A stretch of DNA of 64,000 bases. It comes from Enterobacteria phage vB_EcoM_IME341. The position numbers and the translations under genes are program-made. Positions 1 through 64,000 of this stretch are shown one piece after another (within the stretch, counting starts at the first letter, position 1; every line of letters begins with the position of its first letter). The stretch lies in sequence record MH051917; one strand, written 5' to 3'. The notes under the pieces were generated by a model. The model had not been told where the DNA came from. It ran no database searches and saw only the letters and a list, made by a program, of their open reading frames with translations.

Positions 1-202
1 TGCATCAGCTAACACGTATTATGACCCACAGATTTTTCCAAAAGGAAAAGTTCCGATGTCTGTAATGCTTGATGACCTGCTATATTTCTGGTATTATGGC
101 GGAAAAAATCTCTATTATCACAATACCCGTGATGGTTCTGGTACTGACGATTACGAAATCGAAACTCCTAAAGCCGACGATTGTGCAGCATGTAAGCTTT
201 AA
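1..202 (+). CDS. nrdA: Ribonucleotide reductase large subunit NrdA, C-terminal fragment (5' end outside window)
   Basis: Open frame from the window edge translates to ...YYDPQIFPKGKVPMSVMLDDLLYFWYYGGKNLYYHNTRDGSGTDDYEIETPKADDCAACKL*, matching the class Ia NrdA C-terminal tail with its Cys pair; lies directly upstream of nrdB as in T4. Confidence 0.85.
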   Translation, partial: ASANTYYDPQIFPKGKVPMSVMLDDLLYFWYYGGKNLYYHNTRDGSGTDDYEIETPKADDCAACKL

Positions 203-225
203 TAAAATCTGATTATAATTGACTC

Positions 226-1395
226 ATGGATGAGTCACTAACAAATGAGAATAATATGTCTACAGTTTTTAATACCACCCCAGTTGATGTTTTAGTCGAA
301 CCGATGTTCTTTGGTTCAGGATTGGGTATTGCTCGTTATGATATCCAACGTCATAAAGTATTCGAAGAGCTTTGTGAAAAGCAGTTGAGTTTTTTCTGGC
401 GTCCAGAAGAAGTCAACTTGATGATGGATGCTGCTCAATTTAATAAGCTTCCACAGTTCCAACAAAATATTTTTACAAATAACCTGAAGTATCAATCACT
501 TCTGGATAGTATCCAAGGACGTGCTCCTTCTGCTGCACTCCAAGCCTTGATTTCAGACCCTAGCCTTGATACTTGGGTGGCAACATGGACCTTTAGTGAA
601 ACCATTCACTCTCGTTCATATACCCATATCATGCGTAACCTCTATACAGACCCATCTAAGGTATTTGATGAAATTCTGTTAGATGACGCTATCATGAAAC
701 GGGCTGAATCTATTGGTCGTTATTATGATGATGTCATTGAGAAAACTCGCCTTTATCAGAATGCTTTAGAAGAATATCATGAGTTTAGCGAAGGCGTAAA
801 ACAGGCCAAATACGAACTAATGCGTTCTCTTTATCTTTGCCTGCATGTAATCAACGCCCTAGAAGCTATTCGTTTTTATGTATCTTTTGCATGTACCTTT
901 AACTTCCATAAAAACATGGAAATCATGGAAGGTAATGCTAAGATTATGAAGTTCATTGCACGTGATGAACAGCTCCACCTTAAAGGCACCCAGTACATTA
1001 TTCGTCAGCTTCAACTTGGTACTGATGGCGACGAATGGGTTAAAATTGCTCAAGAGTGTGAACAGGAAGCGGTTGATATTTTCATGGAAGTTAACCGTCA
1101 AGAAAAAGAATGGGCCGCCCACCTGTTCAAAGATGGTACTTGCCCTGGATTAAATACTCAGAACATGGGTGCTTTTGTCGATTACCTGACAGTTTCTCGT
1201 ATGAAGCAATGTGGCTTACCGTGTCCTATTACTGATGCTCCTACTCGCCATCCTTATCCTTGGATTCGCGAATACCTGAACTCTGATGCTGTACAGGCTG
1301 CTCCTCAGGAAGTGGAAATCAGTTCTTACCTTGTAGCACAAATTGATAACGATGTTGATGAAAAAGTAATGGCATCGTACAAGAAATATTTTTAA
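226..1395 (+). CDS. nrdB: Ribonucleotide reductase small subunit NrdB, uninterrupted
   Basis: 389-aa ORF highly similar to remembered T4 NrdB (388 aa), including the iron-ligand region; the single continuous frame shows no intron. Confidence 0.95.
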   Translation: MDESLTNENNMSTVFNTTPVDVLVEPMFFGSGLGIARYDIQRHKVFEELCEKQLSFFWRPEEVNLMMDAAQFNKLPQFQQNIFTNNLKYQSLLDSIQGRAPSAALQALISDPSLDTWVATWTFSETIHSRSYTHIMRNLYTDPSKVFDEILLDDAIMKRAESIGRYYDDVIEKTRLYQNALEEYHEFSEGVKQAKYELMRSLYLCLHVINALEAIRFYVSFACTFNFHKNMEIMEGNAKIMKFIARDEQLHLKGTQYIIRQLQLGTDGDEWVKIAQECEQEAVDIFMEVNRQEKEWAAHLFKDGTCPGLNTQNMGAFVDYLTVSRMKQCGLPCPITDAPTRHPYPWIREYLNSDAVQAAPQEVEISSYLVAQIDNDVDEKVMASYKKYF

Positions 1396-1400
1396 GGAAT

Positions 1401-1414
1401 GGGGCTTCGGCCCC
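1401..1414 (+). other. GC hairpin (GGGGC-TTCG-GCCCC) in the nrdB-denA intercistronic space
   Basis: Perfect 5-bp GC stem with UUCG tetraloop 6 nt after the nrdB stop; no T-run, so more likely an RNA processing or stability element than a terminator. Confidence 0.5.
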
Positions 1415-1422
1415 TTATTGCT

Positions 1423-1836
1423 ATGAAAGAAATCGCAGACGAATTTAGCTTTATCAAGTACGTCACCCTAGAACTCCAAGATGACGCCACCATAGCTCCA
1501 CTCACAGTACCAAATAAACAAAATGTCATATATGCTATAGCGGTTGATGATATACTAGTCTACATCGGGAAGACTAAAAATCTTCGTAAGCGCATCAACT
1601 ACTACCGAACCGCTATTAATCGTAAGGACCAAACGTCAGATTCGACTAAGTCCATTCTGATTCATGAAGCATTAATGGCAGGTAAAAAGGTAGAGTTCTA
1701 TGCACGGCAGTGCTTTAATCTGTCGATGACTAACGAACTTGGAACTATGTCAGTTGAGACCATGTCTCTTGAAGAGCCAATGTTCATAAAGAAATTTAAT
1801 CCACCTTGGAATACCCAACATAGGATAAAGCAATGA
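1423..1836 (+). CDS. denA: Endonuclease II (DenA), GIY-YIG family
   Basis: Translation from the second Met (MKEIADEFSFIKY...VIYAIAVDDILVYIGKTKNLRKRINYYRTAINRKD...) carries a GIY-x9-YIG motif and matches remembered T4 EndoII in sequence, size and position between nrdB and rnlA. The track start at 1399 would place the first codons in a GC hairpin. Confidence 0.8.
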   Translation: MKEIADEFSFIKYVTLELQDDATIAPLTVPNKQNVIYAIAVDDILVYIGKTKNLRKRINYYRTAINRKDQTSDSTKSILIHEALMAGKKVEFYARQCFNLSMTNELGTMSVETMSLEEPMFIKKFNPPWNTQHRIKQ

Positions 1837-2981
1837 TTGAATTATATGATAACTTGATGGCCCTGGTTAAAAACTCGACTAAATCTAAGTTCTTCTTTAA
1901 AGACTTTCAGAGTGCGCTAGGAGTCAACTATCGCATCTTTAGTTATAACTATGCATCGTACAGTGATTGGTTGGAAGACGGCGCCCTAGAGTGTCGAGGC
2001 ATTATGTTTGAAATGGACGAGAATGGTCCGGTACGTATTGCTGCTCGTCCTATGCAAAAGTTCTTTAACCTCGACGAAAACCCTATGACTATCGGTCTGG
2101 ACTTGTCGCCAGAAAATATCGACCTCGTAATGGCTAAGGAAGATGGTTCTCTGATTTCTACATTCATGGACCGACAGTATCTTTCTGTTAAATCTAAAGG
2201 CTCTATCCATTCGTCAATGGTGCACGATTCTTTACGTTTCCTTCGTCTCCCTGAGAACGAGGCTTTTGCCGCACGTCTAGAAGAAATCACCAAAGCCGGG
2301 TATACCTGCAACCTTGAATATGTCGCACCTACCAACCGTATCGTGCTGGCTTACCAAGAAACGAACCTCATCCTGTTAAACGTTCGTAATAATGAAACAG
2401 GTGAGTATATTCCATATGCTGAACTGTTTAAGGACGGCGCGCTGCGTAAGCATTTGGTTGAAAGTTATGACCTCACCGAAGGTGATTTCGTAGAAAACAT
2501 CCGTAAACAAGAGGGTATTGAAGGTTTTATCTTTGTACTGAAAGATGGTACGTTCTTTAAACTCAAAACTGCATGGTACAGTGCACTGCATCATACCAAA
2601 GATTCCATTAACAATAACGAACGTTTGTTTGAAGTTGTAGTGGCGGGTGGAACTGATGACCTTCGTGGTCTGTTCAGTACAGATTCGTTTGCTATCGAGA
2701 AAATCGATGCCTTCGAACGTATCCATTTAGATTACTTAGAACAATCATTGGCTTTGTTGGAAGCAGCTTACTCTCAACTCAAGGGCCGCGACCGTAAAGA
2801 CTACGCTGTTACTGGACAGCTAATCCTTAAGGACTTCCCAGGGTTGTTCTCTATTCTTATGCAGGCGTACGTAGGCGGTATTAATTATGATACGGTTGTA
2901 GACCAGATTAACTCTGTGTTCTTGAAAAACCATAAAGCCCAAATCCCTGAAAAATATTTGAAAGAAATTGCGGTAGAGTAG
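1833..2981 (+). CDS. rnlA: RNA ligase 1 (gene 63)
   Basis: 382 aa; strong similarity to T4 Rnl1 (e.g. YRIFSYNYASYSDWLEDGALECRGIMFEMDENGPVRIAARPMQKFFNL, KEDGSL lysine-adenylation motif, FVAPTNRIVLAYQE); ATGA overlap with the denA stop. Confidence 0.95.
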   Translation: MIELYDNLMALVKNSTKSKFFFKDFQSALGVNYRIFSYNYASYSDWLEDGALECRGIMFEMDENGPVRIAARPMQKFFNLDENPMTIGLDLSPENIDLVMAKEDGSLISTFMDRQYLSVKSKGSIHSSMVHDSLRFLRLPENEAFAARLEEITKAGYTCNLEYVAPTNRIVLAYQETNLILLNVRNNETGEYIPYAELFKDGALRKHLVESYDLTEGDFVENIRKQEGIEGFIFVLKDGTFFKLKTAWYSALHHTKDSINNNERLFEVVVAGGTDDLRGLFSTDSFAIEKIDAFERIHLDYLEQSLALLEAAYSQLKGRDRKDYAVTGQLILKDFPGLFSILMQAYVGGINYDTVVDQINSVFLKNHKAQIPEKYLKEIAVE

Positions 2982-3009
2982 TTTACATCTCCTCATGATG
3001 TGTTAGTAT
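2981..3009 (+). promoter_or_regulatory. Early (sigma70-type) promoter upstream of the Alc-sized ORF
   Basis: GTTTAC -35, 17-nt spacer, TAGTAT -10, followed by a CATGAGGAG leader. Confidence 0.5.
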
Positions 3010-3039
3010 AGACTTACCAACTAATGAGGAGAAAACAAA

Positions 3040-3540
3040 ATGAATATGCAAATGATTACTAACGAAATGGTTGTTAAGGCTTTTGGTGACTCTACTGACG
3101 GTATCCAAGTTTTTAAAGGTTCTCGTGCAGTAGGTTACCTGACCGATCTTCGTGTTACTTTAGCTAAAAATGCTAAAAAGAAAATCAAGCAAAAAGAATA
3201 CTCTACCCGTTATGCAGAAGAAAAGCGTGAAGCCATGCCTGAAGCTGTTAACTCTATGGTTGAGTTTCTCCAAAACAACCTTTCCAAGTACGATGCCGAG
3301 GTATTCATTAATATTAGCCAACCTAATGTTAAAATCTCAGGCATCACTTTCTATTTGATTTGTGACCCATTAAGCGACAAGTTTAATCGCCTTGGCATTT
3401 CAAGTCCTTACCATACCGCTGAAGAATTATGTTTTATGTTCGAAACGTACAAAATTCAGTGCGAAAATCCTAAAACGGTTCTTATTAATTCCCTGTCACG
3501 TGATGACATCATCGAGATTATTACCAAATGTCTAAATTAA
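3040..3540 (+). CDS. Hypothetical early protein; candidate Alc homologue by position and size only
   Basis: 166-aa ORF with GAGGAG Shine-Dalgarno immediately after rnlA; T4 has the 167-aa alc gene at this position. I cannot verify sequence similarity from memory. Confidence 0.5.
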   Translation: MNMQMITNEMVVKAFGDSTDGIQVFKGSRAVGYLTDLRVTLAKNAKKKIKQKEYSTRYAEEKREAMPEAVNSMVEFLQNNLSKYDAEVFINISQPNVKISGITFYLICDPLSDKFNRLGISSPYHTAEELCFMFETYKIQCENPKTVLINSLSRDDIIEIITKCLN

Positions 3541-3881
3541 GTATTTACCTTTTAGCTGGAGCCATTGCAGTAGGTGCTTACGGTTTTATTTCGTATCAAT
3601 CAAGTCGTATTGATACCCTTACTGAAGAACTGAAAACTACCCAGCAAACGGCCAAACAGAATGCCGAAGCCGTGGATGACCTACGTGGCCAATACTCGGA
3701 TATTGAATTCCGCACTACTGAAATGAATGCCCGATTGGATAAAATTAAGGTAGAAAATGAAAAGCTCCGTAAAGATTCGAAGAAGGCGCACGTGGTGGCA
3801 AGTAAGCCAGGACTGGTCGAAAAACAAATCAACAAGTCCTTCGATTCCTTTACAGAAGACTTCAGGAGCATTACAGAATGA
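3528..3881 (+). CDS. i-spanin (Rz-like, T4 PseT.3 equivalent)
   Basis: 117 aa; N-terminal transmembrane helix (LSIYLLAGAIAVGAYGFISY) followed by a charged coiled-coil periplasmic domain; immediately precedes a lipoprotein ORF. Confidence 0.75.
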   Translation: MSKLSIYLLAGAIAVGAYGFISYQSSRIDTLTEELKTTQQTAKQNAEAVDDLRGQYSDIEFRTTEMNARLDKIKVENEKLRKDSKKAHVVASKPGLVEKQINKSFDSFTEDFRSITE

Positions 3882-4168
3882 TTAAATTATCTGTAGTAGT
3901 ATTATCTATTGGCATGTTAGTTGGATGTGCCCAGGACATCCCTGTAGTGCCTAAGCAACAACTGCATCCTTCATGGCCACAACCTATTGCCGAACATAAT
4001 GTTAAGTGGCAGGTTAAGGTAATCGACGGTAAGGCCTGGGTTGGAATGCCGTTTGAAGATTCCCAAGAACATCGTATTTGGTTGAATGACGTAAAAAGAT
4101 ATGTACAAGACCAGAAATCTATGTTATGTTATTATCGTTCCGGGTTAAAAGAGGAGAAGTGCAAATGA
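3878..4168 (+). CDS. o-spanin (Rz1-like outer-membrane lipoprotein, T4 PseT.2 equivalent)
   Basis: 96 aa; signal peptide with lipobox (SIGMLVGC|AQ), proline-rich mature region; ATGA overlap with the i-spanin stop. Confidence 0.75.
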   Translation: MIKLSVVVLSIGMLVGCAQDIPVVPKQQLHPSWPQPIAEHNVKWQVKVIDGKAWVGMPFEDSQEHRIWLNDVKRYVQDQKSMLCYYRSGLKEEKCK

Positions 4169-4269
4169 TTGAGTGTAGTCTTGGTTGGGATGCCGTTAGA
4201 TTAGCTATCGCATTCTTTTGCTTCGGGATTGCGTTCAGTATGTGTATTGATGGTCTTTTTGGAAAGTAG
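4165..4269 (+). CDS. Possible 34-aa hydrophobic peptide translationally coupled to the o-spanin
   Basis: ATG overlaps the o-spanin stop (ATGA); MIECSLGWDAVRLAIAFFCFGIAFSMCIDGLFGK has one predicted transmembrane segment. Below the ORF-track size cutoff. Confidence 0.3.
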   Translation: MIECSLGWDAVRLAIAFFCFGIAFSMCIDGLFGK

Positions 4270-4298
4270 TTTACAAACTCTTGGGAGCAGAGTATAAT
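4269..4298 (+). promoter_or_regulatory. Early promoter, canonical T4 type
   Basis: GTTTAC-N17-gTATAAT. Confidence 0.65.
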
Positions 4299-4333
4299 GC
4301 TCCTACGGATTATAAAAAATTGAGGAAATTATT

Positions 4334-4812
4334 ATGACTTTACGTGATAACAGTTTTGTGGCTAAGCCTGAATACATTTCAGGTGTTAAATCTCCTGCAT
4401 TACAAAAGCTCCTTAAGCTAGGGTCCTGTGCAAGTACACCACTTGAAAAGAAGGCAACTTTCGATTTTGCTTGGGCTATGGTAGACGGTATTGATGTAGT
4501 AAGACAGGTAACTTTTTATGCTCCAGGGTCTATTGAGCCTTCGCAGATTATTAATTTGGATGGAAGTAATTATATTACCATCCAACAATGGTATCGTATG
4601 ATGCGCCCGGTTTGGGAATACCCTGAATTCGTTGAAGAATATAATGAAAAAGAACGTATTCGTGAATTGGTGAAAAGTTTTGAATATGCGGCTAAACGCC
4701 ATGGTCAAATGCAATCCGCAGTAACCCTTGGCGATGTTCCTGAAAGTGTTGCTTACGAATCAGGTAAAACCCTTAAAACTTGCCGTGAAGAACTTTATAA
4801 GGAACTTGGCGT

Positions 4813-4816
<4 letters not shown>
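4334..4816 (+). CDS. Hypothetical early protein (pseT.1-region ORF)
   Basis: 160-aa ORF downstream of a canonical early promoter (GTTTAC-N17-TATAAT at about 4269-4298) with an AGGAAA Shine-Dalgarno. Confidence 0.6.
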
Positions 4817-6016
<1,200 letters not shown>

Positions 6017-6017
<1 letters not shown>

Positions 6018-6214
6018 TGAATAATATCGAAAAGATTTTTCGTACAATCGAAGAAATTGAAAAACGTAAATGCTTTTTCTTCGGCGTATGGCCTTTAACT
6101 GATGGACGTATTGGCCTGGATGTTATGGACTATAAAGATGAAGACAAGGTCGATGGTGGTATTTTTAAATCCGCTCCTGAACTCCTTGCCTTCTTGGAAG
6201 AACATTATGTATAA
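6017..6214 (+). CDS. Hypothetical small protein (cd.x-region ORF)
   Basis: ATG overlaps the pseT stop (TAATG); 65 aa from the internal Met of track ORF 5987..6214. Confidence 0.45.
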
Positions 6215-6422
6215 CAAACACCATGAAGTTGAAGAAGAAGCTTATAAAGAGCTTCAGAAACTGGTAGGTCAGAATATGTCTCCTACCCTCATTAACTCAC
6301 TAGCGGCCCTTCGTAATGACCTCAACGAACGTTACAAAGGCGAGTACTATGTTGAGTTTGTTCCTCTGACTGAAGTCGTTGACCGGTTTATTGTTAACGT
6401 GAAGGTCCATACAGTACACTGA
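6207..6422 (+). CDS. Hypothetical small protein
   Basis: Internal ATG of track ORF 6102..6422 positioned at the upstream stop; 71 aa. Confidence 0.45.
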   Translation: MYNKHHEVEEEAYKELQKLVGQNMSPTLINSLAALRNDLNERYKGEYYVEFVPLTEVVDRFIVNVKVHTVH

Positions 6423-6429
6423 GGTAATT

Positions 6430-6708
6430 ATGTTCCCCACTTATTCTCAAATTGTTAAAACCGTTTTTAGTCAGATTGTATCTGATTATCTATACGAAAC
6501 CGTCGACGTGTCGACTGAACTAAAAGTGCACGGACGTTTGTCTGCTATTCTGGAAATCATGTTCCCAGATGCAGTTGATGCAATCACTGTTCAACTCACG
6601 CCTGGTGCAGCATTTGCAATTGTTCCATTTAAAATTGATAACCACATTTTGGCTATTTCATGCAAAATGGACTTCCAGAAACAAACGGTAGTTGTCGAAG
6701 CAATTTAA
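6430..6708 (+). CDS. Hypothetical protein
   Basis: 92-aa ORF, tightly packed, GAGG upstream. Confidence 0.5.
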   Translation: MFPTYSQIVKTVFSQIVSDYLYETVDVSTELKVHGRLSAILEIMFPDAVDAITVQLTPGAAFAIVPFKIDNHILAISCKMDFQKQTVVVEAI

Positions 6709-6710
6709 GT

Positions 6711-6740
6711 GTTTACTTTCACCAAGGACGGTGATATGAT
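6711..6740 (+). promoter_or_regulatory. Early promoter-like element
   Basis: GTTTAC-N17-aTATGAT upstream of ORF 6771. Confidence 0.45.
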
Positions 6741-6770
6741 GACCTTACCGAAACAAATGAGGAAATCGAA

Positions 6771-7325
6771 ATGAGTAAGTTCTTTGAAGAGCGTAAGTTT
6801 TACAAGTTCGTTGGTGAATACACTAAAAACAAATTCACTAATAACGGTGCTTATGGCCTCAATACAGCTTTTGCTAAGTATGTGGGTATGAATCCGTTTG
6901 AAGTTGAAATTGATTACCATAATGGGCGTGAACGTGTAAGCCGAATTCGCGTATATGACGAGATGATGTTTGTCGACCCGAGCAAAATGACAGGTAATCC
7001 TGACGATGCAAATAGTGTTCTTTTTAATTCAGCGGGCTTTTTTAGCCATGAATTCGAATACTTTATCGAAGTGGTAGACCCTAAAGAAGTGCAGTTAGTT
7101 TTCCAGAACCCTGAAATCAAACCTATTAAAACTCCAGCCGATTGGAAAGTGCTTATTGTTAAAAATGGTAAGATTGAAGTTCATTCTCGCCATAACACAA
7201 AGGAACAAGCCGATCGTCAGGCTGAAGAGCTTTTGACCAGTTCGTTCCAACAAGTGTGTTATATTGTTAAAGGCGATGTTACCCAAGCTACCACTACCAA
7301 ACAACTTAAGTTGGAGACAATCTAA
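6771..7325 (+). CDS. Hypothetical protein
   Basis: 184-aa ORF with GAGGAAA Shine-Dalgarno; an early promoter-like GTTTAC-N17-TATGAT lies at about 6711-6740. Confidence 0.6.
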   Translation: MSKFFEERKFYKFVGEYTKNKFTNNGAYGLNTAFAKYVGMNPFEVEIDYHNGRERVSRIRVYDEMMFVDPSKMTGNPDDANSVLFNSAGFFSHEFEYFIEVVDPKEVQLVFQNPEIKPIKTPADWKVLIVKNGKIEVHSRHNTKEQADRQAEELLTSSFQQVCYIVKGDVTQATTTKQLKLETI

Positions 7326-7561
7326 TGCTGAGCGAAAACCCTATTACTGTAGAGCAGTTCCACGTTAAAGTTAAAGAATTTGCTCAGGCCCTGATTAATA
7401 AGGTTTCTGTACGTTTTCCTGATGCAACTCTGCGAGTAATTCAGGAATCACCGCGTGCGGTATTGGTTATCGTTAATCCTAAAGACGGCGACCAGATTAC
7501 CCAATTGAAACTTGGTTCTGATGGTCTGGTCGAAGCACAGCGGGTTTATATTGATGCTTAA
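7325..7561 (+). CDS. Hypothetical protein
   Basis: 78-aa ORF; start overlaps the upstream stop (TAATG). Confidence 0.5.
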   Translation: MLSENPITVEQFHVKVKEFAQALINKVSVRFPDATLRVIQESPRAVLVIVNPKDGDQITQLKLGSDGLVEAQRVYIDA

Positions 7562-7892
7562 TTTAAAACTAGCAGTTAATGCCACCTTACAATCTGACGA
7601 AGACGGAGACCATCGAGGTCTCTCTGAAAAGGCTACTCAGTACATCAAAGACCTTTTTAAACTGAGTGAAGATTTCCAAAGCATCCATACTTCAACATAT
7701 GATGCTGTGCTGGCTACTGTTCTTCCGGTTGAAATTGGTGATCGAATTCCGGCGGCGGTATTTTTCGATAAACAAAAACGCTTCCCAGACGGTTATGGTA
7801 TATTAACCTCACGTGTGAAATCTATCACTAAACTTCGTACCGATTTATATCGTGTCGAAACCAATAATACAGCTTATCTAGTGGTGATGTAA
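7554..7892 (+). CDS. Hypothetical protein
   Basis: Internal ATG of track ORF 7512..7892 overlapping the upstream stop; about 112 aa; ends at the cd start. Confidence 0.45.
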   Translation: MLNLKLAVNATLQSDEDGDHRGLSEKATQYIKDLFKLSEDFQSIHTSTYDAVLATVLPVEIGDRIPAAVFFDKQKRFPDGYGILTSRVKSITKLRTDLYRVETNNTAYLVVM

Positions 7893-8437
7893 TGAAAGCA
7901 AGCACATACCTTCAGATTGCATATCTGATTTCTCAAGAATCAAAATGTTGTTCATGGAAAGTGGGTGCGGTTATCGAAAAGAATGGTCGCATTATCTCTA
8001 CAGGCTATAACGGTTCACCGTCTGGTGGTGTTAACTGTTGTGACCACGCTGTAGAACAGGACTGGACTCGTGTTGTGTATGACCCAGCTCGAATGTCGCA
8101 TAAATCCGTTCTTCTTAAAGAACACCGTATGGCTCACGCTGCATGGTCATCTAAAAATGAAATCCATGCTGAACTGAATGCTATTTTGTTTGCAGCTCGT
8201 ACCGGAAGTTCTATTGATGGCGCTACGATGTACGTGACGTTATCTCCGTGCGCTGATTGTGCTAAGTCTATTGCGCAGTCTGGAATTAAAACATTGGTTT
8301 ATGCTGAGCTCTATGACCGAAATCCTGAAGGTTGGGACGATATCCTCCGTGAATCAGGCATCGAAGTTATCCAGTATAATCGTACAGGGCTCCGTTCTTT
8401 GAACTGGGAATCAATTCAAAACTATTGTGGTGAATAA
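7892..8437 (+). CDS. cd: dCMP deaminase
   Basis: 181 aa, close match to T4 Cd: zinc-binding HAELNAI and SPCADCA motifs; N-terminal MKASTYLQIAYLISQESKCCSWKVGAVIEKNGRIISTGYNG. Confidence 0.95.
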   Translation: MKASTYLQIAYLISQESKCCSWKVGAVIEKNGRIISTGYNGSPSGGVNCCDHAVEQDWTRVVYDPARMSHKSVLLKEHRMAHAAWSSKNEIHAELNAILFAARTGSSIDGATMYVTLSPCADCAKSIAQSGIKTLVYAELYDRNPEGWDDILRESGIEVIQYNRTGLRSLNWESIQNYCGE

Positions 8438-8670
8438 TGAAATTTCGTCTAGTTAAGTTTTCAGGTCTGAACTCAAAAGGTGAAAACCTGGTAGCCTATT
8501 CAGTAGAATACAAAAAGTACTTTTTCTCTCGATGGAAATCGTACTATAAATCCGAGTGGGTTTATGCCAACATGAATTACAAAACAGTACCTATTCTTGA
8601 AAATTGCCATAGTCTATTAAGAGCTCTAAAAGAGCGTAATGCAACCACTATTAAAACTATTCTGGAATAA
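8437..8670 (+). CDS. Hypothetical protein (31.2-position ORF)
   Basis: 77-aa ORF; TAATG overlap with the cd stop. Confidence 0.5.
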   Translation: MKFRLVKFSGLNSKGENLVAYSVEYKKYFFSRWKSYYKSEWVYANMNYKTVPILENCHSLLRALKERNATTIKTILE

Positions 8671-8672
8671 TT

Positions 8673-8972
8673 ATGATTTTAACTGAACAAGAAACAATTC
8701 GTCTCCGTGAAAAAGTCAAGACTATTTTGTCTGTTGGTTTTCACGAAGTCCTGTTTGAAAAAGCCGATGGTAGTGCCCGTCGTATGACTTGCACACGTGA
8801 CTTAGACCTGCTGCCGTATAAAGAAGTCCAGGCCCCTGGGCCAGAAGCCAATAAAGAACCTGTTAATTATATCAGAGTATTTGATACCAAGGCCAATGAT
8901 TGGCGCTCATTCCGTTTCGATAAGCTGATTTCTGTTAACGGCCTTCAGTCCGAAACTCTGCTTGTCCTGTAA
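8673..8972 (+). CDS. Hypothetical protein (31.1-position ORF)
   Basis: 99-aa ORF immediately downstream. Confidence 0.5.
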   Translation: MILTEQETIRLREKVKTILSVGFHEVLFEKADGSARRMTCTRDLDLLPYKEVQAPGPEANKEPVNYIRVFDTKANDWRSFRFDKLISVNGLQSETLLVL

Positions 8973-9030
8973 TATGCTTTAAGAATAGCGTGTTATTATT
9001 AATCTATCAACAAAACAATATGGATTAAAT

Positions 9031-9354
9031 ATGGAACTTCCTATTAAAGCGGTCGGAGAATATGTTATTCTCGTTTCCGAACCAAAACAAGCTGGTGATG
9101 AAGAAACTACTGCATCTGGTATCGTTATTGGTAAACTTCACCAAGGTGAAATCCCTGAACTTTGTGAAATTTATTCTGTAGGACCTGATGTCCCTGAAGG
9201 TTTTTGTGAAGTAGGCGATTTGACTCCACTTCCTGTTGGTAAGATTGCTAACGTGCCTCATCCGTTGGTTGCATTGGGTATTAAGCAGCCTAAAGAAATT
9301 AAACAGAAATTCGTTACCTGCCACTATAAAGCAATTCCTTGCTTGTATAAATAA
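9031..9354 (+). CDS. 31: Gp31 co-chaperonin (GroES-like) for capsid protein folding
   Basis: 107 aa; near-identical to T4 gp31 over [22 protein letters not shown]...PELC...[21 protein letters not shown]...[32 protein letters not shown]. Confidence 0.95.
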
Positions 9355-9492
9355 AATTACGAAGAGGTTGATGTCATACAGAACTTCGGTTGGTGTATGG
9401 GGTTAGCCTCTTCCATACGGCGAGATACAACTCAGCTGGAAATACTGAGACGAACGTGCTCGCCAATCTTTATCTCGAATTGAGAAGCTAAA

Positions 9493-9741
9493 ATGAACAA
9501 ACAACTGAATCACGCTCTTGAACTGCAACGCAACGCTTGGAACAACGGTCACGAAAACTACGGCGCATCTATTGATGTTGAAGCCGAAGCACTGGAAATC
9601 CTGCGTTATTTCAAACATCTGAATCCGGCTCAGGCTGCTTTGGCTGCTGAACTGGAAGCTAAAGATGAACTGAAATTTGCTAAGCCTTTGGCTTCAGCAG
9701 CTCGTAAAGCAGTACGTCATTTTATTATTACCCTGAAGTAA
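9493..9741 (+). CDS. rIII: rIII lysis-inhibition accessory protein
   Basis: 82 aa; matches remembered T4 RIII (MNKQLNHALELQRNAWNNGHENYGASIDVEAEALEILRYFKHLNPAQ...). Confidence 0.85.
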   Translation: MNKQLNHALELQRNAWNNGHENYGASIDVEAEALEILRYFKHLNPAQAALAAELEAKDELKFAKPLASAARKAVRHFIITLK

Positions 9742-10004
9742 AATCGAGGAGCCGTCGAATTGTCTGATTATCGATTTACGAATCGGTATGTTTTAGAAGT
9801 ACCGCCCCGACAATTTTACGGTGTACCTCTTGAATGTATTTTGTACTATCACGCGTCAGAAAAAGGTTATCTGTCTAAGCCGTGGTTGGTATGATGACGA
9901 GGTTTATGGTTATCCTGTCGTTAAATATCCGAAACCTATGTTCCCCTTGAGGGCTTGCGCAGGCAACGCCAATAAGTCCTGCATTCTAATTTAAGAGATT
10001 TAAA

Positions 10005-10166
10005 ATGGCTAAGAAAGAAGTTAAAGTAGTTGACGGTACCTCTAAACGCGCTGGTTACAAGCGTGCGTCCAACAAGCGTATCGATCAGGTAGTTGATAAG
10101 CTTCAAGCTCGTGCTCGTGCGGTATTGCGTGCAGATGCTGCTTGCTTTGGTAAGCCTCAGGCATAA
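10005..10166 (+). CDS. Small basic protein (53 aa), not in the ORF track
   Basis: ATG with AAGAG Shine-Dalgarno; MAKKEVKVVDGTSKRAGYKRASNKRIDQVVDKLQARARAVLRADAACFGKPQA; followed directly by a terminator hairpin. Confidence 0.45.
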   Translation: MAKKEVKVVDGTSKRAGYKRASNKRIDQVVDKLQARARAVLRADAACFGKPQA

Positions 10167-10171
10167 GTTAT

Positions 10172-10199
10172 GGGACTCTTCGGAGTCCCATTTTTGTTT
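10172..10199 (+). terminator. Rho-independent terminator
   Basis: GGGACTC-TTCG-GAGTCCC hairpin followed by ATTTTTGTTT. Confidence 0.75.
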
Positions 10200-10216
10200 C
10201 TAAATCTTTAAAAAAG

Positions 10217-10292
10217 GGTGTACATCTCCGGTAGGCATGATACTATAGACCTGTACCAAATAATACGAAAACAAACTGGAGAATAAAATGAA
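10217..10292 (+). promoter_or_regulatory. Early promoter plus 49-nt leader, copy 1
   Basis: GTGTAC-N17-TACTAT, then a leader identical to the one at 10687-10735. Confidence 0.55.
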
Positions 10293-10656
10293 AATCAATC
10301 TTAACTCATATATCAAATGTAAAGACCACGACGGTTACAAAGCAATCGAAACTAAAGAAATGCAATGGCGCTTGTACAAAGAACAATTTGAATTTGTAGG
10401 TTGCATGACTCCGGAAGGTCCTTCTGATGACTTCTCTTGGAAAATTATGGTAACAAACTTTTTTACCGGTGATACCTACGAACTGAAAACTATCGTAATC
10501 GGTAAGATTCGTTGTAAGACCTATGAAGATGAAGAAACCGGTTATTCTGAAGATGTTACATGGTACCAAAACGGTCGCACCACTGCTGATGATTTGATTG
10601 AAAAAATGAAAGCCAAAGGTGAATTAAATTTAGATAATTGGATTAAAGTTGCATAA
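10288..10656 (+). CDS. Hypothetical protein (30.x-region)
   Basis: 122-aa ORF preceded by a 49-nt promoter/leader that is repeated exactly upstream of the next gene; GGAG Shine-Dalgarno. Confidence 0.6.
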   Translation: MKINLNSYIKCKDHDGYKAIETKEMQWRLYKEQFEFVGCMTPEGPSDDFSWKIMVTNFFTGDTYELKTIVIGKIRCKTYEDEETGYSEDVTWYQNGRTTADDLIEKMKAKGELNLDNWIKVA

Positions 10657-10670
10657 AACAGTTTACTTTG

Positions 10671-10735
10671 GTACAGGTTGTGTTATTATAGACCTGTACC
10701 AAATAATACGAAAACAAACTGGAGAATAAAATGAA
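10671..10735 (+). promoter_or_regulatory. Early promoter plus 49-nt leader, copy 2
   Basis: GTTTAC-N17-TATTAT, then a leader identical to the one at 10244-10292. Confidence 0.6.
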
Positions 10736-11096
10736 CTACAACAACTTCGAACGTAAATATGTTTCTAACGGTATCCCAGGTTCTTCTGAAGTTATTTGCC
10801 TGTGGAAACACAACAACGGCACGGTGTGCGAAATCGAACAGTGCATGACTCCTAACTACGTTTATATGCGCTTTGAAAATGGTATTACGGTTTCAATCAC
10901 AATGGAAGGTTCTACTTTTAAAATCGCTTTAGATGACGATTTCCGTCAACGTGATTTAGGTACCCATCCTTGCTGGAACGGTGTTAATCGTAAGCTTCTG
11001 GTTAAAACCTGGATTCGTCACATCCTGAGCAACCGAGCTAAACCTGAACACCTAGAAGCAATCTTTGATGTAGTTCTGAACGAATTCGATATCTAA
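10731..11096 (+). CDS. Hypothetical protein (30.x-region)
   Basis: 121-aa ORF behind the second copy of the 49-nt leader. Confidence 0.6.
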   Translation: MNYNNFERKYVSNGIPGSSEVICLWKHNNGTVCEIEQCMTPNYVYMRFENGITVSITMEGSTFKIALDDDFRQRDLGTHPCWNGVNRKLLVKTWIRHILSNRAKPEHLEAIFDVVLNEFDI

Positions 11097-11137
11097 TCTT
11101 AAAAATGGAGGCTTCGGCCTCCTTTGAGGAAAATATT

Positions 11138-11425
11138 ATGTTTATGACCACTTATTTTGATACTCGTAAAAATTTCTGTGAAGTTGTTTTCTCTAAAGCA
11201 GGTAAAGATGTTCCTGCCGACAAACAACCTACTCGTGAATCTATTAAGGCTTATGCCGATGTTGTATGCCCGGTAGAATTCCGTACTGTTAATGGTCGTG
11301 ATACCCTAGCAATCACTAAGCTCAACCGTGATATCAATATCGACCCAAGTGTCGCCCGTGAAGTCAATACCTCTGACATCTATGGCGGTAATGTTAAATC
11401 GCACGGCTTTCAGATGAGGTTCTAA
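11138..11425 (+). CDS. Hypothetical protein
   Basis: Start moved to the internal ATG behind GAGGAAA; the track start at 11105 would translate a GGAGGC-TTCG-GCCTCC hairpin. Confidence 0.5.
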   Translation: MFMTTYFDTRKNFCEVVFSKAGKDVPADKQPTRESIKAYADVVCPVEFRTVNGRDTLAITKLNRDINIDPSVAREVNTSDIYGGNVKSHGFQMRF

Positions 11426-11619
11426 TGCAATTATTCTTATCACAAACTGTTCAGCTAAAAGGAGTGGGTATTCCTGGAATGATTTCTAAGGTTTTGCCTG
11501 CTTTTAAATTCGGTGGTATTGTAATTAAAGAAGCCTATATGGTCCTATGGGTCGATGGAACTGAAGACGTTCGCATGGGCGGTGAACTGTCTGTAATCAA
11601 ATGTTTAAAGCGAGGATAA
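11425..11619 (+). CDS. Hypothetical protein
   Basis: 64-aa ORF; TAATG overlap with the upstream gene. Confidence 0.45.
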   Translation: MQLFLSQTVQLKGVGIPGMISKVLPAFKFGGIVIKEAYMVLWVDGTEDVRMGGELSVIKCLKRG

Positions 11620-11620
11620 T

Positions 11621-11836
11621 ATGTTTAAGAAATTGATTCAGAAATTATTAGGTACGGAAATGGTCGAAGTGACTTATCGTGTGACTGATGTTTCTCCTCA
11701 TACGGCAGACCATTTAGAACCTTATATCACGACAATTAAAATGCCGAAATATGACGGTGGGTTATCCATTGAAGACCGTCTGCCGGGTTACGGGCACTGG
11801 GCTGATGTCGAAATTATAAGTGTCAAAGATGTCTGA
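11621..11836 (+). CDS. Hypothetical protein
   Basis: 71-aa ORF with GAGG Shine-Dalgarno. Confidence 0.5.
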   Translation: MFKKLIQKLLGTEMVEVTYRVTDVSPHTADHLEPYITTIKMPKYDGGLSIEDRLPGYGHWADVEIISVKDV

Positions 11837-12287
11837 GTTAGAAATCAGAAGTAATTTCCCGTGGCCATCATGCGCATTAAGTAACTTTGCTAAATGGCCT
11901 TTCGTTATGGATGGTATCCAATTTGGTGGACTCGAAGGATTCCTCCAAGGATGTAAGGTGAAAAATCATGAACAGCAAAAACGTATATTCAGAATGTCAG
12001 GCCTGGACGCACAAAAAGCTGGACGAACTTATGCTAGAGCTCAGGACCGTGGGACGCTGTTCTGGCTTGGAACTCCCATTTCAAGATACTCTACAGCATG
12101 GAAAGAGTTGTACGAAAATGCTTATTTTGAAGCAGCGATCCAAAACCCAGGATTTCGCGATGCGTTACAATCCACAAAAGGTAGGGTTTTAAAGCATTCG
12201 ATGGCAAGCCACCTTACAGAATGTGATACAATACTAACTGAAAAAGAGTTTATCGACATCCTAAACAAATTGAGAGATTTATTATGA
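11829..12287 (+). CDS. NADAR/YbiA-like (DUF1768) domain protein, T4 30.3-like
   Basis: About 152 aa from the first ATG (track start at 11820 is GTG); motif pattern ...SNFPWPSCALSNF..W.F...GIQFGGLEGFLQGCK... resembles NADAR-family proteins. Family call from memory only. Confidence 0.5.
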   Translation: MSELEIRSNFPWPSCALSNFAKWPFVMDGIQFGGLEGFLQGCKVKNHEQQKRIFRMSGLDAQKAGRTYARAQDRGTLFWLGTPISRYSTAWKELYENAYFEAAIQNPGFRDALQSTKGRVLKHSMASHLTECDTILTEKEFIDILNKLRDLL

Positions 12288-12922
12288 AACCAGTTATCTT
12301 AACAGATATCGATGGAGTATGTTTAAGTTGGCAGTCTGGCTTGCCTTATTTCGCACAGAAATATAATTTGCCTTTAGAACATATTTTGAATATGATTCAG
12401 GACGAACGTTTCTTATCTCCTGGTGAGCTGTTTAATTGTGATAATGAATTAGGCGCTCGTTTAATCGAGAAATATAATCAGTCGGATTTTATTCGTTATC
12501 TGTCTCCTTACATGGACGCATTAAAACATATCAACAAGCTCAAAAAAGACTTCGATTTTGTAGCCGTGACTGCGCTAGGCGACTCAATTGATGCACTGCT
12601 GAATAGACAATTCAATTTGAATGCTTTGTTCCCTGGCGCATTCAAGGAGATTCTGATGTGTGGTCATTCAGAATCAAAAGAAGACCTCTTCATAAGAGCT
12701 AAAAATACGTACGGTAAACGTATTAAGTTTTATGTTGATGATTTGGCTCACCACTGTGATGCCGCATCTAATGTTCTCATGGATATCCAAGTTTATTGGT
12801 TAGCTCGTGGTGAACGTGATTTTAAACCTAATTTAGCCGTAAAGGTTAATTCATGGGACGATATCGCAGCAATCGAATCCCTTCGTAATAATGCCGCAGT
12901 TGAATGGATTGCTCGAGGTTAA
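12284..12922 (+). CDS. HAD-superfamily hydrolase-like protein (putative nucleotidase/phosphatase)
   Basis: 212 aa; N-terminal HAD motif I (VILTDIDGV) and C-terminal Asp-rich motif (FYVDDLAHH); ATGA overlap with the upstream gene. Confidence 0.55.
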   Translation: MKPVILTDIDGVCLSWQSGLPYFAQKYNLPLEHILNMIQDERFLSPGELFNCDNELGARLIEKYNQSDFIRYLSPYMDALKHINKLKKDFDFVAVTALGDSIDALLNRQFNLNALFPGAFKEILMCGHSESKEDLFIRAKNTYGKRIKFYVDDLAHHCDAASNVLMDIQVYWLARGERDFKPNLAVKVNSWDDIAAIESLRNNAAVEWIARG

Positions 12923-12923
12923 T

Positions 12924-13202
12924 ATGTTTGTAGTTCATACAATTTCAGACTATGGTCCTACCACTACAATGGATTATGGTCATGTAAACCAGTTTATTCG
13001 TCATGTGAATCATGATTACTCATTTGATGTAAATCCGGCTAAAGACCATCCTGTTTGGCGCGAATGCGTCGAACAGGGATTCATTTATGTCCATTTTATG
13101 TCCAAGTTCAAATCTGATGGGCGAATGAGATTTGTGTTCTCTTATCATAAGCGATTAGACTTGCTTTTGGCTGATGTGGCTTATAATAGAATCCATGACT
13201 AA
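12924..13202 (+). CDS. Hypothetical protein
   Basis: Internal ATG (MFVVHTISDY...) with GAGGT Shine-Dalgarno just after the HAD gene stop; the track ORF 12891..13202 overlaps the upstream gene. Confidence 0.45.
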   Translation: MFVVHTISDYGPTTTMDYGHVNQFIRHVNHDYSFDVNPAKDHPVWRECVEQGFIYVHFMSKFKSDGRMRFVFSYHKRLDLLLADVAYNRIHD

Positions 13203-13212
13203 TGAGGTGATT

Positions 13213-14718
13213 ATGATTTTAGATATCTTAAACGAAATTGCTGCTATTGATTCTACTAAAGCTAAAGAAGCCATTATTGCTCGTGAAAAGGACAATGAGC
13301 TTCTGAAACGTGTTTATCGTATGGCTTATACCCGTCGTTTGAACTATGGTATTAAAAAGTGGCCAGAACCTGGATTTACGTCTCAATCCTTTGGTATGAT
13401 TACTCTTGAAGACCTTCTTGATTTCGCAGAGTTCACATTAGCCACTCGTAAGATTACGGGTAATGCGGCTATTGAAGAACTGGCTCAAATCATTGCTGAT
13501 GCTAAGGCCCCGGATGCCGAGGTATTACGTCGTGTAATGATGCGTGACCTTGAATGCGGTGCATCGATTTCTATTGCTAACAAGGTTTGGAAAGGTTTAA
13601 TCCCTGAACAACCTCAAATGTTAGCTAGTTCTTATGATGAAGATTTGATTAAGAAAAATATTAAATGGCCAGCATTTGCTCAATTAAAAGCTGACGGTGC
13701 TCGTTGTTTTGCCGAAGTTCGTAACGATGGTGTGACATTCCTTACTCGTGGTGGTAATGAATATCAAGGGCTTAATCTTTTGGCTGCTGAATTAATGGCC
13801 ATGACCGAAGAAGCTCGACAACGCCATCCTAATGGTGTTATGATTGACGGCGAATTAGTTTACCACACTCCTAAAGTAGAACCTAAAGCATCTAATGATT
13901 TGTTTAGTATGTTTGATGAGGAACTTCCTGAATTAAGTAAGGCTAAGGAATTCCAAACTGTCGCCGATCGTTCCACGTCAAACGGCTTGGCTAACAAGGC
14001 TCTTCAAGGGACTATTACTCCAGCCGAAGCCGATGGTATGGTATTACAGGCATGGGACTTTGTTCCACTGGATGAAGTTTATTCTGAAGGCAAAATTAAA
14101 GGCCAAAAATACGATGTTCGTTTAGCGGCATTAGTACAAATGGCTGAAGGCTTTACACGTGTCGAGCCTATCGAAACGCAATGGGTTAATAATCTTGAAG
14201 AAGCTAAAGTCGTTTATAAAAAATATGTCGACCAAGGTCTGGAAGGCATTATCCTTAAGAACATGGACTCCTACTGGGAAAACCGCCGTTCTAAGAATCT
14301 TATCAAGTTCAAAGAAGTAATCGATATCGCTTTAGAAGTGGTAGGTTATTATGAACACTCGAAGGACCCTAACAAACTAGGCGGTGTCGAGTTGGTATCA
14401 CGTTGTCGTCGAATTACAAGTGACTGTGGTTCAGGCTTTAAAGATACTACCCATAAGAAAGATAAATCAGGTAAAAAGGTATTGATTCCATTGGAAGACC
14501 GCCCTGATTTAGACCGTGAACTTCTTATGAAGCAAGCTCGTGAAGGTAAGTTGATTGGACGTATTGCTGACTGTGAATGTAATGGTTGGGTTCATTCTAA
14601 AGGACGTACAGATACTGTAGGTATTTTCCTTCCAATCATTAAAGGTTGGCGTTTCGATAAAACAGAAGCTGATACATTTGAAGATGTATTCGGTGATTGG
14701 TCTCAAACTGGACTATAA
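13213..14718 (+). CDS. 30: ATP-dependent DNA ligase (gene 30)
   Basis: Matches T4 DNA ligase from MILDILNEIAAIDSTK...; adenylation motif region AFAQLKADGARCFAEVR; C-terminal ...CECNGW...KTEADTFEDVFGDW. Start placed at the Met behind GAGGTG, not the track's upstream Met. Confidence 0.95.
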   Translation: MILDILNEIAAIDSTKAKEAIIAREKDNELLKRVYRMAYTRRLNYGIKKWPEPGFTSQSFGMITLEDLLDFAEFTLATRKITGNAAIEELAQIIADAKAPDAEVLRRVMMRDLECGASISIANKVWKGLIPEQPQMLASSYDEDLIKKNIKWPAFAQLKADGARCFAEVRNDGVTFLTRGGNEYQGLNLLAAELMAMTEEARQRHPNGVMIDGELVYHTPKVEPKASNDLFSMFDEELPELSKAKEFQTVADRSTSNGLANKALQGTITPAEADGMVLQAWDFVPLDEVYSEGKIKGQKYDVRLAALVQMAEGFTRVEPIETQWVNNLEEAKVVYKKYVDQGLEGIILKNMDSYWENRRSKNLIKFKEVIDIALEVVGYYEHSKDPNKLGGVELVSRCRRITSDCGSGFKDTTHKKDKSGKKVLIPLEDRPDLDRELLMKQAREGKLIGRIADCECNGWVHSKGRTDTVGIFLPIIKGWRFDKTEADTFEDVFGDWSQTGL

Positions 14719-14719
14719 T

Positions 14720-14893
14720 ATGAAAGCTTATTTAGAAACAATTGTAATATCACATACTACGGCTGCCCCAGCCGTTTCTCAAACCATTTTAGAATTCATA
14801 GATGAAGCCGCATATAATAAATTTATTGAGGTCTTTGATGGCTATGAAAAAGGCCCGACATTCGAAGTATACCGTACGTTGCTACCACTTTAA
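14720..14893 (+). CDS. Hypothetical small protein
   Basis: ATG one nt after the ligase stop; 57 aa; followed by a GC hairpin. Confidence 0.4.
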   Translation: MKAYLETIVISHTTAAPAVSQTILEFIDEAAYNKFIEVFDGYEKGPTFEVYRTLLPL

Positions 14894-14910
14894 GGCCTTC
14901 GGGCCTTTTC
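14892..14910 (+). terminator. Hairpin / weak terminator upstream of alt
   Basis: AAGGCC-TTCG-GGCCTT followed by TTCTGG; a CATAAATA late-promoter-like box follows. Confidence 0.45.
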
Positions 14911-14943
14911 TGGCATAAATAAGGTTATTAAAGAGGAATTATT

Positions 14944-17028
14944 ATGACCGAACAATTAAATGAAGTGTTTGAGTCCGAAGGCACACTGCCTACAGTAAAC
15001 TTGAACCCTAAACTTAAAGTACCACAGATTTGGAAGATTGGAGACGTAGAGTCTCAATTAGTGGCGCGTATTGTGTCCTACGCTTCTGAAGGCGATGCCA
15101 TTAAACAAGTTAAATTGGGTGACAAATATGCCCACGTTATCCTTATGAGCCTTTCGGCTAAAGGTTCTCCTGCTGAACTTAAAGGCGGCTTAGGCCCTAC
15201 TCCTATTGATGCCATTAATACCATTTTCGACGTAGTATTCGAACAAGTTAAAAAGCTTCGTATGGATGCCGTGATGTTCCGTTTCCCTACCAAGAAAATG
15301 AAAGGACAAGGCCCTATTGTCCAGAGAATTATCCAACGTTTAGTAACTCAAAAAACCGGCGGGCGTTTCAAAGTAGTTCCAGCTATGTACCAATTTACGG
15401 GCAAGCATACTTATATCTTAGTAGTTCGTAAACAAGCTGATATCGAAGATATCAAAGGTATGCCAGGAATTAATGCCGAATTATATACTAAGGTAGATTC
15501 TGATGTCGGTGAAGTTTATATTTCTAAAAAAGAAGGCGTGCAGGTTACTAAAGAAACTGCTATTGCCGGCAGTATTGCTAAAGTTGAAGAACGTCGCACT
15601 GATAAAATGGTTATAACTAAGACTAAGATTTCTCGTCGTGCCATTGCAGCAAGTCAATCGTTAGAATCTTATCGTAATGAAAGTGAACTGTTTAAGAAAT
15701 ATGAAGCAAATGCTGTAGATTTTAATAAACCGGCGACAGCTCCATTAATCCCTGAGGCCCAGGAAATGGTCACTAATAACAATTCTCCTGCGGCTAAAAA
15801 TAAGGTTGCTAATATAGTAGCTGAAGGTACTGCCGAAGAGTTGCATTATGATTATAAAATGTTTCCTCTTCACGGTATAGGTGAAATCCAAGAGAAAATT
15901 AAAGAGAAAATCCTGTCAGCCATCAAAAACGAACCTTTGACATCTGTTAAAGCTCTAGAAAAATACGCCTCTGTTATTAATACCGTTTTCGAAGAATACA
16001 AAGGCGAATGGTTGGCCCAGCATAACAAAACTCGTAAAGGCCAACCTGACGACCTCTGGAATGAATTGACCGAGTCCAAGTGGAAAGCAGCCAAGACCAA
16101 ATTCATTAAAAAACGCGTATATAGTTTTGCTGGTGTAGGTGGCGGTATTATGGTCGATATTACTATTGCTCGTGAGGGCTCTAAATATACCCCATCACAA
16201 AAGCGCGGCATCAGAGAATATTGCGGTTCAGGATATACAGATATCAATAATCTTCTTTTAGGACGCTATAATCCTCATAACTATGATGTAATGAACGAAA
16301 AATCTATTGAATCTGCAGTTAATAATTTGGATTCTGCTTTTGAAAATGGTGACCGTATACCGGAAGGCATTACAGTTTATCGTGCACAGAGTATGACTGC
16401 TCCTATATACGAAGCACTAGTTAAAAATAAAGTGTTCTATTTTAGAAATTTTGTATCTACTTCTTTAACTCCTATCATTTTTGGACGATTTGGTGTTACA
16501 CACGCCGGTATCGGTCTTTTAGAACCGGAAGTTCGCGATGAATTGACGGTCGATAAAAATGAAGAAGGAATAACTATTAACCCTAATGAAATAAGAGCGT
16601 ATAAAGAAAATCCTGATTACGTTAAAGTTCAAATAGGATGGGCGATTGACGGTGCTCATAAAGTTAATGTGGTATATCCAGGAAGTCTCGGAATAGCAAC
16701 TGAAGCTGAAGTCATTTTACCTCGTGGGTTAATGGTCAAAGTTAATAAAATAACAGATGCTTCTAATAATGACGGAACAACATCTAATAATACAAAACTC
16801 ATCCAAGCCGAAGTTATGACGACAGATGAGCTTCAAGAATCTGTGGTGTATGATGGTGACGTACTAATGGAAACCGGCGAGTTGGTCGTATATCAAGATG
16901 ATTTCGATACTTCCGAAAGCCCTGTATCTTTTGATTCATTTGTTAAATCTACACGGTTTGATGTACTGCCTCTTTTGGCTTCATGCATAGACCTCTATGA
17001 CATCCCAGAAAAATTCATCCAAGGGTAA
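14944..17028 (+). CDS. alt: Alt ADP-ribosyltransferase (head-packaged, modifies host RNA polymerase in T4)
   Basis: 694 aa; strong similarity to T4 Alt across the whole length, including ART-type motifs YRAQSM / FRNFVSTSL / EAEVILPRG and C-terminal ...YDGDVLMETGELV. Confidence 0.9.
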   Translation: MTEQLNEVFESEGTLPTVNLNPKLKVPQIWKIGDVESQLVARIVSYASEGDAIKQVKLGDKYAHVILMSLSAKGSPAELKGGLGPTPIDAINTIFDVVFEQVKKLRMDAVMFRFPTKKMKGQGPIVQRIIQRLVTQKTGGRFKVVPAMYQFTGKHTYILVVRKQADIEDIKGMPGINAELYTKVDSDVGEVYISKKEGVQVTKETAIAGSIAKVEERRTDKMVITKTKISRRAIAASQSLESYRNESELFKKYEANAVDFNKPATAPLIPEAQEMVTNNNSPAAKNKVANIVAEGTAEELHYDYKMFPLHGIGEIQEKIKEKILSAIKNEPLTSVKALEKYASVINTVFEEYKGEWLAQHNKTRKGQPDDLWNELTESKWKAAKTKFIKKRVYSFAGVGGGIMVDITIAREGSKYTPSQKRGIREYCGSGYTDINNLLLGRYNPHNYDVMNEKSIESAVNNLDSAFENGDRIPEGITVYRAQSMTAPIYEALVKNKVFYFRNFVSTSLTPIIFGRFGVTHAGIGLLEPEVRDELTVDKNEEGITINPNEIRAYKENPDYVKVQIGWAIDGAHKVNVVYPGSLGIATEAEVILPRGLMVKVNKITDASNNDGTTSNNTKLIQAEVMTTDELQESVVYDGDVLMETGELVVYQDDFDTSESPVSFDSFVKSTRFDVLPLLASCIDLYDIPEKFIQG

Positions 17029-17031
17029 ATA

Positions 17032-19155
17032 ATGGAAAATTTAAACGAGGTTTTTGATAGTGATTCCGCTAAAAACTATCCAGTAACAAATCTTAAACCG
17101 GGTTCCGGTATCCCACAGATTTTCTCTATCCATGCACCAGGTAATGATAACCTGGTGGCTCGTATGGTATCTTATGCGTCTCAAGGAGACGCTATTAAAA
17201 TGGTTAAGCCAGGCGACAAATACATTCATGTTATTCTAATGAGTTTGTCAAGCAAGGGTGCTCCGGCTGAACTTAAGGGTGGCCTTGGTTCTGACCCACT
17301 TGGTACACTGAATACCATTTTCGATACTGTATACGAACAAGTAAACAAACTTAAAATGGATGCAGTTTTATTCCGTTTCCCTACCAAGAAAATGAAAGGT
17401 AAGGGTCCTACTGTTCAGCGCGTATTGGCACGTTTGGCGATGGCTCGTACCGGTGGTAAGTTTAAAGTTGTTGACAACATGTTCCAATTCAGTGGAAAAC
17501 ATACCTACGTTCTTTTAGTACGTCGTGGTTCTAATATCGAAGATATCAAAGGCATGCCTGAAATTGATGCTGACCTTTATACCAAAGTCGATTCTAAAGT
17601 CGGCGAAGTGTATGTTTCTAAGAAAACCGGCCAGGCCGTAAGTAAGGTCGAAGCCGTAGCGGCATCTATTGCACAGGTTGAAGAGAAACGTACCGATAAG
17701 GCTGTCATTACTCGTACTAAGATTTCACGACGTATGGCCGCAGCCGCGCAGTATTCTACTGCTGAGCCTGAAACTTTGCCCCCTAAAGAATTGCAGGTTT
17801 ATAACGAATTTGAAGCTTCTGTACCGGTTCACACTGCCGAAGGCCCTGAGAACGAAGGTATTGAACAGATTAGTCAGAACTTTAAAAAAGGTGCTATTAC
17901 CAAAATGCGCCAGGCTTCTCAGTTTAAATCTAAGAGCGAGGACCTTGCCAACTTTAGATACACCATTGCTCTCACACATGCTTTAATGACTGATAGTAAA
18001 TTTAAACTAAATTATGCTAATAGAGATAAACAAGGGTTTGAAATTTACTCTAAAAATATGGCATTTTTTAATACAGAAGTCGATAGACTTTTAAGCGGCC
18101 TTTCGCAAATCAATACAACTAATAGTCTGGATATTATTAAGAGAATTGTTAATAACCTGAGTGCCCGTTTTAATGGTTCCCCTTCAGAGAAAGCATCTCG
18201 AATTGCTTTCGCTATGGAAGCCGTTTATAAACTGATTAACGATTCTATTGGTGATGCATATGCTTATTCAGGCGAACTCATTAAACCTAAGGACCTAACC
18301 AAAGACGAAAGCAATGCTATTATTGAATATTGCGCAGCTGAATATGCTCCTATGAACTTATTCCTTTTAGGTAAACCTGAATCCGAAAACAATACAACGG
18401 CTATTAGATTGATTAAGGATTTAGACTCGGCATTTACTAAGGGTATTAAACTTCCTAAGGGTACTATTTTGTATCGTGGTCAGGATTTGCCATACAAAAT
18501 TCTGCGTCATAATATCGATAACAAAACATTTTACTTTAAGAACTTTGTGTCCGCCTCACTAAAGCCTAACATCTTTGGTGAATTCGGTAAAAATTATATG
18601 GCCCTCGACAACCAAGCCGTTTTTGTTGGTGGTGAAGGTTCTTTATCCTCCGCTGATGAGTTGTTTAAATTGGCTAGTGGTAGTTCATCTGATGTGGGTG
18701 AAGTCGATGACGAAGAGGTAGAATGGGAAGAAGACGAGTTTGGTAATCCAATTGCCCCTGAAGGTCCTGCGGATAGAATTGCTGAAATAGGCATGGTTAT
18801 TCGAGGTGCTGAAGCAGTTAAAGTTATCGCTCCTGGTGACCTTACAGAATACGCTGAAGAAGCAGAAATCATCCTTCCGCGAGGATTATTGATGAAGGTT
18901 GATAAAGTAGCGGCTTTTGCTATGAATGATAGGGTATCTCACAAATATCTTATGGAAGCTACTGTGATGTCTCCTTCAGAGCTCAGTGAATCTGTTTACG
19001 ATGGTGACCATCTAATGGAAACCGGTGAAGTTCGTCCGATGGATGGCTTTAAACAGTTCTTGGTTAGTGAATCTGTTTCTGAAAGCAACGAGGCTATGGA
19101 AATCTTAGCAGCATCTTTGGATATCTCTTCTCTACCAAATAAATTCAAAATGTAG
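17032..19155 (+). CDS. Alt-like ADP-ribosyltransferase paralogue
   Basis: 707 aa; N-terminal 230 aa collinear with Alt (MENLNEVFDSD...MSLSSKGAPAELKGGLG...); retains R / S-x-S / E-x-E motifs (YRGQDL, FKNFVSASL, EAEIILPRG); diverged middle region plus an acidic insertion (DVGEVDDEEVEWEEDEF). Confidence 0.85.
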   Translation: MENLNEVFDSDSAKNYPVTNLKPGSGIPQIFSIHAPGNDNLVARMVSYASQGDAIKMVKPGDKYIHVILMSLSSKGAPAELKGGLGSDPLGTLNTIFDTVYEQVNKLKMDAVLFRFPTKKMKGKGPTVQRVLARLAMARTGGKFKVVDNMFQFSGKHTYVLLVRRGSNIEDIKGMPEIDADLYTKVDSKVGEVYVSKKTGQAVSKVEAVAASIAQVEEKRTDKAVITRTKISRRMAAAAQYSTAEPETLPPKELQVYNEFEASVPVHTAEGPENEGIEQISQNFKKGAITKMRQASQFKSKSEDLANFRYTIALTHALMTDSKFKLNYANRDKQGFEIYSKNMAFFNTEVDRLLSGLSQINTTNSLDIIKRIVNNLSARFNGSPSEKASRIAFAMEAVYKLINDSIGDAYAYSGELIKPKDLTKDESNAIIEYCAAEYAPMNLFLLGKPESENNTTAIRLIKDLDSAFTKGIKLPKGTILYRGQDLPYKILRHNIDNKTFYFKNFVSASLKPNIFGEFGKNYMALDNQAVFVGGEGSLSSADELFKLASGSSSDVGEVDDEEVEWEEDEFGNPIAPEGPADRIAEIGMVIRGAEAVKVIAPGDLTEYAEEAEIILPRGLLMKVDKVAAFAMNDRVSHKYLMEATVMSPSELSESVYDGDHLMETGEVRPMDGFKQFLVSESVSESNEAMEILAASLDISSLPNKFKM

Positions 19156-19185
19156 TTTACAACACCACAAGGATGTGGTACTATT
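19155..19185 (+). promoter_or_regulatory. Early promoter-like element
   Basis: GTTTAC-N19-TACTAT followed by a CATGAGGAG leader before ORF 19213. Confidence 0.5.
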
Positions 19186-19212
19186 ACCTTACACAAACAT
19201 GAGGAGAACATT

Positions 19213-19503
19213 ATGAAATCTGCATTCCGTTTTAATGGTCAAGAACTGGTAGTTGAAAACGTTATTCCTGCTTCCGAAGAGTTTGACAGTGCCATTGGTA
19301 ATGAATTGCGTCGAGTTTTCGGTGAAGATAAGCAATTTGATATCCGTCCTGTTGAGAACTTTTCTCAGCCGGAACAAACTGAAAATATCTTTAATGGTGT
19401 AGTGACTGGTCAGCTTGAATCCGAAGCTCCTATTTCAGTTACGGTATTTGTTAAAAAGCAACCATTAACGACGGCGGCAGGTTTCATTTCGTTCCGTAAG
19501 TAA
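19213..19503 (+). CDS. Hypothetical protein (alt-downstream ORF)
   Basis: 96-aa ORF with GAGGAG Shine-Dalgarno behind an early-type promoter; followed by a bidirectional terminator. Confidence 0.55.
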   Translation: MKSAFRFNGQELVVENVIPASEEFDSAIGNELRRVFGEDKQFDIRPVENFSQPEQTENIFNGVVTGQLESEAPISVTVFVKKQPLTTAAGFISFRK

Positions 19504-19512
19504 ACCCCTAAA

Positions 19513-19537
19513 GGAGAGCGTATGCTCTCCTTTTTTG
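19513..19537. terminator. Bidirectional rho-independent terminator between convergent alt-region and gene 54 transcripts
   Basis: GGAGAGC-GTAT-GCTCTCC hairpin followed by TTTTTTG on the plus strand. Confidence 0.75.
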
Positions 19538-20491
19538 TTATAACAACCTCGATATTCCATTATTAATAGTACGCCCACCAAATGTATTAACCAATCCGGT
19601 CAATCCACTAGAAGCTCCTGAAAGTCGGCTTAATTTAGCTACTGAAGAACTCAGTGAATTACTCTCACTTAGGCCCGCCACTCCTTTAAGGACTTTATCT
19701 TCCAGCCATTCATAAGCAGCCTGTTTACCGACTGCACCCGTCTGCACACTTCTATAAGCAAATGTAACATCAAACGAAGCAATTTGGTTATCACCGTCAT
19801 AAGATAATTCGGGCGATGAAACACTCACAGGAACACACCCATTAAGCATTACTACTGTATGAGGTAATCCATTACGAGAATGAAGGTTGACTTGAATATC
19901 AGCTTCAACATCCTCAGGTAATGCTCTTAATTGTGTAATAGGGTCTTGAACACTATTGACCCAATCATTAAAAGCACGGTAGTTAGCAGCTTCAGAATCC
20001 ATACGGAAGCTTAATACCAATGGAGAATATTCTCTTCCGGTAATTTTGATATTAGGCGAGTTGTGGTTCAAATCCATTTCATAGTTCAAAGTATTATCCG
20101 GGATTTTAACGGCATGGACTAAAAGACCTGCCGTAGGATAAGCCATATTGAAAAAATCCATTAGATACGTGCCTACTTCAAACTCTCCTAGTAAGCTCTG
20201 CACAACCCTGGATGACATAGCTCCAATCAGATATTTACTTACGCCTGACTTACGAATGAGCTTCTGAGTGCCCGCTGTCACTAATGTCGTAACACCTTGG
20301 GTCAACTCTCCTTGTGTAATACCAAACAAATCGCTATTCAATGGGATATTGTTAAATAAAGCTCCACCGAACTGGTCGAGGAGCGCTTGGGATTTAGAAG
20401 AAGGAACTGTAGCAAATACTACACTAAACAGATTATTCCTCTGTAGGTCAATATTAATTGCCTGGTTCTGAAATTCTTGTAAAGTATACAT
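19538..20491 (-). CDS. 54: Baseplate tail-tube initiator gp54
   Basis: 317 aa; high similarity to T4 gp54 (MYTLQEFQNQAINIDLQRNN.FS.VFAT...LITAGTQKLIRKSGVSKYLIGAMS). Confidence 0.92.
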   Translation of the reverse strand: MYTLQEFQNQAINIDLQRNNLFSVVFATVPSSKSQALLDQFGGALFNNIPLNSDLFGITQGELTQGVTTLVTAGTQKLIRKSGVSKYLIGAMSSRVVQSLLGEFEVGTYLMDFFNMAYPTAGLLVHAVKIPDNTLNYEMDLNHNSPNIKITGREYSPLVLSFRMDSEAANYRAFNDWVNSVQDPITQLRALPEDVEADIQVNLHSRNGLPHTVVMLNGCVPVSVSSPELSYDGDNQIASFDVTFAYRSVQTGAVGKQAAYEWLEDKVLKGVAGLSESNSLSSSVAKLSRLSGASSGLTGLVNTFGGRTINNGISRLL

Positions 20492-21579
20492 TAGAATCCT
20501 TCCGTATAAAGTGAGCCACGGTTCAGAGTAATGATTTCACGGAAAGTAACTTCTAAACTAAACGTAGATGGTAAGTTAGGAGCAATAGCCAATCCGTTAA
20601 AATGGCCATCCGGAGTTTTATCAAATCGTATACTCTGGATTTGGCATGGACCAAAAATATCTTCACGACCATCATATGAACTGCTATCGCCAAAGTTTCT
20701 GATATACCAAATGGTCGGGTTACTTACCACAATAACATTAGAAAGGAAGCTTGTAATACTTTCCCCTAATAGCTTACCGTCAAACTTGTCAATAGCTTCT
20801 TTTTTAAACGTAGAACGATACCAGGTATCAATCTTCTCTTTTAATTCACCAGCGAAGGCTGAGTTGCCGGTTTCACCATAAGAATAGTAATTAAAGATTT
20901 CGTATATTTTAATAATCTGGATAAGGTCTTGGGCGTTTCGTGGGGTCATTTCCCAAGTAAATACCTTAGTACGGTTATCCGGACCTGCGTACATACTACG
21001 GGCGGTAGTGTATATCTGCTCACCTGAATCGGCCATTACGCCATTAGTCACGGATTCCAACGCACCAAATACAGCAGTACTGGCAACGTTACTTAAAATA
21101 CCCGTAGCAGTACCACCACCTTTAGTAATTAATGATTCACCGACATCATTAAATTTATGGGTGACCGAATCTACGTCAGATTTAGAACGTGGGAGTAAAA
21201 TATTTGCCAAAGCTTGGTTGTCAAATTTAACTCCCTTGGAGTTATTACTAAACAAGTTTTTAACTGCACTGAATCCTCCGGTATTACCGGTAAGTTTACC
21301 AGTAGCCTTTGAAAACTTTTTAGTCATTTGACTTGAACGGTCGTTACGCAAATCAGGTGATACACGAGAGCTAAAATTATATGCCGTAAAAAGTAAGCCA
21401 TTTTTATATAAATCGCTTAACACCATATCTGTAGAGGTGTCATTACCGGAGGCCCTTTCTGCCGGGTATTGGGCCGTTACTGTAGTTTGTATCGGTTTAG
21501 CTTTAGACTGGCCGGCGGAGGTCTTTGAACCTCCTTTAAACAAGGAGGCTACATCAAAGTCAAGTTCTTTTACTTTCAT
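20491..21579 (-). CDS. 48: Baseplate tail-tube cap gp48
   Basis: 362 aa (T4 gp48 364 aa); position between 54 and 29; ATGA overlap with gene 54. Confidence 0.85.
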   Translation of the reverse strand: MKVKELDFDVASLFKGGSKTSAGQSKAKPIQTTVTAQYPAERASGNDTSTDMVLSDLYKNGLLFTAYNFSSRVSPDLRNDRSSQMTKKFSKATGKLTGNTGGFSAVKNLFSNNSKGVKFDNQALANILLPRSKSDVDSVTHKFNDVGESLITKGGGTATGILSNVASTAVFGALESVTNGVMADSGEQIYTTARSMYAGPDNRTKVFTWEMTPRNAQDLIQIIKIYEIFNYYSYGETGNSAFAGELKEKIDTWYRSTFKKEAIDKFDGKLLGESITSFLSNVIVVSNPTIWYIRNFGDSSSYDGREDIFGPCQIQSIRFDKTPDGHFNGLAIAPNLPSTFSLEVTFREIITLNRGSLYTEGF

Positions 21580-21587
21580 TATTAATC

Positions 21588-23324
21588 CTAATTAACTTTA
21601 GTAGCTTGACGCATACCAGGAGCCGGAGTAGAGGACTGTGGAGGTAAATTATAACTGGTCTTACTCGTTTTCTTGATATTCGTTTGCTGATTTATTTGAG
21701 TTGGAGCTTGCTGACTATATTTAGCATTTTCCTTTGCTCTCATTTGTTCGTCAACCTTTTTAACCTGAGTATTTTCAGGGGATTCCGCTACAGAGGCAGG
21801 TTTAGGCTTTTCGGCTTCGTTAAATTTCTCTAAAGATTTATTCATCTTATCAAGTAATTGCTGGATATTAAGGTCCTTCGGTGCTCCACCTTTAGCCATA
21901 ATAGGGTCAGCCAATTGTTTCTCGATATCAGCTTTATATGCTTTAGCATTTTCGATATCTTTAGAATCAGGCTTCATTATATTATCAGCAGTTTGAGTCA
22001 AACGAATAATATCGGCCTGGGCTTTATCACGTTTCTTGAAATACTCCAAACGTTCTTCTTCAGGGAGGTCACGGAAGCTTGTGTCAATTCCACCTGCGCG
22101 TAATTGGTCAGCTTGTTCTTTAGTAAGATTACCGTATTTCTCTGCCTGGTTTATAAGCTCAGGTTTATTCTTATACTTCTTATTCATTTTCTCGGCTGTT
22201 TCTAAAGCCTCAGCAGAACGTCTATCATGGTACTTGGCTACTTTAGTTTGGTCTTCGTCATCTAAAGTGGCTCCAGTATTTTGCTGATATGACATTAAAG
22301 CGGAAGCCTCTACGTTTTCAGCCAACTCACCCATACCAGGTATTTTGCTTAAAATAGCAGAAATCAACTTAGAAATACCGACCATTAAAAGCTGAGCCAT
22401 ATTTTTAGTAAGATTAACCATACCGCGAATAATAGCTTCGGCCAGGCCTAACCAGTTCCCTTCACTAAACATAGCCTCGGCATTCTTGGCCCATGTCATT
22501 AGCCCTTCAAGTAACGGGCCCCACTCTTTAAACTTATCGTTAAATTCTTTCCACCCTGCCTCAAATTGGTCCATGAAATATTGGAAGTAAACACGAATAG
22601 CATCTATACCAAATATTAAAAGAACTAAACCTGCAGCGAGTTTAGCAGCTTCAGCGGCGGCAGTAATGGTATACTTAAAAAGCATACCTGAAATTCTATC
22701 AGCAACGCCTACAGAAGCTTTAAATCCCTTTTCAGTTATTTTAGTAAGGGCTTCAATTTTCTCGGAAAGAGGAGACTTAGCGCCTTCTTTACCTTCATCT
22801 GAATTTTTAGGAGGCTCGGGAACAAATTCAGCGTCAGGTTTATTGTCTTCCGGTGGAAGAATATCTTCAACAACAGCAGGAACTTTAGGAGTTTCGGCCT
22901 TAGGTTCTTCCGGAATAGAGTCTTCAATAACCTTTAATGAGCTCCCTTCAGGTGGAATAGAAATACCAGAAAATTTAGCCTCCAACATATTAGAAAGCTT
23001 ATTAATCTTTTCGTTTAATGCGTCCGAAAGAGCTTTAGATTGTTGGGTTTGTTCTGATATAGCTTCAGCTGTTAATTCTGTTCCAGCGACAACATCTTGG
23101 ACGCTTTTATCTACTCGGTCTACAGAACTAATAATCTGATTAGACTTTGTCTCAACCACTTCAGAGAGCAATTCAGACGCCGCCTGGGAATCGGATAAAA
23201 CATCTGATATATTTCCTAATTCGTCGTTCTGAGTTTGGGCTAGCGCCTCAGCACGACGCTGAGGAGCCATTTCTTCAATCAGTTTATTGCGACGAAAACT
23301 ATTCTGATTAGATTCGTTCTTCAT
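21588..23324 (-). CDS. 29: Tail tape-measure / baseplate hub protein gp29
   Basis: 578 aa; alanine/glutamate-rich extended protein, N-terminus [17 protein letters not shown]... resembles T4 gp29; synteny. Confidence 0.88.
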   Translation of the reverse strand: MKNESNQNSFRRNKLIEEMAPQRRAEALAQTQNDELGNISDVLSDSQAASELLSEVVETKSNQIISSVDRVDKSVQDVVAGTELTAEAISEQTQQSKALSDALNEKINKLSNMLEAKFSGISIPPEGSSLKVIEDSIPEEPKAETPKVPAVVEDILPPEDNKPDAEFVPEPPKNSDEGKEGAKSPLSEKIEALTKITEKGFKASVGVADRISGMLFKYTITAAAEAAKLAAGLVLLIFGIDAIRVYFQYFMDQFEAGWKEFNDKFKEWGPLLEGLMTWAKNAEAMFSEGNWLGLAEAIIRGMVNLTKNMAQLLMVGISKLISAILSKIPGMGELAENVEASALMSYQQNTGATLDDEDQTKVAKYHDRRSAEALETAEKMNKKYKNKPELINQAEKYGNLTKEQADQLRAGGIDTSFRDLPEEERLEYFKKRDKAQADIIRLTQTADNIMKPDSKDIENAKAYKADIEKQLADPIMAKGGAPKDLNIQQLLDKMNKSLEKFNEAEKPKPASVAESPENTQVKKVDEQMRAKENAKYSQQAPTQINQQTNIKKTSKTSYNLPPQSSTPAPGMRQATKVN

Positions 23325-23835
23325 TTAAGATATCCATGATTTTAAGCAATCCTTTGATAGGACCATTAGGACCAGGGATAGCTACAGTAGAAGTTATATC
23401 GTCGGCCCATGTAGCAACAAAGGCAGGCATATCCAGAAAATCTGGTACATCATCACCAAGGTAAAGAGATTGTAATACACTATCAACAGGACCAAATGTT
23501 TGGAATGGTTCGTGTGATTTAAATTTAAACGTTTTACCTTGGAACTGGAATTCAAGTCGCTGGCAGATATAAAGGTCATTTAAGTTATAAGTAAATCCGT
23601 CTTTAGTTACTTTACTTTTTAATCTTCCATTGAATTCTAAAAGGTGGAGAGCGGCAAAATCGGTCTCTGCCGCAGATAAACCTTTATAAATGGAATTCAT
23701 TAATATGTGAAGAGCCTTGTAAGGGTCCTTTTCATCTTTAACCAATTTCTGGTGTTTAAGACCCAATTTAGGAATAGAAATCTCTTTATCACCCAGCGTT
23801 ATTTTCTTGATCGGGAGTATCAGTTTTAAGTTCAT
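23308..23835 (-). CDS. 28: Baseplate hub distal subunit gp28
   Basis: Internal Met ([28 protein letters not shown]...) gives about 175 aa, matching T4 gp28 size and sequence; the 5' end overlaps the gene 27 3' end. Confidence 0.8.
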
Positions 23836-24958
23836 TTTTAACCTTCGGTGGTTCTTCAATCTTAATAGGCTTACCATTAGTAAACATATAAAGGTTTGTA
23901 ATTGATGTATTGTTACTCACTTCGTGAATAACTTCGTCTACATAAAAATCGTATTGGAACTGGTTTTTAGGGTCATAGAAATTAATCTTATCACCTGGGG
24001 TTAATTCAAAGTTCCCATATACTTTGCAATGAGCATAACCATCGTATTGGGCCATAGTAACCAATCTATCAGCTTCTTCAAATCCGTTTCGGTAGGTATA
24101 ATCAGAATATCCACCTGAACGAGAAACTAATATACTGTTTTGCCCATCACCAAAAGTAATTCGTGTGGCGTTTTTATCCAAGAAGGAATGGGCATATACT
24201 GTAGCATTTTCGTACGGCTTTCTGGTATGCTGGTTAGCTTTAGTTAGCCATTCAAAATCAAATGCGATAGGAGTGTCCATATCTTGGACATATTGGCCTA
24301 TTAAACGAGGCTCACCGACCACAAAATTAATTGGCTCTTGATTAACCATAAATTCGTAGTCCATGATAGAAATACCATCTATATCTTCCCAGACAAATAC
24401 AAATTTATCAGATTCAACGGCCATACCTACTTCTCGTACAAATTCCATATAACGGTCCATTGAATCACACCAAGGAACATTAGGAACGTAAACGTTTATT
24501 CCGTTCAACGGAGGTGCAAGAAGTGGACGGTCTTGGTAAATAACACCAATCATTTCTGTTAATGTTTCTTGAACACTAGGGAAGAACATACGTCCGAATT
24601 TAAGATTTTCTAAAAAGTGGATAGGGGCGAGTTGTATTGTTATGATATTGTCGCCCTTCGAATCCACTCCTACGGCAAAGTGTTTACTTCCATAAATTCT
24701 TGATTGGGTACGTTCTGAGTTAGCGTTCTTAACGGAAACTTGGATAATCTGCTCGCCATCCATTTTAGTATGAAGGTTTTTTGCATCATAAAACTGGAGT
24801 AATCCTTCATTACTACCGTAAAGTCCATCCCTCATTGTTAGGGTAGTAAATGTTGCACCTAGTTCAACAAAACGATGCTCTAACCAGGCGTCATAATCTT
24901 CGTAAAGGCGTATACTAATATTAGGAAAGCCTTCACGCTGCATAGTTTTTGAACTCAT
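23789..24958 (-). CDS. 27: Baseplate hub subunit gp27
   Basis: 389 aa; similarity to T4 gp27 (..YDAW...TTLTMRD.LYG.NEG.LQFYD.KN.HTKMDG). Confidence 0.92.
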
Positions 24959-25707
24959 TTCTTAAGGTCCTTTTCAACCAAAGACAAAGCAATACCGCGT
25001 TCGATTGGAATCATCTGCATAATGCTTTCTAATGAATAATTGTTCTTTACCAGTAAATGGTTTATTTGGTAAAATAAAAATATCTCATCCGGATTGACTA
25101 TAAGCTTAAACACCTCTAAAATATCGGTATACGTAATTGTTCTACGATTACAGCACCCATATTTAAGCTCAAAGTGGATAGGGCTGGTTTGTTTGACTAT
25201 ATCCTCTAAAGTGGATAAGTCTATAGCATCTATTACCGCTAATTGGTCTTCTTCAGAAAGGTCAGTCCAATTATATTTCCCGTTTTCATCTTCTACGGTT
25301 TGGAGGGTGTTCAAAATCAATTCAGATTTGTCGAGATATTCTATTTCCGGAAATTTGAATGTTAGTTTCAAGCCGGCCACTTCAATTGTAGGGTTATCCA
25401 ACTTGGTCTGTTTCAAATTAAATAAAACTTGTCTATCTTTTTCGCACTTACTGCAAGTGTATCGGATAGGAATTTTAGTCTTGCCGAGTGATGACGTATA
25501 CAATTCAATAAACATGTATGGACGCCATGACATAGGGTACTCGCCGAAGTATTCTTCCAGTAACTCATCTAAAATTTGTTTTTGCTCTTCAGGCGATTTA
25601 TTATTCATGTCATTTCGAATCAAAATAAAATCACGATAATCAGCTACTGTAAAAGGTTTAAATCGGTGGACTCCATCGGGCATTTCACAACGTACTATAT
25701 TAGCCAT
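24955..25707 (-). CDS. 51: Baseplate hub assembly catalyst gp51
   Basis: 250 aa (T4 249 aa); ATGA overlap with gene 27; TATAAATA late promoter upstream. Confidence 0.85.
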
Positions 25708-25728
25708 AAGGGTATCCTCTTATTGATG

Positions 25729-25740
25729 TATTTATAAATA
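25729..25740. promoter_or_regulatory. Divergent overlapping late promoters for gene 51 (-) and gene 26 (+)
   Basis: TATTTATAAATA contains TATAAATA on both strands, about 20 nt from each start codon. Confidence 0.7.
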
Positions 25741-25758
25741 AGCTTAAAGGAGAAGACA

Positions 25759-26382
25759 ATGAATTATACTTTTGACGTAAAAATTAAAAACAAAACCATA
25801 AAATGCAGAGCATTTACCCTCAGAGAGTATAAGGACTTGCTCCAAGCTAAATTAGAAGGCAGAATAGAGTCCTTTATCAATGAACTCATTTCGAATTGCA
25901 CAGATGCTCGTGATTTAAACAAGCAAGAATCTGAGCTCCTGGTGATAAACCTGTGGGCCCATTCATTAGCTGAAGTGAATATAGAACGTGAGTGGGTTTG
26001 TAGTTGTGGGCGCTCACAGGTTGTCCCTATGACACTAACTCGCGCAACATTAGGTAAAGAGCCTGATGTTATTAAAGACTTTGGCAACTTTAAAATTGTT
26101 TTCAGATACCCTAAACTCTTTGAAGATAAAAATAGGGCTATGATGGTCGCAGGATGTATCGATTATATTTTAACTTCTACAGGCGAAAAGCTTTTTCTTT
26201 CAGATTTAAGCGATGCGGAACTTGATGACCTTTATTCTGTGATAACAGAAAAAGATATAAAAGAAGTTTATGATGCACTAGTTGCCCCTAAGCCTATTTT
26301 GGCCATACCTATTTCTTGTGAATGTGGTGAACATACTGTCCACGTTATTGAGGGACTTAAAGAGTTCTTTAAGGTGATGTAA
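25759..26382 (+). CDS. 26: Baseplate hub subunit gp26
   Basis: 207 aa (T4 208 aa); divergent from gene 51 with a shared palindromic late promoter; synteny. Confidence 0.8.
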   Translation: MNYTFDVKIKNKTIKCRAFTLREYKDLLQAKLEGRIESFINELISNCTDARDLNKQESELLVINLWAHSLAEVNIEREWVCSCGRSQVVPMTLTRATLGKEPDVIKDFGNFKIVFRYPKLFEDKNRAMMVAGCIDYILTSTGEKLFLSDLSDAELDDLYSVITEKDIKEVYDALVAPKPILAIPISCECGEHTVHVIEGLKEFFKVM

Positions 26383-26771
26383 TGAATATCAATAAAATGT
26401 ATTCGGATTTAGACCCTGAAATGAGGACGTCTTGGAATAGAGACGTTGCTAAAGCTATAGGGGCCCGTGCAGTAAAAAATAGCTTGTTAGGCATTATTAC
26501 TACTCGCAAAGGTTCACGCCCTTTTATGCCTGAATTTGGTTGTGACATCAGCAACCAATTGTTTGAGAATATTACTCCATTAATCACAGACACCATTAAG
26601 CGTAATATAGTTTCCGCTGTGCGGAACTTCGAACCCAGAATTTCTGCCCTGGCTGTAGGCGTTACACCTGTGTATGATGACAACTCTATTATAGTGACGG
26701 TCCAGTTTAGTATCGTTGATGACCCGGATACATTAGAGCAAATTAGAATTCAGCTCTCCCAGAGTGGTTAA
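26382..26771 (+). CDS. 25: Baseplate wedge subunit gp25 (gpW/lysozyme-like fold)
   Basis: 129 aa; gp25-family sequence (SLLGIITTRKGSRPFMPEFGCDISNQLFENITPLITDTIKRNIVSAVRNFEPRI). Confidence 0.9.
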   Translation: MNINKMYSDLDPEMRTSWNRDVAKAIGARAVKNSLLGIITTRKGSRPFMPEFGCDISNQLFENITPLITDTIKRNIVSAVRNFEPRISALAVGVTPVYDDNSIIVTVQFSIVDDPDTLEQIRIQLSQSG

Positions 26772-26829
26772 TTGCTGTTCAAATGAATAGTGTATAATGG
26801 TCCTATGGTTATTACACAGGAAACATGCG

Positions 26830-27267
26830 ATGAGTAAAGAGATTGAATATAAATTAGAGTCATTCCAAGATGCTTTGGATGAAGATTTGAAGATTGATGG
26901 GACTCGTTTACAGTATGAAGTACAGAACAACGTTTTGCTGCACAGCAAATGGCTAAGACTGTATACGAATTGTAAGAAAGAAATAATGAGATTAGAAATC
27001 CAGAAAAAGACCTCACTTAAGAAGCGATTAGATTTCTACACGGGACGTGGAGAGCCTGGTGATGAGGTTTGTATGGACCAATATGAGAAGTCTGAATTAA
27101 AGACCGTAATGGCTGCAGATTCTAGTGTAATTAAAATCGATACGTCAATCCAGTATTGGGCTTTATTACAGGACTTCTGTAGTTCGGCTTTAGACGCAGT
27201 CAAAGCCAGAGGTTTCTCATTAAAGAATATGTTGGAGCTCAGGAAATTTGAAGCAGGTGAAAAATAA
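26830..27267 (+). CDS. uvsY: Recombination mediator UvsY
   Basis: From the internal Met behind AGGAAA: MSKEIEYKLESFQDALDEDLKIDGTRLQYEVQNNVLLHSKWL... matches T4 UvsY throughout (...RGFSLKNMLELRKFEAGEK). Confidence 0.93.
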   Translation: MSKEIEYKLESFQDALDEDLKIDGTRLQYEVQNNVLLHSKWLRLYTNCKKEIMRLEIQKKTSLKKRLDFYTGRGEPGDEVCMDQYEKSELKTVMAADSSVIKIDTSIQYWALLQDFCSSALDAVKARGFSLKNMLELRKFEAGEK

Positions 27268-27946
27268 AAAGTACCATATGTGCTACCAAACTTTAGTATA
27301 CTCGCCTAACGGAACTAGGCGATATTTTGGTAAGCATTCTTCTGATAAAATATCTGACAAGTATGTAGGGTCTGGTAATTACATCTATTATGCAAAAAGA
27401 TTAAAATACCGAATTGAAATAGTCGATAGGACTTTTTTCGATACCGAACAACTTGCTTATGAATTCGAAGAGCTTTTGATAGAAGAGGCTTGGGATAAGT
27501 TTGGTAAAGGTATTCGCTGTATGAATATGAAACCTGGTGGTGAAGGAGGTAGTTGTACTACTCGTTCTCCTGAATCTATTGAAAAGAGTGCGTCGAAAAT
27601 ACGAGGTATTCCAAGGTCTGAATCCACCAAACAAGCCATAAGTGCGGGTCATAAAAGAAATCCATATTCTCATACAGAAGAAGCTAAAAAAGCTATGTCA
27701 TTAGCCAAATTAGGTAAGAAACGTACCAAAGAGGCTAATGAGGCCCATATAGGTAAACATTCACAGCCTAAGCTTTCTATGAGAAGTAAATTATGGGAAT
27801 TTGAAAAGGAAATCCGTGAACTTTGGATAAAGGAAGGAATGCCTAAAAGAAGGAAATTTCAACGCATAATAGTTGAGAATGGATTTCCTGATTTAGATGT
27901 AGGTTATATGGTTAAAACATTTGAAAAGAATTTGGCTAATAAATAG
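27248..27946 (+). CDS. Seg-like GIY-YIG homing endonuclease
   Basis: N-terminal GIY-YIG-like core (CYQTLVY...YVGSGNY), followed by repeated NUMOD3-like basic motifs (STKQAISAGHKRNP, EEAKKAMSLAKLGKKRTKEANEAHIGKH); inserted between uvsY and the uvsY.-2-like ORF. The start may be the ATG at about 27278. Confidence 0.75.
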   Translation: MKQVKNKKYHMCYQTLVYSPNGTRRYFGKHSSDKISDKYVGSGNYIYYAKRLKYRIEIVDRTFFDTEQLAYEFEELLIEEAWDKFGKGIRCMNMKPGGEGGSCTTRSPESIEKSASKIRGIPRSESTKQAISAGHKRNPYSHTEEAKKAMSLAKLGKKRTKEANEAHIGKHSQPKLSMRSKLWEFEKEIRELWIKEGMPKRRKFQRIIVENGFPDLDVGYMVKTFEKNLANK

Positions 27947-27974
27947 ATATGTAAGTTAAACTAAGGAGACAATC

Positions 27975-28142
27975 ATGTCAGATAAGATTTGCGTTGTCTG
28001 TAAAACTCCAATCGATGCTGCATTGGTTGTTGAAACAGAAAAAGGTCCGGTTCACCCGGGTCCATGCTATAATTACGTTCAAAGCTTGCCGGTTACGGAA
28101 AACACTGAAGAACAGCTGAACGAAACCCAATTATTAATTTAG
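27975..28142 (+). CDS. Small Cys-rich (Zn-ribbon-like) protein, uvsY.-2-position ORF
   Basis: 55 aa, not in the track; strong Shine-Dalgarno (TAAGGAG-N7-ATG); CxxC...HPGPC; followed by a hairpin plus T-run. Confidence 0.55.
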   Translation: MSDKICVVCKTPIDAALVVETEKGPVHPGPCYNYVQSLPVTENTEEQLNETQLLI

Positions 28143-28182
28143 TCTAGTGTGTATAGCCATTTTATGGTTATTGGCCCTTCCG

Positions 28183-28210
28183 AAAGGTTGGGCCTTTTTT
28201 GTTTAGAAAT
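28183..28210. terminator. Terminator between convergent uvsY.-2-like ORF and uvsW.1
   Basis: GGCCCTTCC-GAAA-GGTTGGGCC hairpin followed by TTTTTTG. Confidence 0.7.
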
Positions 28211-28430
28211 CTTCCTCTTCCTCGTCGTCCATCGACTCCAATTCAGCTCTCTTACCAGCCAATGCATCGCGTACGCTGATATCATCCGAATCACGAAGTT
28301 CGGCTTCCTTACTACGAGTTTTGTAATACTTCTCTAATTCCTCCAGACCTTCCATGGTCTGACACGAACTAATTTTAGACATGAAGCTTTCAATAGATGC
28401 TTCCTGAATAACTTCTTTAAAGGTTTTCAT
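28203..28430 (-). CDS. uvsW.1: UvsW.1 (small acidic partner of the UvsW helicase)
   Basis: 75 aa immediately 3' of uvsW with an acidic C-terminus (ESMDDEEEEDF), as in T4. Confidence 0.8.
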   Translation of the reverse strand: MKTFKEVIQEASIESFMSKISSCQTMEGLEELEKYYKTRSKEAELRDSDDISVRDALAGKRAELESMDDEEEEDF

Positions 28431-29923
28431 AAATCCACCTGTTTCATTACGTAATTAAATTTCTCATCAGCATAACGTTGAATACGTTCTAAAGCGTGTT
28501 TGAGGGCGTAGTTCAAATGAACATATTTCTTTTTAGCCGTAGCTGATTTAGGCTTAACACCCATGTCGTCGATGATATCCCATACTTGTGCTGTTGATTT
28601 AGAAGCATGTTTACGGAGCACACGACCGATTGTCTGGAGTACAATGATTTTGGATTTTACTGGGTGAGCAAATACAACGTGGTGAAGGTTCTTAACGGAA
28701 ATACCAGTAGAGAACACACCATAACTTGCCACAACAATAATACCCTTACCATTTTCCGCCATTACTTTCAGAGCATTACGCGTTTCGGTATTAACTTCAC
28801 CTGATACGTAATAAACTTCTTTATGTTGCTCTTTAACCATTTCAAAAAGAGTTTTACCGTGTTCGATGTTTTTAAACATCAGGAATACGTTCTCTTCTTT
28901 CTTAGCGAGTTTAACAGCTAAATTAGCAACCCATTTATTACGACGAGTAGCCTTAGTAATGACTTTAATTTCTGATTGGTAATCTTTACCTTTCATCTTA
29001 ACAGTGAATTCGTCTGGGTATCGAAGGAAAATACTGTTGATTTTAAGGTCTGTAACCTGTCCTTCTTCCATTAACTGTGAGGTGGATACCGGCTTAAACA
29101 CATCACCAAACAAACCCATATATTGCATTAAATTAGCTTTACCATCTTTTAAAGAACCAGACAAACCAAATTTAAACATACAGTTGGTTAGGCCTTCGAT
29201 GATAGTAGAAATTGATTTACCTGTAGCCAAATGGCATTCATCGTTCATAAACATACCAAACTGAGCAAACCATTCTTTAGGTTGCTTGATAGCTGTTTGG
29301 TAAGTTGAAACATAAATCATTGCATCCGAATCACGGGCAGTACCTGAACGAATTCCAAGCATTGCGGCTTTAGGGAACAACCGATAATCGATGAAGTCAT
29401 TAATCATCTGGTCAACGAGTGCAGTAGTAGGAACTAAGATAAGAATTTTACCTTCATAGTTCTCAACGTAATATCGACTCAGGAGCGCCTGGATTAATGA
29501 TTTACCTGCGGATGTAGGTAAATTCAGAATTGCGCGACGTTTTGTCAGACCGTTGTATACGGCTTCATTCTGATACCAATGGGGCTCAATCTTGGTAGAC
29601 CCTGAATAAATTTCTTGAGAAGCCACCCATGAATCAAAATCTTCACGTGAAATATCTTCCTGTTCAAGAATACGTGGGTCAATCCACAGAGAGTATTCAA
29701 ATTGTTCAGCGAATTTTTTAATCTGCGGAACCAATCCATAAGGAAGTTTACGGTTATAATCCAGAAGACGAATACGACCATCCCATTGCCCATAACGAAA
29801 TTTAGGGTTGAATTTATATCCATCAGCTTCAAAGCTAAAATAGTCTCTGAGTTCGTAGAATGTGGATTCATCACACTCAATACGAACATGACTAAAATTA
29901 TCGAAATGTACTTGAATTTGCAT
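28427..29923 (-). CDS. uvsW: UvsW SF2 DNA helicase
   Basis: 498 aa; near-collinear with T4 UvsW (HFDNFSHVRIECDESTFYELRDYFSFEADGYKFNPKFRYGQWDGRIRLLDYNR; Walker A PTSAGKS; DECH box). Confidence 0.95.
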   Translation of the reverse strand: MQIQVHFDNFSHVRIECDESTFYELRDYFSFEADGYKFNPKFRYGQWDGRIRLLDYNRKLPYGLVPQIKKFAEQFEYSLWIDPRILEQEDISREDFDSWVASQEIYSGSTKIEPHWYQNEAVYNGLTKRRAILNLPTSAGKSLIQALLSRYYVENYEGKILILVPTTALVDQMINDFIDYRLFPKAAMLGIRSGTARDSDAMIYVSTYQTAIKQPKEWFAQFGMFMNDECHLATGKSISTIIEGLTNCMFKFGLSGSLKDGKANLMQYMGLFGDVFKPVSTSQLMEEGQVTDLKINSIFLRYPDEFTVKMKGKDYQSEIKVITKATRRNKWVANLAVKLAKKEENVFLMFKNIEHGKTLFEMVKEQHKEVYYVSGEVNTETRNALKVMAENGKGIIVVASYGVFSTGISVKNLHHVVFAHPVKSKIIVLQTIGRVLRKHASKSTAQVWDIIDDMGVKPKSATAKKKYVHLNYALKHALERIQRYADEKFNYVMKQVDL

Positions 29924-29937
29924 AAGTAATTCTCAGT

Positions 29938-29959
29938 TATAAATATAGTTATATTTATA
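29938..29959. promoter_or_regulatory. Divergent late promoters: TATAAATA (+) for inh/hoc and TATTTATA (= TATAAATA on the minus strand) for uvsW
   Basis: TATAAATA at 29938-29945 on the plus strand; TATTTATA at 29952-29959. Confidence 0.65.
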
Positions 29960-29973
29960 CACTAGAAAAGAGA

Positions 29974-30651
29974 ATGATTATGGACCACCAATATATTGAA
30001 GAGCTTCGTGCACTCGAAGATAAAAAAGAAGCTAAAGCTAAGTTAATCGAATACGGCGAACAGTTCGGTTTAAAACTTAAGAAAACCCGTTCGTTTGATA
30101 ATTTGATTATCGATATCACTGAAGGTCTTAAAGCCCTGGCCGACGAACCACTTCCAGAAACCGAAGGTTTGTCCATTTCTGATTTGATTGATGCTGCTGA
30201 CGAACTTACAGGTTCTAATGAATTTATTGATGGAGCCGAACCTGCTAAAGAAGAAGCAACCCTGTTGTTCGATGCCCCTGAGGCTGTAGTTGAAGTCGTT
30301 GAGGTAGTCGAACTTCCTAAGGTAGAGGTTATTGAAGAGGATGTTCCGTTTGACGAAGAGAAATTCAAAGAGGCTGTAGACAAGGTTGTTGAATTGGAAA
30401 AACCTGTATTCTCTTTACCTGAAAACTTCAGCCCTAATCTTTTGCTTATTGGTAAAAACCCTGGTTACTGTACTGTTCCTTGGTGGATTTATCAATGGAT
30501 TTCTGAGACTCCGGATTGGAAAGAACGTCCGACTGCTTTCCAACATCCTACTGCACACCAAACACTATTCAGCTTGATTTATTACATCAATCGTAATGGG
30601 TCTGTTCTAATACGAGAAACTCGTAACTCATCTTTTGTCACTTTAAAATAA
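29974..30651 (+). CDS. inh: Inh, inhibitor of the prohead protease
   Basis: 225 aa; position upstream of hoc; N-terminus MDHQYIEELRALEDKKEAKAKLIEYGEQFG consistent with T4 Inh. Confidence 0.7.
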   Translation: MIMDHQYIEELRALEDKKEAKAKLIEYGEQFGLKLKKTRSFDNLIIDITEGLKALADEPLPETEGLSISDLIDAADELTGSNEFIDGAEPAKEEATLLFDAPEAVVEVVEVVELPKVEVIEEDVPFDEEKFKEAVDKVVELEKPVFSLPENFSPNLLLIGKNPGYCTVPWWIYQWISETPDWKERPTAFQHPTAHQTLFSLIYYINRNGSVLIRETRNSSFVTLK

Positions 30652-30660
30652 GGGTTTATT

Positions 30661-32079
30661 ATGGCTTATACCGTAGCTATTGCTCCTTTGGCGGCTACGG
30701 CCGTTATTGGAGCAACAACCAATTTCACTGCAACCGGCTCTGGCGCTGCAGCTGAAGGTGTTGAATCATTTGTATGGACTGTTGATGGCGTTCCACAATC
30801 TTCTGTGACTGCAGCAATGGCTTATGTCGCTGTTGGTCCGGCAGGCAGTAAGACTATTAAAGTTGTTGCAACCACCACTCCGGCAGACGGTGAACCGGAA
30901 ACTGCTGAGGCTGAGACAACTTTAACTGTCCAGAATAAACCAATGCCTGCTATTACATTGACTTTGGACCCTACTTCGGTTTCTAAAGAAGTTGGCCAAT
31001 CTCAAGTTGTTACTGCTAACGTGACGGGCGCGCCTGCCGGTGCAACAATTGCTTATGTTTGGAAACGTAACACTAGTGTAATCTCTGGACAAACTGGTAA
31101 AACTATTACCGTAACCGAAGCGGCAGCAGCAAATTACACTTTAAACTGTGAAGTCACCGTTACTGCACCTGATTATACTTCAGCTACCGCTACTAAAGGT
31201 GCTGCGGTAACTTTTGTTAAGAAAACTATATCAGGTGTTTCTGTTACTTTAACGCCCGCCTCAATTAGTACAGAGAAAGACTCACCTGCACAGTTTAAAG
31301 CGGATGTAGTCGGCGCCCCTTCCGGTGTAAATGCAACTTATTCTTGGAAGAAAAACGGTTCTATTATTCCAGGCGAAAGCAGTAATATTCTTGCTGTTGA
31401 TACGTCTACAATAGGTTCTTACTCTATTGAAGTTTCGGTAGTCCTAACAGGTACGGATTATAATGATTTAACTGTTACCAAAACAGGAAGTGTAACAATT
31501 ACTAAAAAGACTATGGCGGGTGTTTCCGTTAATTTAACGCCTGCTTCTATTACTGTCTCTGAAGGAACCCCAGCTTCTTTTAAAGCCACAGTAGCCGGTG
31601 CGCCTAGTGGTGCTACTTTTGCCTATTCTTGGAAGAAAGACGGTTCACCTGTTGTGGGTACTACAGATACATTAGTAATTGACACAAGCGCCGAAGGTTC
31701 ACAGGTTATTGAAGTTTCTGCTGTTGTTTCGGCGACCGATTATAATCCAGTGACAGTCAAAAAAACAGGTAATGTAACAATTACGGCTAAAGTAGCTCCT
31801 GAACCAGAGGGCGAACTACCTTACGTTCATCCGCTACCAGTTCGTAATTCAGCTTATATTTGGTGTGGTTGGTGGGTTATGGATGAAATCCAGAAAATGA
31901 CTCTTGAAGGCAAAGACTGGAAAACTGACGAACCTGATAGTGAATATTATCTCCATCGTTATACCCTTCAAAAAATGGTAGCCGATTATCCTGAGGTTGA
32001 TTTACAGGAATCTCGTAATGGTAGAATTATTCACAGAACCGCTTTGGATGCTGGAATTATTTACGATTACGTTTATTAA
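30661..32079 (+). CDS. hoc: Hoc, outer capsid decoration protein with tandem Ig-like domains
   Basis: 472 aa; T4 Hoc-like N-terminus and highly similar C-terminal capsid-binding region (AKVAPEPEGELPYVHPLP.R.SAYIWCGWWVMDEIQKMT.EGKDWKTD); about four Ig-like repeats versus three remembered for T4 (376 aa). Confidence 0.92.
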   Translation: MAYTVAIAPLAATAVIGATTNFTATGSGAAAEGVESFVWTVDGVPQSSVTAAMAYVAVGPAGSKTIKVVATTTPADGEPETAEAETTLTVQNKPMPAITLTLDPTSVSKEVGQSQVVTANVTGAPAGATIAYVWKRNTSVISGQTGKTITVTEAAAANYTLNCEVTVTAPDYTSATATKGAAVTFVKKTISGVSVTLTPASISTEKDSPAQFKADVVGAPSGVNATYSWKKNGSIIPGESSNILAVDTSTIGSYSIEVSVVLTGTDYNDLTVTKTGSVTITKKTMAGVSVNLTPASITVSEGTPASFKATVAGAPSGATFAYSWKKDGSPVVGTTDTLVIDTSAEGSQVIEVSAVVSATDYNPVTVKKTGNVTITAKVAPEPEGELPYVHPLPVRNSAYIWCGWWVMDEIQKMTLEGKDWKTDEPDSEYYLHRYTLQKMVADYPEVDLQESRNGRIIHRTALDAGIIYDYVY

Positions 32080-32083
32080 TAAA

Positions 32084-32108
32084 GGGCCTTGCGGCCCTTA
32101 TTTAGTTT
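32084..32108 (+). terminator. Rho-independent terminator after hoc
   Basis: GGGCC-TTGC-GGCCC hairpin followed by TTATTTAGTTT; the same hairpin sequence recurs at 58281. Confidence 0.7.
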
Positions 32109-32161
32109 ATGATATTTTAGGAGATTAAGTTATTGACGAATAATTTTTAATAGGTGAATAT

Positions 32162-32341
32162 ATGAAATTTAACAAATATATATGGGTGTTGATTTTCTTT
32201 ATAGTGCTATTTTTGTTTTCGTTAATTTCATTAACTAGTGTGATGTTTGCTTCTATATTGGCTCTTTTCACCTGCATTAGTTCCTTTTTTGGGATAATAG
32301 CTACTATAGATAAAATTTTACGTACCAAAAAGGGCCCTTAG
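32162..32341 (+). CDS. Small membrane protein (59 aa, two predicted transmembrane segments), not in the ORF track
   Basis: AGGTGA Shine-Dalgarno before ATG; MKFNKYIWVLIFFIVLFLFSLISLTSVMFASILALFTCISSFFGIIATIDKILRTKKGP; flanked by GC hairpins on both sides. Confidence 0.45.
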   Translation: MKFNKYIWVLIFFIVLFLFSLISLTSVMFASILALFTCISSFFGIIATIDKILRTKKGP

Positions 32342-32346
32342 GCCCT
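32332..32346. other. GC hairpin after the small membrane-peptide ORF
   Basis: GGGCCC-TTA-GGCCC with an A-run on the 5' side; its orientation suggests termination of antisense transcription or a stability element. Confidence 0.4.
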
Positions 32347-32441
32347 TCCCTAAAAGCTTGCTTTATAATTCACGCCCATAACTTTGAGAAGAACCCAGCA
32401 TAGTGAGCCTAAGGTGCTACTTGTCCTACCATGAATCTCCT

Positions 32442-32472
32442 GTTTACAAGTTAAAATTCTCATGTTACTATT
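32442..32472 (+). promoter_or_regulatory. Early promoter-like element
   Basis: GTTTAC-N19-TACTAT upstream of ORF 32500. Confidence 0.5.
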
Positions 32473-32499
32473 GAATAGTCAAATCACAAGAGAATTGTT

Positions 32500-32712
32500 A
32501 TGGATAAGATTAAAGTACATTTTTTACATGAATCAGGTATGAATTTTATTGATATTGCTAAAAAGATTGGCGGAACTGCCAGAGATATGGCTAAAGCTTG
32601 GGCCGAAGTTGAGAATGCTAAGGCCAAGTTTAAAGCAAGAGAGAAAGTCGTATATCGTAAAAGATTAAACAACAAAAAGGTCAGCGCAAAGCGCGTTTTT
32701 GGTCCAAAGTAA
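32500..32712 (+). CDS. Small basic protein with a possible helix-turn-helix
   Basis: 70 aa; early-type promoter upstream (GTTTAC at about 32442); the segment GMNFIDIAKKIGGTARDMAKAW has an HTH-like pattern; lysine/arginine-rich C-terminus. Confidence 0.5.
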   Translation: MDKIKVHFLHESGMNFIDIAKKIGGTARDMAKAWAEVENAKAKFKAREKVVYRKRLNNKKVSAKRVFGPK

Positions 32713-32826
32713 TATGCTTTAAATTTAGGTGTGTTATAATGGGTCTAGGTCCTTCCGTTAAACCATTTGGCTTGGTGACAGAAGAATACTAGCTCTTCTA
32801 TTTAATTATATTTATTATGGTGATTT

Positions 32827-33195
32827 ATGCCGCTTCTTAAAAAGAGAAATGGTGCCACCCGTCAGGTCTTCCTGACGAAACGATACGCCATCAAAATACC
32901 CAGTTTCTATAGTTGGAAATTGTTTTTAACTGGATTATGTTGTAATATAACAGAACATGAGTTTACATCTTTGAATGACTCGTATTTGTGCCCTGTTATA
33001 TGGAAATCTTGGTTAGGACTCGTTATAGTTATGCCAAGAGCTAAAGAAGTTACTAATATCGGGTTGTGGAAAACAGAAATACACCATGCTAGGCACCACA
33101 CTCTGGTAGAAAGCCTGTATATGTCTGATTGCAAGCCTTCAAATTATGGTTACCTTAAAGGTAAATTGGTTAAAATTGATTATGGAAGCAAATAA
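32827..33195 (+). CDS. Hypothetical protein with protein-kinase-like motifs (truncated kinase-like fold)
   Basis: 122 aa; YAIK (beta-3 lysine-like), DCKPSN (catalytic-loop-like D-x-K-P-x-N) and KIDYG (DFG-like) in kinase order; stop abuts the rnlB start. Confidence 0.5.
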
Positions 33196-33196
33196 T

Positions 33197-34204
33197 ATGT
33201 TCAAGAAATATAGCAGTCTCGAAAACCATTACAACAGTAAGTTTATCGAAAAACTCCGTACTAATGGTTTGACTGGTGGTGAATGGGTAGCACGTGAGAA
33301 GATTCATGGGACCAACTTTAGTTTAATCATAGAACGTGACGCAGTCACATGCGCCAAGCGCACTGGCCCTATCCTCCCTGCTGAAGATTTCTATGGCTAT
33401 GAAATTGTACTCAAGAACTATGCTGATTCTATTAAATCTGTTCAACATCTAATTGAATCGATTAATTACCAGTCGTACCAGATTTATGGTGAATTCGCTG
33501 GGCCAGGTATCCAGAAGAATGTGGACTACGGTGATAAAGACTTTTATGTGTTCGATATCCGAGTTACTAAGGAAGATGGTTCAGAATCTGTTCTAACCGA
33601 TACATTGATGGAAGCCTTCTGTATTATCCATAAGTTTAAGGTAGCTCCATGTCTGGCTACAGGTAGCTTTGAAGACCTTATTAAATTACCTAATGACTTT
33701 GATTCAGTTATTCCTGATTATAATTTTGCGGTGGATAACGCTGGCCTAACTATTGCAAACTCGACAGACTTTATTCCTAAGGTAGAAGGTAAAGTATTCA
33801 CGGCTGAAGGCTTTGTACTTAAACCTGATATTCCTACCTGGCTTCCAAACGGAAATCGTGTAGCGATTAAATGTAAGAACTCTAAATTCAGCGAGAAGAA
33901 AAAGTCTGATAAGCCTATTAAGGCTGCGGTAGTTTTATCCCAAGATGATATGGATTTGCTGTGGCAATTCACTGATTATGTGACAGTTAACCGTATCAAT
34001 AACGTTATTAGTAAGATTGGCGAAGTATCACCTAAAGATTTTGGAAAGGTAATGGGCTTGACGGTCCAAGATATCCTTGAAGAAGCTGCCCGTGAAGAAT
34101 TGGAATTAACTGACGCTGAAAATCCTGTTGAAGTTAAAAAGCAGCTCATTGAGTGCGTAAAAGAAACATTAAGACATGTTTGGATTGAACTAGTATCCAA
34201 ATAA
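33197..34204 (+). CDS. rnlB: RNA ligase 2 (RnlB)
   Basis: From the internal Met [20 protein letters not shown]...: near-identical to T4 Rnl2 ([15 protein letters not shown] lysine-adenylation motif, [23 protein letters not shown]). Confidence 0.95.
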
Positions 34205-34212
34205 ATGATAAA

Positions 34213-34235
34213 GGGACCGTAAGGTCCCTTTTTTT
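34213..34235. terminator. Bidirectional terminator between convergent rnlB and the gene 24 paralogue
   Basis: GGGACC-GTAA-GGTCCC hairpin flanked by an A-run and TTTTTTT. Confidence 0.8.
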
Positions 34236-35517
34236 AGTTTTTATCCAATGGAGGAAGTTTAACACCAAGATAAGAACTCAATTGACTTTGATTAGCCATT
34301 TTGTCCATATCCGCACCGTCAATAATACGAGCTTCTTTGTCGTCTTTAGCGACGGTATAAGGATTCGCAGTCAATGCATACCGAGCCAATAAAGATATGG
34401 TAGGTTGCAATGAATCTGGGTCTACAATAACCTTGAATTCACCTACTGAAGTATCACCTTCATCATCAACTTCTTCGAGCCCTTCCGTATAAGGCGCATA
34501 ATACAAAGATGCGACCGTCTGCCCTTCACCCATCTGAGCATTTACACCGACAATAACATAATCACACGGACTATTCATATCAGCATAAAGTGGTAGACCG
34601 TTCTTTAATATGCCATAAGCTAATTCGTCTTGGTCTTCTTTTTTCTCAACCCAACCGGATGCAGCTAAAATAGCGGCGCAACGAGAAGAAGCTACTGCAT
34701 AAGTACCTGCAAACGAAGTCTGGCGTTGAACAGCAGAATTCATTTCACACATATAGTAATACAAGGTACGCGCTCGGTCTTGGGCGTTATCATATTGTGG
34801 GTCTGTTAAGTTCAAGACGCCTTTCTCGGAAACTCCTTGGACTTTAAAACGAGAACTTACCGTAATTAAGGACTGTAATACGTCTTTATTAATTTCTTCG
34901 GCCATTTGAATAGCCAAAATATTGTCTATAAAGTCTGGTGCATTAAACCCGTTGGATTCTAAATCCTGGGCCAGTTCTACAGTCAAAGAAGTTTTAAGTT
35001 TACGCGATTTAACTTCAGTCTGCCACTTATCAATACGGAATCCTGCTTCAGCAATCTCAGGATGGCCTTTTTCAAATTTATTGGTAAAGGCTGCATCAGA
35101 CATCATACGAATATGGCCTGCTGCAATAGCTTCTGAAATAACTTCACCCAAATCGGTTTCAGTTGTTCCTGCAAACGGAGAAGCTTCTAATACCTTGAAA
35201 ACCACACTTTCGAATTGGAACATATCACCAACAGCATATGCTTCGTCTTTATCGGTGAATTCAGGAATGTTTTTACGTTCGAACATACCAATTTCGCCTG
35301 CAAAAGTGGCTCCGCCGAGATAAGTCATTTTATCGTCTGGGTTTAAAACACGGACACCATATAATGCTGCAACAGGTTGAGTAGTTTTTTGTTCAGCAAC
35401 AAGGGCTTTAAAAATTCTTTTATTAGTTGCCTGGGTATATGAAAGAAGATTAGGACGGGCGACCTGGTTGGCCGCCGTCAAAGTTGATTCTTGTATTAAT
35501 GCATTAATCTTTTTCAT
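34234..35517 (-). CDS. Capsid vertex protein paralogue (gp24-like, second copy)
   Basis: 427 aa; roughly 50% identical by eye to the adjacent gp24 (e.g. ...RPNL...AT.K.I....AEQ.T.QP.AALYGV..L.PD...); starts one codon after the gp24 stop (TAAATG). Confidence 0.85.
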   Translation of the reverse strand: MKKINALIQESTLTAANQVARPNLLSYTQATNKRIFKALVAEQKTTQPVAALYGVRVLNPDDKMTYLGGATFAGEIGMFERKNIPEFTDKDEAYAVGDMFQFESVVFKVLEASPFAGTTETDLGEVISEAIAAGHIRMMSDAAFTNKFEKGHPEIAEAGFRIDKWQTEVKSRKLKTSLTVELAQDLESNGFNAPDFIDNILAIQMAEEINKDVLQSLITVSSRFKVQGVSEKGVLNLTDPQYDNAQDRARTLYYYMCEMNSAVQRQTSFAGTYAVASSRCAAILAASGWVEKKEDQDELAYGILKNGLPLYADMNSPCDYVIVGVNAQMGEGQTVASLYYAPYTEGLEEVDDEGDTSVGEFKVIVDPDSLQPTISLLARYALTANPYTVAKDDKEARIIDGADMDKMANQSQLSSYLGVKLPPLDKN

Positions 35518-36798
35518 TTATGCCTCGTAAATAATTGGAGGAAGTTTAACACCAAGCAGATAAGACATATTACTCTGCCCTGCCATTAAATCCATATTAG
35601 TTGCGTCTATAACACGAGCTTCTTTATCATCTTTAGCAACGGTATACGGGTTTGCTGAAAGTGCATAACGAACCATCAGAGAAATAGCCGGTTGCAAACT
35701 ATCAGGGTCTACAATAACTTTATAGGCACCAACATGTTCTTGGTCGTCTAAATCCAGACCTTCGGTATACGGAGCATAGAAAATAGAACCAACTACTTCA
35801 TTACCGCCGTAATCTTCTTTAACGCCTACGATAACATAATCTAAAGGACTATTAACATCACAGAATACAGGCAATCCATTAATCAAATAACCGTAAGCAG
35901 TTTCTGGGAGCCAAGCTTCATCTTCTGGTTTATGTTTCAACCAACCTGAACCTGCAAGCATTGCGGCTACACGACTAGATGCGACAACAAACGTACCTGA
36001 ATAAGAAGTGGTTTTCTGAATTTCAGAATTCATCTCACAAACCATTTCATATAATTTACGTGCACTTTCTGGAGCGGAATTATAGGACAAATCAATAATA
36101 CCGTTATCAGATACACCAGTTACTTTGTAACGTTTAGATACGGTAATCAAGGATTGTAATACGTCTTTATTGATTTCATCAGCCATTACAGTGGCTAAAA
36201 GGTCTTCTAAGAACGCAGGGGCGTCGAAGCCATTAGATTCCATGTCTTGGGCTAGTTCTACAGTCAAAGCGGTTTTAAGCTTACGGGACTTAACAGGGGC
36301 GTTCCATTTATTAACCTGGAATACTGCATTGCTAATTTCAACATCACCTGCTTCGAATTTTTCTGTGTGGGCCGCATCAGGAACAAGACGACAAGTTAAT
36401 GACACCAAACCTTCTTGAAGGGCATCAGCCAATTCTGTAGCGCTAGTGGATGCGAGTGGGCTTGCTTGAAGAGCCTTATAAACCACATTCTGATACTTGA
36501 AATATTCACCCTCGGCAATCGCCTGGGCCTTATCTGTGAGTTCCGGGATAGTTTCACGGTCTTTAGAACCAACTTCACCGCCATAAACGGCACCAGTTTG
36601 GAAGCTGAATTCATTATCAGGGGTAAGATATTTGACACCATACAATGCAGCAATAGGCTGGCTAGTACGTTGTTCAGCAATAATATCACGGTAAATCAAT
36701 TTGGTTGTAGCACGGGTCAAAGCAACAAGATTAGGGCGACCCAATGAGTTGCTAGAAGTAGTTGTTGACTCGCGCAGTAATTCGTTAATCTTTGCCAT
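35518..36798 (-). CDS. 24: Capsid vertex protein gp24
   Basis: 426 aa; near-identical to T4 gp24 (MAKINELLRESTTT.SNS.GRPNLVALTRATTKLIY.DI.A.QRT.QP...); late promoter TATAAATA about 29 nt upstream. Confidence 0.95.
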   Translation of the reverse strand: MAKINELLRESTTTSSNSLGRPNLVALTRATTKLIYRDIIAEQRTSQPIAALYGVKYLTPDNEFSFQTGAVYGGEVGSKDRETIPELTDKAQAIAEGEYFKYQNVVYKALQASPLASTSATELADALQEGLVSLTCRLVPDAAHTEKFEAGDVEISNAVFQVNKWNAPVKSRKLKTALTVELAQDMESNGFDAPAFLEDLLATVMADEINKDVLQSLITVSKRYKVTGVSDNGIIDLSYNSAPESARKLYEMVCEMNSEIQKTTSYSGTFVVASSRVAAMLAGSGWLKHKPEDEAWLPETAYGYLINGLPVFCDVNSPLDYVIVGVKEDYGGNEVVGSIFYAPYTEGLDLDDQEHVGAYKVIVDPDSLQPAISLMVRYALSANPYTVAKDDKEARVIDATNMDLMAGQSNMSYLLGVKLPPIIYEA

Positions 36799-36826
36799 TG
36801 CGCTTTCCTTATTGAGGGTATATGTT

Positions 36827-36834
36827 TATTTATA
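36827..36834 (-). promoter_or_regulatory. Late promoter for gene 24
   Basis: TATAAATA on the minus strand, about 29 nt upstream of the gp24 ATG. Confidence 0.65.
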
Positions 36835-36840
36835 AAAGTT

Positions 36841-36870
36841 GTTTACAGCAAGGTTATCACATGTTACTAT
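36841..36870 (+). promoter_or_regulatory. Early promoter-like element for ORF 36900 and the Seg-like gene
   Basis: GTTTAC-N18-TACTAT followed by a CATGAGGAG leader. Confidence 0.5.
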
Positions 36871-36899
36871 AGACCTATCAAAACATGAGGAGATTAAAA

Positions 36900-37166
36900 A
36901 TGAACAAGTTAAACTTTATTCGTACTACTCTTTCCGCTCTTGATAAAGACATCAAAGCCCTGGTAGAAAAATATGGTTCCAATCCTAACGGTAATGCAGT
37001 GAATGCACTAGTTAAGAAATACGAAGCCATGGCTTATGCTACCGACTTCTGGTGGAACGGTGAATACTCTACCCATACCAAAGACAAATCTGGTAACTGG
37101 CTGAAAATCCAAGAAAATCGTATTGACTTCCGTGATATCATCAACCGTCGTGTCAAAGCAGCGTAA
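36900..37166 (+). CDS. Hypothetical protein
   Basis: Start at the ATG behind GAGGAG (track ORF begins at 36885); 88 aa; early-type promoter at about 36841-36870. Confidence 0.5.
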   Translation: MNKLNFIRTTLSALDKDIKALVEKYGSNPNGNAVNALVKKYEAMAYATDFWWNGEYSTHTKDKSGNWLKIQENRIDFRDIINRRVKAA

Positions 37167-37169
37167 AAT

Positions 37170-37841
37170 ATGAATTATTTAATTTACAAAATAACCAATC
37201 TCATTAATAACAAGATTTATGTTGGAGCCCATGCCACTACAGATGTTAATGATTCTTATATGGGCTCCGGGGTTAACATAGTAAAATCCATAAAGAAATA
37301 CGGCTTAGAGAATTTTAAAAAGGAAATCCTTTTCAATTTCGAAACATCTGAAGAGATGTATGCTAAGGAAGCCGAACTAGTTGACGAGGCTTTTGTTATG
37401 AGAACAGATACTTATAATGCAGCTTTAGGTGGTAAGGGTAATCCTGTTATAGTAGCTTTACAGGAACCTGGGTATCGTGAGATGTTATCCGAAAAGACCA
37501 AGGCAGGTATGACCAAGGAAGTAAGGGCCAAAATGTCTAAATCGAAAACAGGTTCTAAAGAATCCAAAGAGCACCGAGAAAACAAATCTATAGCTAATAA
37601 AAAGTTTTATGAGAATAGGGATTCTCATCTTAAAGGTAGGAAACTATCGGAAGAACATAAAGCCAAAATTAGAGAGAACTCTAATAAAGGTAAGAAATTT
37701 GTATTTGTTGATATAATGATTAAAGGATATAGATTTGACAGATACGAAACCGCCGCCGAATTTTTTAATGTTACCGGAGCTACCATTCGTAATTGGATTA
37801 AAGAAACAAGGCCTCAATTTGACGATTGCTATAAGTTATAG
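37170..37841 (+). CDS. Seg-like GIY-YIG homing endonuclease (segD position between genes 24 and 23)
   Basis: 223 aa; canonical GIY-YIG N-terminus (YLIYKITNLINNKIYVGAH...YMGSG), NUMOD3-like repeats (SEKTKAGMTKEVRAKMSKSKTGSKESKEH), C-terminal HTH-like end (FFNVTGATIRNWIKE). Confidence 0.85.
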   Translation: MNYLIYKITNLINNKIYVGAHATTDVNDSYMGSGVNIVKSIKKYGLENFKKEILFNFETSEEMYAKEAELVDEAFVMRTDTYNAALGGKGNPVIVALQEPGYREMLSEKTKAGMTKEVRAKMSKSKTGSKESKEHRENKSIANKKFYENRDSHLKGRKLSEEHKAKIRENSNKGKKFVFVDIMIKGYRFDRYETAAEFFNVTGATIRNWIKETRPQFDDCYKL

Positions 37842-37851
37842 AAACAAGAAT

Positions 37852-37869
37852 GGGAGACCGAAGTCTCCC
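37852..37869. other. GC hairpin between the Seg-like gene and the gene 23 3' end
   Basis: GGGAGAC-CGAA-GTCTCCC; weak T-run. Confidence 0.5.
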
Positions 37870-37899
37870 AAATAATTTAAGAATTAATAACTTATGTTA

Positions 37900-39459
37900 T
37901 CAAATTCCCTTAACGTAAACGCGACGGAAGTAACCATTCAGACCGAGGCTGTTAACGATGTCAGGCATACCATTCTGAATACGTTTGGTAGGCGCCTGAG
38001 CAGCTGGGTCAGCGAACGGGTTAATACCGATACCGTAACGAGTTTTGAAGCCCATTACCGGTTGGAAGTTCTTCGGATCGGAACCACGCAGCGGAGTCAG
38101 TGCAACGTACGGAGCATAGTAGATACCTGCGTCCATTTCGTTAGAACCTTTATAACCGATGGTGAAGTAATCGGAACGAGCATACTGGTCGATGTAAACA
38201 CGATATTTACCACCAAGAACACCGGCAAATACTGCTTTGGTTGTGTCAACGTTGAAACCCTGACCCAAACCTTGAGCTGCATAACTTACAGAAGTATCAA
38301 CTGCAGCCAGTACGTTAACTACGTTACGGGAAGCGATGATGAAGTTACCAGCACCACGACCGGTCTGACGAGCGATTTCGGCTGCTTCTTTATCAATCTG
38401 GAACAGAAGGGCTTTAAAGCTCTCACCGGCCCAACGAGCACCACGGATATCAATCGGGTCCTGGAAGTCAAACACACCAGCTTTAGCGCCAACGGTGTTG
38501 GTCATACCAGATTTACCAACCTGTGCAGAGTAGTTAATCCAATCGATAACTTCACGGTTGATTTCGAGCATAATTTCGGTAGCAAGGATACCGGACAGTT
38601 CAGCATCTGCATCCATACCGTGTACTGCACGAAGGTCCTGTGCCAGTTCGATAGAGTAGCTTGCTTTCAGCTGACGGGATTTAGCTTCGATAACTTGTTT
38701 GTCGATGCGGAAGCCCATTTCGTTCCACGGGTTATCGGTAGAACCGTTGAAACCTTCCTGAAGTTCAGCGATAGAAGTAGCCATACCTTCAGCGATTTCA
38801 GCCAGTTGACCAGCTTCAACCAGAGCGGTAACAGCAGCATCCAGTTTAGCGGCATCAGTAGCGCCTGCATCAACGGTCACAGCTTCAACAGCCTGGAAGT
38901 GTGCAGCACCGGTAGCTTCGAAGAAGTGAGAATAAATTTTACCAACTTCCAGAACTTTGCTTGCAGCCAGTGCTTCGAAAGTTTCAGCAGCACCCTGACC
39001 AGAGAACATAGCGTTCGGAGCATACATCGGATGGAAAGCTTCTTTAGCGCCTGCAGCGATAGGGTCTTTACCGTATACTGCACGCAGTGCAAATACCTGA
39101 CCAGTAGGGTTATTCAGAGGCTGAACACCACAAATATCAAAAGCAATCAGATGAGGAATAGCACGACGAACCATACCCATTACTGCCGGCCCAATCTGAG
39201 TTACAGCACCAGAGGTCTGGCCAGCTGCGATATTGGTAGCATCATAACCGTGGTCACCACCGATTTCAGCTTCAGTCAGGAAAGAACCAAATGCTTCGGA
39301 GATTTTTTCGTCACGATATTCTGGAGCAGTCAGGATGTCTTGTTCCTGGTTTTCGAAAATTTTAGCGATGATAGCTTGTTTAGAAGCACCAACGATTTCA
39401 GGAAGAGCTTCGTTTTCCAGCAGAGCGGACCATTTTTGAACTAATGCATTCTTTTTCAT
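37900..39459 (-). CDS. 23: Major capsid protein gp23
   Basis: 519 aa; near-identical to T4 gp23 over most of its length (QAIIAKIFENQE...GSFLTEAEIGGDHGY.ATNIAAGQTSGAVTQIGPAVMGMVRRAIP.LIAFDICGVQP...). Confidence 0.98.
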   Translation of the reverse strand: MKKNALVQKWSALLENEALPEIVGASKQAIIAKIFENQEQDILTAPEYRDEKISEAFGSFLTEAEIGGDHGYDATNIAAGQTSGAVTQIGPAVMGMVRRAIPHLIAFDICGVQPLNNPTGQVFALRAVYGKDPIAAGAKEAFHPMYAPNAMFSGQGAAETFEALAASKVLEVGKIYSHFFEATGAAHFQAVEAVTVDAGATDAAKLDAAVTALVEAGQLAEIAEGMATSIAELQEGFNGSTDNPWNEMGFRIDKQVIEAKSRQLKASYSIELAQDLRAVHGMDADAELSGILATEIMLEINREVIDWINYSAQVGKSGMTNTVGAKAGVFDFQDPIDIRGARWAGESFKALLFQIDKEAAEIARQTGRGAGNFIIASRNVVNVLAAVDTSVSYAAQGLGQGFNVDTTKAVFAGVLGGKYRVYIDQYARSDYFTIGYKGSNEMDAGIYYAPYVALTPLRGSDPKNFQPVMGFKTRYGIGINPFADPAAQAPTKRIQNGMPDIVNSLGLNGYFRRVYVKGI

Positions 39460-39480
39460 GTGTTGTATAACCTTATTAAA

Positions 39481-40296
39481 TTAAGAAATTCGTGATGCTG
39501 CGATTGCAGACAGGTCCGCGAAGGACAGGGTAGGCTTAGCGCCTTTTTCTTCAACTGCTTCCGAAATGTAATTCAGTGCTGCAGCATCGTCTTCAGTTTT
39601 ATTTATAGCGGCTTCGGTGATTGGTTTTTCAACGTCAGACTGACCTTTAACCATTTCAACGATAGCGCTAATTTTTTTACCAAATGCATCGGAATAATCC
39701 ATGCCTTCTACCAGAGAACTAACTTTTTCTTTCTGAGATTCGGTCAGGTCTTTGGTTGCTTCCGTAACAGCAACTTCACGCTGTACGTAATTGATATAAG
39801 AATCACGCTTACCAACTTCTTCGAACAGGCGAGCGGTTTCGGCTTTCTGTTCAGCCAATTCTTCTTCCATTTCAGCAACAACATCTACTGCTTCTTCTGG
39901 AACAACCACATTGTGTTCAACAAACAGTTCTTTCATACCCATCAACATGGATTCGAACAGTTCGGCTTTAATACCTTTATCAACAGCCAGCTGGTTTTCA
40001 GCCATCCATTCTTTAGCAACGTGGTCAAGGAAACGACCGGCAGCTTCTTGGATTTTCTTATCGGCTTTTTCTTCAGCTTCTTCTTTATTTTTCTCAACTT
40101 CTTCTTCCGCTTTTTCAGCGATTTTAGCGATGTGAGATTCAGCCAGTTTCACGGCGTGTTGCTTGACGGTAGCTTCGAATACAGTGCCGAAAGTTTCTTT
40201 TGCTTCCGGAGAAATATTAACTGATTCGAAAATACTATCAAGAGCAACGGAAGCATCAATATTCTGTGCTTCGGCAATCAGTTGTTCTTTAAGCAT
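39481..40296 (-). CDS. 22: Prohead core scaffold protein gp22
   Basis: 271 aa, acidic and alpha-helical; position between 23 and 21; size as T4 gp22. Confidence 0.85.
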   Translation of the reverse strand: MLKEQLIAEAQNIDASVALDSIFESVNISPEAKETFGTVFEATVKQHAVKLAESHIAKIAEKAEEEVEKNKEEAEEKADKKIQEAAGRFLDHVAKEWMAENQLAVDKGIKAELFESMLMGMKELFVEHNVVVPEEAVDVVAEMEEELAEQKAETARLFEEVGKRDSYINYVQREVAVTEATKDLTESQKEKVSSLVEGMDYSDAFGKKISAIVEMVKGQSDVEKPITEAAINKTEDDAAALNYISEAVEEKGAKPTLSFADLSAIAASRIS

Positions 40297-40323
40297 TTTG
40301 TAGTCCTGTTGTTTAGATAATAA

Positions 40324-40331
40324 TATTTATA
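40324..40331 (-). promoter_or_regulatory. Late promoter for gene 22
   Basis: TATAAATA on the minus strand between gene 21 and gene 22. Confidence 0.55.
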
Positions 40332-40962
40332 ACGCTTTTTTCATGGCCTCTGCGAGAGCCATAAAGGCGTCATCGGCACTGGTATCGGTTTCTACCGTTT
40401 GTGATTCTGTAATTTGCTTTGGAGTTACATAAGCATCAGGAGCAGATGGTCCCCATACTGCATCAACACCGACGGTTAATTTATAACCTTCGTTTACACG
40501 CTTATATCCTTTGTTGGTTTCGGTTAAAGAACCAAGACCACGAGAACTAACACCAGGAACCCAACCTGCTCGAATATTTGCAGCTAGTTTATCACCTGGA
40601 CCATGGTCACCTTCGATGATACGTGCACGTCCATAAACGTCATTACCTTTCCACCACATATCTTCTATAATAATAGCGGCTTGCATAGGGTCGACGTTAG
40701 CACGAGGCGGATGATTTAATTCTCCTAAAGCTTGTTTAGTAGCAACTTGTTCTGCCATATAATCGGCAACGGCTTTTTCCAAAATAGGTTTTGGGTAAAG
40801 ACGTTTATTACGGTTAACTACTTCGGCTTGCATGAAAATGCCTTCTATATAAAGGCCTGGGGCAAGTCCAGAATCTTTCCCATCATGAGATTCCAACATA
40901 GGAACCCCATCGATAATTTCACCTGGTTGTCCCCAATGTTCGATGAGCAATTCAGGTTTCAT
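40327..40962 (-). CDS. 21: Prohead protease gp21
   Basis: 211 aa (T4 212 aa); synteny. Confidence 0.85.
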   Translation of the reverse strand: MKPELLIEHWGQPGEIIDGVPMLESHDGKDSGLAPGLYIEGIFMQAEVVNRNKRLYPKPILEKAVADYMAEQVATKQALGELNHPPRANVDPMQAAIIIEDMWWKGNDVYGRARIIEGDHGPGDKLAANIRAGWVPGVSSRGLGSLTETNKGYKRVNEGYKLTVGVDAVWGPSAPDAYVTPKQITESQTVETDTSADDAFMALAEAMKKAL

Positions 40963-41390
40963 TAGTTAAGTCCAAAGGCTTTACGTTTAGAACGAGCTTT
41001 TTTACGCTTACGTTCAGCACGTACTTGAGTAGACGGATTAGCACGTTTGGTTTTAGATGCTTTGCGAGCAATCTGACGGCGTTTTGCTTTAGATAACCCA
41101 GTCGTTTGATAAGCATTGCGTTGACGGGTTTTAATATCTTTAGTACGAGTAAGCTCACCTTTAGAGGAGACATGCTTAACGATAAATTCGTTAAGAGCCA
41201 TATTTTCATTCAAAGAAGCAATGGCAATAGCTGTATCGATATCACCATCAGCAATCATGTTCTCTACAAGATTATTTATATCGCTTTTCTCGAGTGCTTC
41301 AGAAAGAATAGCAAAACGTCCCTGTGCTTCTAGAATTTTGGCCTCTACGCTTTCAAGAGTTAATTCGTAATCATCAGGGATAAGGAACAT
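40962..41390 (-). CDS. 68: Prohead core protein gp68
   Basis: 142 aa (T4 141 aa); basic C-terminus; ATGA overlap with gene 21. Confidence 0.75.
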
Positions 41391-41659
41391 TATTCATCGT
41401 CCTCGTCGTCATCGCCATCATCACCTTCATCCGCGTCGTCAGATTCTTTTTTGTCTTTCTTATCTGCTTTATCGGATTTTTTGTCATCTTCGTCTTCGTC
41501 ATCTTCGTCAGCTTCTTCGCCTTCAATCATAACGGAGCGAGCAATTTCTGCTTTACGGGCTTCAATCAAAGCGGCTACTCGAGATTCGATAAGCGGGGCT
41601 GCTGCTTTACGAACTGCTACGAGGTCGTTTGATTTAATAGCTTCGATTAAATCTTCCAT
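41390..41659 (-). CDS. 67: Prohead core protein gp67
   Basis: 89 aa with a strongly acidic C-terminal tail; position between 20 and 68. Confidence 0.75.
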
Positions 41660-43233
41660 TAGAAATCCTCTTCTTCTTCATCTGGGTTTTGGAAACGAGC
41701 CTCTTTAGACTCTTCTTCAATTTGCTTAGCTTCTTGATTAATTTCTTCGTCAGTCATCTGAAGGAAATCTTTCATAGCCGTTTGATGTGAAATGTACTTA
41801 CCAATAAATGGTTCAGCCATCGTTAGCATATTGATTCTGCGTTCCATGATTTCCGCATCTTTCATTTCACTGAAATAGCTATCACGATTGAACGTAACTT
41901 TAATATTATTTATTTCTCTTTCCCACTCATCTTCTGTAATAATCTTTTTAAGAATGAGGTTTGTTTTTAATGGGTCTAAGAAAATTTCTTCAAATTTATT
42001 TTGGAGCTGGCGAATCCATTTAGCAAATTTCAACTCGTCACGAGTTATAGCTGTACCGGCATCAAACATAACACCTGAATTAGATTCACTAGGGATACGT
42101 GATTCTGGAATACGCAGTGCACGGTAAAGTGCTGTGCGGAAATAAAGAACGTCATCCATATCACTCATACCAGTAGCACCTGGCATTGTATCAACTTCTG
42201 TAACCGCTTTACCGTCACGACGTTGCAACCAATAGTCTTCAGTCATGGACATATTGTGTTGTTGGTTTTTAATTTTACCTGTCGAAGCATCATACACTAC
42301 ACGGTTTTTCATCGTGTTCATGATATGTTGCATTTGTGCTGCAGCCTTACGTGAAGGCATATTACCTGTATCGATATAAAATACACGACGGTCAGGAGCA
42401 CGGGTAATACGGTAGATGACCATTGCGTCTTCCATCAATTTAAGCTGGTTTGCAGGCTTAATAGCACGTTGCAAATAGCCAATGATGTTTTTACCACAAC
42501 AATCTAATAATCCTGAATGGGCATAAACCACAGCAGCACGAGGAATTTTAACTTTAGTCCCGGCTGAATAAATGCGTCCATCTGCGCAATAGCTTTCATG
42601 ACCTGTATCATAAACGAAAAACTCACGGTATCCGTCTACAATTTTAACACCATCTTCCATACGTGTAACGATTTCACGAATATATTGGACTTGGCGCGGG
42701 TCTAAGCGACGAAGCTCTTGTACGCCATCTTTCATTTTTTTAGGGTTTATAATTTTATGAAAGAAAATTCTTGAGTCTACATACCAGCGTTGGAAATGGT
42801 CAGTGCCTTTACGTTGGAAATTTAAAAGGTTTAAAACTTCACTGAATTCGGCCAAGATTTTATCTTTAATTGCTTGACTAAATTCTGTCCCGTCTAAATT
42901 CAATGCAACTACTTCTTTATCATCCTCATAGACAATAGCGTCAGACACAATTTCCTGTACGGCGTTGTCGACTTCATAGTTGTTCATTAAATTACGGTAG
43001 GTATCAATAAGTTCCCTGGTATTTTTAACTTCAGGCTCATTACTACCAAACATCTGTTGCATAAGAGCATTATAAGGAATATTTTGCTCTTGTGTCTCAA
43101 TTTCGCGAGCGCCATCATCAAGCTTAGGTGCGGTGACAGACTCTAAATTGTTATTAATTTGTTGTTTATATTCTTTTTCGTCTTCATTAGCCCATGGCTT
43201 AAGAAAACTTAATATTGTATTAAAGTTTGCCAT
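41659..43233 (-). CDS. 20: Portal vertex protein gp20
   Basis: 524 aa (T4 524 aa); synteny between 19 and 67. Confidence 0.9.
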
Positions 43234-43281
43234 TAGAGTCTCCGATGAATGGGATAAGGAGCCGAAGCTCCTTGATAATTC

Positions 43282-43289
43282 TATTTATA
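43282..43289 (-). promoter_or_regulatory. Late promoter for gene 20
   Basis: TATAAATA on the minus strand, about 49 nt upstream of the gp20 start. Confidence 0.5.
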
Positions 43290-43290
43290 C

Positions 43291-43782
43291 TCATTCCCAC
43301 CAATCGATAGCGAACGTACTTTCAAACGTTTCAACTTCGTTGTTCGAATCCCAATCCATCTGGACTTCACCAACGTTAGTAGGCCATAAGCCGTAAATTG
43401 TAACTTCTTTGGTCACAGTCTTGCCGTCACGATGGAACTGGCGAACTACTGCTTGTTTCTTATATTCTGCAGGTGCTGCACCCGTAATTTCATTGGTCAT
43501 ACCATGACAGAGATTCTGCCAATCAACAATTGCTTGACGAGTGTCATGTGCATCATCGTTATAAATGGTAATAGTCCAATCATCAAACGTACGGTCACCA
43601 GCTACGTTAATTTTACGGTTCATGTAGCCAACCGGTACTTTTTCTACAATGCCTGCCGGCATAGGTGCCGCTTTACATTTAAAGCTAAAGTTTTTACCAA
43701 GAAATGGAATTTCCACTTCGAAAAGGTTAGGGCGTGCAAAGTCACCTGACTCAAACGCACGAGTGATATCTGTCAACTCCAT
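43291..43782 (-). CDS. 19: Tail tube protein gp19
   Basis: From the internal Met (MELTDITRAFESGDFARPNLFEVEIPFLG...), 163 aa like T4 gp19; AAGAGG Shine-Dalgarno; the track start at 43812 adds 10 unsupported codons. Confidence 0.92.
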   Translation of the reverse strand: MELTDITRAFESGDFARPNLFEVEIPFLGKNFSFKCKAAPMPAGIVEKVPVGYMNRKINVAGDRTFDDWTITIYNDDAHDTRQAIVDWQNLCHGMTNEITGAAPAEYKKQAVVRQFHRDGKTVTKEVTIYGLWPTNVGEVQMDWDSNNEVETFESTFAIDWWE

Positions 43783-43834
43783 GGGATGCCTCTTAAGTCG
43801 GTTCCTGGACACACCAGGAACGTTCTGATTAATT

Positions 43835-43842
43835 TATTTATA
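43835..43842 (-). promoter_or_regulatory. Late promoter for gene 19
   Basis: TATAAATA on the minus strand in the 18-19 intergenic region; a GTTCCTGG...CCAGGAAC hairpin lies in the leader. Confidence 0.55.
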
Positions 43843-43967
43843 ACAGTTGATAAATCATATTCTGAGAGAATAATCAATCCCAGGCGCAATTCTACGTGAT
43901 GTACGCTGTAACCAAACTCATGGTATAATGGTTTTAGGTTCTTTATATTACAACCTGGGATAATAGA

Positions 43968-45950
43968 TTATACTAACGGTCCAATCAATTCATCAAAATC
44001 AGCACCAGTGCTCGTTGCAACGAAGTTCAACGTGATGTAGTTAATAGAACGAGAAGGTTTAACGTAGATATTAGCAATAAACTCATTACGGTCGATAACC
44101 GCAGGGGTGTTCACTGTAGTATCACAAACCACACGTCCTTCATAAATCCCACCAAGTGCCTTAATACCATCTAAGTACTGAGAAACTTCCATACGGAAGC
44201 TTGAACGAGTGAAGTTGTCGTTCAATTCAAACAGTTTATATTTAGAGGCATCGCCGATATTTTTCTTAAGCATGTTGAACAGACGGCGAACGTTAATGTG
44301 GTCCATCGGAGATGGAACTTTAGTTGCAGTCTTATCACCAAACAATACGAAGCCATCACCGCCGGCAAAACCGACAACTGGGTTAATAGCTTCTTGGTAC
44401 ATGCGGTCACGTTGTGCTTGACGTGGTTCAATTGCCAATTTCAGAACGTTAAGAATCTGACCACGGTTATAACCAGCTGGAGACATCCAAGGCTGAGAAA
44501 CATCATCTGTACGCGCACACAAACCGGCCATATCGGCGGCCAGAGGCACCCAACGGTTTACGTCATTATATTTGTCATACTGATATTTATAGTTACCGTC
44601 AATAGCAGCATAAGTGGTGCTAATGTTCATATTGTTGCTTTCAAACAATCCTGAACCAGTACGCCAGTCGATAAGGTTATCTACTGCACGAGTCAGTGGA
44701 ACGTTAACCAAAAGACCTTTAGGAGGAGAAATAAATGCTAAGCAATCCTGACGTTCATCAGCAATACTAACAACGTGTTTCTGGACGGTAGAAGCAACTT
44801 CATCACCTTCACCAGCAACAGCACCAGCAATCAAAAGGTTAATATGGAGGGCTTCACGATCGGCAAACAAATCCCAACCCTGCATCAAATCGCCTGCGGT
44901 AACTTTATCGTTGGCAGAAACACCACCCATCAAATTAATGATACCACTGAAGCCTTTTGGCCAGTTCAGAGAAGTTGCATAGATGTAATTGGAAGTACCT
45001 TTAGCGAAATAGTCATCAAGATAAATGTTATTACCGTAAACGTCTTTTTCGCCTTCTTTGGTAGAAAGTACGACAGATTCTACGATAGCGCCATCACGAC
45101 GAACAATAATAGCGTATTGGTCTTCTGTTTGAGGACCGTAATTAAATACCGCCTTGGCAATAGAAGCACGAGAACCACCGCCTGGATAAATATCCAGCAT
45201 TTTAGTAGAACCGGCATCATAAGCTGCTTTAGAAACAATTTCTACTTCTAAGGTAGAACCAATTTCGCCTGGATAAAGAGCAACTACGCCTGGCATAGCA
45301 AATTTCTTAAGAGACGCTTGGAATTCAAGAGAAGTAATAGCTTCTTCACTATTCTCGGCTTCGGTCAAAAGAATACCGGAATCGGTAACAATTTTGCCTA
45401 CGGTAATAGTACCAGAAACACCAGAAGAAGCGGAAGTAACTTCAGCCGTCCAAGCCGGACCCAGGGTAGGATACTGGTTTAAAGAACGTGCATAAGTAAT
45501 AATTTTTGCCGATGGGATAAACACAGAAAGAATTTTACCGTCTGTATCTACAGAAGTAACACGGCCTTCAGATTCGATTACAGTTTGGTTATATTTAATA
45601 TTGATTTTATCGCCTACTGCATAGTTAGAACCGGCCGTAGTAATAGTGGTTTCGATATTACCGGCAATAGGAGATGCGTTTTTAGCAAACTCACGACTAA
45701 CAACACGAACTGTACGAAGGTCGTTACCATACTGGAGGAAGTTCATACCAGACATAAAATAATCTGCTACTTCGTTATTAGGACCTCCAAACAAATCCAC
45801 CAGTTCAACTTCGTTAGTAATTTGAGTTACCTGGAAAGCAGGGCCCCACTGGAATTTACCAACCAGCGCTGCACGACCCGTTGCGTTACGAACGACAGTA
45901 CTCTGTACGGACGTTTCTTTGAGCTCAATGCCCGGTGATAATAAAGCCAT
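43968..45950 (-). CDS. 18: Tail sheath protein gp18
   Basis: 660 aa (T4 659 aa); MALLSPGIELKETSVQ... ; synteny; late promoter upstream. Confidence 0.93.
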   Translation of the reverse strand: MALLSPGIELKETSVQSTVVRNATGRAALVGKFQWGPAFQVTQITNEVELVDLFGGPNNEVADYFMSGMNFLQYGNDLRTVRVVSREFAKNASPIAGNIETTITTAGSNYAVGDKINIKYNQTVIESEGRVTSVDTDGKILSVFIPSAKIITYARSLNQYPTLGPAWTAEVTSASSGVSGTITVGKIVTDSGILLTEAENSEEAITSLEFQASLKKFAMPGVVALYPGEIGSTLEVEIVSKAAYDAGSTKMLDIYPGGGSRASIAKAVFNYGPQTEDQYAIIVRRDGAIVESVVLSTKEGEKDVYGNNIYLDDYFAKGTSNYIYATSLNWPKGFSGIINLMGGVSANDKVTAGDLMQGWDLFADREALHINLLIAGAVAGEGDEVASTVQKHVVSIADERQDCLAFISPPKGLLVNVPLTRAVDNLIDWRTGSGLFESNNMNISTTYAAIDGNYKYQYDKYNDVNRWVPLAADMAGLCARTDDVSQPWMSPAGYNRGQILNVLKLAIEPRQAQRDRMYQEAINPVVGFAGGDGFVLFGDKTATKVPSPMDHINVRRLFNMLKKNIGDASKYKLFELNDNFTRSSFRMEVSQYLDGIKALGGIYEGRVVCDTTVNTPAVIDRNEFIANIYVKPSRSINYITLNFVATSTGADFDELIGPLV

Positions 45951-45981
45951 TTTGAATCCTCTTGGTTATGCTTTATTGTTA

Positions 45982-48289
<2,308 letters not shown>

Positions 48290-48293
<4 letters not shown>

Positions 48294-49156
48294 GGGTTTC
48301 TCCTTGGTGCTGGAGGCGCTGGCTCGACAGGCACTGGAATATCTTGTGAATATGTTTGAACGGAACTTCCATCCCATTCTGTTTGTTCTACACCTCTCGG
48401 AACCACTTCGCTATCAACCGATTCGAAATTACCTTCAGGAGCGAGTTCCTTTGAGTTAGCAAAGAAATCAAGATAAATGGTTTTAATTTCGCCTTCCATT
48501 TCTTTCACAGGAGGATATAACCACCCATTAACCTCAAACATCATAGACCATTCTAAACGACGACGTGAAGCGGTATCACCTTCAAGTTGTTCATCCATAG
48601 CAATAGACTGGAACACAATACGAATATCACGGTCAAATTTAATCTCGTTTGTATAGAGTTCAGTGATTGTTGTATTAAAGTGAGGTTGGAAATAAGGCAT
48701 AATCTGTTCCACAATTTGGAACATATCATCTTGGGTTCTAGTGTAAATACCCAGTTCGAAAATCATTTTAACCGGAGTAGGAGAATATTGGCTAACTCGT
48801 TTTCTTGGGTCACCATTCTCAAATTGAATTTGTGTTCTGTTCTGAAGAGCTGTTTTGTATTGTGAGTTATAAAGCATATCAACCATTTGAAGGTTCATAC
48901 GTGGGAGAACTGTTTCCACTTTAGCTTTTTGTTCAGCTCGTTCTTTAGGAGACATATTAGGGTTTGGAATATTTTGAACAGCAGTCCATTTACCCAAATT
49001 TGCCATAAATCTTTCTTTAGAAGCATACGTAATAGGAACCTTAATAAATTTAAGCCCTGTATCTTCTCTTTGACGTGCTACTTGAACATGGGAAAATAAA
49101 TCACCCATCAAAACAATATAGCGACGTAGCGAACTATTATACCAATGTCCAAACAT
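48290..49156 (-). CDS. 15: Tail sheath stabiliser / tail completion protein gp15
   Basis: From the internal Met [25 protein letters not shown]..., similar to T4 gp15 (MFGYFYNSSFRRYATLMGDLFSNIQ...); GGAGG Shine-Dalgarno. Confidence 0.9.
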
Positions 49157-49194
49157 CAAACCTCCTAAATGGCGCACCATGCGCCATGTATTAT

Positions 49195-49968
49195 TTAATC
49201 ATCTAAAAAAGCATCATCAAATGCTGTAGGAGGAGCATCCTCTCCTCGGCCATTAATTACAACATAAGGATGTACGAATTCTGCAGCTTCGGCATTAATC
49301 TCATTGACCTCTTCGTATTGAATGTCGGAGATATCAGCCAACCCGTCGATATTCTTAACAGGCATTAAATCAAGCTCACTGAATTCGGGAATATTAATAC
49401 CTTCATTTCTCTGTAATTCAGGACGAAGTTCTTCACCGTTGTAAATGAACTTGGTAGCAGTGATTCGACGCTGGACGTTAGCACCCACTTGATAGAATGG
49501 GTCATAAGGTTGAACCCAGTTAATTTCGAATAGGCTGTTGTCCATTGGGAAATAAATCAAGTCGCCTGAAACAGGTTCAGTGCCATTGCATTGATGTTTA
49601 AAAAGGTTAGGGTTAATTGTGATTGTTACCTCATCATTAACCATCATACCGAACTTACTGAAATAAGTATTGTCACCGGAATAACCTTCAAAGGAATCCA
49701 AATATCCTGCAAACTTCCAGGCTTTAGTAAATTTGTTCTGAAGGTCTTCGCCAAATAGCTGGTCAGGTTTAACGTATTCACGTGGTATATAATAAAGCTC
49801 AATACCACGCATTTGAATAGACTCAGCAACTAAAGCATCAGCCAATGTTTGGGTATTCTCATGCTTATAAAAGTTGACGAAAGGGTTCATTATTTCAGTT
49901 TCGTTCGTGTTAGCATAGCCAGTATTATCTTCTAGCTTAGCGAATAAACTCGAATCGAAAGTAGCCAT
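49195..49968 (-). CDS. 14: Neck protein gp14
   Basis: 257 aa (T4 256 aa); synteny. Confidence 0.85.
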
Positions 49969-49970
49969 AA

Positions 49971-50903
49971 TTATCCAATTAAAATAGGTGTTGGTGGGTC
50001 GAGTAAATCTAATTCTTCACGAAGACGTTCTTTTTCTAAACGAGCCTCTTCAATCAATCGAATACCGTCTACGGTGGTTCCGCCTGCAAGTTGCATGCCT
50101 TGGTGTTTGGCCAAAATATTACCATTGACTTCTTTAACCAGTGCCGTAGCATAATCTTTAACCCAACGGTTATTATATGCACCATCTTGAAGACCAAGGT
50201 CCTCACCTACACGCATACCAGAAATACGACGTGACGGGTTATCCCAAACAGCACCCGGGCTCCATGCATCTTCACCACAAGCTGAAGCATAACCATATCC
50301 TACAGTATTTCCTACCATAGAATCCACTCCATTAAAAGAGCGAGTATAAACTTCAATTACAATAAAATCGCCTTTAACAAAGTTACCCATTACCTTCAAC
50401 TGTTCAGTGGCATCGTTATACCAATAATCAGGTAGTGGAACCAAAAGGTCCTGCATCATAGAACGATATTGCATTAATTGTGTAAAATAACCAAGGTCAG
50501 CACCAAAGGCATTAGGTCCGAAGCTATTACATGAAGACCCTAACCCACCATTAATTCCGGCTAGGCCTAATACAAAATCAGTAAACCACGGATAAGTTGC
50601 TTGCCCGTCCATAGATGTTAAAGAACCCACGTTGGTTCTCAAAATTTGTGTTACTGCAAATATATTACGTCCTTTAAGGTCAAACACTCCATTACGGAAT
50701 TTTTCTTCATCATCATGACCGATATAAAAAGCCTGATAACCTTTGTTATACCCATTATAATGATACTCGCCGTAGAGCTCTAGGGCGCGCTGGATGCAAT
50801 CGTATACTTGGTCTGTAGTTACTTCAATATTTGTAATCGGCGCACCCAGGCGGCGCAGAATAGCGTCCTTGAGTTGCTTAGGGTTAAATGATTCACTTGC
50901 CAT
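49971..50903 (-). CDS. 13: Neck protein gp13
   Basis: 310 aa (T4 309 aa); synteny; late promoter and terminator hairpin upstream. Confidence 0.85.
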
Positions 50904-50924
50904 ATTTTATTCCTCTAATAACCG

Positions 50925-50932
50925 TATTTATA
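50925..50932 (-). promoter_or_regulatory. Late promoter for gene 13
   Basis: TATAAATA on the minus strand, about 22 nt upstream of the gp13 ATG, just downstream of the wac terminator. Confidence 0.6.
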
Positions 50933-50933
50933 G

Positions 50934-50960
50934 CAAAAAAAGGGCCGAAGCCCTTTTATT
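50934..50960. terminator. Bidirectional terminator after wac
   Basis: AAAAAAA-GGGCCGAAGCCC-TTTTATT. Confidence 0.75.
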
Positions 50961-53358
50961 ATGGTGCTGAGTTTAAAGTCACAAAATCTGACAATAGAAC
51001 CCATGCATTATCAACCAGAACATACGGAAGTCCATCAGCTGCAGGAGCAACAGGAGGGCGTTTAGCCAACTCAGTTTCTAGTGCAGTGATTTTACCTTCA
51101 GCCGCAGTTAAACGGGTTCCTAAATCAGCAACTTTATCAGATTCAACTTTAACCGCCGCTAAACCTGTTTCAAGAGTACCAACTTTACCTTCTACCGTAC
51201 CTAAACGGGTATTGATTCCTGCAACTTTATCGGATTCAACTTTAACTGCTGCCAACCCGGTTTCAAGAGTACTAACTTCACCTTCAACAACGCCTAAACG
51301 GGTATTGATTCCAGCCACTTTACCAGATTCAACTTCAACAACACCTAAACGGGTATCGATCCCTGCAACTTTATCGGATTCAACTTTAACATCGTCCAAA
51401 CCGGTTTCTAAGGTGGTAATTTTACCTTCAGCTGTACCTAAACGGGTATTAATTCCTGCAACTTTATCAGATTCAACTTTAACAGCAGCTAAACCTGTTT
51501 CTAAGGTGACAATTTTACCTTCAGCAGTAGTGACTCTGGTGGTTAAAGGAGCTATTTTAGCGGTGTCCAATTTAATATCGGTAATTTCACCTTCATTAGC
51601 AGCTACTCGTCCGGTTAAAGTAACGATATCGCCTTTGTTCTTAGTTATATCAGCTTTAATAGGAGTTAATTGTGATTCTATAGAACTCACATCTAAGGCC
51701 AAAGCAGTAACATCAGAATCAGTGGTATCGGTTTTAGATTCAAGTGCCGTTATTTTTCCGTTAACGGTAACATCACTTTCTTCTAAAGCTGTGATACGAC
51801 TATCTTGCTCGGTGTCTTTAGATTTTAACAAAACGATATCGGCTTTAATTTCTCCTACTGAAGTGTTTAAAGCTCCGGTACGTGTATCAAGAGAAGAAAT
51901 TGAAGTGTCATTGGAATCGACTCTTGCCGTTAAAGCTGATACTTTACCGTCTGTAACCAATAAAGAAGCTTTGACTGCATCAATTTCTGCGGTGCCGTCA
52001 AGGATTTCCTCCCATGCAGCATCTTTACGTCCGTACAATTTACCGTCAGCAGGAGCTTCACCCAATTTAGTAGGCATTTGGGCTTCAAGGCCTTTAACAG
52101 AGTTTATTAACCCTCGTTCTTCTACAGTACTACCGTTAGGGTTGGTTCCTTCAATCTGGTTGGTAATTTTAAGAATAGAACCCTTAATACCGGTTTGGTT
52201 ATTACCAATCTCTGCCTGCAGGTCCTGAATAGTAGAGGCTGAAGTATTACCTTGAGTTGTAAGGTCATTCAAACGTTTATTAATTGTTCCTGCAGCCGGA
52301 CTTACATCGGCACCAATTTTACGGTCAATATCAGAAACCTGGAAACGAAGCCCTTCAGACGAACTATCACCAACTATATTTTTTAGCTCATTAACATCAG
52401 TACGTAAGCCACCTAATCTACCGTTAATAGAAGTAGGGGTATCCGCAGTACCGATAGTGGTCTCTACCGCAGTAACTCTAGGAACCAAACCATTATTAAC
52501 TGTGTTTTCCAAAGTGGAAGTTTTAGTTTCTAGTGTGGTTACTCTTGTATCAATAGAGCCTTTATCAAAACCTATACTGGTCTTGATGGAATCTATTGAT
52601 TCATTAAAGCTTTCAGCAGCAGTTTCAAGAGCAGAAATCCTGGTATACGCTGGTTGTTTACCTACGGTATCAATATGAGGACCTAGTTCTTCGCGAATTT
52701 CGTTAAGCTTAAGACCAAGTTGCCCTACATCAGAATCTTCGTAATTCTTTTCAAGGGTATCTATACGTTGTGAATGGTCGACAATAGCACTGGTATTATC
52801 CATAATGCGACGTTTCATGCCGGTGGCTTCAGAAGTTTCACCTGGAGGAAGCGGCTGGCTGTTTATGTCCTGGTTTGCATAGTGGCCAATTTCAGATTTG
52901 AGAAGATTTATATTTTCTCTGACGGTGAGATATGGGCCATCTAAAGACGGGTCATAATAACCTACATCTTCTTCTAAAAAATTAAAATTAACGGTTAAGT
53001 CACCTAATTCTTGTTTAGTTTCGGAAGCCTTTTCATCCACAGCCAGTATATCGACACGGTTCTTTTCAATTTGCTGAATAACCGCCGTATCAGTAGAAAT
53101 ATCTAGGGCTTCATTAATCAAATTAACGTTATCCACAAGCTCGTTAATTTTGTCTTTAGAAGCTATACTGTTTTCTTCTAATCTAACTACGTTGGTTTGT
53201 ACTCCTAAAGCAGGGGCGTTCAAATTACCGTCGTGACCGTATTTAGTCGTGGCTCCTTCAATACATTCTCCATTGCGTATCCAACGGATACGCTCTTGGG
53301 ATGCATCAGGTACACCATCGACAAACGGAAGTTCTTTAATACTCAGTTTGTCAATCAT
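50959..53358 (-). CDS. wac: Fibritin (whisker / neck fibre, Wac), extended form
   Basis: From the internal Met MIDKLSIKELPFVDGVPDASQERIRWIRNGECIEGATTKYG... (T4 Wac: MTDIVLNDLPFVDGPPAEGQSRISWIKNGEEILGADTQYG); about 799 aa versus 487 in T4; heptad coiled-coil segments; C-terminal foldon-like ...DGLPYVLVDNAWVLLSDFV. Confidence 0.9.
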   Translation of the reverse strand: MIDKLSIKELPFVDGVPDASQERIRWIRNGECIEGATTKYGHDGNLNAPALGVQTNVVRLEENSIASKDKINELVDNVNLINEALDISTDTAVIQQIEKNRVDILAVDEKASETKQELGDLTVNFNFLEEDVGYYDPSLDGPYLTVRENINLLKSEIGHYANQDINSQPLPPGETSEATGMKRRIMDNTSAIVDHSQRIDTLEKNYEDSDVGQLGLKLNEIREELGPHIDTVGKQPAYTRISALETAAESFNESIDSIKTSIGFDKGSIDTRVTTLETKTSTLENTVNNGLVPRVTAVETTIGTADTPTSINGRLGGLRTDVNELKNIVGDSSSEGLRFQVSDIDRKIGADVSPAAGTINKRLNDLTTQGNTSASTIQDLQAEIGNNQTGIKGSILKITNQIEGTNPNGSTVEERGLINSVKGLEAQMPTKLGEAPADGKLYGRKDAAWEEILDGTAEIDAVKASLLVTDGKVSALTARVDSNDTSISSLDTRTGALNTSVGEIKADIVLLKSKDTEQDSRITALEESDVTVNGKITALESKTDTTDSDVTALALDVSSIESQLTPIKADITKNKGDIVTLTGRVAANEGEITDIKLDTAKIAPLTTRVTTAEGKIVTLETGLAAVKVESDKVAGINTRLGTAEGKITTLETGLDDVKVESDKVAGIDTRLGVVEVESGKVAGINTRLGVVEGEVSTLETGLAAVKVESDKVAGINTRLGTVEGKVGTLETGLAAVKVESDKVADLGTRLTAAEGKITALETELAKRPPVAPAADGLPYVLVDNAWVLLSDFVTLNSAP
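51057..51560. repeat. Tandem in-frame DNA repeats (about 75-150 bp units) inside the wac 3' region
   Basis: Repeated units such as ...CAACTTTATC(A/G)GATTCAACTTTAAC...CCTAAACGGGTATTGATTCC... visible on the plus strand; encode repeated (K)VESDKVAGINTRLG..EGK..TLETGLAAV peptide units. Confidence 0.85.
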
Positions 53359-53368
53359 TTTTATTTCC

Positions 53369-54901
53369 TTAAGCAACTTTAATAATGAATAGGATGGACA
53401 TAGTCCAAGGACGGTTTTCGTTACCAATTAACCCTTCACTGTTTAGGGTAGTTCTTGAATCTCGTGAACCTGAACCATCAATTTCGTATCCTTCGTTTGT
53501 AAAGTAAGAACGGTTATCCCAGTCCAGTCCTTTACGAGTACCGGCAAAGTTAGAACGAACGGTATTACCAAATGCACCCGCATTGTCGTGTTCACCAAAG
53601 CCGCCAGCGTGTTTATGGAAACGAAGTTGCTGGGCTTGTACAGTACCATGGCCATATGAACCACAGCCTACGCCTAATCTTGGTTTACCTTTGGCATCAT
53701 TACCTTTGGCATCTCTAATTCTAACGTTGGCATCCCATTCTCTTAATCCGCCGTCATTAGTCTGGTTTGCTCCACGCGGATATAATCCTCGGAAGTCGGG
53801 ACGAGCACCAGTTGAACCCCATTTACTACCAACTACATTTCGGAATCCTTGTTCACCAGAGTTACCACCATCACAAACAGCCCAACCTGCAGGGATATTA
53901 TTAATCTGGCCTCCCCACATAACAATAGTACCGATAGGGACAGAATCTTTTAATTGGTCGATAGTAACAACATCACGCCCATTGCGACGCAAATTACCAT
54001 TAACGTTTAAAGTACCGTTAATGGTGCCGCCTGTGGTAGAAATAACGTTAGCATTATATGCCAATGCCGTATTCCCATCACCGGAACCAACCGTAGTCGA
54101 TAATTTAACAACACCCAACCTTCCAGTAGTACCAGTACGAGAAAGAAGAGTTGAAGGAGATAAAGCTATATTAGAATCGCTCCCAGCCGAAGCTTCTTGT
54201 GGAGTAGCCAATCTAATAATACCTGCTCGCCCTTGGGTAGAAGTTAAAGATTTTAACCCGGAAGGAGAAATTGCCACACCATTGGTCAATGTACCATTTG
54301 CCACTTCGGCATTTGTTGCGATTCTAACAATACCTTCAACAGTTTGGGTAGCGCTGGCATAAGTCGGTAATGCGGATGTAGCGGCACCAATTGCCTGGGC
54401 GGTTTTCAGAGGTGTCATTGCCGTCGTATCATCTGTACCTGCTAGAGCAGCCGGCAGGGTTGAAATCTTGAGTACGCCTGTAGTGTTCTCTGTGGCTAAA
54501 CGATTGGTGAATGTATAATCTATAGTAGCTTTCAAAGACGATGCTACGATTGCAGCCTGGGTTTCTGTTCCAGCAATGGCTTCATCATTAGTGGCATAAC
54601 GGGTGATGCCTACATAAGTTTCTGTTGCTTGAGTAGGAATATCTAAACGACCTTTTAAAGTGGCCGGAGTTACCGCAGAGAAAGTATCAGTACCATCAAT
54701 AACTTCTTGTTGGGTCGCTAATCTAATAATACCCTGTTCTGTTTCAGAAGCCGAAGGTATATTACCTGTAACACCTATAGCGGAAATAGACGCCAATGCG
54801 TCCTGGACATTAGTAATAGAGGGGTCAAAATTCGACCCGGTAGGGTCGAATGTTTTAAATTCTGATTTATCACTTATGTGTTTTAGTGTATTTGTAGACA
54901 T
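53369..54901 (-). CDS. 12: Short tail fibre protein gp12
   Basis: 510 aa (T4 527 aa); repetitive Ser/Thr/Gly-rich fibre protein; position between wac and 11. Confidence 0.85.
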   Translation of the reverse strand: MSTNTLKHISDKSEFKTFDPTGSNFDPSITNVQDALASISAIGVTGNIPSASETEQGIIRLATQQEVIDGTDTFSAVTPATLKGRLDIPTQATETYVGITRYATNDEAIAGTETQAAIVASSLKATIDYTFTNRLATENTTGVLKISTLPAALAGTDDTTAMTPLKTAQAIGAATSALPTYASATQTVEGIVRIATNAEVANGTLTNGVAISPSGLKSLTSTQGRAGIIRLATPQEASAGSDSNIALSPSTLLSRTGTTGRLGVVKLSTTVGSGDGNTALAYNANVISTTGGTINGTLNVNGNLRRNGRDVVTIDQLKDSVPIGTIVMWGGQINNIPAGWAVCDGGNSGEQGFRNVVGSKWGSTGARPDFRGLYPRGANQTNDGGLREWDANVRIRDAKGNDAKGKPRLGVGCGSYGHGTVQAQQLRFHKHAGGFGEHDNAGAFGNTVRSNFAGTRKGLDWDNRSYFTNEGYEIDGSGSRDSRTTLNSEGLIGNENRPWTMSILFIIKVA

Positions 54902-55566
54902 TAACTTACTCGCTTATAGTGATATAAGGTTGTTGTTCCATTTACGGTTCCACCTGTCATAGATTCTGTAGTAGAACCCAAATATTCCCAGTATCCATAA
55001 CCTGCACGAGGCTCTTGAACTATAGTCTGAGAAATGGTGCATCCTGCTTGTTTAAATGGCTCAAAAATATGGTTTTGGTAGTCGTTATATTTAATGTTTA
55101 AAGTAGATTGGTCTAGAGGGTCAATAGACGTTTCTGCCAAAATATAACTATCGGCAATAGCGCTTATAAAAGCATCGTTAACTTTAGAAGCAACCAGGAC
55201 CGAAGAATCACCTACAATAACTTCAACAGGCAAACCGAATACCTTAATAATAACCGTATCGCCTAATTCACCACCAGAAGAAATGGAGCCAGAGAAAGTT
55301 AATTTATCCGATTGTTGAATAAAACCAGGCGCTCTGTTTTCAGTAGTAGTTACAACTGCATTAACAGGAAGTTCTGCACGGAAAGCAATATCATCAATAG
55401 CACTTTGGACCGTAGGATAATAAACGCCTTTTTGAGTTTGGTTTGCTGATGGACCACCAATAGGACGTTGACCTGCCACTGCGGCAGGTTGATTAGTTGT
55501 AAAAGAAAATTCTAAAAAGTCAGCAAGGCGGGATTTTAACCCGCTTTTCATTTCTGTTAAAGTCAT
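54901..55566 (-). CDS. 11: Baseplate wedge protein gp11 (short-tail-fibre attachment)
   Basis: 221 aa (T4 219 aa); synteny; ATGA overlap. Confidence 0.85.
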   Translation of the reverse strand: MTLTEMKSGLKSRLADFLEFSFTTNQPAAVAGQRPIGGPSANQTQKGVYYPTVQSAIDDIAFRAELPVNAVVTTTENRAPGFIQQSDKLTFSGSISSGGELGDTVIIKVFGLPVEVIVGDSSVLVASKVNDAFISAIADSYILAETSIDPLDQSTLNIKYNDYQNHIFEPFKQAGCTISQTIVQEPRAGYGYWEYLGSTTESMTGGTVNGTTTLYHYKRVS

Positions 55567-57377
55567 TACGCAATCCTCACCCAGCGATAAACGGTTGTAT
55601 ATGGAGGCAAAGTATCAATAGGAATAGGCGTTGTAGATTGCTGCTTGTTTATCGTAGCTTTATCTTCACGATATTTTGTATAAGCAGGGCCTTGGGCATC
55701 CGGGTCTACCAAACATCCACCGATAACAATAGGACCGTTATCATCAGCAACTAATACCTTGTCATCTGTATTAAGTTCAGGAACGTTTTCATATTTAATG
55801 GAAATATTATGAGAACCACCTGTTCCACCGGCAGTAGATTTAGGAATACCTGAAGAATCTAAATCATTATTGTTTGCATTGAACAATGAATCAGCGTCCG
55901 GAGACCAACCTACAAGGAAACTATCAGACAGACGTTTCCAACTACCCATACCCATATAAGTTGCAGGGTTATTAGGGTTCACGGTGTTCTCATAAATCGT
56001 TCCGATAGGGTGGAACAAATCAAACATCACTGCGGCCGTATTAATAGAAACTTCAGATTCTGCTACAGGTTCAAAGTTAGGAGAAAACGGATTATCCACA
56101 TCAGTAATACGAACCTGGCCAGTCAAAGATACCGAAGGACCTTGAGAAATATAGATATCGTTTGTTGTATCTAAAATCTCGTCAATAGTCATAGTGGTAC
56201 CGATATCGTTATTATACCAAATCACAGTAAGGATATCGCCATGTTCCAGTTTACGTCCAAATTCAAATGACTCGATTTTGTCATCATCTGCTATATTCAA
56301 AATATAATCAGATTTGGATTGGGTCCATACACCACCCGAATCTGCACAAAGGCCTGCATCATCCGTATCAACACCTTCACAATAGAAAGCAGGGAATCCG
56401 GCAGTACCAGCTTGATGCAATAAAGTACTGTTAAGCATCACCTGGCAAGCATTAGGGTTAATAGGGCTTGTAGGAGAAACGTTTAATTCTGCCGATGTAA
56501 TAGTCTGTACGGTAGAAAGGTCTAATACTACTTTAGAACCATTAACTGTGGTTTCATGGGTCAGGGTTTTATCTAAAATGGTAATATCACGACGGTTATA
56601 AGAACTACGCCATTGGGCCAATCCATCGTTATACGATTTAATAATTACCGTATCGCCAGCTTCACAAGGATATTTCAAACGGATATCTTTACCGTTCAAT
56701 TCAACCAATTCGCCTGGGTTTGCACCTGGGCTACCAAACTCAGAAGTAGCTTCATCAAATATATCGTCTACACCATAAAACAAGGTGTTACCACGTTGGA
56801 TAACGCTAAGACTTGAAATATTATAGGTTAGACCTGGGAAAATATCCAAGAAATCAGTTTGGCCTTCAGTGGCAATAAACTGTTTAGTTGCTACAGTAGC
56901 GAGGTCGTTATTTGGGATACGGTTAACTTGTTTGTTCTCAACATATTCCCAACGTCCTGGAGCACAGTAAACAAGTTCAAGGTCAGCAAAGTTACGTGCT
57001 ATTTCAACCTGTACAGCAGAACCTTTAATTGTATCACCTGGAGCAGGTATAATCGTTACAGGGTTAGCTTGCCAAGAAGAATAAACGTCGCGTAAACGAA
57101 TTACAAAGTTATATTCTGATGGGGTGCCTTTAGGAAGTTGAACGTTAATCCTTCCACCTTGGGTATTCAATGTGTAGCTATGACCCATAACGGCATTAAG
57201 TAAAGGACCGTCTGCAGTAGAATATTGTTTCCAGGCACCAGCAGCGTGTGGATTATCTCCATCACCTAATTGATAATATAACTCATTAAAGTTATTATTG
57301 ATTTTTAGACCGCCTGCGCGCAGGTAATCTCCGGAGCCATCGTCAACGGCCTGGCCGATTTTTAATTCTTGTTTCAT
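55566..57377 (-). CDS. 10: Baseplate wedge protein gp10
   Basis: 603 aa (T4 602 aa); synteny. Confidence 0.88.
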   Translation of the reverse strand: MKQELKIGQAVDDGSGDYLRAGGLKINNNFNELYYQLGDGDNPHAAGAWKQYSTADGPLLNAVMGHSYTLNTQGGRINVQLPKGTPSEYNFVIRLRDVYSSWQANPVTIIPAPGDTIKGSAVQVEIARNFADLELVYCAPGRWEYVENKQVNRIPNNDLATVATKQFIATEGQTDFLDIFPGLTYNISSLSVIQRGNTLFYGVDDIFDEATSEFGSPGANPGELVELNGKDIRLKYPCEAGDTVIIKSYNDGLAQWRSSYNRRDITILDKTLTHETTVNGSKVVLDLSTVQTITSAELNVSPTSPINPNACQVMLNSTLLHQAGTAGFPAFYCEGVDTDDAGLCADSGGVWTQSKSDYILNIADDDKIESFEFGRKLEHGDILTVIWYNNDIGTTMTIDEILDTTNDIYISQGPSVSLTGQVRITDVDNPFSPNFEPVAESEVSINTAAVMFDLFHPIGTIYENTVNPNNPATYMGMGSWKRLSDSFLVGWSPDADSLFNANNNDLDSSGIPKSTAGGTGGSHNISIKYENVPELNTDDKVLVADDNGPIVIGGCLVDPDAQGPAYTKYREDKATINKQQSTTPIPIDTLPPYTTVYRWVRIA

Positions 57378-58237
57378 TATACTGGGACTCCAATAGTTTG
57401 GGTATCTACGACTTTAATTGCCAATCTCATAGGGATTTCAGATGATGCCGTAGCCACTATATAGTTAGTTGCATCAAATTTAAAATCGAGTTTGTAAATT
57501 TCGTCTTCATCAGTGGCCTGACCACGACGGATAACAGCGTATTCCGTAGAATATATTTTTTTAGCTTGGTTATCCATAAACAAAAGATATTCAGAAGCTT
57601 TATAAATGGTTTCATTGGCATTTACTGCCGTAACTAAAAGCTTAACCAAAGAATATTGGCCTGAAAAAACCACTGGGATATCTCTAGGTACGTTAGAAAT
57701 ATTATATGTTCTATTTAATGGTACTCGCTTATCACCAAACATACTCTCAATAGAATAATCCCATACAGCTATACCGTTTATATCACTTACACACCACAAC
57801 AGAACTCGAGTATAAGGAGTTACTATTCTTAGGGTTGATGTAGGGTGATTTAAAAATGAATCCAATATACGGATTTCAAGATAGTTAGTAGCTGAAATGC
57901 TTCCGTTAGAGTTAATTATTTCAATACCTTCACCCACAGCTCCTTTTACAGTTGTCAAAACTATAGAACCTGTAGAGGCATCAATATCAACCAAAGAGCC
58001 AAGGTCAACAGAACCTGCTTGGTCGGTATCGCCAAATTTTTGATAGTATCCAGTGGCATGTAATTTCTGACCGGTAGTTTCGCCTGTAAGGGCTGCTTTA
58101 CGTTGGTCACCAAAAGTATTGTAGATGTTATTTAAGTCGGTGTTCAGTTTAACACCACCGTCATATAAGATGTCGCCGGTGCTAGCATTACCAATTTCAC
58201 CAACGTCAATTAGTAATTTACCAGTTTGCTTAATCAT
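57377..58237 (-). CDS. 9: Baseplate wedge protein gp9 (long-tail-fibre socket)
   Basis: 286 aa; similarity to T4 gp9 (..LIDTGEIGNASTGDILFDGG.K.N.D.N.IYN.FGDQRK; C-terminal ...KVIATQKIGV). Confidence 0.92.
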   Translation of the reverse strand: MIKQTGKLLIDVGEIGNASTGDILYDGGVKLNTDLNNIYNTFGDQRKAALTGETTGQKLHATGYYQKFGDTDQAGSVDLGSLVDIDASTGSIVLTTVKGAVGEGIEIINSNGSISATNYLEIRILDSFLNHPTSTLRIVTPYTRVLLWCVSDINGIAVWDYSIESMFGDKRVPLNRTYNISNVPRDIPVVFSGQYSLVKLLVTAVNANETIYKASEYLLFMDNQAKKIYSTEYAVIRRGQATDEDEIYKLDFKFDATNYIVATASSEIPMRLAIKVVDTQTIGVPV

Positions 58238-58263
58238 AGGTATGCCTCATTATTGATATAATG

Positions 58264-58271
58264 TATTTATA
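58264..58271 (-). promoter_or_regulatory. Late promoter for gene 9
   Basis: TATAAATA on the minus strand, about 27 nt upstream of the gp9 ATG. Confidence 0.6.
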
Positions 58272-58280
58272 CCCCCGAAA

Positions 58281-58300
58281 GGGCCTTGCGGCCCTTTTTA
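58281..58300. other. GC hairpin between gene 8 and gene 9
   Basis: GGGCC-TTGC-GGCCC (identical to the hoc terminator stem) with a T-run on the plus-strand side. Confidence 0.55.
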
Positions 58301-59305
58301 GAATTCGAAGACAATGTTAATTTCTTCGGTCTGGTCCATGGAACGAATAACCGGAGGTCGGTTTTCCATATAAATCATTTCACCGGAGTGGCGGGAGAGG
58401 TCTATAACATCATAGTACTCTTTTTCGGCTTTAATGATCGGATCGGATGGGTGGGCTTTAGCTTCCAAAGGGTTGGAAATTATTGAAAGTTGTCTAAACC
58501 CTTTGTTACCAGGCAGACTAAATTCAGGGAAGTAAACTGAATCTAAGAATGCTTTAAAACGAATAGTATTGGCTTTAATACGATAAATTAAACCATAATC
58601 GTCTTGTTGCCAAGTAAGGTTATTCTCGTATCCCCAACGTTCAGGGTCTTCAGCAATTTCTTCTGGCCATGGTACTACAATATATTCGTTGGTGCAACGG
58701 TTGATACTTACATCAGGTGGAATCTCATAAAGGTATTCCCAAAGATATCCATCACCAGTATCAACCATACCTTCTGTATCGCCTTGTCCTGCCGGGGCTT
58801 TAACTGAAGGAACGTTAGCAGTCCATTTACCACCAAGTTTAATACACTCGGTTTTGTTATCAAGAGATAAAATGGAACATGCTCCGGATTCCGGTACGTC
58901 TACACAACGATAAACCATCCAACCTGCACCTACATCAGTACGGTTTTGTGGTTGGCTATTCGCCACTACAATTTCACCGATTTGGAAAGTGAAAGGGTTA
59001 GGATAAGAGGTATCGCCCCAGTCTTTGCGAGGAACAACACAATCTAGCATACTCTTATAAACCTTAACACAACCCATCATGTTTGTCCAGACGTCTTCTA
59101 CGCCCTCAGAATCATCTACAGGATAAGGTGGAGCAAAGCCTGGGTCGTTTTCGTTAGGAGCCCATGGTTGGGCTCTTCCGAAAGATACATACATCGTGTT
59201 CTGGTCTTCGCCGTCACCGATTGTTCTGTAAAAGTTGTACATTTTTTCCGTTCTAAATTTAGAAGTAACAATAGAACGGTATATTACTGTTGAATTAATC
59301 ATCAA
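58298..59305 (-). CDS. 8: Baseplate wedge protein gp8
   Basis: 335 aa (T4 334 aa); synteny. Confidence 0.88.
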   Translation of the reverse strand: MMINSTVIYRSIVTSKFRTEKMYNFYRTIGDGEDQNTMYVSFGRAQPWAPNENDPGFAPPYPVDDSEGVEDVWTNMMGCVKVYKSMLDCVVPRKDWGDTSYPNPFTFQIGEIVVANSQPQNRTDVGAGWMVYRCVDVPESGACSILSLDNKTECIKLGGKWTANVPSVKAPAGQGDTEGMVDTGDGYLWEYLYEIPPDVSINRCTNEYIVVPWPEEIAEDPERWGYENNLTWQQDDYGLIYRIKANTIRFKAFLDSVYFPEFSLPGNKGFRQLSIISNPLEAKAHPSDPIIKAEKEYYDVIDLSRHSGEMIYMENRPPVIRSMDQTEEINIVFEF

Positions 59306-62300
59306 TTTTTACCTGAGTTGGGTCTTGCGGGTCTCTAGGGTTTCCTATATCAGCTTTAAGTCTGTCATCAACTAAAGCACGCCATTTTGAAAATGTTACT
59401 GCACTTTGGTCAAATAAAGGACTATGCTTTTTAATACGTTCATGAGGTAATTGACCTTGGAATACAGAGAAATCATTTTCTGCATCATAGTCATCAGGAA
59501 TAGGGAACGGTTCGCCTGCTTTAGGTCCAACGTTATAAACCGGAAGTCCTGTTCTAGGGTCTCTTTCTATATTACCATCAAATCCGATTACAGCAACTCT
59601 ATCGTACCACTCGGATGGAAGTCCTGAGTCCCACTTATAGTTCTTAAGTATATTAATAATGGTTTCCGTGTGCTTTAATGTCAATCCGACGTTAACAAAC
59701 ATAGAAAGCAACGTAATCCCTATAAAGCCAAATCCTACAGGGTGGACAAATCTCAACACGTCATTACGATATCGAGAAGTAGGGAGGTTGGATTTAATAG
59801 TCATAACATAATAAGAACGGTTACGGTTAATATAATCGATATTGTTACTTAACAATTCTTTACCGCGTACACCCTGCACTATCATACCTTTAAATGAGGT
59901 GCGTTCAGATTTAATCTCTTGTCCGACTATAAAACGGCCTAAAAGATTGTGGATGGTTAAACGCCATTGCAATTTACCATCTTTGTAATTTCGTTCTATA
60001 TAAGTAACATTACTTCTTCCTGTAGGGGTATAAATCGTTTGGCCTACGATATCTTCACTGATATTGTCGGATTCTACAATGATATCATATTCAATCGAGT
60101 TCTTGGACTCGATGTCAATTTCAACATCTTCGTTATAAAGCAATTTAAACAGGAATTTATATGAAGCTTCGGTACCTTTTGTAGACCAGAAATCCGATTG
60201 TCTTGCTTGGAAGAAACGAACTACTTCGTCGCGTTTTTCTTTAGACAAATAGATATTGCGTTTATAGATTTCAGACCATAAGTATTCCCATGCATCTTCT
60301 TCTCTAGGATATTGGTTACGAATAAGATTTAATAGATTATTATAATGGGTGCCGGAGCCATCACTAATAAACTGAAGATAGTATTCGCAGAATTTTTCAA
60401 AGTTAGAATCTTGAAGCAAATAACTATCAGGAACCATTTTAACCAATAAAGGACGCAAATCTGGGTCTTGTTCGCCGGTTTCTTCTTTAGGCGTCCATGG
60501 AATTTCATGCTCTTGGTTTTGAAGCTCAGCCGTAAACATTATTTCTTTAGGCTTCCAAATTATTCTAACTTCATCTCGAACTCGGTAGTCGAACTCGAAA
60601 TATCCAACCAATTCACCCGATGATTTGTGAATCATTATACCTGAAGAATATTTTTTAAATCCATTGAATTCAATGTTCGGGCATGTTACGGTACAAAAGC
60701 CTTTATCCCAAATTTCGCGAATAATACGTTCAGGAGAAGAACCACTGTTTAAATCAATAATTTTCTGGTATAAGGCATCATTATAAACAACCATTGCATG
60801 ATTACTTGTGGTAATCCAAGAACGGGTCCCGTCGCGTCTAGACCAACTAAAGAATGGTTCAGCATAATAAGCCATTCGACCAGGTTTGAATTCTTTAAAA
60901 TCTGACTTACTGTTAGCTCTAAAGCTCATCATCAGATAATGTTTATCATGAATCCACTGTTCGTCCTTAACATATTTTACCGCTGAGGCCACAATAGGGG
61001 TTTCTAAAGGTAATTCGTTATCAACTTCTATTTCGTATTTGAAGTTACTGGAGCTAAAGAATATTTCTTCGCCATCAGTAGACATGCTAGTATAACCGTG
61101 CTCAATACGACGTCTCTCTTCTTCAGTATTACCAAATACTCGGGTCCACGTATCGGTTTCGACATCCAGCCAATAAACACCTTTAGATTCAGAATCAACC
61201 ACGTTTTCTTCTTTAGTAGGGTCCATTCTTTCTTCTTTAACTTCACCCGTAATTAAGGCAAAGGTATTTCCTTGGATTGAATCTAACTTATAACAAACTG
61301 CTTTAGGGTTACCGGTTATAGTCGAATATCCGCTTTCAAATATTTTTTCACCATAAGTAGGAGAACCCGGGTCGGTATCAATAGGGGCATCAGTAGTTTT
61401 TGCTTTATAAACTCGGTCACGGGCCGCAACGTAAATAAAATCGTCCGAAGCACACATAGCTTCTGTGATAGTAGAAATAGCTAATGGTAAACGGGCATAA
61501 GAACCGAAAATTTCGATTTCGAAGTCCAGGTCGATATCACTACCAATTTTGGCAAATGTCACGTCTTGTGAGCTAAAACGTACATCATCAGCAGACCAAC
61601 GAATATCACTCGATTTACGTCCGTAAAATATACGGTCATAACCTAGAACATAAGTTGTTGTGTCTGTTTGATAATGAGCCGTACGTGAAACCGGATTACC
61701 TACCCTATCATTAAACAAACGGATATAATGCCAGTTCTGGGCCTTATCATTAGATACCTTAGCGGTGTTTTGGAATCTTTCTAAAAGGTAAAGTACACCA
61801 CCAAGCTCCATTAAAATAGAACGATTAGGGTCTTTACAAACGGCTTGGATACTTCCTTGAATCTCATGGAAGCGGTCAGCCTTTAATACGTAATTAGAAA
61901 TTGAAGAAAGGTGTGAATATGCCGGAGTCCAAGTAAAATCTTCGGTCATCATAGAGGCCATAATGGCGTCACTATTAAAATCTACGTAACTCTGGTTATT
62001 TTTAGTAAATTTTTCTTCAATGAATTTATTAGATAAAGTGAATTCGCGCATATGCTCGAAGGTATATGCGTTAGTAGAAAATGTCTCGAATTCTTCTGTA
62101 TAAACCCAGTCGGATTGTTCAAATCCTTGAGCCGCTACAGCGACACGCATTTTATAAAACGAATCAGGAGAAATAAATCTTTCTTCGAACCAGTTATTGT
62201 TCGGGGTGTAACCTAAATTTCTCCAAAATAACTTATCATCGGGTATAGATTCACCCGCATCCTTGGTTTGGGCCAGTTCTACGAAATAATAGAAATTGGC

Positions 62301-62387
62301 GCCTACGTCATCCCAAAGAATACTTACATGGTTAGCCGAGAGTTTATCAATTCTCAAACTAGTAACGGAAGGCGCTTGCACAGACAT
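59295..62387 (-). CDS. 7: Baseplate wedge protein gp7
   Basis: 1030 aa (T4 1032 aa); synteny; 11-nt overlap with gene 8. Confidence 0.9.
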   Translation of the reverse strand: MSVQAPSVTSLRIDKLSANHVSILWDDVGANFYYFVELAQTKDAGESIPDDKLFWRNLGYTPNNNWFEERFISPDSFYKMRVAVAAQGFEQSDWVYTEEFETFSTNAYTFEHMREFTLSNKFIEEKFTKNNQSYVDFNSDAIMASMMTEDFTWTPAYSHLSSISNYVLKADRFHEIQGSIQAVCKDPNRSILMELGGVLYLLERFQNTAKVSNDKAQNWHYIRLFNDRVGNPVSRTAHYQTDTTTYVLGYDRIFYGRKSSDIRWSADDVRFSSQDVTFAKIGSDIDLDFEIEIFGSYARLPLAISTITEAMCASDDFIYVAARDRVYKAKTTDAPIDTDPGSPTYGEKIFESGYSTITGNPKAVCYKLDSIQGNTFALITGEVKEERMDPTKEENVVDSESKGVYWLDVETDTWTRVFGNTEEERRRIEHGYTSMSTDGEEIFFSSSNFKYEIEVDNELPLETPIVASAVKYVKDEQWIHDKHYLMMSFRANSKSDFKEFKPGRMAYYAEPFFSWSRRDGTRSWITTSNHAMVVYNDALYQKIIDLNSGSSPERIIREIWDKGFCTVTCPNIEFNGFKKYSSGIMIHKSSGELVGYFEFDYRVRDEVRIIWKPKEIMFTAELQNQEHEIPWTPKEETGEQDPDLRPLLVKMVPDSYLLQDSNFEKFCEYYLQFISDGSGTHYNNLLNLIRNQYPREEDAWEYLWSEIYKRNIYLSKEKRDEVVRFFQARQSDFWSTKGTEASYKFLFKLLYNEDVEIDIESKNSIEYDIIVESDNISEDIVGQTIYTPTGRSNVTYIERNYKDGKLQWRLTIHNLLGRFIVGQEIKSERTSFKGMIVQGVRGKELLSNNIDYINRNRSYYVMTIKSNLPTSRYRNDVLRFVHPVGFGFIGITLLSMFVNVGLTLKHTETIINILKNYKWDSGLPSEWYDRVAVIGFDGNIERDPRTGLPVYNVGPKAGEPFPIPDDYDAENDFSVFQGQLPHERIKKHSPLFDQSAVTFSKWRALVDDRLKADIGNPRDPQDPTQVKIDD

Positions 62388-62415
62388 TAAATCTCCTCAA
62401 AGCCTCCTAAGAGGC

Positions 62416-64000
62416 TTATATTGTAATAGGTTCTAATTCAATGGTCGTGTATTGAGGGCGGAGGTCATCTTCAAATACGATTAACGAACCGTCTTTTGTA
62501 AAGATGTTGTCTTGGTCAGGCCCCGCATAAAGTTCTATAGATTGAACTTCAAAACGATCGGACGTTAAACCGATAGCCGCAATGTCCCAGAAAATGAAAT
62601 CTGAATAATAATCAATTTCACCTATAACGTAATAAACGGATTGGTCTGCAGGAGCAGGCATTTTATCAAAGTCGTTTCCTGTATATGGTTTAATATATTG
62701 GTTTTCAATTACATCTCCTGGACGGAAAGGCCCAATAACAATTTTACCATCACCACGTTCGTCTTTATCTGTAGCGGCAATTCTGACATTATATGCCGGA
62801 TTGTCTTCAGAAACGGTAGTAGGGACAAACTCAAATTCACTAGAAACCACAGAACGGTTAGTGTATTGATTATAGTATTTAATACCTGATTCAGGGGTTT
62901 TGAAAAAGTTCAATACCTCACGAACCATTGTTATGGTAGCAGAGGAGCCTAAAATACTATGGTCTGCATTATCAATATAAGTCAGCATTTTTGACTTAGC
63001 GAATCCATGGTTAAAAATTTCTACTTCGTTAATATAATAACGGTCTATCTGAGAAAGAATTTGAGCCGATAACCACTGTTCAGATTCCTGTAATTTATTC
63101 AAGGCATACGAAACCTTAATTTTATGCTTTAAGAACAAATAATCGGGAGAAATAACAGAAGCGGTAATAGGGGCCAAGTTAAATTCTTTTAGGTAGTCTT
63201 GGATATCTTCACGCTGGACTGCGGTCAAATATAGCCCTGATTTAGGTTTAATGGTGACAAAAGCATAACCTGGCTTATTTGGGTCTGTAAAGGTTTGTAC
63301 TGCTTGTACAATAGAACCAAAACGTTCGGACACGAATGTATCGTAGTCGGTTCCTGTTACAGCACGCATCTGGGCTTCGCGCTTAACTACAGCCAATTCA
63401 CGAATACGTTCAATATCTTCAGGGTCACCACCGCCATCGGCACCTACATAATCAGGGTCGTCGTTATAGTTTTCAGTAATTTTTTCTACAGTAATATAAG
63501 CCAAGGAGTCAGCATAACTGAAGTCAACCGCACCGTTTGCAACTTCACCGTCTGTACGAAGGTATTCTATAACAATGGTAGAATCTTTAACAGGTTTTAG
63601 ACCACCAATATAATTAGCTTCTAATACTCCACCTGCAACAGATTTCTCGGCTTCACCCTCACCAAAGAAGAATTCAGTATTACCATCTACGGTTTCGCGC
63701 ATATAGTAAATGGTAGAGGTGCTACCAGCATGAACCATCGATTTATTGGTCCAGTTAATCCATTCTGCGCCATCAACATAAAGTTTAACTTCTTGTCTAT
63801 CGATATCCGGGTCGCGAATAAGAATAGGAGTTTTAGGGTCGTATTTAAGTTCGGTACGAATAATACGTCCTTGAGCCAGAGAAACAATAGGCCAATATTG
63901 GTTATTAACATCACGCACGGCAATAACGTTATCTGTTGTCACAAAAGAATATGGATCGGCGGATGTATCACGGGCATACGCTAAGAATTTAGTACCTCTT
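62416..64000 (-). CDS. 6: Baseplate wedge protein gp6, C-terminal part (5' end beyond window)
   Basis: Open frame runs to the window edge; at least 508 aa are visible where T4 gp6 is 660 aa; position upstream of gene 7. Confidence 0.85.
   Translation of the reverse strand, partial: RGTKFLAYARDTSADPYSFVTTDNVIAVRDVNNQYWPIVSLAQGRIIRTELKYDPKTPILIRDPDIDRQEVKLYVDGAEWINWTNKSMVHAGSTSTIYYMRETVDGNTEFFFGEGEAEKSVAGGVLEANYIGGLKPVKDSTIVIEYLRTDGEVANGAVDFSYADSLAYITVEKITENYNDDPDYVGADGGGDPEDIERIRELAVVKREAQMRAVTGTDYDTFVSERFGSIVQAVQTFTDPNKPGYAFVTIKPKSGLYLTAVQREDIQDYLKEFNLAPITASVISPDYLFLKHKIKVSYALNKLQESEQWLSAQILSQIDRYYINEVEIFNHGFAKSKMLTYIDNADHSILGSSATITMVREVLNFFKTPESGIKYYNQYTNRSVVSSEFEFVPTTVSEDNPAYNVRIAATDKDERGDGKIVIGPFRPGDVIENQYIKPYTGNDFDKMPAPADQSVYYVIGEIDYYSDFIFWDIAAIGLTSDRFEVQSIELYAGPDQDNIFTKDGSLIVFEDDLRPQYTTIELEPITI

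Follow-up and report, generated by a model that had tools for sequence, protein, structure and literature searches.

In Enterobacteria phage vB_EcoM_IME341, a reading frame of only 34 codons opens on the stop codon of the o-spanin gene. This raises two questions: whether so short a frame is a gene at all and, if so, whether its place behind the two spanin genes makes its product a component of lysis. The window analysed here is a stretch of 64,000 nucleotides of this phage (sequence record MH051917). A first-pass annotation, made from the letters alone, had described the frame as a possible membrane peptide with one transmembrane helix, translationally coupled to the spanin pair and perhaps able to modulate lysis timing.

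The locus and its signals

The record closest to the window over positions 3500-5200 is that of Escherichia phage IME08 (Dhakavirus), with 96.6% identity. Between positions 1 and 8500, the plus strand carries nrdB, a GIY-YIG ORF in the position of denA, rnlA, alc, pseT.3, pseT.2 and the small ORF, followed on the same strand by two genes of unknown function, pseT, small ORFs and cd, which is the gene order of the T4 early region. The two genes upstream of the small ORF had been taken for spanin genes, and their profile matches bear this out, phrog_739 for the i-spanin and phrog_812 for the o-spanin (Table 1); the Phage_T4_Spanin family (PF26831) was also found on the o-spanin homolog of one compared locus (L032). 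Further upstream, the 145-aa ORF between nrdB and rnlA (1399-1836) matches the GIY-YIG domain with 23.0 bits (Pfam cut-off 22.6) and, since it occupies the position of T4 denA (endonuclease II), it is probably a denA homolog and not a homing endonuclease.

Table 1 Features of the peptide gene and its surroundings, with positions in the window unless another record is named
Feature	Position	Strand	Basis or remark
i-spanin gene, pseT.3 homolog, 117 aa	3528-3881	+	phrog_739, Rz-like spanin, E=5.6e-37; pseT.3 in the IME08 annotation
o-spanin gene, pseT.2 homolog, 96 aa	3878-4168	+	phrog_812, E=2e-43; lipobox LVGC
Shine-Dalgarno sequence GAGGAG	4151-4156	+	8 nt 5' of the small-ORF ATG, within the last o-spanin codons (KEEKCK)
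Small ORF, 34 codons counted to the TAG stop	4165-4269	+	encodes MIECSLGWDAVRLAIAFFCFGIAFSMCIDGLFGK; PHROG 23289
Predicted membrane-spanning helix, codons 13-33	4201-4263	+	hydropathy, per-position conservation, AlphaFold2 helix 3-32
T4-early-type sigma-70 promoter TTTACA-17-TATAAT	4270-4298	+	11/12 matches; serves the next gene (4334-4816)
Winklervirus 33-aa ORF	845-946 in L009 (Serratia phage LC53); 697-798 in L030 (Virsaitis27 ORF236)		

The ATG of the small ORF (4165-4167) shares bases with the o-spanin TGA (4166-4168), forming the ATGA overlap that had been reported at this place, and the 34-codon frame that it opens ends at a TAG (4267-4269). The same start/stop overlap is present in all 25 Dhakavirus and Gaprivervirus loci compared. 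In phage VR25 (L006, just upstream of 3001) it spans 8 nt instead of the usual 4, the o-spanin frame reading two codons longer there (…CHD*). The Shine-Dalgarno (SD) sequence is equally constant, being GAGGAG, GAGGGG or GAGGAA in 25 out of 25 T-even loci. An overlapping stop and start together with a strong SD inside the upstream gene are what is expected of a translationally coupled pair, so that, as judged from sequence, the geometry for the proposed coupling to the o-spanin gene is in place. A longer frame of 47 aa, starting at the ATG at 4126, was rejected as the gene because conservation is limited to the 34-aa part with its MIE/MNE N-terminus, and the same is true of Kuravirus despite its different upstream sequence.

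The frame had also been said to end just before an early promoter. Its stop codon indeed adjoins one, which begins at the very next base, 4270; this is the best promoter-like site in positions 2900-5200, and an early promoter is conserved 3' of the peptide gene in relatives. The T4 late-promoter motif TATAAATA is absent from the plus strand over positions 1-9345, its first occurrence being at 9346, which suggests that the spanin pair and the peptide gene are expressed from early or middle promoters alone. Early or middle expression of the peptide gene is what these sigma-70-type promoters, the lack of a late motif up to 9346 and the early-region context of the Kuravirus copies described below point to. 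The segment between the promoter and pseT (4334-5112) has a modular make-up: this slot holds a 160-aa gene (phrog_4482) and a 99-aa gene (phrog_2364) in the window, a single 111-aa gene in LHE83, AnYang and Bp7, a 118-aa gene in SP18 and fDHCT2, and only pseT.1 in T4. The peptide allele is independent of this downstream module, as fDHCT2 has the peptide of the window followed by a different gene.

Coding evidence, family and predicted structure

A 34-codon ORF means little by itself in this A+T-rich DNA, since the first 8 kb contain 88 ORFs of at least 25 aa, and the matter was therefore settled by comparison with relatives. The peptide was found full-length by tblastn in 85 phage records, and 29 extracted loci plus the window made up a comparison set of 30 loci. 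The frame is open in all 30, with 34-35 codons; they comprise 29 different nucleotide sequences that encode 22 different peptides, and the length differences among them are of whole codons only. Selection tests on 27 sequences from Dhakavirus, Gaprivervirus and Kuravirus gave no internal stop in the peptide frame vs 47 and 63 in the other two, and a pooled pN/pS of 0.31 vs 1.08 and 0.98 (in-frame estimates overall, 0.31-0.33); variable alignment columns numbered 15, 17 and 31 at codon positions 1, 2 and 3, respectively. Between Kuravirus and T-even copies synonymous differences are saturated (pS 0.66-0.86) while pN is 0.07-0.17, and the peptide genes of TH57 and 172-1 differ by 16 synonymous and 6 non-synonymous changes. 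Conservation of the frame in related phages, measured by synonymous vs non-synonymous change, had been set beforehand as the check on the proposed gene; with 30 of 30 loci open, a pN/pS of 0.31 and a predicted helix (see below), the proposal of a small hydrophobic single-helix peptide made from a genuine coding frame stood up to it. We regard the small ORF as almost certainly a real coding gene. An apparent truncation in phage CUA3 (PP410321.1) was rejected as a frameshift: its partial tblastn match is due to a run of 30 Ns inside the ORF in the record (L029, about 842-871), the frame being otherwise intact.

The frame could nevertheless be devoid of protein function, being open by chance, through constraint on the sequence upstream of the promoter or on RNA, or because the act of translation alone matters (e.g., to avoid polarity). 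The shortness of the ORF, its 3' end adjoining a promoter and the many chance ORFs of similar size in the window would fit with this, but purifying selection is specific to the one frame (pN/pS close to 1 in the others), and Kuravirus encodes the same peptide with saturated synonymous differences at a place where no promoter follows. Moreover, positions 3800-4500 have no Rfam match and the RNA fold of the locus is unremarkable (z=-1.24). The comparative data have already largely refuted this explanation, which we consider very improbable.

The peptide is already catalogued, as a member of the uncharacterised phage family PHROG 23289. Its residues 1-34 align with positions 1-35 of the 35-position profile (E=1e-11, 45.6 bits), and the alleles of the window, LHE83 and Kuravirus all match it over their full length (E=1e-11 to 1.5e-15), with the same length and the same conserved FCFGI...C...G.FGK pattern. 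The Winklervirus homolog described below, by contrast, falls below this profile, although it matches the HMM built in this analysis. No match to the peptide was found in Pfam, NCBIfam or PDB sequences, and hence no homolog of known function in these collections, and a profile search of all PDB chain sequences was empty for E values up to 10. When 1.84 billion representatives were searched exhaustively with HMMER, one 34-aa relative (P0001) and one artefact came up; P0001, which was also the only relative found with the 47-aa in-frame extension as query, is encoded on two short Logan contigs that resemble Dhakavirus and keep the gene order seen here. The artefact (P0002, 1553 aa) consists of repeated Cys/Phe/Leu-rich units that match through 23 short stretches (E=3.6e-14) and was rejected as a low-complexity false positive. 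Scans of GTDB (185,579 bacterial and archaeal species genomes) and of the JGI metagenomes gave no homolog and no copy, respectively, IMG/VR returned known isolates only, and a literature search found no paper on this peptide.

The single transmembrane helix initially suggested is borne out as a prediction. Kyte-Doolittle hydropathy (19-residue window) peaks at 2.16 over residues 10-28, and AlphaFold2, run on the single sequence, models one helix over residues 3-32 (mean pLDDT 85). According to these predictions, the peptide is very probably a membrane-inserted single helix, presumably located in the inner membrane; its charges leave the topology ambiguous, and beyond the one predicted transmembrane domain (TMD) its C-terminal tail is reduced to Gly-Lys. 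Invariant or near-invariant residues are M1, E3, C4, G7, W8, D9, R12, the block F18-C19-F20-G21-I22, C27, G30 and F32-G33-K34, among which C19, F20 and G21 of the FCFGI block, G30 and G33 are strictly invariant and C27 nearly so. At position 29, a polar residue (Q, H, N or D) is found in all but one of the 22 distinct peptides, the exception having Gly, and the N-terminal Cys is present in 20 of the 22, being absent in Winklervirus. A single conserved helix face was considered and rejected (moment 0.05, permutation p=0.55); since the conserved residues lie off any single face, a simple one-sided helix-helix interface is not indicated.

Placement and exchange among phages

In Dhakavirus and Gaprivervirus, the peptide gene without exception starts on the o-spanin stop and is followed immediately by the early promoter. 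Its placement is different in two other groups. In the Kuraviruses 172-1 and NJ01, which are podoviruses of ~77 kb, an unannotated copy sits among small genes of the early region with phrog_1972 and phrog_8294 as neighbours and no spanin gene beside it. Comparison with two Kuraviruses that have no copy, pEC-N1203-2Af.1 and CHD5UKE1 (L034 and L035), revealed a precise 117-bp insertion in 172-1 (L003, 943-1076) and NJ01 (L007), bounded by a duplicated ribosome site and start codon, TTGAGGTTAA(T/CT)ATG, such that the ORF was inserted between the ATG of the downstream gene and its second codon. This duplication suggests that a single ORF was transferred by recombination at translation-initiation microhomology in Kuravirus, and the insertion would illustrate how single small ORFs can move between phage genomes.

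The Winklerviruses LC53, Kc304 and Virsaitis27 encode a diverged homolog, MNEIYFLTGLELLRTIIASVCFGIAFTLCTQGIWK, for which an HMM built from the other members gave 27.4 bits, whereas 2000 composition-preserving shuffles scored 0.5 on average and 14.1 at most. Its neighbours are a phrog_4482 gene on one side and a pseT.1-like gene on the other; it is two genes removed from the spanins and does not follow the o-spanin gene. In LC53 it has ATGA overlaps on both sides. A different, almost entirely hydrophobic ORF of 33 aa (Table 1) has a GTG start, overlaps the 3' end of the Winklervirus o-spanin gene and is followed by a hairpin. Its score against the peptide family (12.2 bits, reached by 2 of 2000 shuffles) is weak, and it could have arisen by chance or be another small membrane gene occupying this slot. 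T4 has no such peptide gene at all, pseT.2 being followed by the gene of the soluble 75-aa PseT.1.

The peptide gene is also far more variable than its surroundings. In nine Dhakaviruses, the ORF is 71-82% identical to that of the window, vs 92-98% in the flanks (spanin genes and promoter), and within this genus the peptide has a pS of 0.48 and a pN of 0.146, vs 0.25 and 0.022 for the o-spanin. With a pN/pS of 0.30, it is still under purifying selection. Exchange between genera is apparent from MX01 (Dhakavirus) and SP18 (Gaprivervirus), for which the pS of the peptide is 0.05 and the o-spanin values are pS 0.58 and pN 0.24; at 5 of 24 loci, the nearest allele belongs to the other genus. Peptide distances show a weak correlation with those of the o-spanin (Mantel r=0.31, p=0.002). 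Judging from these distances, the exchange of peptide alleles between genera is independent of the spanin genes. The peptide gene is an independent, mobile and unusually variable cassette.

Possible roles of the peptide

The reading that we favour, and hold to be reasonably likely as a whole, is that this PHROG 23289 micro-gene encodes a micro-protein that is made early, spans the inner membrane once and plays an autonomous accessory part. Early or middle promoters would drive transcription of the gene together with the alc-pseT.3-pseT.2 unit, its translation would start from its own strong SD, probably helped by ribosomes terminating at the overlapping o-spanin stop, and the resulting peptide of ~34 residues would insert into the inner membrane as one helix. 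It would be an autonomous accessory cassette and not a spanin subunit, because the gene moves between unrelated phage lineages, has different neighbours there and is more variable than its flanks while under purifying selection; we think it probable that it is such an accessory gene, and neither a lysis gene nor a spanin partner. Early in infection, the peptide might use helix-helix contacts to bind or perturb a membrane protein, be it from the host or from a competing phage, with the exclusion of a superinfecting phage or the evasion of a membrane-based defence as possible outcomes. Old alleles, transfer across lineages and an early membrane protein form the pattern expected of accessory genes in conflicts, phage-host or phage-phage, which makes this class of role the likeliest candidate, proposed here tentatively and at rather less than even probability. 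The fuller version of it is doubtful: a mobile, hypervariable conflict determinant that blocks a superinfecting phage or a membrane-based defence, whose old allele classes would be kept by frequency-dependent selection and whose bare ORF would hop between Straboviridae and Kuravirus at duplicated RBS/start-codon microhomologies.

The first-pass annotation had instead attached the peptide to a lysis cassette. Seen in that way, it would be a third spanin or lysis component, held by coupling at a fixed ratio with the o-spanin, that tunes lysis timing or spanin activation, possibly via the TMD of the i-spanin, or by way of the peptide's N-terminal cysteine together with the two cysteines that are essential in PseT.2. 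The ATGA (or 8-nt) overlap in 25 of 25 Dhakavirus/Gaprivervirus loci and the same position in 85 records speak for this, as so constant a place at the o-spanin stop, seen in about 85 T-even genomes, could stem from a functional tie; so do the N-terminal Cys of most distinct peptides, the positive, albeit weak, Mantel correlation with the o-spanin and the different hydrophobic 33-aa ORF over the 3' end of the Winklervirus o-spanin gene. However, the Kuravirus and Winklervirus copies lie away from the spanins, the Winklervirus homolog lacks the N-terminal Cys, and the alleles cross genera independently of the o-spanin, a history at odds with the constant co-occurrence and co-evolution of an obligate spanin partner. 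T4 does without the peptide, yet its PseT.3 and PseT.2 alone complement lambda Rz/Rz1, and the T4-type spanin pair is not in any cassette with holin and endolysin genes (PMC6139136). Placement in Kuravirus and Winklervirus, absence from T4 and the crossing of alleles all indicate that the adjacency in Dhakavirus is positional. Membership of a lysis cassette was thus not upheld, and beyond adjacency nothing was found for a role in lysis timing, which we consider unlikely. The peptide itself does not look like a spanin: it has 34 residues, no periplasmic domain, signal peptide or lipobox and no spanin PHROG match. Set beside holins and antiholins, it has one TMD and a tail of Gly-Lys only, with no Pfam holin match and no endolysin or holin gene near it.

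Another possibility is that the autonomous accessory cassette acts on the bilayer itself, forming small oligomeric pores or depolarising the membrane in the manner of type I toxins (Hok, TisB) or of a minimal holin, and serving host shut-off or a back-up lysis trigger. Its size and hydrophobicity are like those of type I toxins, its autonomy as a cassette speaks for this as well, and conservation over all helix faces, with G21, G30 and G33 invariant, fits with tight self-packing. Against this, T-even infection needs an energised membrane until holin triggering, so that an early depolariser would be harmful; the peptide also lacks the charged C-terminal tail typical of holins and has no similarity to known toxin or holin families (Pfam, NCBIfam, PDB). 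An action on the bilayer therefore seems quite improbable to us.

Several known systems help to place an autonomous accessory peptide of this kind. The T4 lysis-inhibition accessory proteins RI and RIII, and antiholins in general, are, like the peptide under the lysis hypothesis, small phage proteins able to change lysis timing. RI (97 aa) acts via a periplasmic domain that binds the holin T, and RIII (82 aa) resides in the cytoplasm. Both are more than a lone helix of 34 residues, neither is encoded beside the spanins (rIII is ~4 kb from the T4 spanin genes), and neither has sequence similarity to the peptide. The T4 proteins Imm (83 aa) and Sp (97 aa) are small, early, inner-membrane or periplasm-facing T-even proteins involved in phage-phage conflict and would be comparable in expression class and compartment, but they are larger and no sequence similarity to them was found. 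Bacteria also possess small membrane regulators (AcrZ, MgrB, MgtS, CydX) and type I toxins (Hok, TisB, Ldr), peptides of 20-50 residues that cross the membrane once and modulate either larger proteins within it or the membrane itself. These are chromosomal, whereas the phage peptide has no homolog in the 185,579 species genomes scanned, and no antisense RNA partner of its gene is evident, with no Rfam RNA in positions 3800-4500. The nearest likeness in size is LysM/SglM of the ssRNA phage M, a single-helix membrane peptide of 37 residues that wedges into the lipid II flippase MurJ and blocks it (PMC12506998), which shows that even so small a peptide can act on a specific target in the membrane. 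LysM is a lytic effector of an ssRNA phage, while the peptide studied here is an accessory gene product of a phage with holin, endolysin and spanins, and the profile search of all PDB chains (E up to 10) revealed no sequence relation to LysM/SglM or any other Sgl. If the peptide does have a specific membrane target, it would join the few known phage peptides of similar size with defined targets, and this could account for the variability of these 105 bp, the highest in a region that is otherwise conserved.

Whatever its role, the peptide gene deserves to be included in annotations. Genes shorter than the usual cut-off are overlooked systematically, and frame-specific selection, seen here in three phage groups, offers a clean template for validating such micro-genes. 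The peptide is annotated as a 'hypothetical protein' in LHE83, WG01, ABTNLsp5, dhaeg, UGJNEcP3, UP19, NC-G, MX01 and fDHCT2, the last being identical to that of the window, and is unannotated in the closest relative IME08 as well as in KIT01, AnYang, JS98-type records and others. In two GenBank records, OM386655.1 (ESCO10) and PP693301.1 (P8), the label 'thioredoxin' is given to genes of this region, the one that covers the peptide among them; this looks like an annotation error.

Follow-up and report, generated by a model that had tools for sequence, protein, structure and literature searches.

What does the spacer between gene 31 and rIII do in the Enterobacteria phage vB_EcoM_IME341 (record MH051917), and is its capacity to fold a property of an RNA or only of the DNA? 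The window is the whole 64,000-nt stretch of IME341 DNA that was analysed, and the spacer treated here is the complete gene 31–rIII interval, positions 9355-9492. A first-pass annotation, made from the letters alone, described this interval as a highly structured intergenic region and offered three possible roles in the control of rIII expression: processing site, attenuator or small structured RNA. The comparisons below establish that the spacer is a real, evolutionarily conserved plus-strand RNA structure. What it does is less firmly fixed. The account that we consider probable, though well short of certain, is that it is a conserved cis-acting element of T-even-type phages, at once the leader of rIII and the trailer of gene 31, which sets the stability and the translation of the rIII mRNA.

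The two genes that flank the spacer are the following.

9031-9354, plus strand: gene 31, GroES-like head-assembly co-chaperonin (Pfam Cpn10, E 7e-7; PHROG 931 'head morphogenesis', E 3e-50)
9493-9741, plus strand: rIII, lysis-inhibition accessory protein of 82 aa (PHROG 1457 'lysis inhibition; accessory protein', E 4e-43)

The placement of the spacer between gene 31 and rIII, which the first-pass annotation had read from the sequence, is borne out by these Cpn10, PHROG 931 and PHROG 1457 matches. The gene 31 reading frame is annotated as gp31 in IME08, C6 and MX01, an rIII annotation is present in the closest phage records, and the rIII product is up to 99% identical to proteins of Dhakavirus-like IMG/VR contigs. 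The region 9000-9800 is 97–98% identical to the Dhakavirus phages C6, ABTNLsp5, MX01, AnYang and IME08 and ~77% identical to T4; the window is of the Dhakavirus type and is IME08/C6-like. rIII is a classic lysis-inhibition gene. According to a recent result, RIII binds ribosomal protein S1 and damps RegB, and early, middle and late promoters all serve rIII in T4 (PMC9409239). In the window, no sigma-70-like promoter was detected on the plus strand between 9300 and 9500, and a terminator scan flagged no terminator-like site on the plus strand of the spacer. The same scan found a textbook terminator at 10170-10191, after the next gene, and it is there that the unit appears to end. Thus, genes 31, rIII and 30.9 look like a single unit with internal signals.

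A coding role for the spacer was considered and rejected. The earlier statement that no open reading frame exceeds about 11 codons holds for ATG starts, the sole and longest such frame having 11 codons (ATG at 9371), but not for TTG and GTG starts, which open frames of 33 aa on the plus strand (9390-9491) and of 30 aa on the minus strand. Neither has a Shine-Dalgarno sequence. In IME08 a 1-nt deletion lies within the 33-aa TTG frame and interrupts it, which is why we regard the spacer as non-coding.

Folding of the spacer as RNA gives three hairpins, HP1, HP2 and HP3, with the same nesting as the inverted repeats in the DNA. The plus-strand spacer as a whole has a folding energy of -47.7 kcal/mol, with z between -4.2 and -4.5 against 200 dinucleotide shuffles (0–1 of which folded equally well); the minus strand folds more poorly (-35.7 kcal/mol, z -2.75). 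The elements of the fold, with z again taken against dinucleotide shuffles, are listed from 5′ to 3′.

9361-9413, plus strand: HP1, a 53-nt nested hairpin (-27.8 kcal/mol, z -7.2)
9414-9418, plus strand: linker CAUAC, 5 nt, single-stranded in the fold
9419-9464, plus strand: HP2, a 46-nt hairpin with two internal loops (-14.3 kcal/mol, z -2.9)
9465-9472, plus strand: AU-rich tract AAUCUUUA between HP2 and HP3, single-stranded in the fold
9473-9485, plus strand: HP3, UCUC-GAAUU-GAGA (-2.2 kcal/mol)

All of the nested inverted repeats reported earlier are present, within 2–3 nt of the positions first given for them. The GAAGAGG/CCTCTTC repeat lies at 9361-9367 and 9407-9413 (first placed at about 9364-9411), and it encloses both TCATACA (9374-9380) with TGTATGG (9394-9400) and the AAC-UUCG-GUU tetraloop hairpin at 9382-9391. 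In the second repeat, GGCGAG at 9419-9424 pairs with CTCGCC at 9459-9464 and encloses CTCAG (9431-9435) and CTGAG (9445-9449). HP1 stacks three stems: 12 bp at the base, including three G.U pairs, 7 bp in the middle and 3 bp at the tip, which a C(UUCG)G tetraloop closes; together they make ~22 bp of nearly continuous duplex. In HP2 the outer stem is 6 bp long (GGCGAG/CUCGCC), and inside it come the internal loop AUACAA / ACGAACGUG, a second stem of 5 bp (CUCAG/CUGAG) and a tip of 9 nt. The 3′ arm of HP3 is the rIII Shine-Dalgarno sequence (GAGA/GAGAAG), 8 nt upstream of the AUG. HP3 is weak by its folding energy and could be nearly neutral for translation. Three things are absent from the first-pass annotation, namely a late-promoter box at the upstream edge of the spacer, this third hairpin with the Shine-Dalgarno sequence, and the presence of the element in T4.

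To follow the structure across relatives, gene 31–rIII spacers were taken from IMG/VR loci found with RIII and from GenBank phages (T4, RB69, JS98-like phages, IME523 and CJ20), giving 47 distinct sequences. A common parsed layout is shared by 42 of them: the T4 late-promoter box TATAAATA, 5 or 7 nt, HP1, linker, HP2, AU-rich tract, an anti-Shine-Dalgarno/Shine-Dalgarno hairpin, a short spacer and the AUG. The lineages with this layout are Tequatrovirus (T4), Mosigvirus (RB69), Dhakavirus, Gaprivervirus and Kanagawavirus (IME523), and it is also seen in JS98 and in the T4-like Klebsiella/Enterobacter phages Roth78 and PG7. In T4 the spacer is 147 nt long, and the T4 version is found at ≥99% identity in 494 records; since the layout is present in T4 itself, we regard it as a regulatory element of a known kind. 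A hairpin in the HP1 position is present in all 42 parsed relatives. Every relative has a linker of 4–6 nt, in most cases UAAGC, UAUGU or UAUAC, HP2 ranges from 19 to 67 nt with a GC-rich base that usually begins GG, and the tract between HP2 and HP3 is 8–10 nt long and AU-rich throughout. Wherever the start codon is secure, HP3 carries GAGG or GAGA 7–9 nt upstream of it. The exact HP1 version of the window is found only in IME08, MX01, AnYang, C6 and ABTNLsp5, in one copy per genome. In the more distant phages L075, L080 and L086 a canonical terminator precedes the late promoter, and what follows the promoter is only a weak AU hairpin, so the three-hairpin design is not universal. No description of the hairpins was found in the searchable literature, and the original papers on the region (Nivinskas and Black 1988; Raudonikiene and Nivinskas 1992) may mention them.

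The stems change in sequence from lineage to lineage and keep their pairing. The base of HP1 reads GAAGAG, GGAUUG, GAAUUG, GUAAUC, GUAAGA or GAAC, and that of HP2 GGCGAG, GGUGGAC, GGUAGCC, GGUAGUC, GGAAGGC, GGAGAUA or GAUGCA, among others. None of the 27 distinct stem sets lacks the anti-Shine-Dalgarno/Shine-Dalgarno hairpin, which reads CCUC/GAGG in 21 and UCUC/GAGA in 6, with changes on both sides. When the basal stems of the three hairpins are taken together, pairing is seen in 96.7% of cells for the 27 distinct sequences and in 75.6% for shuffles; the percentage paired is inflated by the anchoring of this alignment on per-sequence MFE folds. Both-side changes number 92 cells against 25 expected, a count reached by 0 of 500 shuffles, and pairing stands at 35–47% when the partner is slid by 1–3 columns. 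Double compensatory changes occur at 4 of the 6 basal pairs of HP1. Two further alignments use real, untrimmed sequences and are free of the anchoring bias. Given 12 HP2-HP3 sequences, RNAalifold arrives at the same structure; 8 of its 22 pairs are compensated, and AU, CG, GC and UA all occur at one position of the HP2 outer stem. An ungapped 60-column alignment of nine HP2 domains is 96.3% paired against 82.5% when shuffled and ~40% when slid. Folding with covariation analysis across related phages, which the first-pass annotation had proposed as the check on this region, thus finds conserved pairing with compensatory changes. The basal stems hold 13 G.U cells and 0 A.C cells, which points to an RNA of the plus strand and not to the opposite strand or to DNA. 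Folding energy does not discriminate between strands, the plus strand being the more stable in only 27 of 42 relatives.

The position of HP1 ties the structure to transcription. Two further features lie immediately upstream of it.

9346-9353, plus strand: T4 late-promoter box TATAAATA, exact as read in the sequence, overlapping the gene 31 stop codon (9352-9354)
9359-9360, plus strand: the two unpaired nucleotides ahead of HP1, the first of which (A9359) is the late rIII start predicted from the promoter consensus

In T4-type late promoters the TATA box is 8 bp long and lies about one helical turn before the start; the AT-rich segment that comes next is melted (PMC2988020). In the window the box is made from the final gene 31 codons TAT AAA TAA, and the segment directly after it is AT-rich, as in a late promoter (AAATTAC, compared with ATAATAT in T4). 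The box is kept in 44 of the 47 distinct relatives. As the late start we take the sixth nucleotide after TATAAATA, following the usual geometry of T4 late promoters. HP1 then starts at +3 of the predicted late rIII transcript, and with the start so assumed all 42 sequences would leave a 5′ overhang of 0 or 2 nt before HP1. In the same 42, a stretch of 5 or 7 nt separates TATAAATA from the base at which HP1 begins to pair. This distance is fixed despite an approximately fourfold range in HP1 length (12–53 nt in relatives) and despite a box that, depending on the relative, overlaps the gene 31 stop codon, abuts it or lies up to 11 nt downstream. HP1 is therefore placed relative to the promoter and not relative to gene 31. 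Among the 16 TATAAATA sites in the window, the rIII site has by far the strongest 5′-proximal hairpin (-28.1 kcal/mol), the next strongest being -13.3 kcal/mol (from +2, at 41280 on the minus strand, an unconfirmed site) and -10.3 kcal/mol; most of the 16 have no 5′-proximal hairpin, late leaders being mostly short and open. The supplement of a T4 dRNA-seq preprint has no entry for the gene 31–rIII region. A MotA middle promoter at TGCTTG (9340-9345) was considered and rejected, as by our reading of the sequence the spacing to any TAnnnT is ~6 bp rather than 11–13.

Strong covariation together with a position directly upstream of the rIII ribosome-binding site supports a functional structured RNA tied to rIII expression, and to this extent the first-pass interpretation is borne out in part. 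As for how it might act, late transcription from TATAAATA would start at about 9359 and leave HP1 only 2 nt from the 5′ end. HP1, as a 5′-terminal hairpin, could then shield the late rIII mRNA from decay that depends on the 5′ end (RppH / RNase E), a hairpin with ≤2 nt of overhang being the classical guard against decay of this kind. In read-through transcripts from gene 31, HP1 and HP2 would be 3′ barriers that let the gene 31 part outlive the rIII part, protecting the highly needed gene 31 mRNA from 3′ exonucleases after the downstream part has been cut. HP2 may also be recognised by a candidate partner through its conserved loop. HP3 and the AU tract may set the rate of rIII translation initiation and form a tunable initiation region. 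The anatomy suits a leader for post-transcriptional control, and the net effect would be to tune the amount and timing of RIII. A leader with a 5′-terminal clamp, a sequence-specific domain and a Shine-Dalgarno hairpin offers mutable targets for post-transcriptional control in T4; if mRNA stabilisation is all that it does, it is an ordinary but neat case of a known principle.

HP2 deserves separate discussion. It belongs to a conserved RNA domain that we call M_g. In its long form (T4, RB69, JS98, Gaprivervirus) this is an HP2 of three tiers: a covarying outer stem with an invariant asymmetric internal loop, a 5-bp stem, and a distal stem that bears a bulged G and ends in a GAAA tetraloop. The internal loop is purine-rich and invariant, with UACAA on the 5′ side and A[A/C]GAACGU on the 3′ side. 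The window HP2 carries the loop signature (C/A)UACAA / A(A/C)GAACGUG together with the outer stem and the covarying 5-bp stem; the latter reads CUGAG/UUCAG in long forms and, after a flip of G-C to C-G, CUCAG/CUGAG in the window. The distal arm with its bulged G and GAAA tetraloop is replaced in the window by the 9-nt tip CUGGAAAUA, and a similar short form occurs in L078. A covariance model, R1, built on the long forms and run over the 64-kb window, gave a single match at 9419-9464 (31.3 bits, E 1.6e-5). By blastn the domain is in 829 phage records, in exactly one place in each. That place is one of two slots, upstream of rIII or upstream of gene 30.9, and in both slots the domain stands ~25–35 nt before the start codon and is followed by an AU-rich tract and anti-Shine-Dalgarno/Shine-Dalgarno pairing. 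In L061-L063, L067, L068, L072-L074, L078, L085 and Roth78 (phages of Klebsiella, Enterobacter and others) it is missing from the gene 31–rIII spacer and lies ~230–330 nt downstream of rIII, ~35 nt before the start of gene 30.9. The 30.9 slot of the window and of T4 holds a different hairpin (9959-9982 in the window). A single-copy domain that relocates in this way is a candidate new phage RNA motif. The invariance of the loop is unexplained by a pure stability role.

An invariant loop, found once per genome in either of two slots, makes recognition by a specific partner a candidate explanation. We hold it possible, at about one chance in a handful, that M_g is an undescribed RNA domain, perhaps a translational operator that binds a protein or a ligand and has moved between the rIII and 30.9 slots. 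Its partner could be RIII/S1, the basic gp30.9 or a small ligand, and if this is true the operator would connect lysis-inhibition control to an RNA sensor. A related explanation for the spacer as a whole, which we rate slightly lower and as unlikely overall, is that it yields a discrete small RNA (~105 nt, comprising late promoter, HP1 and HP2) or a processed HP2 whose loop is a protein operator or ligand sensor for the downstream gene. The unpaired nucleotides UACAA / A[A/C]GAACGU are held invariant between covarying stems, the domain sits before the start codon of rIII or 30.9 at its one place per record, and plausible partners are to hand in RIII, which binds ribosomal protein S1 (PMC9409239), and in gp30.9, which is small and very basic by our own reading of its sequence. 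However, no conserved sequence complementary to the invariant loop was found nearby, the window copy is without the distal GAAA arm, and in many relatives the HP2 slot is filled by apical modules of quite another kind. Nor does the spacer match an Rfam family: a search of Rfam 15 gave no spacer match at E ≤10 in the window or at E ≤1 in eight relatives, T4 among them, the scans returning only sub-threshold chance matches outside the spacer. The IMG/VR pattern CTACAAC...GAACGTG proved too unspecific (≥120 mostly unrelated contigs) and was not used. A GAAA tetraloop/11-nt receptor contact had been considered for JS98-type leaders, in which an exact UAUGG/CCUAAG motif flanks HP1 and a GAAA loop caps HP2, and was rejected, as these flanks also occur with non-GNRA loops and the window has neither feature.

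A terminator or attenuator would make HP2 and its U-rich tract the end of gene 31 transcripts, with a fraction of polymerases reaching rIII and with late-promoter transcripts that stop at HP2 as a by-product. The resemblance to Rho-independent terminators lies in the GC-rich basal stem of HP2 followed by a U-containing tract, and in several relatives the slot does look terminator-like (GUCUACC-UUUUAUU in L059, CUCCACC-UUUUAU in L072, CUCCACC-UUUUUAC in L078 and GCCUUCC-UUUUAUU in L069). The canonical terminator between gene 31 and rIII in L075, L080 and L086 also speaks for it. In the window, however, the tail AAUCUUUA has 4 U in 8 nt and begins AA. Across relatives the first 8 nt after HP2, which may enter HP3, contain 3–6 U, and a genuine U-run (UUUUAU) follows HP2 in some lineages and not in the window; a run of ≥5 U in 8 nt, 0–2 nt after the stem, is seen in L059, L069 and L073 (6/8 each) and in L072 (5/8). 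The compact GC-rich hairpin with a 3–8-nt loop that marks a terminator is likewise lacking, HP2 being an interrupted 46-nt hairpin with two internal loops and HP1 measuring 53 nt. HP2 went unflagged in the terminator scan, the same scan that found the textbook site at 10170-10191, and it lies downstream of rIII's own late promoter. In other phages the HP2 domain also lies just upstream of gene 30.9, and termination has no need of an invariant internal loop. For want of a proper U-tract, the attenuator named among the original suggestions is a weak proposal for the window, and we judge termination or attenuation to be improbable as the function of this spacer; for the relatives with UUUUAU tails it is plausible.

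Less probable again, and in our view doubtful, is an endonuclease site that separates the gene 31 and rIII mRNAs, cut by RNase III at the HP1 stem or by RNase E/G at the AU tract. The nearly continuous HP1 duplex of the window is long enough to invite the first, an AU-rich single-stranded tract between hairpins is the usual context of RNase E, and host RNases E and G are known to process T4 mRNAs (PMC3014915). On the other side, AAUCUUUA misfits the RN|WUU preference of RNase E by our own reading, made by eye rather than with a tool. In RB69, L072 and L081 HP1 has only 4–6 bp, less than RNase III needs, so processing by this enzyme is possible for the window HP1 but not for those relatives. 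The idea that there is no RNA function at all, the palindromes being DNA features (cruciforms, recombination scars) or chance in an insertion-tolerant AT-rich spacer, can draw on the about equal folding of both strands in many relatives and on the shuffling of apical modules between hairpins and phages, as recombination predicts, but is made very improbable by compensatory changes that preserve pairing across very different sequences, by the excess of G.U over A.C, by the fixed spacing to promoter and Shine-Dalgarno sequence, and by the near-identity of the T4 version across its 494 records.

Returning to a leader and trailer that sets rIII mRNA stability and translation, the spacer would seem to work most like 5′-terminal stabiliser hairpins combined with intercistronic stabiliser hairpins. 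Emory, Bouvet and Belasco reportedly found in 1992 that a 5′-terminal stem-loop with no more than 2–4 unpaired nucleotides stabilises E. coli mRNA. HP1 is like such stem-loops of the ompA 5′ UTR type in lying 0–2 nt from the predicted 5′ end and in being free in sequence with its pairing conserved. It differs from them in that its 5′ end is a predicted one, that another domain, sequence-specific in kind, comes after it, and that it lies within a polycistronic unit. Intercistronic hairpins are said, after Newbury et al. in 1987, to bring about differential stability within operons. Like the malE-malF REP, the spacer places two stable hairpins between a highly expressed gene (31) and a low-abundance one (rIII), with a single-stranded AU tract behind the hairpins; unlike it, the element is single-copy and no REP-type repeat, and it also carries a promoter and hence is a 5′ leader too.

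In T4 e, soc, gene 49 and I-TevI, the 5′ arm of a hairpin that sequesters the Shine-Dalgarno sequence lies upstream of the late start, so that the late RNA is open. The spacer shares with these genes a T4-type phage as its setting, a late promoter near a hairpin and a Shine-Dalgarno sequence in a hairpin arm. HP3, however, lies wholly downstream of the late start, with its 5′ arm (9473-9476) 114 nt beyond the predicted A9359, and would be expected in every class of transcript. As HP3 is wholly within the late transcript, unmasking of the T4 e/soc/49 type does not apply. PeSL (early promoter plus stem-loop) cassettes of T4-type phages were reportedly described by Arbiol in 2010 and Comeau in 2014. 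These cassettes are multi-copy, place a sigma-70 early promoter after a terminator stem-loop and occupy hyperplastic regions (PMC4122927). The spacer resembles them as a composite of promoter and stem-loop in a T4-type genome that undergoes modular exchange between related phages. In contrast to a PeSL, it is single-copy and has a late promoter before its hairpins. A PeSL assignment was rejected for the lack of a sigma-70-like plus-strand site in 9300-9500 and for the one place that the element takes per phage record. The window spacer is neither a canonical terminator nor a PeSL, and it does not code for protein; we put it forward as a structured leader and intercistronic regulator of a known kind, with the HP2 domain as a candidate new RNA domain.

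The hairpins also bear on how such leaders evolve. From phage to phage, apical modules trade places between HP1 and HP2. The window was found to hold the spacer only once, and a search of the window for the M_a module pattern found it absent. The HP1 module occurs once per genome, always in the gene 31–rIII spacer. A multi-copy repeat or mobile element was rejected, as the modules are unrepeated elsewhere in the genomes. Modules that are swapped but never repeated elsewhere look like the product of recombination between homologous leaders and not of transposition. This exchange of hairpin tips shows a T-even regulatory RNA evolving by cassette swaps on fixed stems.

The 263-nt non-coding stretch that follows rIII may be a second structured RNA. 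It folds with an energy of -66 kcal/mol and, where the sequences were compared by eye, appears to be more highly conserved with T4 than the adjoining genes are. It also holds a compensatory change, with GUCGAAUUGUC...GACAAUU in the window vs. GUCGAACUGUC...GACAGUU in T4. A search of Rfam gave no match for this stretch. The features of the region downstream of rIII, together with a hairpin at a putative late promoter elsewhere in the window, are as follows:

9742-10004: non-coding stretch of 263 nt from the rIII stop to the next ORF (10005); T4 counterpart, L029 1300-1543
9943-9982: "hairpin slot" directly 5′ of gene 30.9; in relatives, L089 20640-20711 and L061-L074 ~1170-1336
10170-10191, plus strand: intrinsic terminator of textbook form, ATGGGACTC-TTCG-GAGTCCCAT then TTTTTGTTT
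~43250-43289, minus strand: second TATAAATA site (T4-type late-promoter box) with a 5′-proximal hairpin

Upstream of gene 30.9 the order of elements is CCCCUUGAGGG, CUUGC and then a hairpin, with the sequence GCAGG...CCUGC both in T4 and in the window. Some other phages, including those of Klebsiella and Enterobacter, have in this slot the HP2-type domain instead, a structured RNA domain with an invariant internal loop, of which the second hairpin (HP2) of the window's rIII leader is a shortened member. Each genome examined carries the domain in one slot only, either before rIII or before gene 30.9. The terminator lies directly 3′ of the gene 30.9 homologue and probably closes the transcription unit made up of genes 31, rIII and 30.9.

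For most relatives, the late RNA is predicted to start exactly at an AUG (e.g., T4, L029 917-919). This would give a mini-ORF without a leader, 2-16 codons long, and its peptide sequence differs among relatives with no sign of conservation. Judged from these sequences, a coding role for the mini-ORF is unlikely, because the predicted RNA begins with ACG in the window and with GUG or GUA in others.

The leaders of relatives also differ in their motifs and signal order. In the JS98-type leaders (L044/L047), the base of the first hairpin (HP1) reads 5′-UAUGG...CCUAAG-3′, the classical 11-nt GAAA-tetraloop receptor, and a GAAA tetraloop caps HP2 in the same leaders. A link between the two is unproven, since similar flanks are also present with non-GNRA loops. 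The window's leader has neither the 11-nt receptor at the HP1 base nor a GAAA tetraloop on HP2. Five distant T4-like phages (L075, L076, L080, L086 and L028) depart from the window's signal order, with a canonical GC-rich terminator, TATAAATA, a weak AU-rich hairpin and then rIII. This hairpin spans the late start, and in its complete form it would be confined to read-through transcripts.

Among the window's TATAAATA sites, the only other compact 5′-proximal stem-loop is the minus-strand hairpin at ~43250-43289 (AAGGAGC-UUCG-GCUCCUU, -10.3 kcal/mol), which is positioned at +4 and holds a GGAG-type Shine-Dalgarno.

Follow-up and report, generated by a model that had tools for sequence, protein, structure and literature searches.

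Two candidate PeSL-type early cassettes sharing a 49-bp repeat around gene 30.8 of a T4-like phage

PeSLs, or promoter-early stem-loops, are known in the T4-type phages RB49/phi1, PST/T4, and nt-1/KVP40 (Arbiol et al. 2010, PMC2839356; Comeau et al. 2014, PMC4122927). Their described traits include stem-loops over the -10 element, crossovers located in the interval from the -10 to the ATG, and the loss or replacement of ORFs that they flank (PMC2839356, PMC4122927). Many similar copies spread over the hyperplastic regions of a genome, and terminator or attenuator activity of the stem-loop, are further marks of the class. AT-rich or UP-like regions belong to T4 early promoters as well as to PeSLs (PMC2988021, PMC2839356). 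According to the PeSL authors, it is the exchange by homology of the regulatory cassettes that distinguishes these elements from morons (PMC2839356). Hairpins embedded in promoters are also known from the T4 genes e, soc, 49, and I-TevI, for which translation depends on where the transcript starts (PMC3014915). The T4 genes 30.7 and 30.8, which are classed as early in both RNA and protein (PMC9697503 supplement), are absent from the main text of both PeSL papers and of two T4 transcription papers, and Dhakavirus or Mosigvirus examples of their locus are mentioned in neither PMC2839356 nor PMC4122927.

In this study, we analyzed a 64-kb stretch of phage DNA (hereafter the window), in which an exact 49-bp repeat stands in front of genes 30.8 and 30.7. 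As judged from the sequence, the two regions that carry the repeat fit the kind of cassette described by Arbiol et al. in 2010 and do not represent a new kind of system. The reading that we favor, with a probability of about 0.8, is that two PeSL-type cassettes flank 30.8, that they were duplicated and had their leaders homogenized, and that they provide shared early control and preferred crossover sites. The repeat would then be the common 3' part of two early regulatory cassettes around a dispensable early gene, set in the variable region between rIII and gene 30 of a T4-like (Dhakavirus-type) phage. If so, the locus offers a well-bounded natural case of T4-like phages shuffling small accessory early genes, one in which the cassette that expresses a gene also provides the homology for its swap, deletion, or conversion, and at which the PeSL model is directly testable.

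Architecture of the locus and the 49-bp repeat

The gene order at the locus is gp31-rIII-30.9-30.8-30.7-30.6, and the window belongs to a T4-like, Dhakavirus-like phage. On the plus strand, the 53-aa homologue of gene 30.9 (10005-10166; phrog_1427, annotated as 30.9 in Bp7, IME08, and VR7) is the upstream neighbor. It is followed by a terminator-like hairpin ATGGGACTCTTCGGAGTCCCAT with a T-run (10170-10197), which was found by the terminator scan and provides the stem-loop part of cassette 1; the hairpin itself (10170-10191) has nine pairs, five of them GC, a loop of 4, and the tail TTTTGTTTCT. Next comes an AT-rich tract, TTCTAAATCTTTAAAAAAGG (10198-10217, plus strand, read from the sequence), which lies upstream of the -35 of an early-type promoter, P(30.8) (10218-10246, plus strand). 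This promoter consists of a -35 GTGTAC (10218-10223), a 17-nt spacer, and a -10 TACTAT (10241-10246). Read as TGTACA/16/TACTAT, it scores 8/12 to the E. coli consensus, below the threshold of the generic scan, and its -10 fits the T4/PST PeSL consensus TAYWAT (PMC4122927). No significant hairpin was found at P(30.8) (RNA fold z -0.47). Cassette 1 is thus placed after the 30.9 stop, the terminator, and the A-tract.

Gene 30.8 (10288-10656, plus strand; ATG at 10288; PF06019, E=1.4e-44) is present as a 122-aa allele enclosed by both cassettes. It ends with TAA at 10654-10656, 4 nt ahead of the GTTTAC (10661-10666) that forms the -35 of the early promoter P(30.7) (10661-10689, plus strand). The latter also has a TG at 10681-10682 and a -10 TATTAT at 10684-10689; it was returned by the promoter scan as TTTACT/16/TATTAT with TG and is conserved in T4, VR7, and distant genera. 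A 12-bp perfect inverted repeat, TTTGGTACAGGT / ACCTGTACCAAA (10667-10703, plus strand), holds this -10 in its loop and provides the stem-loop part of cassette 2; its arms are 100% complementary, and the 3' arm (10692-10703) is part of repeat copy 2. Gene 30.7 follows (10731-11096, plus strand; ATG at 10731; 121 aa; PF06919, E=6.8e-51), and behind it the terminator scan found a GC-rich, terminator-like hairpin, GGAGGCTTCGGCCTCC (11107-11122), an equivalent of which follows 30.7 of T4 as well.

An earlier note on this DNA had reported a perfect 49-bp duplication, and a recount bears this out. An exact repeat search of the 64-kb window finds the 49-mer TATAGACCTGTACCAAATAATACGAAAACAAACTGGAGAATAAAATGAA at two places, 10244-10292 and 10687-10735, on the plus strand in either case and with 0 mismatches, whereas 0/100 dinucleotide-preserving shuffles of the window yielded a 49-mer match (0 expected by chance). 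The window holds no further copies at up to three mismatches and no degenerate extra copies of the cassette beyond chance. The match extends to 55 nt (10238-10292 and 10681-10735) at 96% identity and a spacing of 443 bp, and the repeat unit is likewise 443 bp in the Mosigvirus-like contig L017. Across records, the 55-mer was found in 44, at no more than two places in each and always at the 30.8/30.7 locus. A dispersed mobile element was ruled out on the basis of this confinement to one locus and the lack of extra degenerate copies.

Both copies begin with the final 3 nt of a sigma70-type early -10, continue with the initial transcribed region and an unstructured A-rich leader, and reach GGAGAATAAAATGAA, a Shine-Dalgarno sequence (SD; GGAG at 10278-10281 and 10721-10724); they take in the ATGAA of 30.8 in copy 1 and of 30.7 in copy 2. 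The repeat had been described as extending from the -10 into the first two codons of each gene. It does start inside the -10 hexamers, but only their last three bases are common, and the -10 and -35 elements differ; at its other end it takes in the ATG plus two bases, while the second codons are AAA (Lys) and AAC (Asn), respectively. The proposal that both genes have identical expression signals likewise holds for the transcribed leader and the translation signals, but not for the promoters. Since the -35, spacer, and -10 differ and a strong hairpin is present at copy 2 only, the signals are identical after the transcription start and not in promoter strength.

In each copy, the SD forms part of GGAGAATAAAA (10278-10288 and 10721-10731, plus strand), a predicted RegB/S1 site that matches the strong-site consensus GG*AGRAYARAA (PMC3014915) at all 11 positions; a pattern search with this consensus returned these two sites only in the window. 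GGAG is required for RegB cleavage but does not suffice (review PMC3014915). The likeness to the RegB/S1 targets of T4 early mRNAs is that GGAGAATAAAA would be an early-gene SD in unstructured RNA. For leaders transcribed from their own promoters, the folding energy is -1 to -2 kcal/mol, which is less stable than in shuffles, and no Rfam entry matched the leader at E values up to 1; on these two grounds, a structured regulatory RNA in the leader was ruled out. Transcripts from either promoter would have the same unstructured A-rich 5' UTR and the same SD, and the shared 5' UTR, SD, and RegB consensus would give equally high translation initiation and equally rapid early shut-off of both genes. 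We infer this shared function of the two leaders from their sequence and from published T4 biology, and the leader may represent a compact module for strong expression and rapid shut-off.

Like PeSLs, the sites are composite intergenic cassettes. The upstream stop is in AT-rich DNA, and it is followed or preceded by a stem-loop, a sigma70-like early promoter of the TTTACW..N17..TAYWAT type, and an SD and ATG at the 3' end. The position of the stem-loop, upstream of the promoter in cassette 1 and over the -10 in cassette 2, corresponds in both cases to a described subclass. The cassettes stand among small early ORFs of a non-essential kind in a hyperplastic region, and the adjacent copies flank an ORF that close relatives have lost or replaced, with chimeric cassettes and crossovers between the -10 and the ATG. 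In contrast to RB49/phi1, which carry many PeSLs, this sequence is present at one locus only, in two copies in the 64-kb window and in no more than two per genome in the 44 records; the term 'cassette family' is therefore based here on architecture and not on copy number. It also differs in that the transcribed leader, rather than the promoter or the AT-rich part, holds most of the identity, and in that the stem is not of the RB49 G(n)/C(n) type. As with morons and integron cassettes, a small accessory gene appears to be gained, lost, and exchanged as a unit with its own expression signals. However, no integrase or attC-like site is present here, and the homology of the regulatory cassettes explains the exchange.

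Origin of the shared leader

The earlier note had attributed the repeat to duplication or capture of a promoter-leader segment, and comparison with relatives supports this. In T4 and in the Gaprivervirus VR7, the promoter and leader of 30.7 resemble the repeat, whereas those of 30.8 are different, and only GGAGAATAAA(A)ATGAA, the last ~15-18 nt, is common to the leaders of the two genes. The longer identity in the window is therefore derived. In the Mosigvirus-like contig L017, the 30.8 promoter resembles the 30.7 promoter from the -35 on, including 11/17 spacer positions, and the two leaders differ at about 10 positions. In the window copies, identity is lost abruptly at the -10.

These comparisons point to an old duplication of the cassette, also seen in the Mosigvirus-like contig, and a later re-homogenization of the leaders. 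The 30.7 promoter-leader cassette would have been copied in front of 30.8 in a Dhakavirus/Mosigvirus ancestor, where it would have replaced the native 30.8 promoter that T4 and VR7 still have. The promoter halves would later have diverged, and the transcribed halves would have been made alike again by ectopic, non-reciprocal recombination (gene conversion). The latest event may have been a short patch that changed A to C at 10251 (plus strand) in this phage and gave the perfect 49-mer. This site is C in the window, A in 12/15 Dhakavirus loci, and T in ESCO10, and the A>C change, which makes the copies identical, is the sole difference from the nearest relative, ABTNLsp5, across 9881-10334 (454 nt). 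The conversion at 10251 is a post hoc inference from one site, for which point mutation is the alternative. LHE83 likewise has a copy 1 leader that equals the copy 2 consensus, whereas two sites of this leader are different in WG01, the closest match of LHE83 downstream of the cassettes (99.6%). In 11 of the 15 Dhakavirus loci, copy 2 is invariant.

Crossovers at the cassettes and alternative explanations

It had also been suggested that the repeat is a substrate for recombination that would delete the intervening gene, and that relatives should be compared for the presence of the 443-bp interval. Such a deletion does exist. Mosigvirus SQ17 is L017, the Mosigvirus-like contig, less 443 bp, with alignment blocks that overlap by 91 nt, and its single hybrid cassette passes from the L017 cassette 1 promoter to the L017 cassette 2 leader by a crossover in TGTACCA. 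A synthetic 30.8-deleted junction found single-piece matches in SQ17, JM10, PTE-Eco05, and AV109/114/115/116. In JM10, the parentage switches inside the cassette, where identity to the window goes from 76% to 87%, and L040 is L039 less ~925 bp, the overlap at the cassette being 83 nt. A deletion of 30.8 was not found within Dhakavirus, as all 40+ records keep the gene despite the repeat, which means that deletion there is either rare or selected against. Gene 30.8 is dispensable in some Mosigviruses and is kept in all sampled Dhakaviruses.

The same boundaries are seen when the allele of 30.8 changes. The window and Bp7 are ~98-99% identical in the flanks, and their divergence is limited to 10295-10660, which begins right behind the ATGAAAA in copy 1 and extends as far as the -35 of P(30.7). 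In Bp7, MX01, JS98, and others, a 110-aa allele of 30.8 replaces the 122-aa one, to which it is homologous (E=1e-21, 37% aa identity). The region varies among relatives by allele swaps, extra ORFs, and deletions. The insertion in C6 was considered as a product of a third cassette, and this was ruled out, as ORF219 lies between the 30.9 terminator and cassette 1 without a cassette of its own. Three matched states are available: two cassettes with one allele, two cassettes with the other, and a single hybrid cassette from which the gene is missing. In these comparisons, the cassettes bound the swaps of 30.8 alleles, yield the exact 443-bp deletion together with a hybrid cassette, and host junctions between genera, and we suggest that they act as preferred crossover sites. 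Ordinary double crossovers at any point of the conserved flanks could also account for the allele swap, in which case the cassettes would simply be the conserved sequence closest to it. Engineered inserts between such cassettes may be unstable.

Several other explanations for the repeat were weighed. We give practically no weight to a chance match or an assembly artefact, in view of the shuffles and of the occurrence of both copies in >40 independently sequenced genomes. It would also be very surprising if the repeat were the margin of a more extensive tandem gene duplication, with 30.8 and 30.7 as very diverged paralogues. The near-equal lengths of the proteins (122 and 121 aa) and a weak BLASTP match between them (E=0.042 across 28 aa, with CMTP at the same position in both) may suggest such kinship, but CMTP is not kept in the 30.7 family. 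The two proteins belong to separate Pfam (PF06019 for 30.8 and PF06919 for 30.7) and PHROG families, hhalign of their profiles (29 and 18 sequences) gave a probability of 0.4%, and their AlphaFold models (pLDDT 93 and 87) differ in the order of secondary-structure elements. On this evidence, tandem paralogy was ruled out, in keeping with the earlier description of the two genes as unrelated. Moreover, T4 and VR7 hold both genes without the shared leader, and the two Pfam families have one occurrence each per genome in ~1000 phage records. Foldseek found no significant match for either protein in the PDB (best E 0.28 and 0.22, TM <0.3).

The identity of the leaders might instead be maintained by purifying selection on a shared leader, SD, and RegB function alone, with no ectopic recombination and with incidental junctions. 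In its favor, the 3' block GGAGAATAAA(A)ATGAA, which matches a functional consensus, is kept ahead of 30.8 and 30.7 alike, also in T4, VR7, and distant genera, and the invariance of copy 2 is in line with it as well. However, the 30 nt that separate the -10 from the SD vary freely across T4, VR7, L017, and L025-L043, and yet are identical within Dhakavirus genomes, so there is no universal constraint on this stretch. Selection alone also accounts poorly for the abrupt fall of identity at the -10, for a lone change in 454 nt that restores the identity of the copies, and for the existence of hybrid cassettes, and we regard it as improbable. An explanation of another kind is a dedicated recombination or homing nuclease that acts on the -10 hairpin and makes 30.8 actively mobile, rather than a by-product of T4 general recombination. 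The junctions lie within a few nucleotides of TATAGACYTGTACCA, a strong copy 2 hairpin is present in every lineage, and the PeSL authors, who detected mini-circles in RB49/phi1, raised a possible dedicated activity themselves (PMC2839356). Nevertheless, no nuclease or recombinase gene adjoins the locus among the window ORFs or in the annotated relatives compared, the cassette sequence is confined to one locus, and cassette 1 recombines without a hairpin. For general recombination in T4, patches of only ~50 bp or less are enough, according to work that PMC2839356 cites. A dedicated activity therefore seems very unlikely. The idea that the -10 hairpin and the conserved TATAGACYTGTACC are recognized by a structure- or site-specific activity of the phage, which would excise and re-insert 30.8 as a 443-bp promoter-plus-gene circle, is in our view very unlikely, even though a -10-centered hairpin is kept at the 30.7 promoter, with differing arm sequences, in at least seven T4-like lineages. 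If it were true, small early genes would constitute an integron-like mobile pool shared by Dhakavirus, Mosigvirus, and Tequatrovirus.

Hairpins around the -10 of the 30.7 promoter

The RNA of the hairpin at P(30.7) folds at -19.3 kcal/mol (z -5.16), with 0/200 shuffles equally stable. Equivalent hairpins with different arm sequences were found at P(30.7) in six other lineages on the basis of z-scores for each lineage, and the hybrid cassette of SQ17 gave no hairpin signal (z 0.0). RNAalifold, run on a MAFFT alignment of 12 lineages, returned 0 pairs and hence no consensus structure for the -10 hairpin, because the hairpins are centered on the -10 and yet out of register between lineages. As column-wise covariation is lacking, the claim that the hairpin is conserved is based on the per-lineage z-scores and on a comparison of L025 with L029, the sole pair in register, in which 4/12 hairpin pairs are changed on both sides.

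As in the promoter-embedded hairpins of T4, the promoter is located within an inverted repeat, such that read-through RNA would fold and promoter-initiated RNA could not. In contrast to the classical cases, which are late promoters, those of 30.7 and 30.8 are early promoters. The cassette 2 hairpin would form only in read-through RNA from 30.8, and there it may substitute for the terminator that stands before cassette 1. It has no following U-run, and intrinsic termination at this predicted structure is uncertain. In T4, in VR7, and in the window, the hairpin of 30.7 stops ~17 nt upstream of the SD and does not sequester it; in genera of the L026/L027/L033 type, the hairpin pairs CUCC with the GGAG of the SD. 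Other early promoters in the window (2982, 4270, 6712, 19156, and 36842) have a similar general architecture without sharing the leader. Some of them have -10 hairpins, and at 2982 the 3' arm of the hairpin is the SD.

The duplicated leader and its two cassettes

The 49-mer TATAGACCTGTACCAAATAATACGAAAACAAACTGGAGAATAAAATGAA occurs at two exact places in the 64-kb window, 10244-10292 and 10687-10735, both on the plus strand. No third copy was found in the window at a tolerance of up to three mismatches, matches were obtained in 0 of 100 dinucleotide-preserving shuffles, and in a separate repeat search the two copies, spaced by 443 bp, could be lengthened to 55 nt (96% identity). The perfect 49-bp duplication in front of two small genes, as described in an earlier note, is thus borne out. 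Its proposed extent, from the -10 through the Shine-Dalgarno (SD) into the first two codons, needs two minor changes. The SD and the ATG are included, but only the final three bases of each -10 hexamer and two bases of codon 2 fall within the repeat, and therefore residue 2 differs between the two products (Lys versus Asn). The 55-mer was found in 44 records, at no more than two places in each, all of them Dhakavirus-type except one, the Mosigvirus JM10.

In cassette 1, which precedes gene 30.8, a terminator hairpin with a T-run follows the 30.9 stop (10170-10197), and an A-rich tract separates it from the -35 GTGTAC (10218-10223); a 17-nt spacer, the -10 TACTAT (10241-10246), the leader, GGAG (10278), and ATG (10288) complete the unit. 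Cassette 2, which precedes gene 30.7, is more tightly packed, with the 30.8 stop TAA (10654-10656) four bases upstream of the -35 GTTTAC (10661-10666), followed by TG (10681-10682), the -10 TATTAT (10684-10689), and then leader, GGAG, and ATG as in cassette 1. In RNAs begun at either promoter the start-codon region is predicted to be essentially unfolded (-1 to -2 kcal/mol, less stable than shuffles). Both leaders contain GGAGAATAAAA, which fits all positions of the strong RegB/S1 cleavage consensus GG*AGRAYARAA (PMC3014915); apart from these two sites, one per leader, the consensus is matched nowhere in the 64 kb. An Rfam search of the cassette region matched no family. In T4, 30.8 and 30.7 are both of the early class, as RNA and as protein (PMC9697503 supplement). 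From the sequence and the published T4 biology we infer promoter function, co-regulation, and RegB targeting for the two cassettes.

Two unrelated genes and the origin of their common leader

A 2.5-kb query centred on the repeat matched 784 phage records, with the Dhakaviruses ABTNLsp5, Bp7, MX01, IME08, and JS98 as top matches (93-96% identity). Annotated relatives and T4 give the gene order gp31, rIII, 30.9, 30.8, 30.7, 30.6 ... 30. In the ESCO10 record (OM386655) the product names given at this locus look misassigned, with thymidine kinase entered for the rIII homologue, endoribonuclease for gp31, and ABC transporter ATP-binding protein for 30.8.

The ORFs starting within the copies encode gp30.8 (10288-10656, plus strand, 122 aa; PF06019, E=1e-44) and gp30.7 (10731-11096, plus strand, 121 aa; PF06919, E=7e-51). 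The earlier note regarded these genes as unrelated and named paralogy as the finding that would overturn its reading, and this possibility was examined by sequence, profile, and model comparisons. BLASTP aligned only 28 residues (E=0.04), hhalign of profiles built from 29 and 18 homologues gave a probability of 0.4%, and the AlphaFold models (pLDDT 93 for gp30.8 and 87 for gp30.7) have unlike secondary-structure orders; neither model had a significant neighbour in the PDB. A CMTP motif locally common to the two proteins is not conserved across the 30.7 family, and in about 1000 phage records each of the two separate Pfam families has a single member per genome. Within the reach of these methods the genes are unrelated; paralogy was therefore rejected, and with it the view of the repeat as the edge of a duplicated gene.

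The alternative proposed in the note, promoter-leader capture or duplication, is supported by the relatives. In T4 and the Gaprivervirus VR7, 30.8 and 30.7 have separate early promoters and leaders with only GGAGAATAAA(A)ATGAA in common; their 30.7 promoter, including a GGTACAGG/CCTGTACC inverted repeat, is similar to cassette 2 of the window, whereas their 30.8 promoter-leader is unlike the window cassette. An older layer of this history is shown by the Mosigvirus-like metagenomic contig L017, where the 30.8 promoter from the -35 on is similar throughout to the contig's own 30.7 promoter, and about ten positions distinguish the two leaders. In the proposed sequence of events, the complete 30.7 cassette would have been duplicated before 30.8 long ago, the two cassettes would then have diverged, and the transcribed part would have been re-homogenised in the Dhakavirus lineage.

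At the site equivalent to 10251, copy 1 carries A in 12 of 15 loci, or T; in the window and in LHE83 it has C, as copy 2 does. Across 9881-10334 this site is the sole difference between the window and ABTNLsp5; one random substitution in those 454 nt would produce that base at that site with a chance of about 1 in 1400. These observations point to continuing non-reciprocal exchange between the copies, by an argument that is post hoc and concerns one site. About 70 nt upstream of position 1501 in loci L026, L027, L028, L033, L034, L037, and L041, which belong to more distant T4-like genera, the cassettes of 30.8 and 30.7 are also mutually alike, with a different lineage-specific consensus, CCGTTTACATCC...GTGTTATAGTATAAACTCAATAA...ACGGAGAATAAAATGAA.

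Recombination at the cassettes and likeness to PeSLs

Dhakavirus 30.8 exists as either a 122-aa or a T4-like 110-aa allele, 37% identical (E=1e-21). Between the window and Bp7, which carries the shorter form, both flanks are about 98-99% identical and divergence is limited to 10295-10660, from just past ATGAAAA of copy 1 up to the -35 of cassette 2. A synthetic deletion probe, in which the two copies were fused and 30.8 taken out, gave one contiguous match in JM10, SQ17, PTE-Eco05, and AV109/114/115/116, of which JM10 and SQ17, both Mosigviruses, were retrieved. In Dhakavirus the deleted junction was not found, as every one among the matches listed aligned in at least two pieces. SQ17 aligns with L017 at 92-96% identity in two blocks, which overlap by 91 nt at the cassette, and the two start codons of L017 have the same 443-bp spacing as those of the window. 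SQ17 has one cassette, in which the cassette 1 promoter of L017 (one mismatch) is joined to the L017 cassette 2 leader; the switch falls within TGTACCA. This hybrid is the product expected from the repeat-mediated deletion of the enclosed gene that the note had predicted. In JM10, Mosigvirus-like sequence turns Dhakavirus-like inside the cassette, at which point it goes from 76% to 87% identity with the window. In another genus, locus L040 equals locus L039 minus about 925 bp, comprising 30.8 and an ORF of 170 aa; the overlap at the cassettes is 83 nt. Together, the comparative data show a role of the cassettes in recombination.

The 30.7 homologue of locus L035 is preceded, about 70 nt upstream of position 1501, by a cassette that appears to combine a promoter half of the 30.7 type with a leader half of the 30.8 type, and no 30.8 homologue was found in the 1.5 kb upstream. 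This apparent chimera may be another recombinant, of polarity opposite to simple deletion. In phage C6 (L045, MW679410), an additional proline-rich ORF of 118 aa (1204-1560), which has a terminator of its own, is inserted after the 30.9 terminator and before the 30.8 cassette; it is missing from the window and the other Dhakaviruses examined. Further plasticity is seen downstream, with two tandem 30.4-like ORFs in dhaeg (L008, 2441-2878) and WG01 (L011, 2436-2870) and an extra 98-aa ORF between 30.6 and 30.5 in QL01 (L010, 2248-2544).

The promoter-early stem-loops (PeSLs) of T4-type phages are composite intergenic cassettes comprising an AT-rich region, a sigma70-like early promoter, a stem-loop mostly between the boxes or overlapping the -10, an SD, and ATG. 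They flank small ORFs in hyperplastic regions, where recombination between neighbouring copies, with crossovers mapped between the -10 and the ATG, deletes, inserts, or replaces an ORF (PMC2839356; PMC4122927). The 30.8/30.7 pair has all the sequence-level features and the comparative one, and would thus belong to this known kind. In contrast to described PeSLs, it has two copies only, its identity is concentrated in the leader, and its locus and genera are absent from Arbiol et al. 2010 and Comeau et al. 2014. It is a clear, testable example, although no surprise for specialists.

Hairpins around the -10 and other repeats

In cassette 2 the -10 lies in the loop of a 12-bp inverted repeat without mismatches, whose arms are TTTGGTACAGGT at 10667-10678 and ACCTGTACCAAA at 10692-10703; as RNA this repeat would fold at -19.3 kcal/mol (z=-5.2), and the equivalent segment of cassette 1 has no significant fold (z=-0.5). 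In the lineages examined an inverted repeat is centred on the 30.7 promoter -10 (z=-2.3 to -6.4), with arms that vary by lineage, e.g., GGTGAGGGTCTG/TAGACTCTCACC, TTGGTGTAGGAGTA/TACTCTTACACCAA, and GCTGATTGAGTGTG/TACACTCAATCAGC. Evidence of covariation is limited, as RNAalifold on the sequence alignment found no common-register structure; loci L025 and L029 are the sole pair in the same register, and by direct reading 4 of 12 pairs are changed on both sides. Neither the cassette-1-type promoters nor the deletion products (SQ17 and L040) have the hairpin, and it is therefore found only where no separate terminator stands between the promoter and the ORF directly before it. This distribution would fit an attenuator, or a 3'-end element, of a compact PeSL.

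In the L026/27/33-type genera, the 30.7 stem pairs CUCC of the promoter spacer with the GGAG SD. At 2982-3045 of the window, an early-type promoter (gtagTTTAC...TAGTAT) lies within an 18-nt inverted repeat, 78% complementary (2988-3005/3015-3032), whose 3' arm is the downstream SD ATGAGGAGA, so that read-through RNA would sequester the SD and promoter-initiated RNA would not. Both resemble the arrangement of T4 genes e, soc, and 49 (PMC3014915). At 4270-4340, arms GGGAGC and GCTCC(T) flank the -10 of another early-type promoter (gtagTTTAC...TATAAT). Such hairpins seem to be common among the early promoters of this phage.

Other repeats were observed in the window. A unit of about 93 nt that is present five times head to tail (51091-51619; 64-76% identity to the reference copy) is probably a repeated protein domain. 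Three collinear repeat families at an equal 2094-bp spacing (15061-15639 and 17155-17733; 70-81% identity) look like two tandem paralogous genes, and families spaced by about 1284 bp (34249-35402 and 35536-36683; 73-80%) are probably a pair of adjacent paralogues. Two families about 283 bp apart (31294-31502 and 31579-31784; 70-72%) suggest tandem domain repeats in one gene. Finally, the GC-rich hairpins AAAGGGCCTTGCGGCCCTT(A/T)TT at 32081-32102 and 58278-58299, 95% identical and 26 kb apart, with a third copy at 1398-1419 (77%), look like terminators.

Follow-up and report, generated by a model that had tools for sequence, protein, structure and literature searches.

Resistance of T-even phages to DarTG1 has been mapped to gene 30.3, which was renamed adfN (Johannesman et al., Nat Commun 2025, PMC11825919). 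Purified T4 AdfN strips ADP-ribose from DarT1-modified DNA, its rescue is specific to DarTG1, the variants E36A and K43A rescue only partially, and phage RB69 is DarTG1-sensitive because a frameshift drops the last 15 residues, which make up the terminal helix (PMC11825919). However, AdfN-T4, which is functional during RB69 infection, neither neutralises DarT1 in uninfected E. coli nor rescues T5 or Bas25, and from these limits the authors suspect that an additional T-even protein is required (PMC11825919). The phage 'gp30.3' NADARs, defined by a His in the last strand which replaces the Glu/Asp of other NADARs, act in vitro on guanine-ADPr and not on thymidine-ADPr (Ahel group, PMC11125620), and T4-like NADARs are expressed early together with ARTs (Iyer et al. 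2022, PMC9503650).

Here, a stretch of 64,000 nucleotides from Enterobacteria phage vB_EcoM_IME341 (MH051917; in the following called the window) was analysed, for which a sequence-only reading had proposed a NADAR-like gene next to a HAD-hydrolase-like gene and a role of the former in countering DNA-ADP-ribosylating defence toxins. Such a role has been shown against DarTG1 for the 84%-identical T4 orthologue AdfN (PMC11825919, PMC11125620). Since T4 gp30.3 has been published under that name, the hypothesis is correct but not new, the anti-DarTG1 role of the phage NADAR being already known from demonstrations for the T4 orthologue in 2023-2025. Homology, fold, conservation of catalytic residues and synteny were computed here, while activity and the anti-DarTG1 role are taken from the T4 publications.

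Gene order and relatives of the locus

Between positions 11400 and 13300 the DNA shares 96% identity with Escherichia phage Bp7 and 93-95% with a group of related phages that includes IME08 and MX01, and the source phage is a T4-like Dhakavirus. In phage KIT01 (Tevenvirinae, genus Dhakavirus) the gene annotated '30.3' encodes a protein with 100% identity to that of the first of the two reading frames (ORF1), and the annotation runs, in the order of the plus strand of the window, 31, rIII, 30.9 ... 30.4, 30.3, 30.2, 30.1, 30 (DNA ligase), alt.1, alt, alt. This is the classic T4 order, and the two reading frames, which are present where they had been reported (Table 1), therefore correspond to T4 genes 30.3 (ORF1) and 30.2 (ORF2). 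Their 4-nt overlap is also present in the T4 record X53848 and, judged from the nucleotide sequence, is an arrangement typical of translational coupling.

Table 1. Features of the gene 30.3/30.2 region, in positions of the window
Feature	Position	Strand	Basis
Gene 30.4	11621-11836	+	Identity from KIT01 annotation and phrog_2042
Overlap of genes 30.4 and 30.3, 8 nt (ATGTCTGA)	11829-11836	+	End of gene 30.4 over ATG of gene 30.3
Gene 30.3, adfN orthologue, predicted DNA ADP-ribosylglycohydrolase with NADAR fold (152 aa)	11829-12287	+	PF08010, identity to T4, AlphaFold2 model
E36 codon of gene 30.3	11934-11936	+	
K43 codon of gene 30.3	11955-11957	+	
Putative gene 30.3', 74-codon ORF in the +1 frame	11968-12192	+	Counterpart of CDS 30.3' annotated in T4
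H123 codon of gene 30.3	12195-12197	+	
Equivalent of T4 middle promoter PM30.2	12200-12232		T4 annotation (X53848 553-578)
-10-like TACAAT of PM30.2	12227-12232		
ATGA overlap, gene 30.3 stop and gene 30.2 start	12284-12287	+	Direct sequence reading
Gene 30.2, predicted HAD-superfamily phosphatase, NT5C-like (212 aa)	12284-12922	+	T4 homology, HAD motifs, fold
HAD motif I (D8/D10/G11)	12305-12316	+	
HAD motif II (T96)	12569-12571	+	
HAD motif III (K132)	12677-12679	+	
HAD motif IV (D152-D153)	12737-12742	+	
C-terminal tail of gp30.2, with one helix (residues 191-211)	12857-12922	+	
Gene 30.1 (DUF3045)	12924-13202	+	Likely ATG at 12924, 1 base past the gene 30.2 stop
Gene 30, ATP-dependent DNA ligase	13174-14718	+	Pfam DNA_ligase_A_M (PF01068), E 6e-23
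First Alt-type ADP-ribosyltransferase gene of the tandem	14944-17028	+	ADPrib_exo_Tox (PF03496), E 7.4e-36; alt in KIT01
Second Alt-type ADP-ribosyltransferase gene of the tandem	17032-19155	+	ADPrib_exo_Tox (PF03496), E 8.9e-18; alt in KIT01

The nearby ligase and the two Alt ADP-ribosyltransferases which the sequence-only reading had noticed are borne out by their PF01068 and PF03496 matches, the first Alt gene starting 2,022 bp past the end of ORF2. The two Alt paralogues (694 and 707 aa) are separated by 3 nt, and the ART-domain match of the second is weaker and split in two stretches. The longest reading frame of gene 30.1 begins at 12891, within gene 30.2; the DUF3045 match, which starts at residue 1 from the ATG given in Table 1 and at residue 12 in the longer frame, and the KIT01 annotation favour the shorter version. 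As the protein encoded by this small gene is about 49% identical to its KIT01 version and 100% identical in two other sampled phage loci (L004, L005), gene 30.1 looks exchanged between close relatives.

Gene 30.3 codes for a NADAR-fold protein

The NADAR-like pattern that had been noted in ORF1 is supported at the family level by a match to Pfam Phage_30_3 (PF08010) with 215.5 bits (cut-off 36, E 2.7e-64) over profile positions 2-138 of 138. The proposed profile check thus came out in two ways, as ORF1 matches this dedicated family but falls below threshold with the general NADAR model PF08719, formerly DUF1768 (13.5 bits, cut-off 35.1, E 0.09), and with TIGR02464 (12.6 bits, cut-off 73.7), and the general HAD models likewise stay below threshold. 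Since the window proteins do not reach the thresholds of the general NADAR, HAD and NT5C models, family membership is assigned by way of Phage_30_3, of structure models and of transitive homology.

ORF1 and T4 gp30.3 both comprise 152 residues and share 84% identity, and E36, K43 and H123 are invariant in 40 gp30.3 homologues with identities down to 34%, E36 and K43 having the same numbering in AdfN-T4. The AlphaFold2 model of ORF1, built from a 39-sequence alignment, has a mean pLDDT of 94.3; in this model H123 comes just after the last strand (120-122) and the C-terminal helix 138-151 is intact, the reading frame extending to residue 152 as in T4. When the model was compared with 350,542 PDB chains by Foldseek, only three structures matched with a probability of at least 0.96, namely E. 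coli YbiA (2b3w; E 6.8e-5, TM 0.69) and, in 8bau and 8bat, the NADARs of Phytophthora with ADP-ribose and of Geobacter lovleyi, while all remaining PDB matches had a probability of at most 0.07. Searches of the PDB sequences with ORF1 also gave YbiA as the top match, albeit a weak one (E 0.3 with the single sequence, 0.0057 with a profile). ORF1 accordingly belongs to the phage gp30.3 subfamily of NADAR-fold proteins, and as it carries every feature singled out by the AdfN papers it is an intact AdfN orthologue. PADLOC returned no match for the protein of either ORF1 or ORF2.

Two further features lie inside gene 30.3. In 13 of 14 close relatives the +1 frame that contains the counterpart of T4 30.3' runs for 76 codons without a stop; it is not kept open in distant homologues, and the protein encoded by this putative gene is identical to T4 gp30.3' at only 34 of 75 positions, as compared to 84% identity for gp30.3. 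In the equivalent of PM30.2 the -10-like TACAAT, which also codes for the invariant DTILT peptide, is kept, whereas the upstream T4 sequence TTGCTA, presumed to be the MotA box, reads TGGCAA in the window, which suggests that this internal promoter may not be conserved here.

Gene 30.2 codes for a HAD phosphatase

The motif LTDIDGV, by which ORF2 had been recognised as HAD-like, spans residues 6-12, and the other motifs listed in Table 1 complete the catalytic set of four, so that ORF2, which also has a HAD fold in the structure model, belongs to the hydrolases of the HAD superfamily. D8-x-D10-G11, T96, K132 and D152-D153 are invariant or almost so in 40 homologues, D10 being invariant. In the HAD family, the second Asp of motif I marks phosphotransferases and phosphatases, not dehalogenases; this Asp, together with the DD of motif IV, points to a phosphatase rather than a dehalogenase for ORF2.

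In the AlphaFold2 model of ORF2 (pLDDT 94.5) the core is Rossmann-like, and helices are inserted (residues 16-65) directly after motif I, that is, in the C1 cap position. Just as the ORF1 model leads to solved NADARs, the ORF2 model leads to HAD structures: Foldseek retrieved 169 PDB matches at E ≤0.001 (best 2.3e-8), and nearly all of the top 50 are named HAD-superfamily structures, so that the structure prediction which had been suggested as a check agrees with both family assignments. Within the superfamily, however, nucleotidases score level with dehalogenases, sugar phosphatases and pyrophosphatases.

With respect to sequence, no Pfam or NCBIfam model was matched above threshold by ORF2, the Pfam NT5C model (PF06941) giving 13.4 bits against a gathering score of 24.8. 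The top PDB profile match is mouse 5'(3')-deoxyribonucleotidase (cdN), aligned through motif I such that the invariant W16 and SGL face the F and SGL of the mouse enzyme; this match is weak (E 0.25 with the single sequence, 0.049 with a profile). With the gp30.2 profile, 1,281 cluster representatives were retrieved at E ≤0.001, and amongst remote homologues 21 of 42 match Pfam NT5C (best 4.2e-10), as compared to 11 and 10 for generic HAD models. The remote set and the gp30.2 set align with an hhalign probability of 100%, and the divergent gp30.2 homologue of locus L158 (see below) matches NT5C over its full length (22.3 bits, E 1.3e-4). Most likely, gp30.2 is a small-molecule phosphatase, namely a (deoxy)nucleotidase, where the substrate class is assigned at the level of the family only, given the sub-gathering NT5C score and the fold searches that do not discriminate. 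In a seven-member alignment of remote gp30.2-like proteins from environmental T4-superfamily phages, the V-D-D that forms motif IV in the gp30.2 set is replaced by W-[IV/L]-[E/D]-D, with Glu at the first acidic site in six of the seven and only the second Asp invariant.

ORF2 is 74% identical to T4 gp30.2 over residues 1-191. The C-terminal tails of gp30.2 homologues vary, total lengths ranging from 196 to 347 aa, and the window protein ends past a single helix. In the literature collection searched no paper on gp30.2 was found, and on phage NT5C there were genome-annotation papers only, while gp30.2 is confidently modelled, has its catalytic residues intact and is encoded by about 1,400 phage genomes. 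Of roughly 1,500 T4-like genomes deposited, almost all give both gene 30.3 and gene 30.2 the label 'hypothetical protein', for 30.3 despite the AdfN publication; the practical value of the present assignments therefore lies in annotation, as both genes could be named in those phage records.

Gene neighbourhoods in T4-like phages

Neighbours were counted within 4 kb on either side of the seed gene, and within 5 kb for the remote HAD set. A DNA ligase gene lies near the HAD gene in 73 of 78 HAD-seeded viral loci, usually directly 3' of it, as opposed to a gp30.3-type NADAR in 36 of 78 (39 of 78 if three L158-type divergent homologues are counted); in turn, the HAD gene is found near the NADAR gene in only 21 of 80 NADAR-seeded loci. 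The remote HAD loci belong to environmental T4-superfamily phages, with neighbours that resemble PhoH, clamp loader and RNase H as judged by sequence; none of these 80 loci has a NADAR within 5 kb. A credible ligase was found by phmmer in four of the 80, matches from iterated jackhmmer searches being unrelated ORFs of about 150 aa.

Genes 30.3 and 30.2 are direct neighbours in every sampled locus of the Tequatrovirus, Mosigvirus and Dhakavirus types, and there the overlap is always kept. In Klebsiella phage TNG87 (PV402692.1), by contrast, the NADAR gene (29856-30293) and the HAD gene (134569-135183) lie about 105 kb apart. This relocation of NADAR away from the 30.2-30.1-ligase-alt block is common to the TNG87 group of Klebsiella phages (locus L083). 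Database records list gene 30.3 in 1,509 and gene 30.2 in 1,436 cases with matching host distributions, but as both genes are near-universal in T4-like phages their co-occurrence across whole genomes reflects shared ancestry only.

The neighbour counts thus describe 30.3/30.2 as a local arrangement and not as an obligate module. The idea of a conserved functional pair, which had been implied by the sequence-only reading, was rejected, since in T4-like phages it is the ligase that the HAD gene accompanies, the NADAR gene often lying elsewhere or alone. The most stable neighbour of the HAD gene is the ligase, this link being confined to T4-like phages of enterobacteria, Aeromonas, Acinetobacter and Vibrio. 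A HAD-ligase link beyond inherited gene order was in turn mostly rejected in view of the scarcity of the ligase in the remote marine T4-like loci.

A changed gene order is seen in locus L158 of a divergent phage of about 167 kb (and in L159 and L160), where a NADAR-like gene, a DNA ligase and a gp30.2-like HAD gene lie within 4.6 kb, the features of L158 occupying positions 37-498, 1928-3334, 3591-4004 and 4001-4591. The NADAR-like protein matches phrog_652 (E 3.6e-41) and has a Ser at the position equivalent to Lys K43; hhalign gives this ORF a probability of 39% against the gp30.3 profile, while PHROGs and jackhmmer place it in the same family. In L158 the HAD gene shares an overlap with an ORF that weakly resembles MazG (E 0.021), a hint of nucleotide metabolism.

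Functional interpretation and alternatives

Taken together, it is highly likely that ORF1 is the AdfN orthologue and ORF2 the NT5C-like HAD phosphatase gp30.2, with probably independent functions. By analogy with the T4 orthologue, from which enzymatic activity and anti-DarTG1 role would be carried over, ORF1 would be a small NADAR-fold glycohydrolase of the AdfN type that is made early in infection and, in phage DNA modified by DarT1, splits the N-glycosidic bond joining ADP-ribose to guanine, and this removal of ADP-ribose would restore replication and defeat the DarTG1 toxin-antitoxin defence. gp30.2 would belong to the NT5C-like branch of the HAD phosphatases, be Mg-dependent and have a closed helical cap, most likely dephosphorylating a small phosphomonoester, e.g., a (deoxy)nucleoside monophosphate. 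In this phage group the two genes may be transcribed together and coupled in translation, and they would probably serve independent functions within a common accessory-gene region upstream of the DNA ligase. The NADAR gene matters as a counter-defence that enables T4-like phages to replicate in DarTG1 bacteria, and an intact adfN orthologue in a Dhakavirus merely extends its known distribution.

The position next to the ligase might alternatively be taken to mean that gp30.2 is a DNA-end-healing 3'-phosphatase which readies nicks for the ligase, but this is improbable. In the HAD family, a cap after motif I closes over small substrates, while DNA and protein phosphatases are without such a cap, and the gp30.2 model has a helical cap directly after motif I. 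In addition, the sequence affinity of gp30.2 is with NT5C and not with PNKP, T4-like phages already encode PseT, which was also found in the KIT01 neighbourhood, remote HAD homologues in marine T4-like phages mostly lack a ligase nearby (see above), and the adjacency may be mere inherited gene order.

The failure of AdfN-T4 to protect uninfected E. coli or unrelated phages implies that something beyond the enzyme is needed. That gp30.2 is a T-even-specific partner of AdfN, or else a distinct nucleotide-directed counter-defence or DNA-precursor-sanitising enzyme, is nevertheless quite unlikely even when these options are combined, and the synteny data argue against gp30.2 as the missing T-even factor.

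Alt modifies protein arginines, and the phage NADAR might mainly reverse ADP-ribosylation by Alt/Mod, or destroy soluble ADP-ribose-derived immune signals, instead of repairing DNA. Iyer et al. and the two alt genes 2 kb downstream count in support of this very unlikely reading. However, in the experiments with AdfN-T4 ADP-ribose was removed from DNA and the rescue was specific to DarTG1 (PMC11825919), NADARs have been tested on guanine and thymine of DNA (PMC11125620), a target other than that of Alt, and in other T4-like phages the NADAR gene is found away from alt. A functional link to the Alt genes, as implied by the sequence-only reading, is not indicated here either, since the proximity reflects the standard T4 order alt-30-30.1-30.2-30.3 and is lost in TNG87.

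Also very unlikely is a two-enzyme NADAR and HAD module in which gp30.2 is the T-even factor needed by AdfN-T4, either processing the products of ADP-ribose breakdown or binding, activating or targeting AdfN: the ATGA overlap here and in T4, the adjacency in all sampled loci of the three genus types, the additional T-even protein proposed by the AdfN authors and the function of AdfN-T4 in RB69, which has gene 30.2, as opposed to uninfected cells, T5 and Bas25 (PMC11825919), speak in favour, but the two genes are neighbours in only a minority or about half of the seeded loci, are far apart in TNG87 and never occur together in the remote set, ADP-ribose offers a HAD phosphatase no phosphomonoester, and some hundred further T-even-specific proteins could each be the missing factor.

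Comparison with characterised systems

Under the preferred reading of an AdfN orthologue next to a functionally independent phosphatase, the closest described system is T4 AdfN itself (PMC11825919), with which ORF1 shares length, identity, E36/K43/H123 and the C-terminal helix, and whose locus has the same order 30.4-30.3-30.2-30.1-30-alt and the same 4-nt overlap with gene 30.2. The two proteins differ by 24 substitutions, i.e., in 16% of residues, and the T4 middle promoter PM30.2 inside gene 30.3 is altered here at the presumed MotA-box position.

DarG1-type NADAR antitoxins and YbiA (8bat, 8bau, 2b3w) have the same fold as ORF1 (TM 0.59-0.69) and also the conserved Glu and Lys that contact ADP-ribose, but identity is only 15-18%, and the His in the last strand of ORF1 is Asp in DarT1-linked NADARs and Glu in YbiA. 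Unlike DarG1-type antitoxins, gene 30.3 is an orphan without a DarT partner, and its T4 orthologue has no antitoxin action in uninfected cells.

T4 gp30.2 (278 aa) occupies the same position as ORF2 and likewise overlaps gene 30.3, but is longer by about 85 C-terminal residues, the window protein stopping at 212 aa. Beyond the T4 protein, the best sequence-profile match and a near-best fold match for gp30.2 is provided by the NT5C 5'(3')-deoxyribonucleotidases (cdN/mdN; 2jao, 6g2n, 3bwv), in which, as in gp30.2, the HAD core carries a helical cap behind motif I, and which share with it the DxDGV of motif I, an aromatic residue at +8, the SGL and the DD of motif IV.
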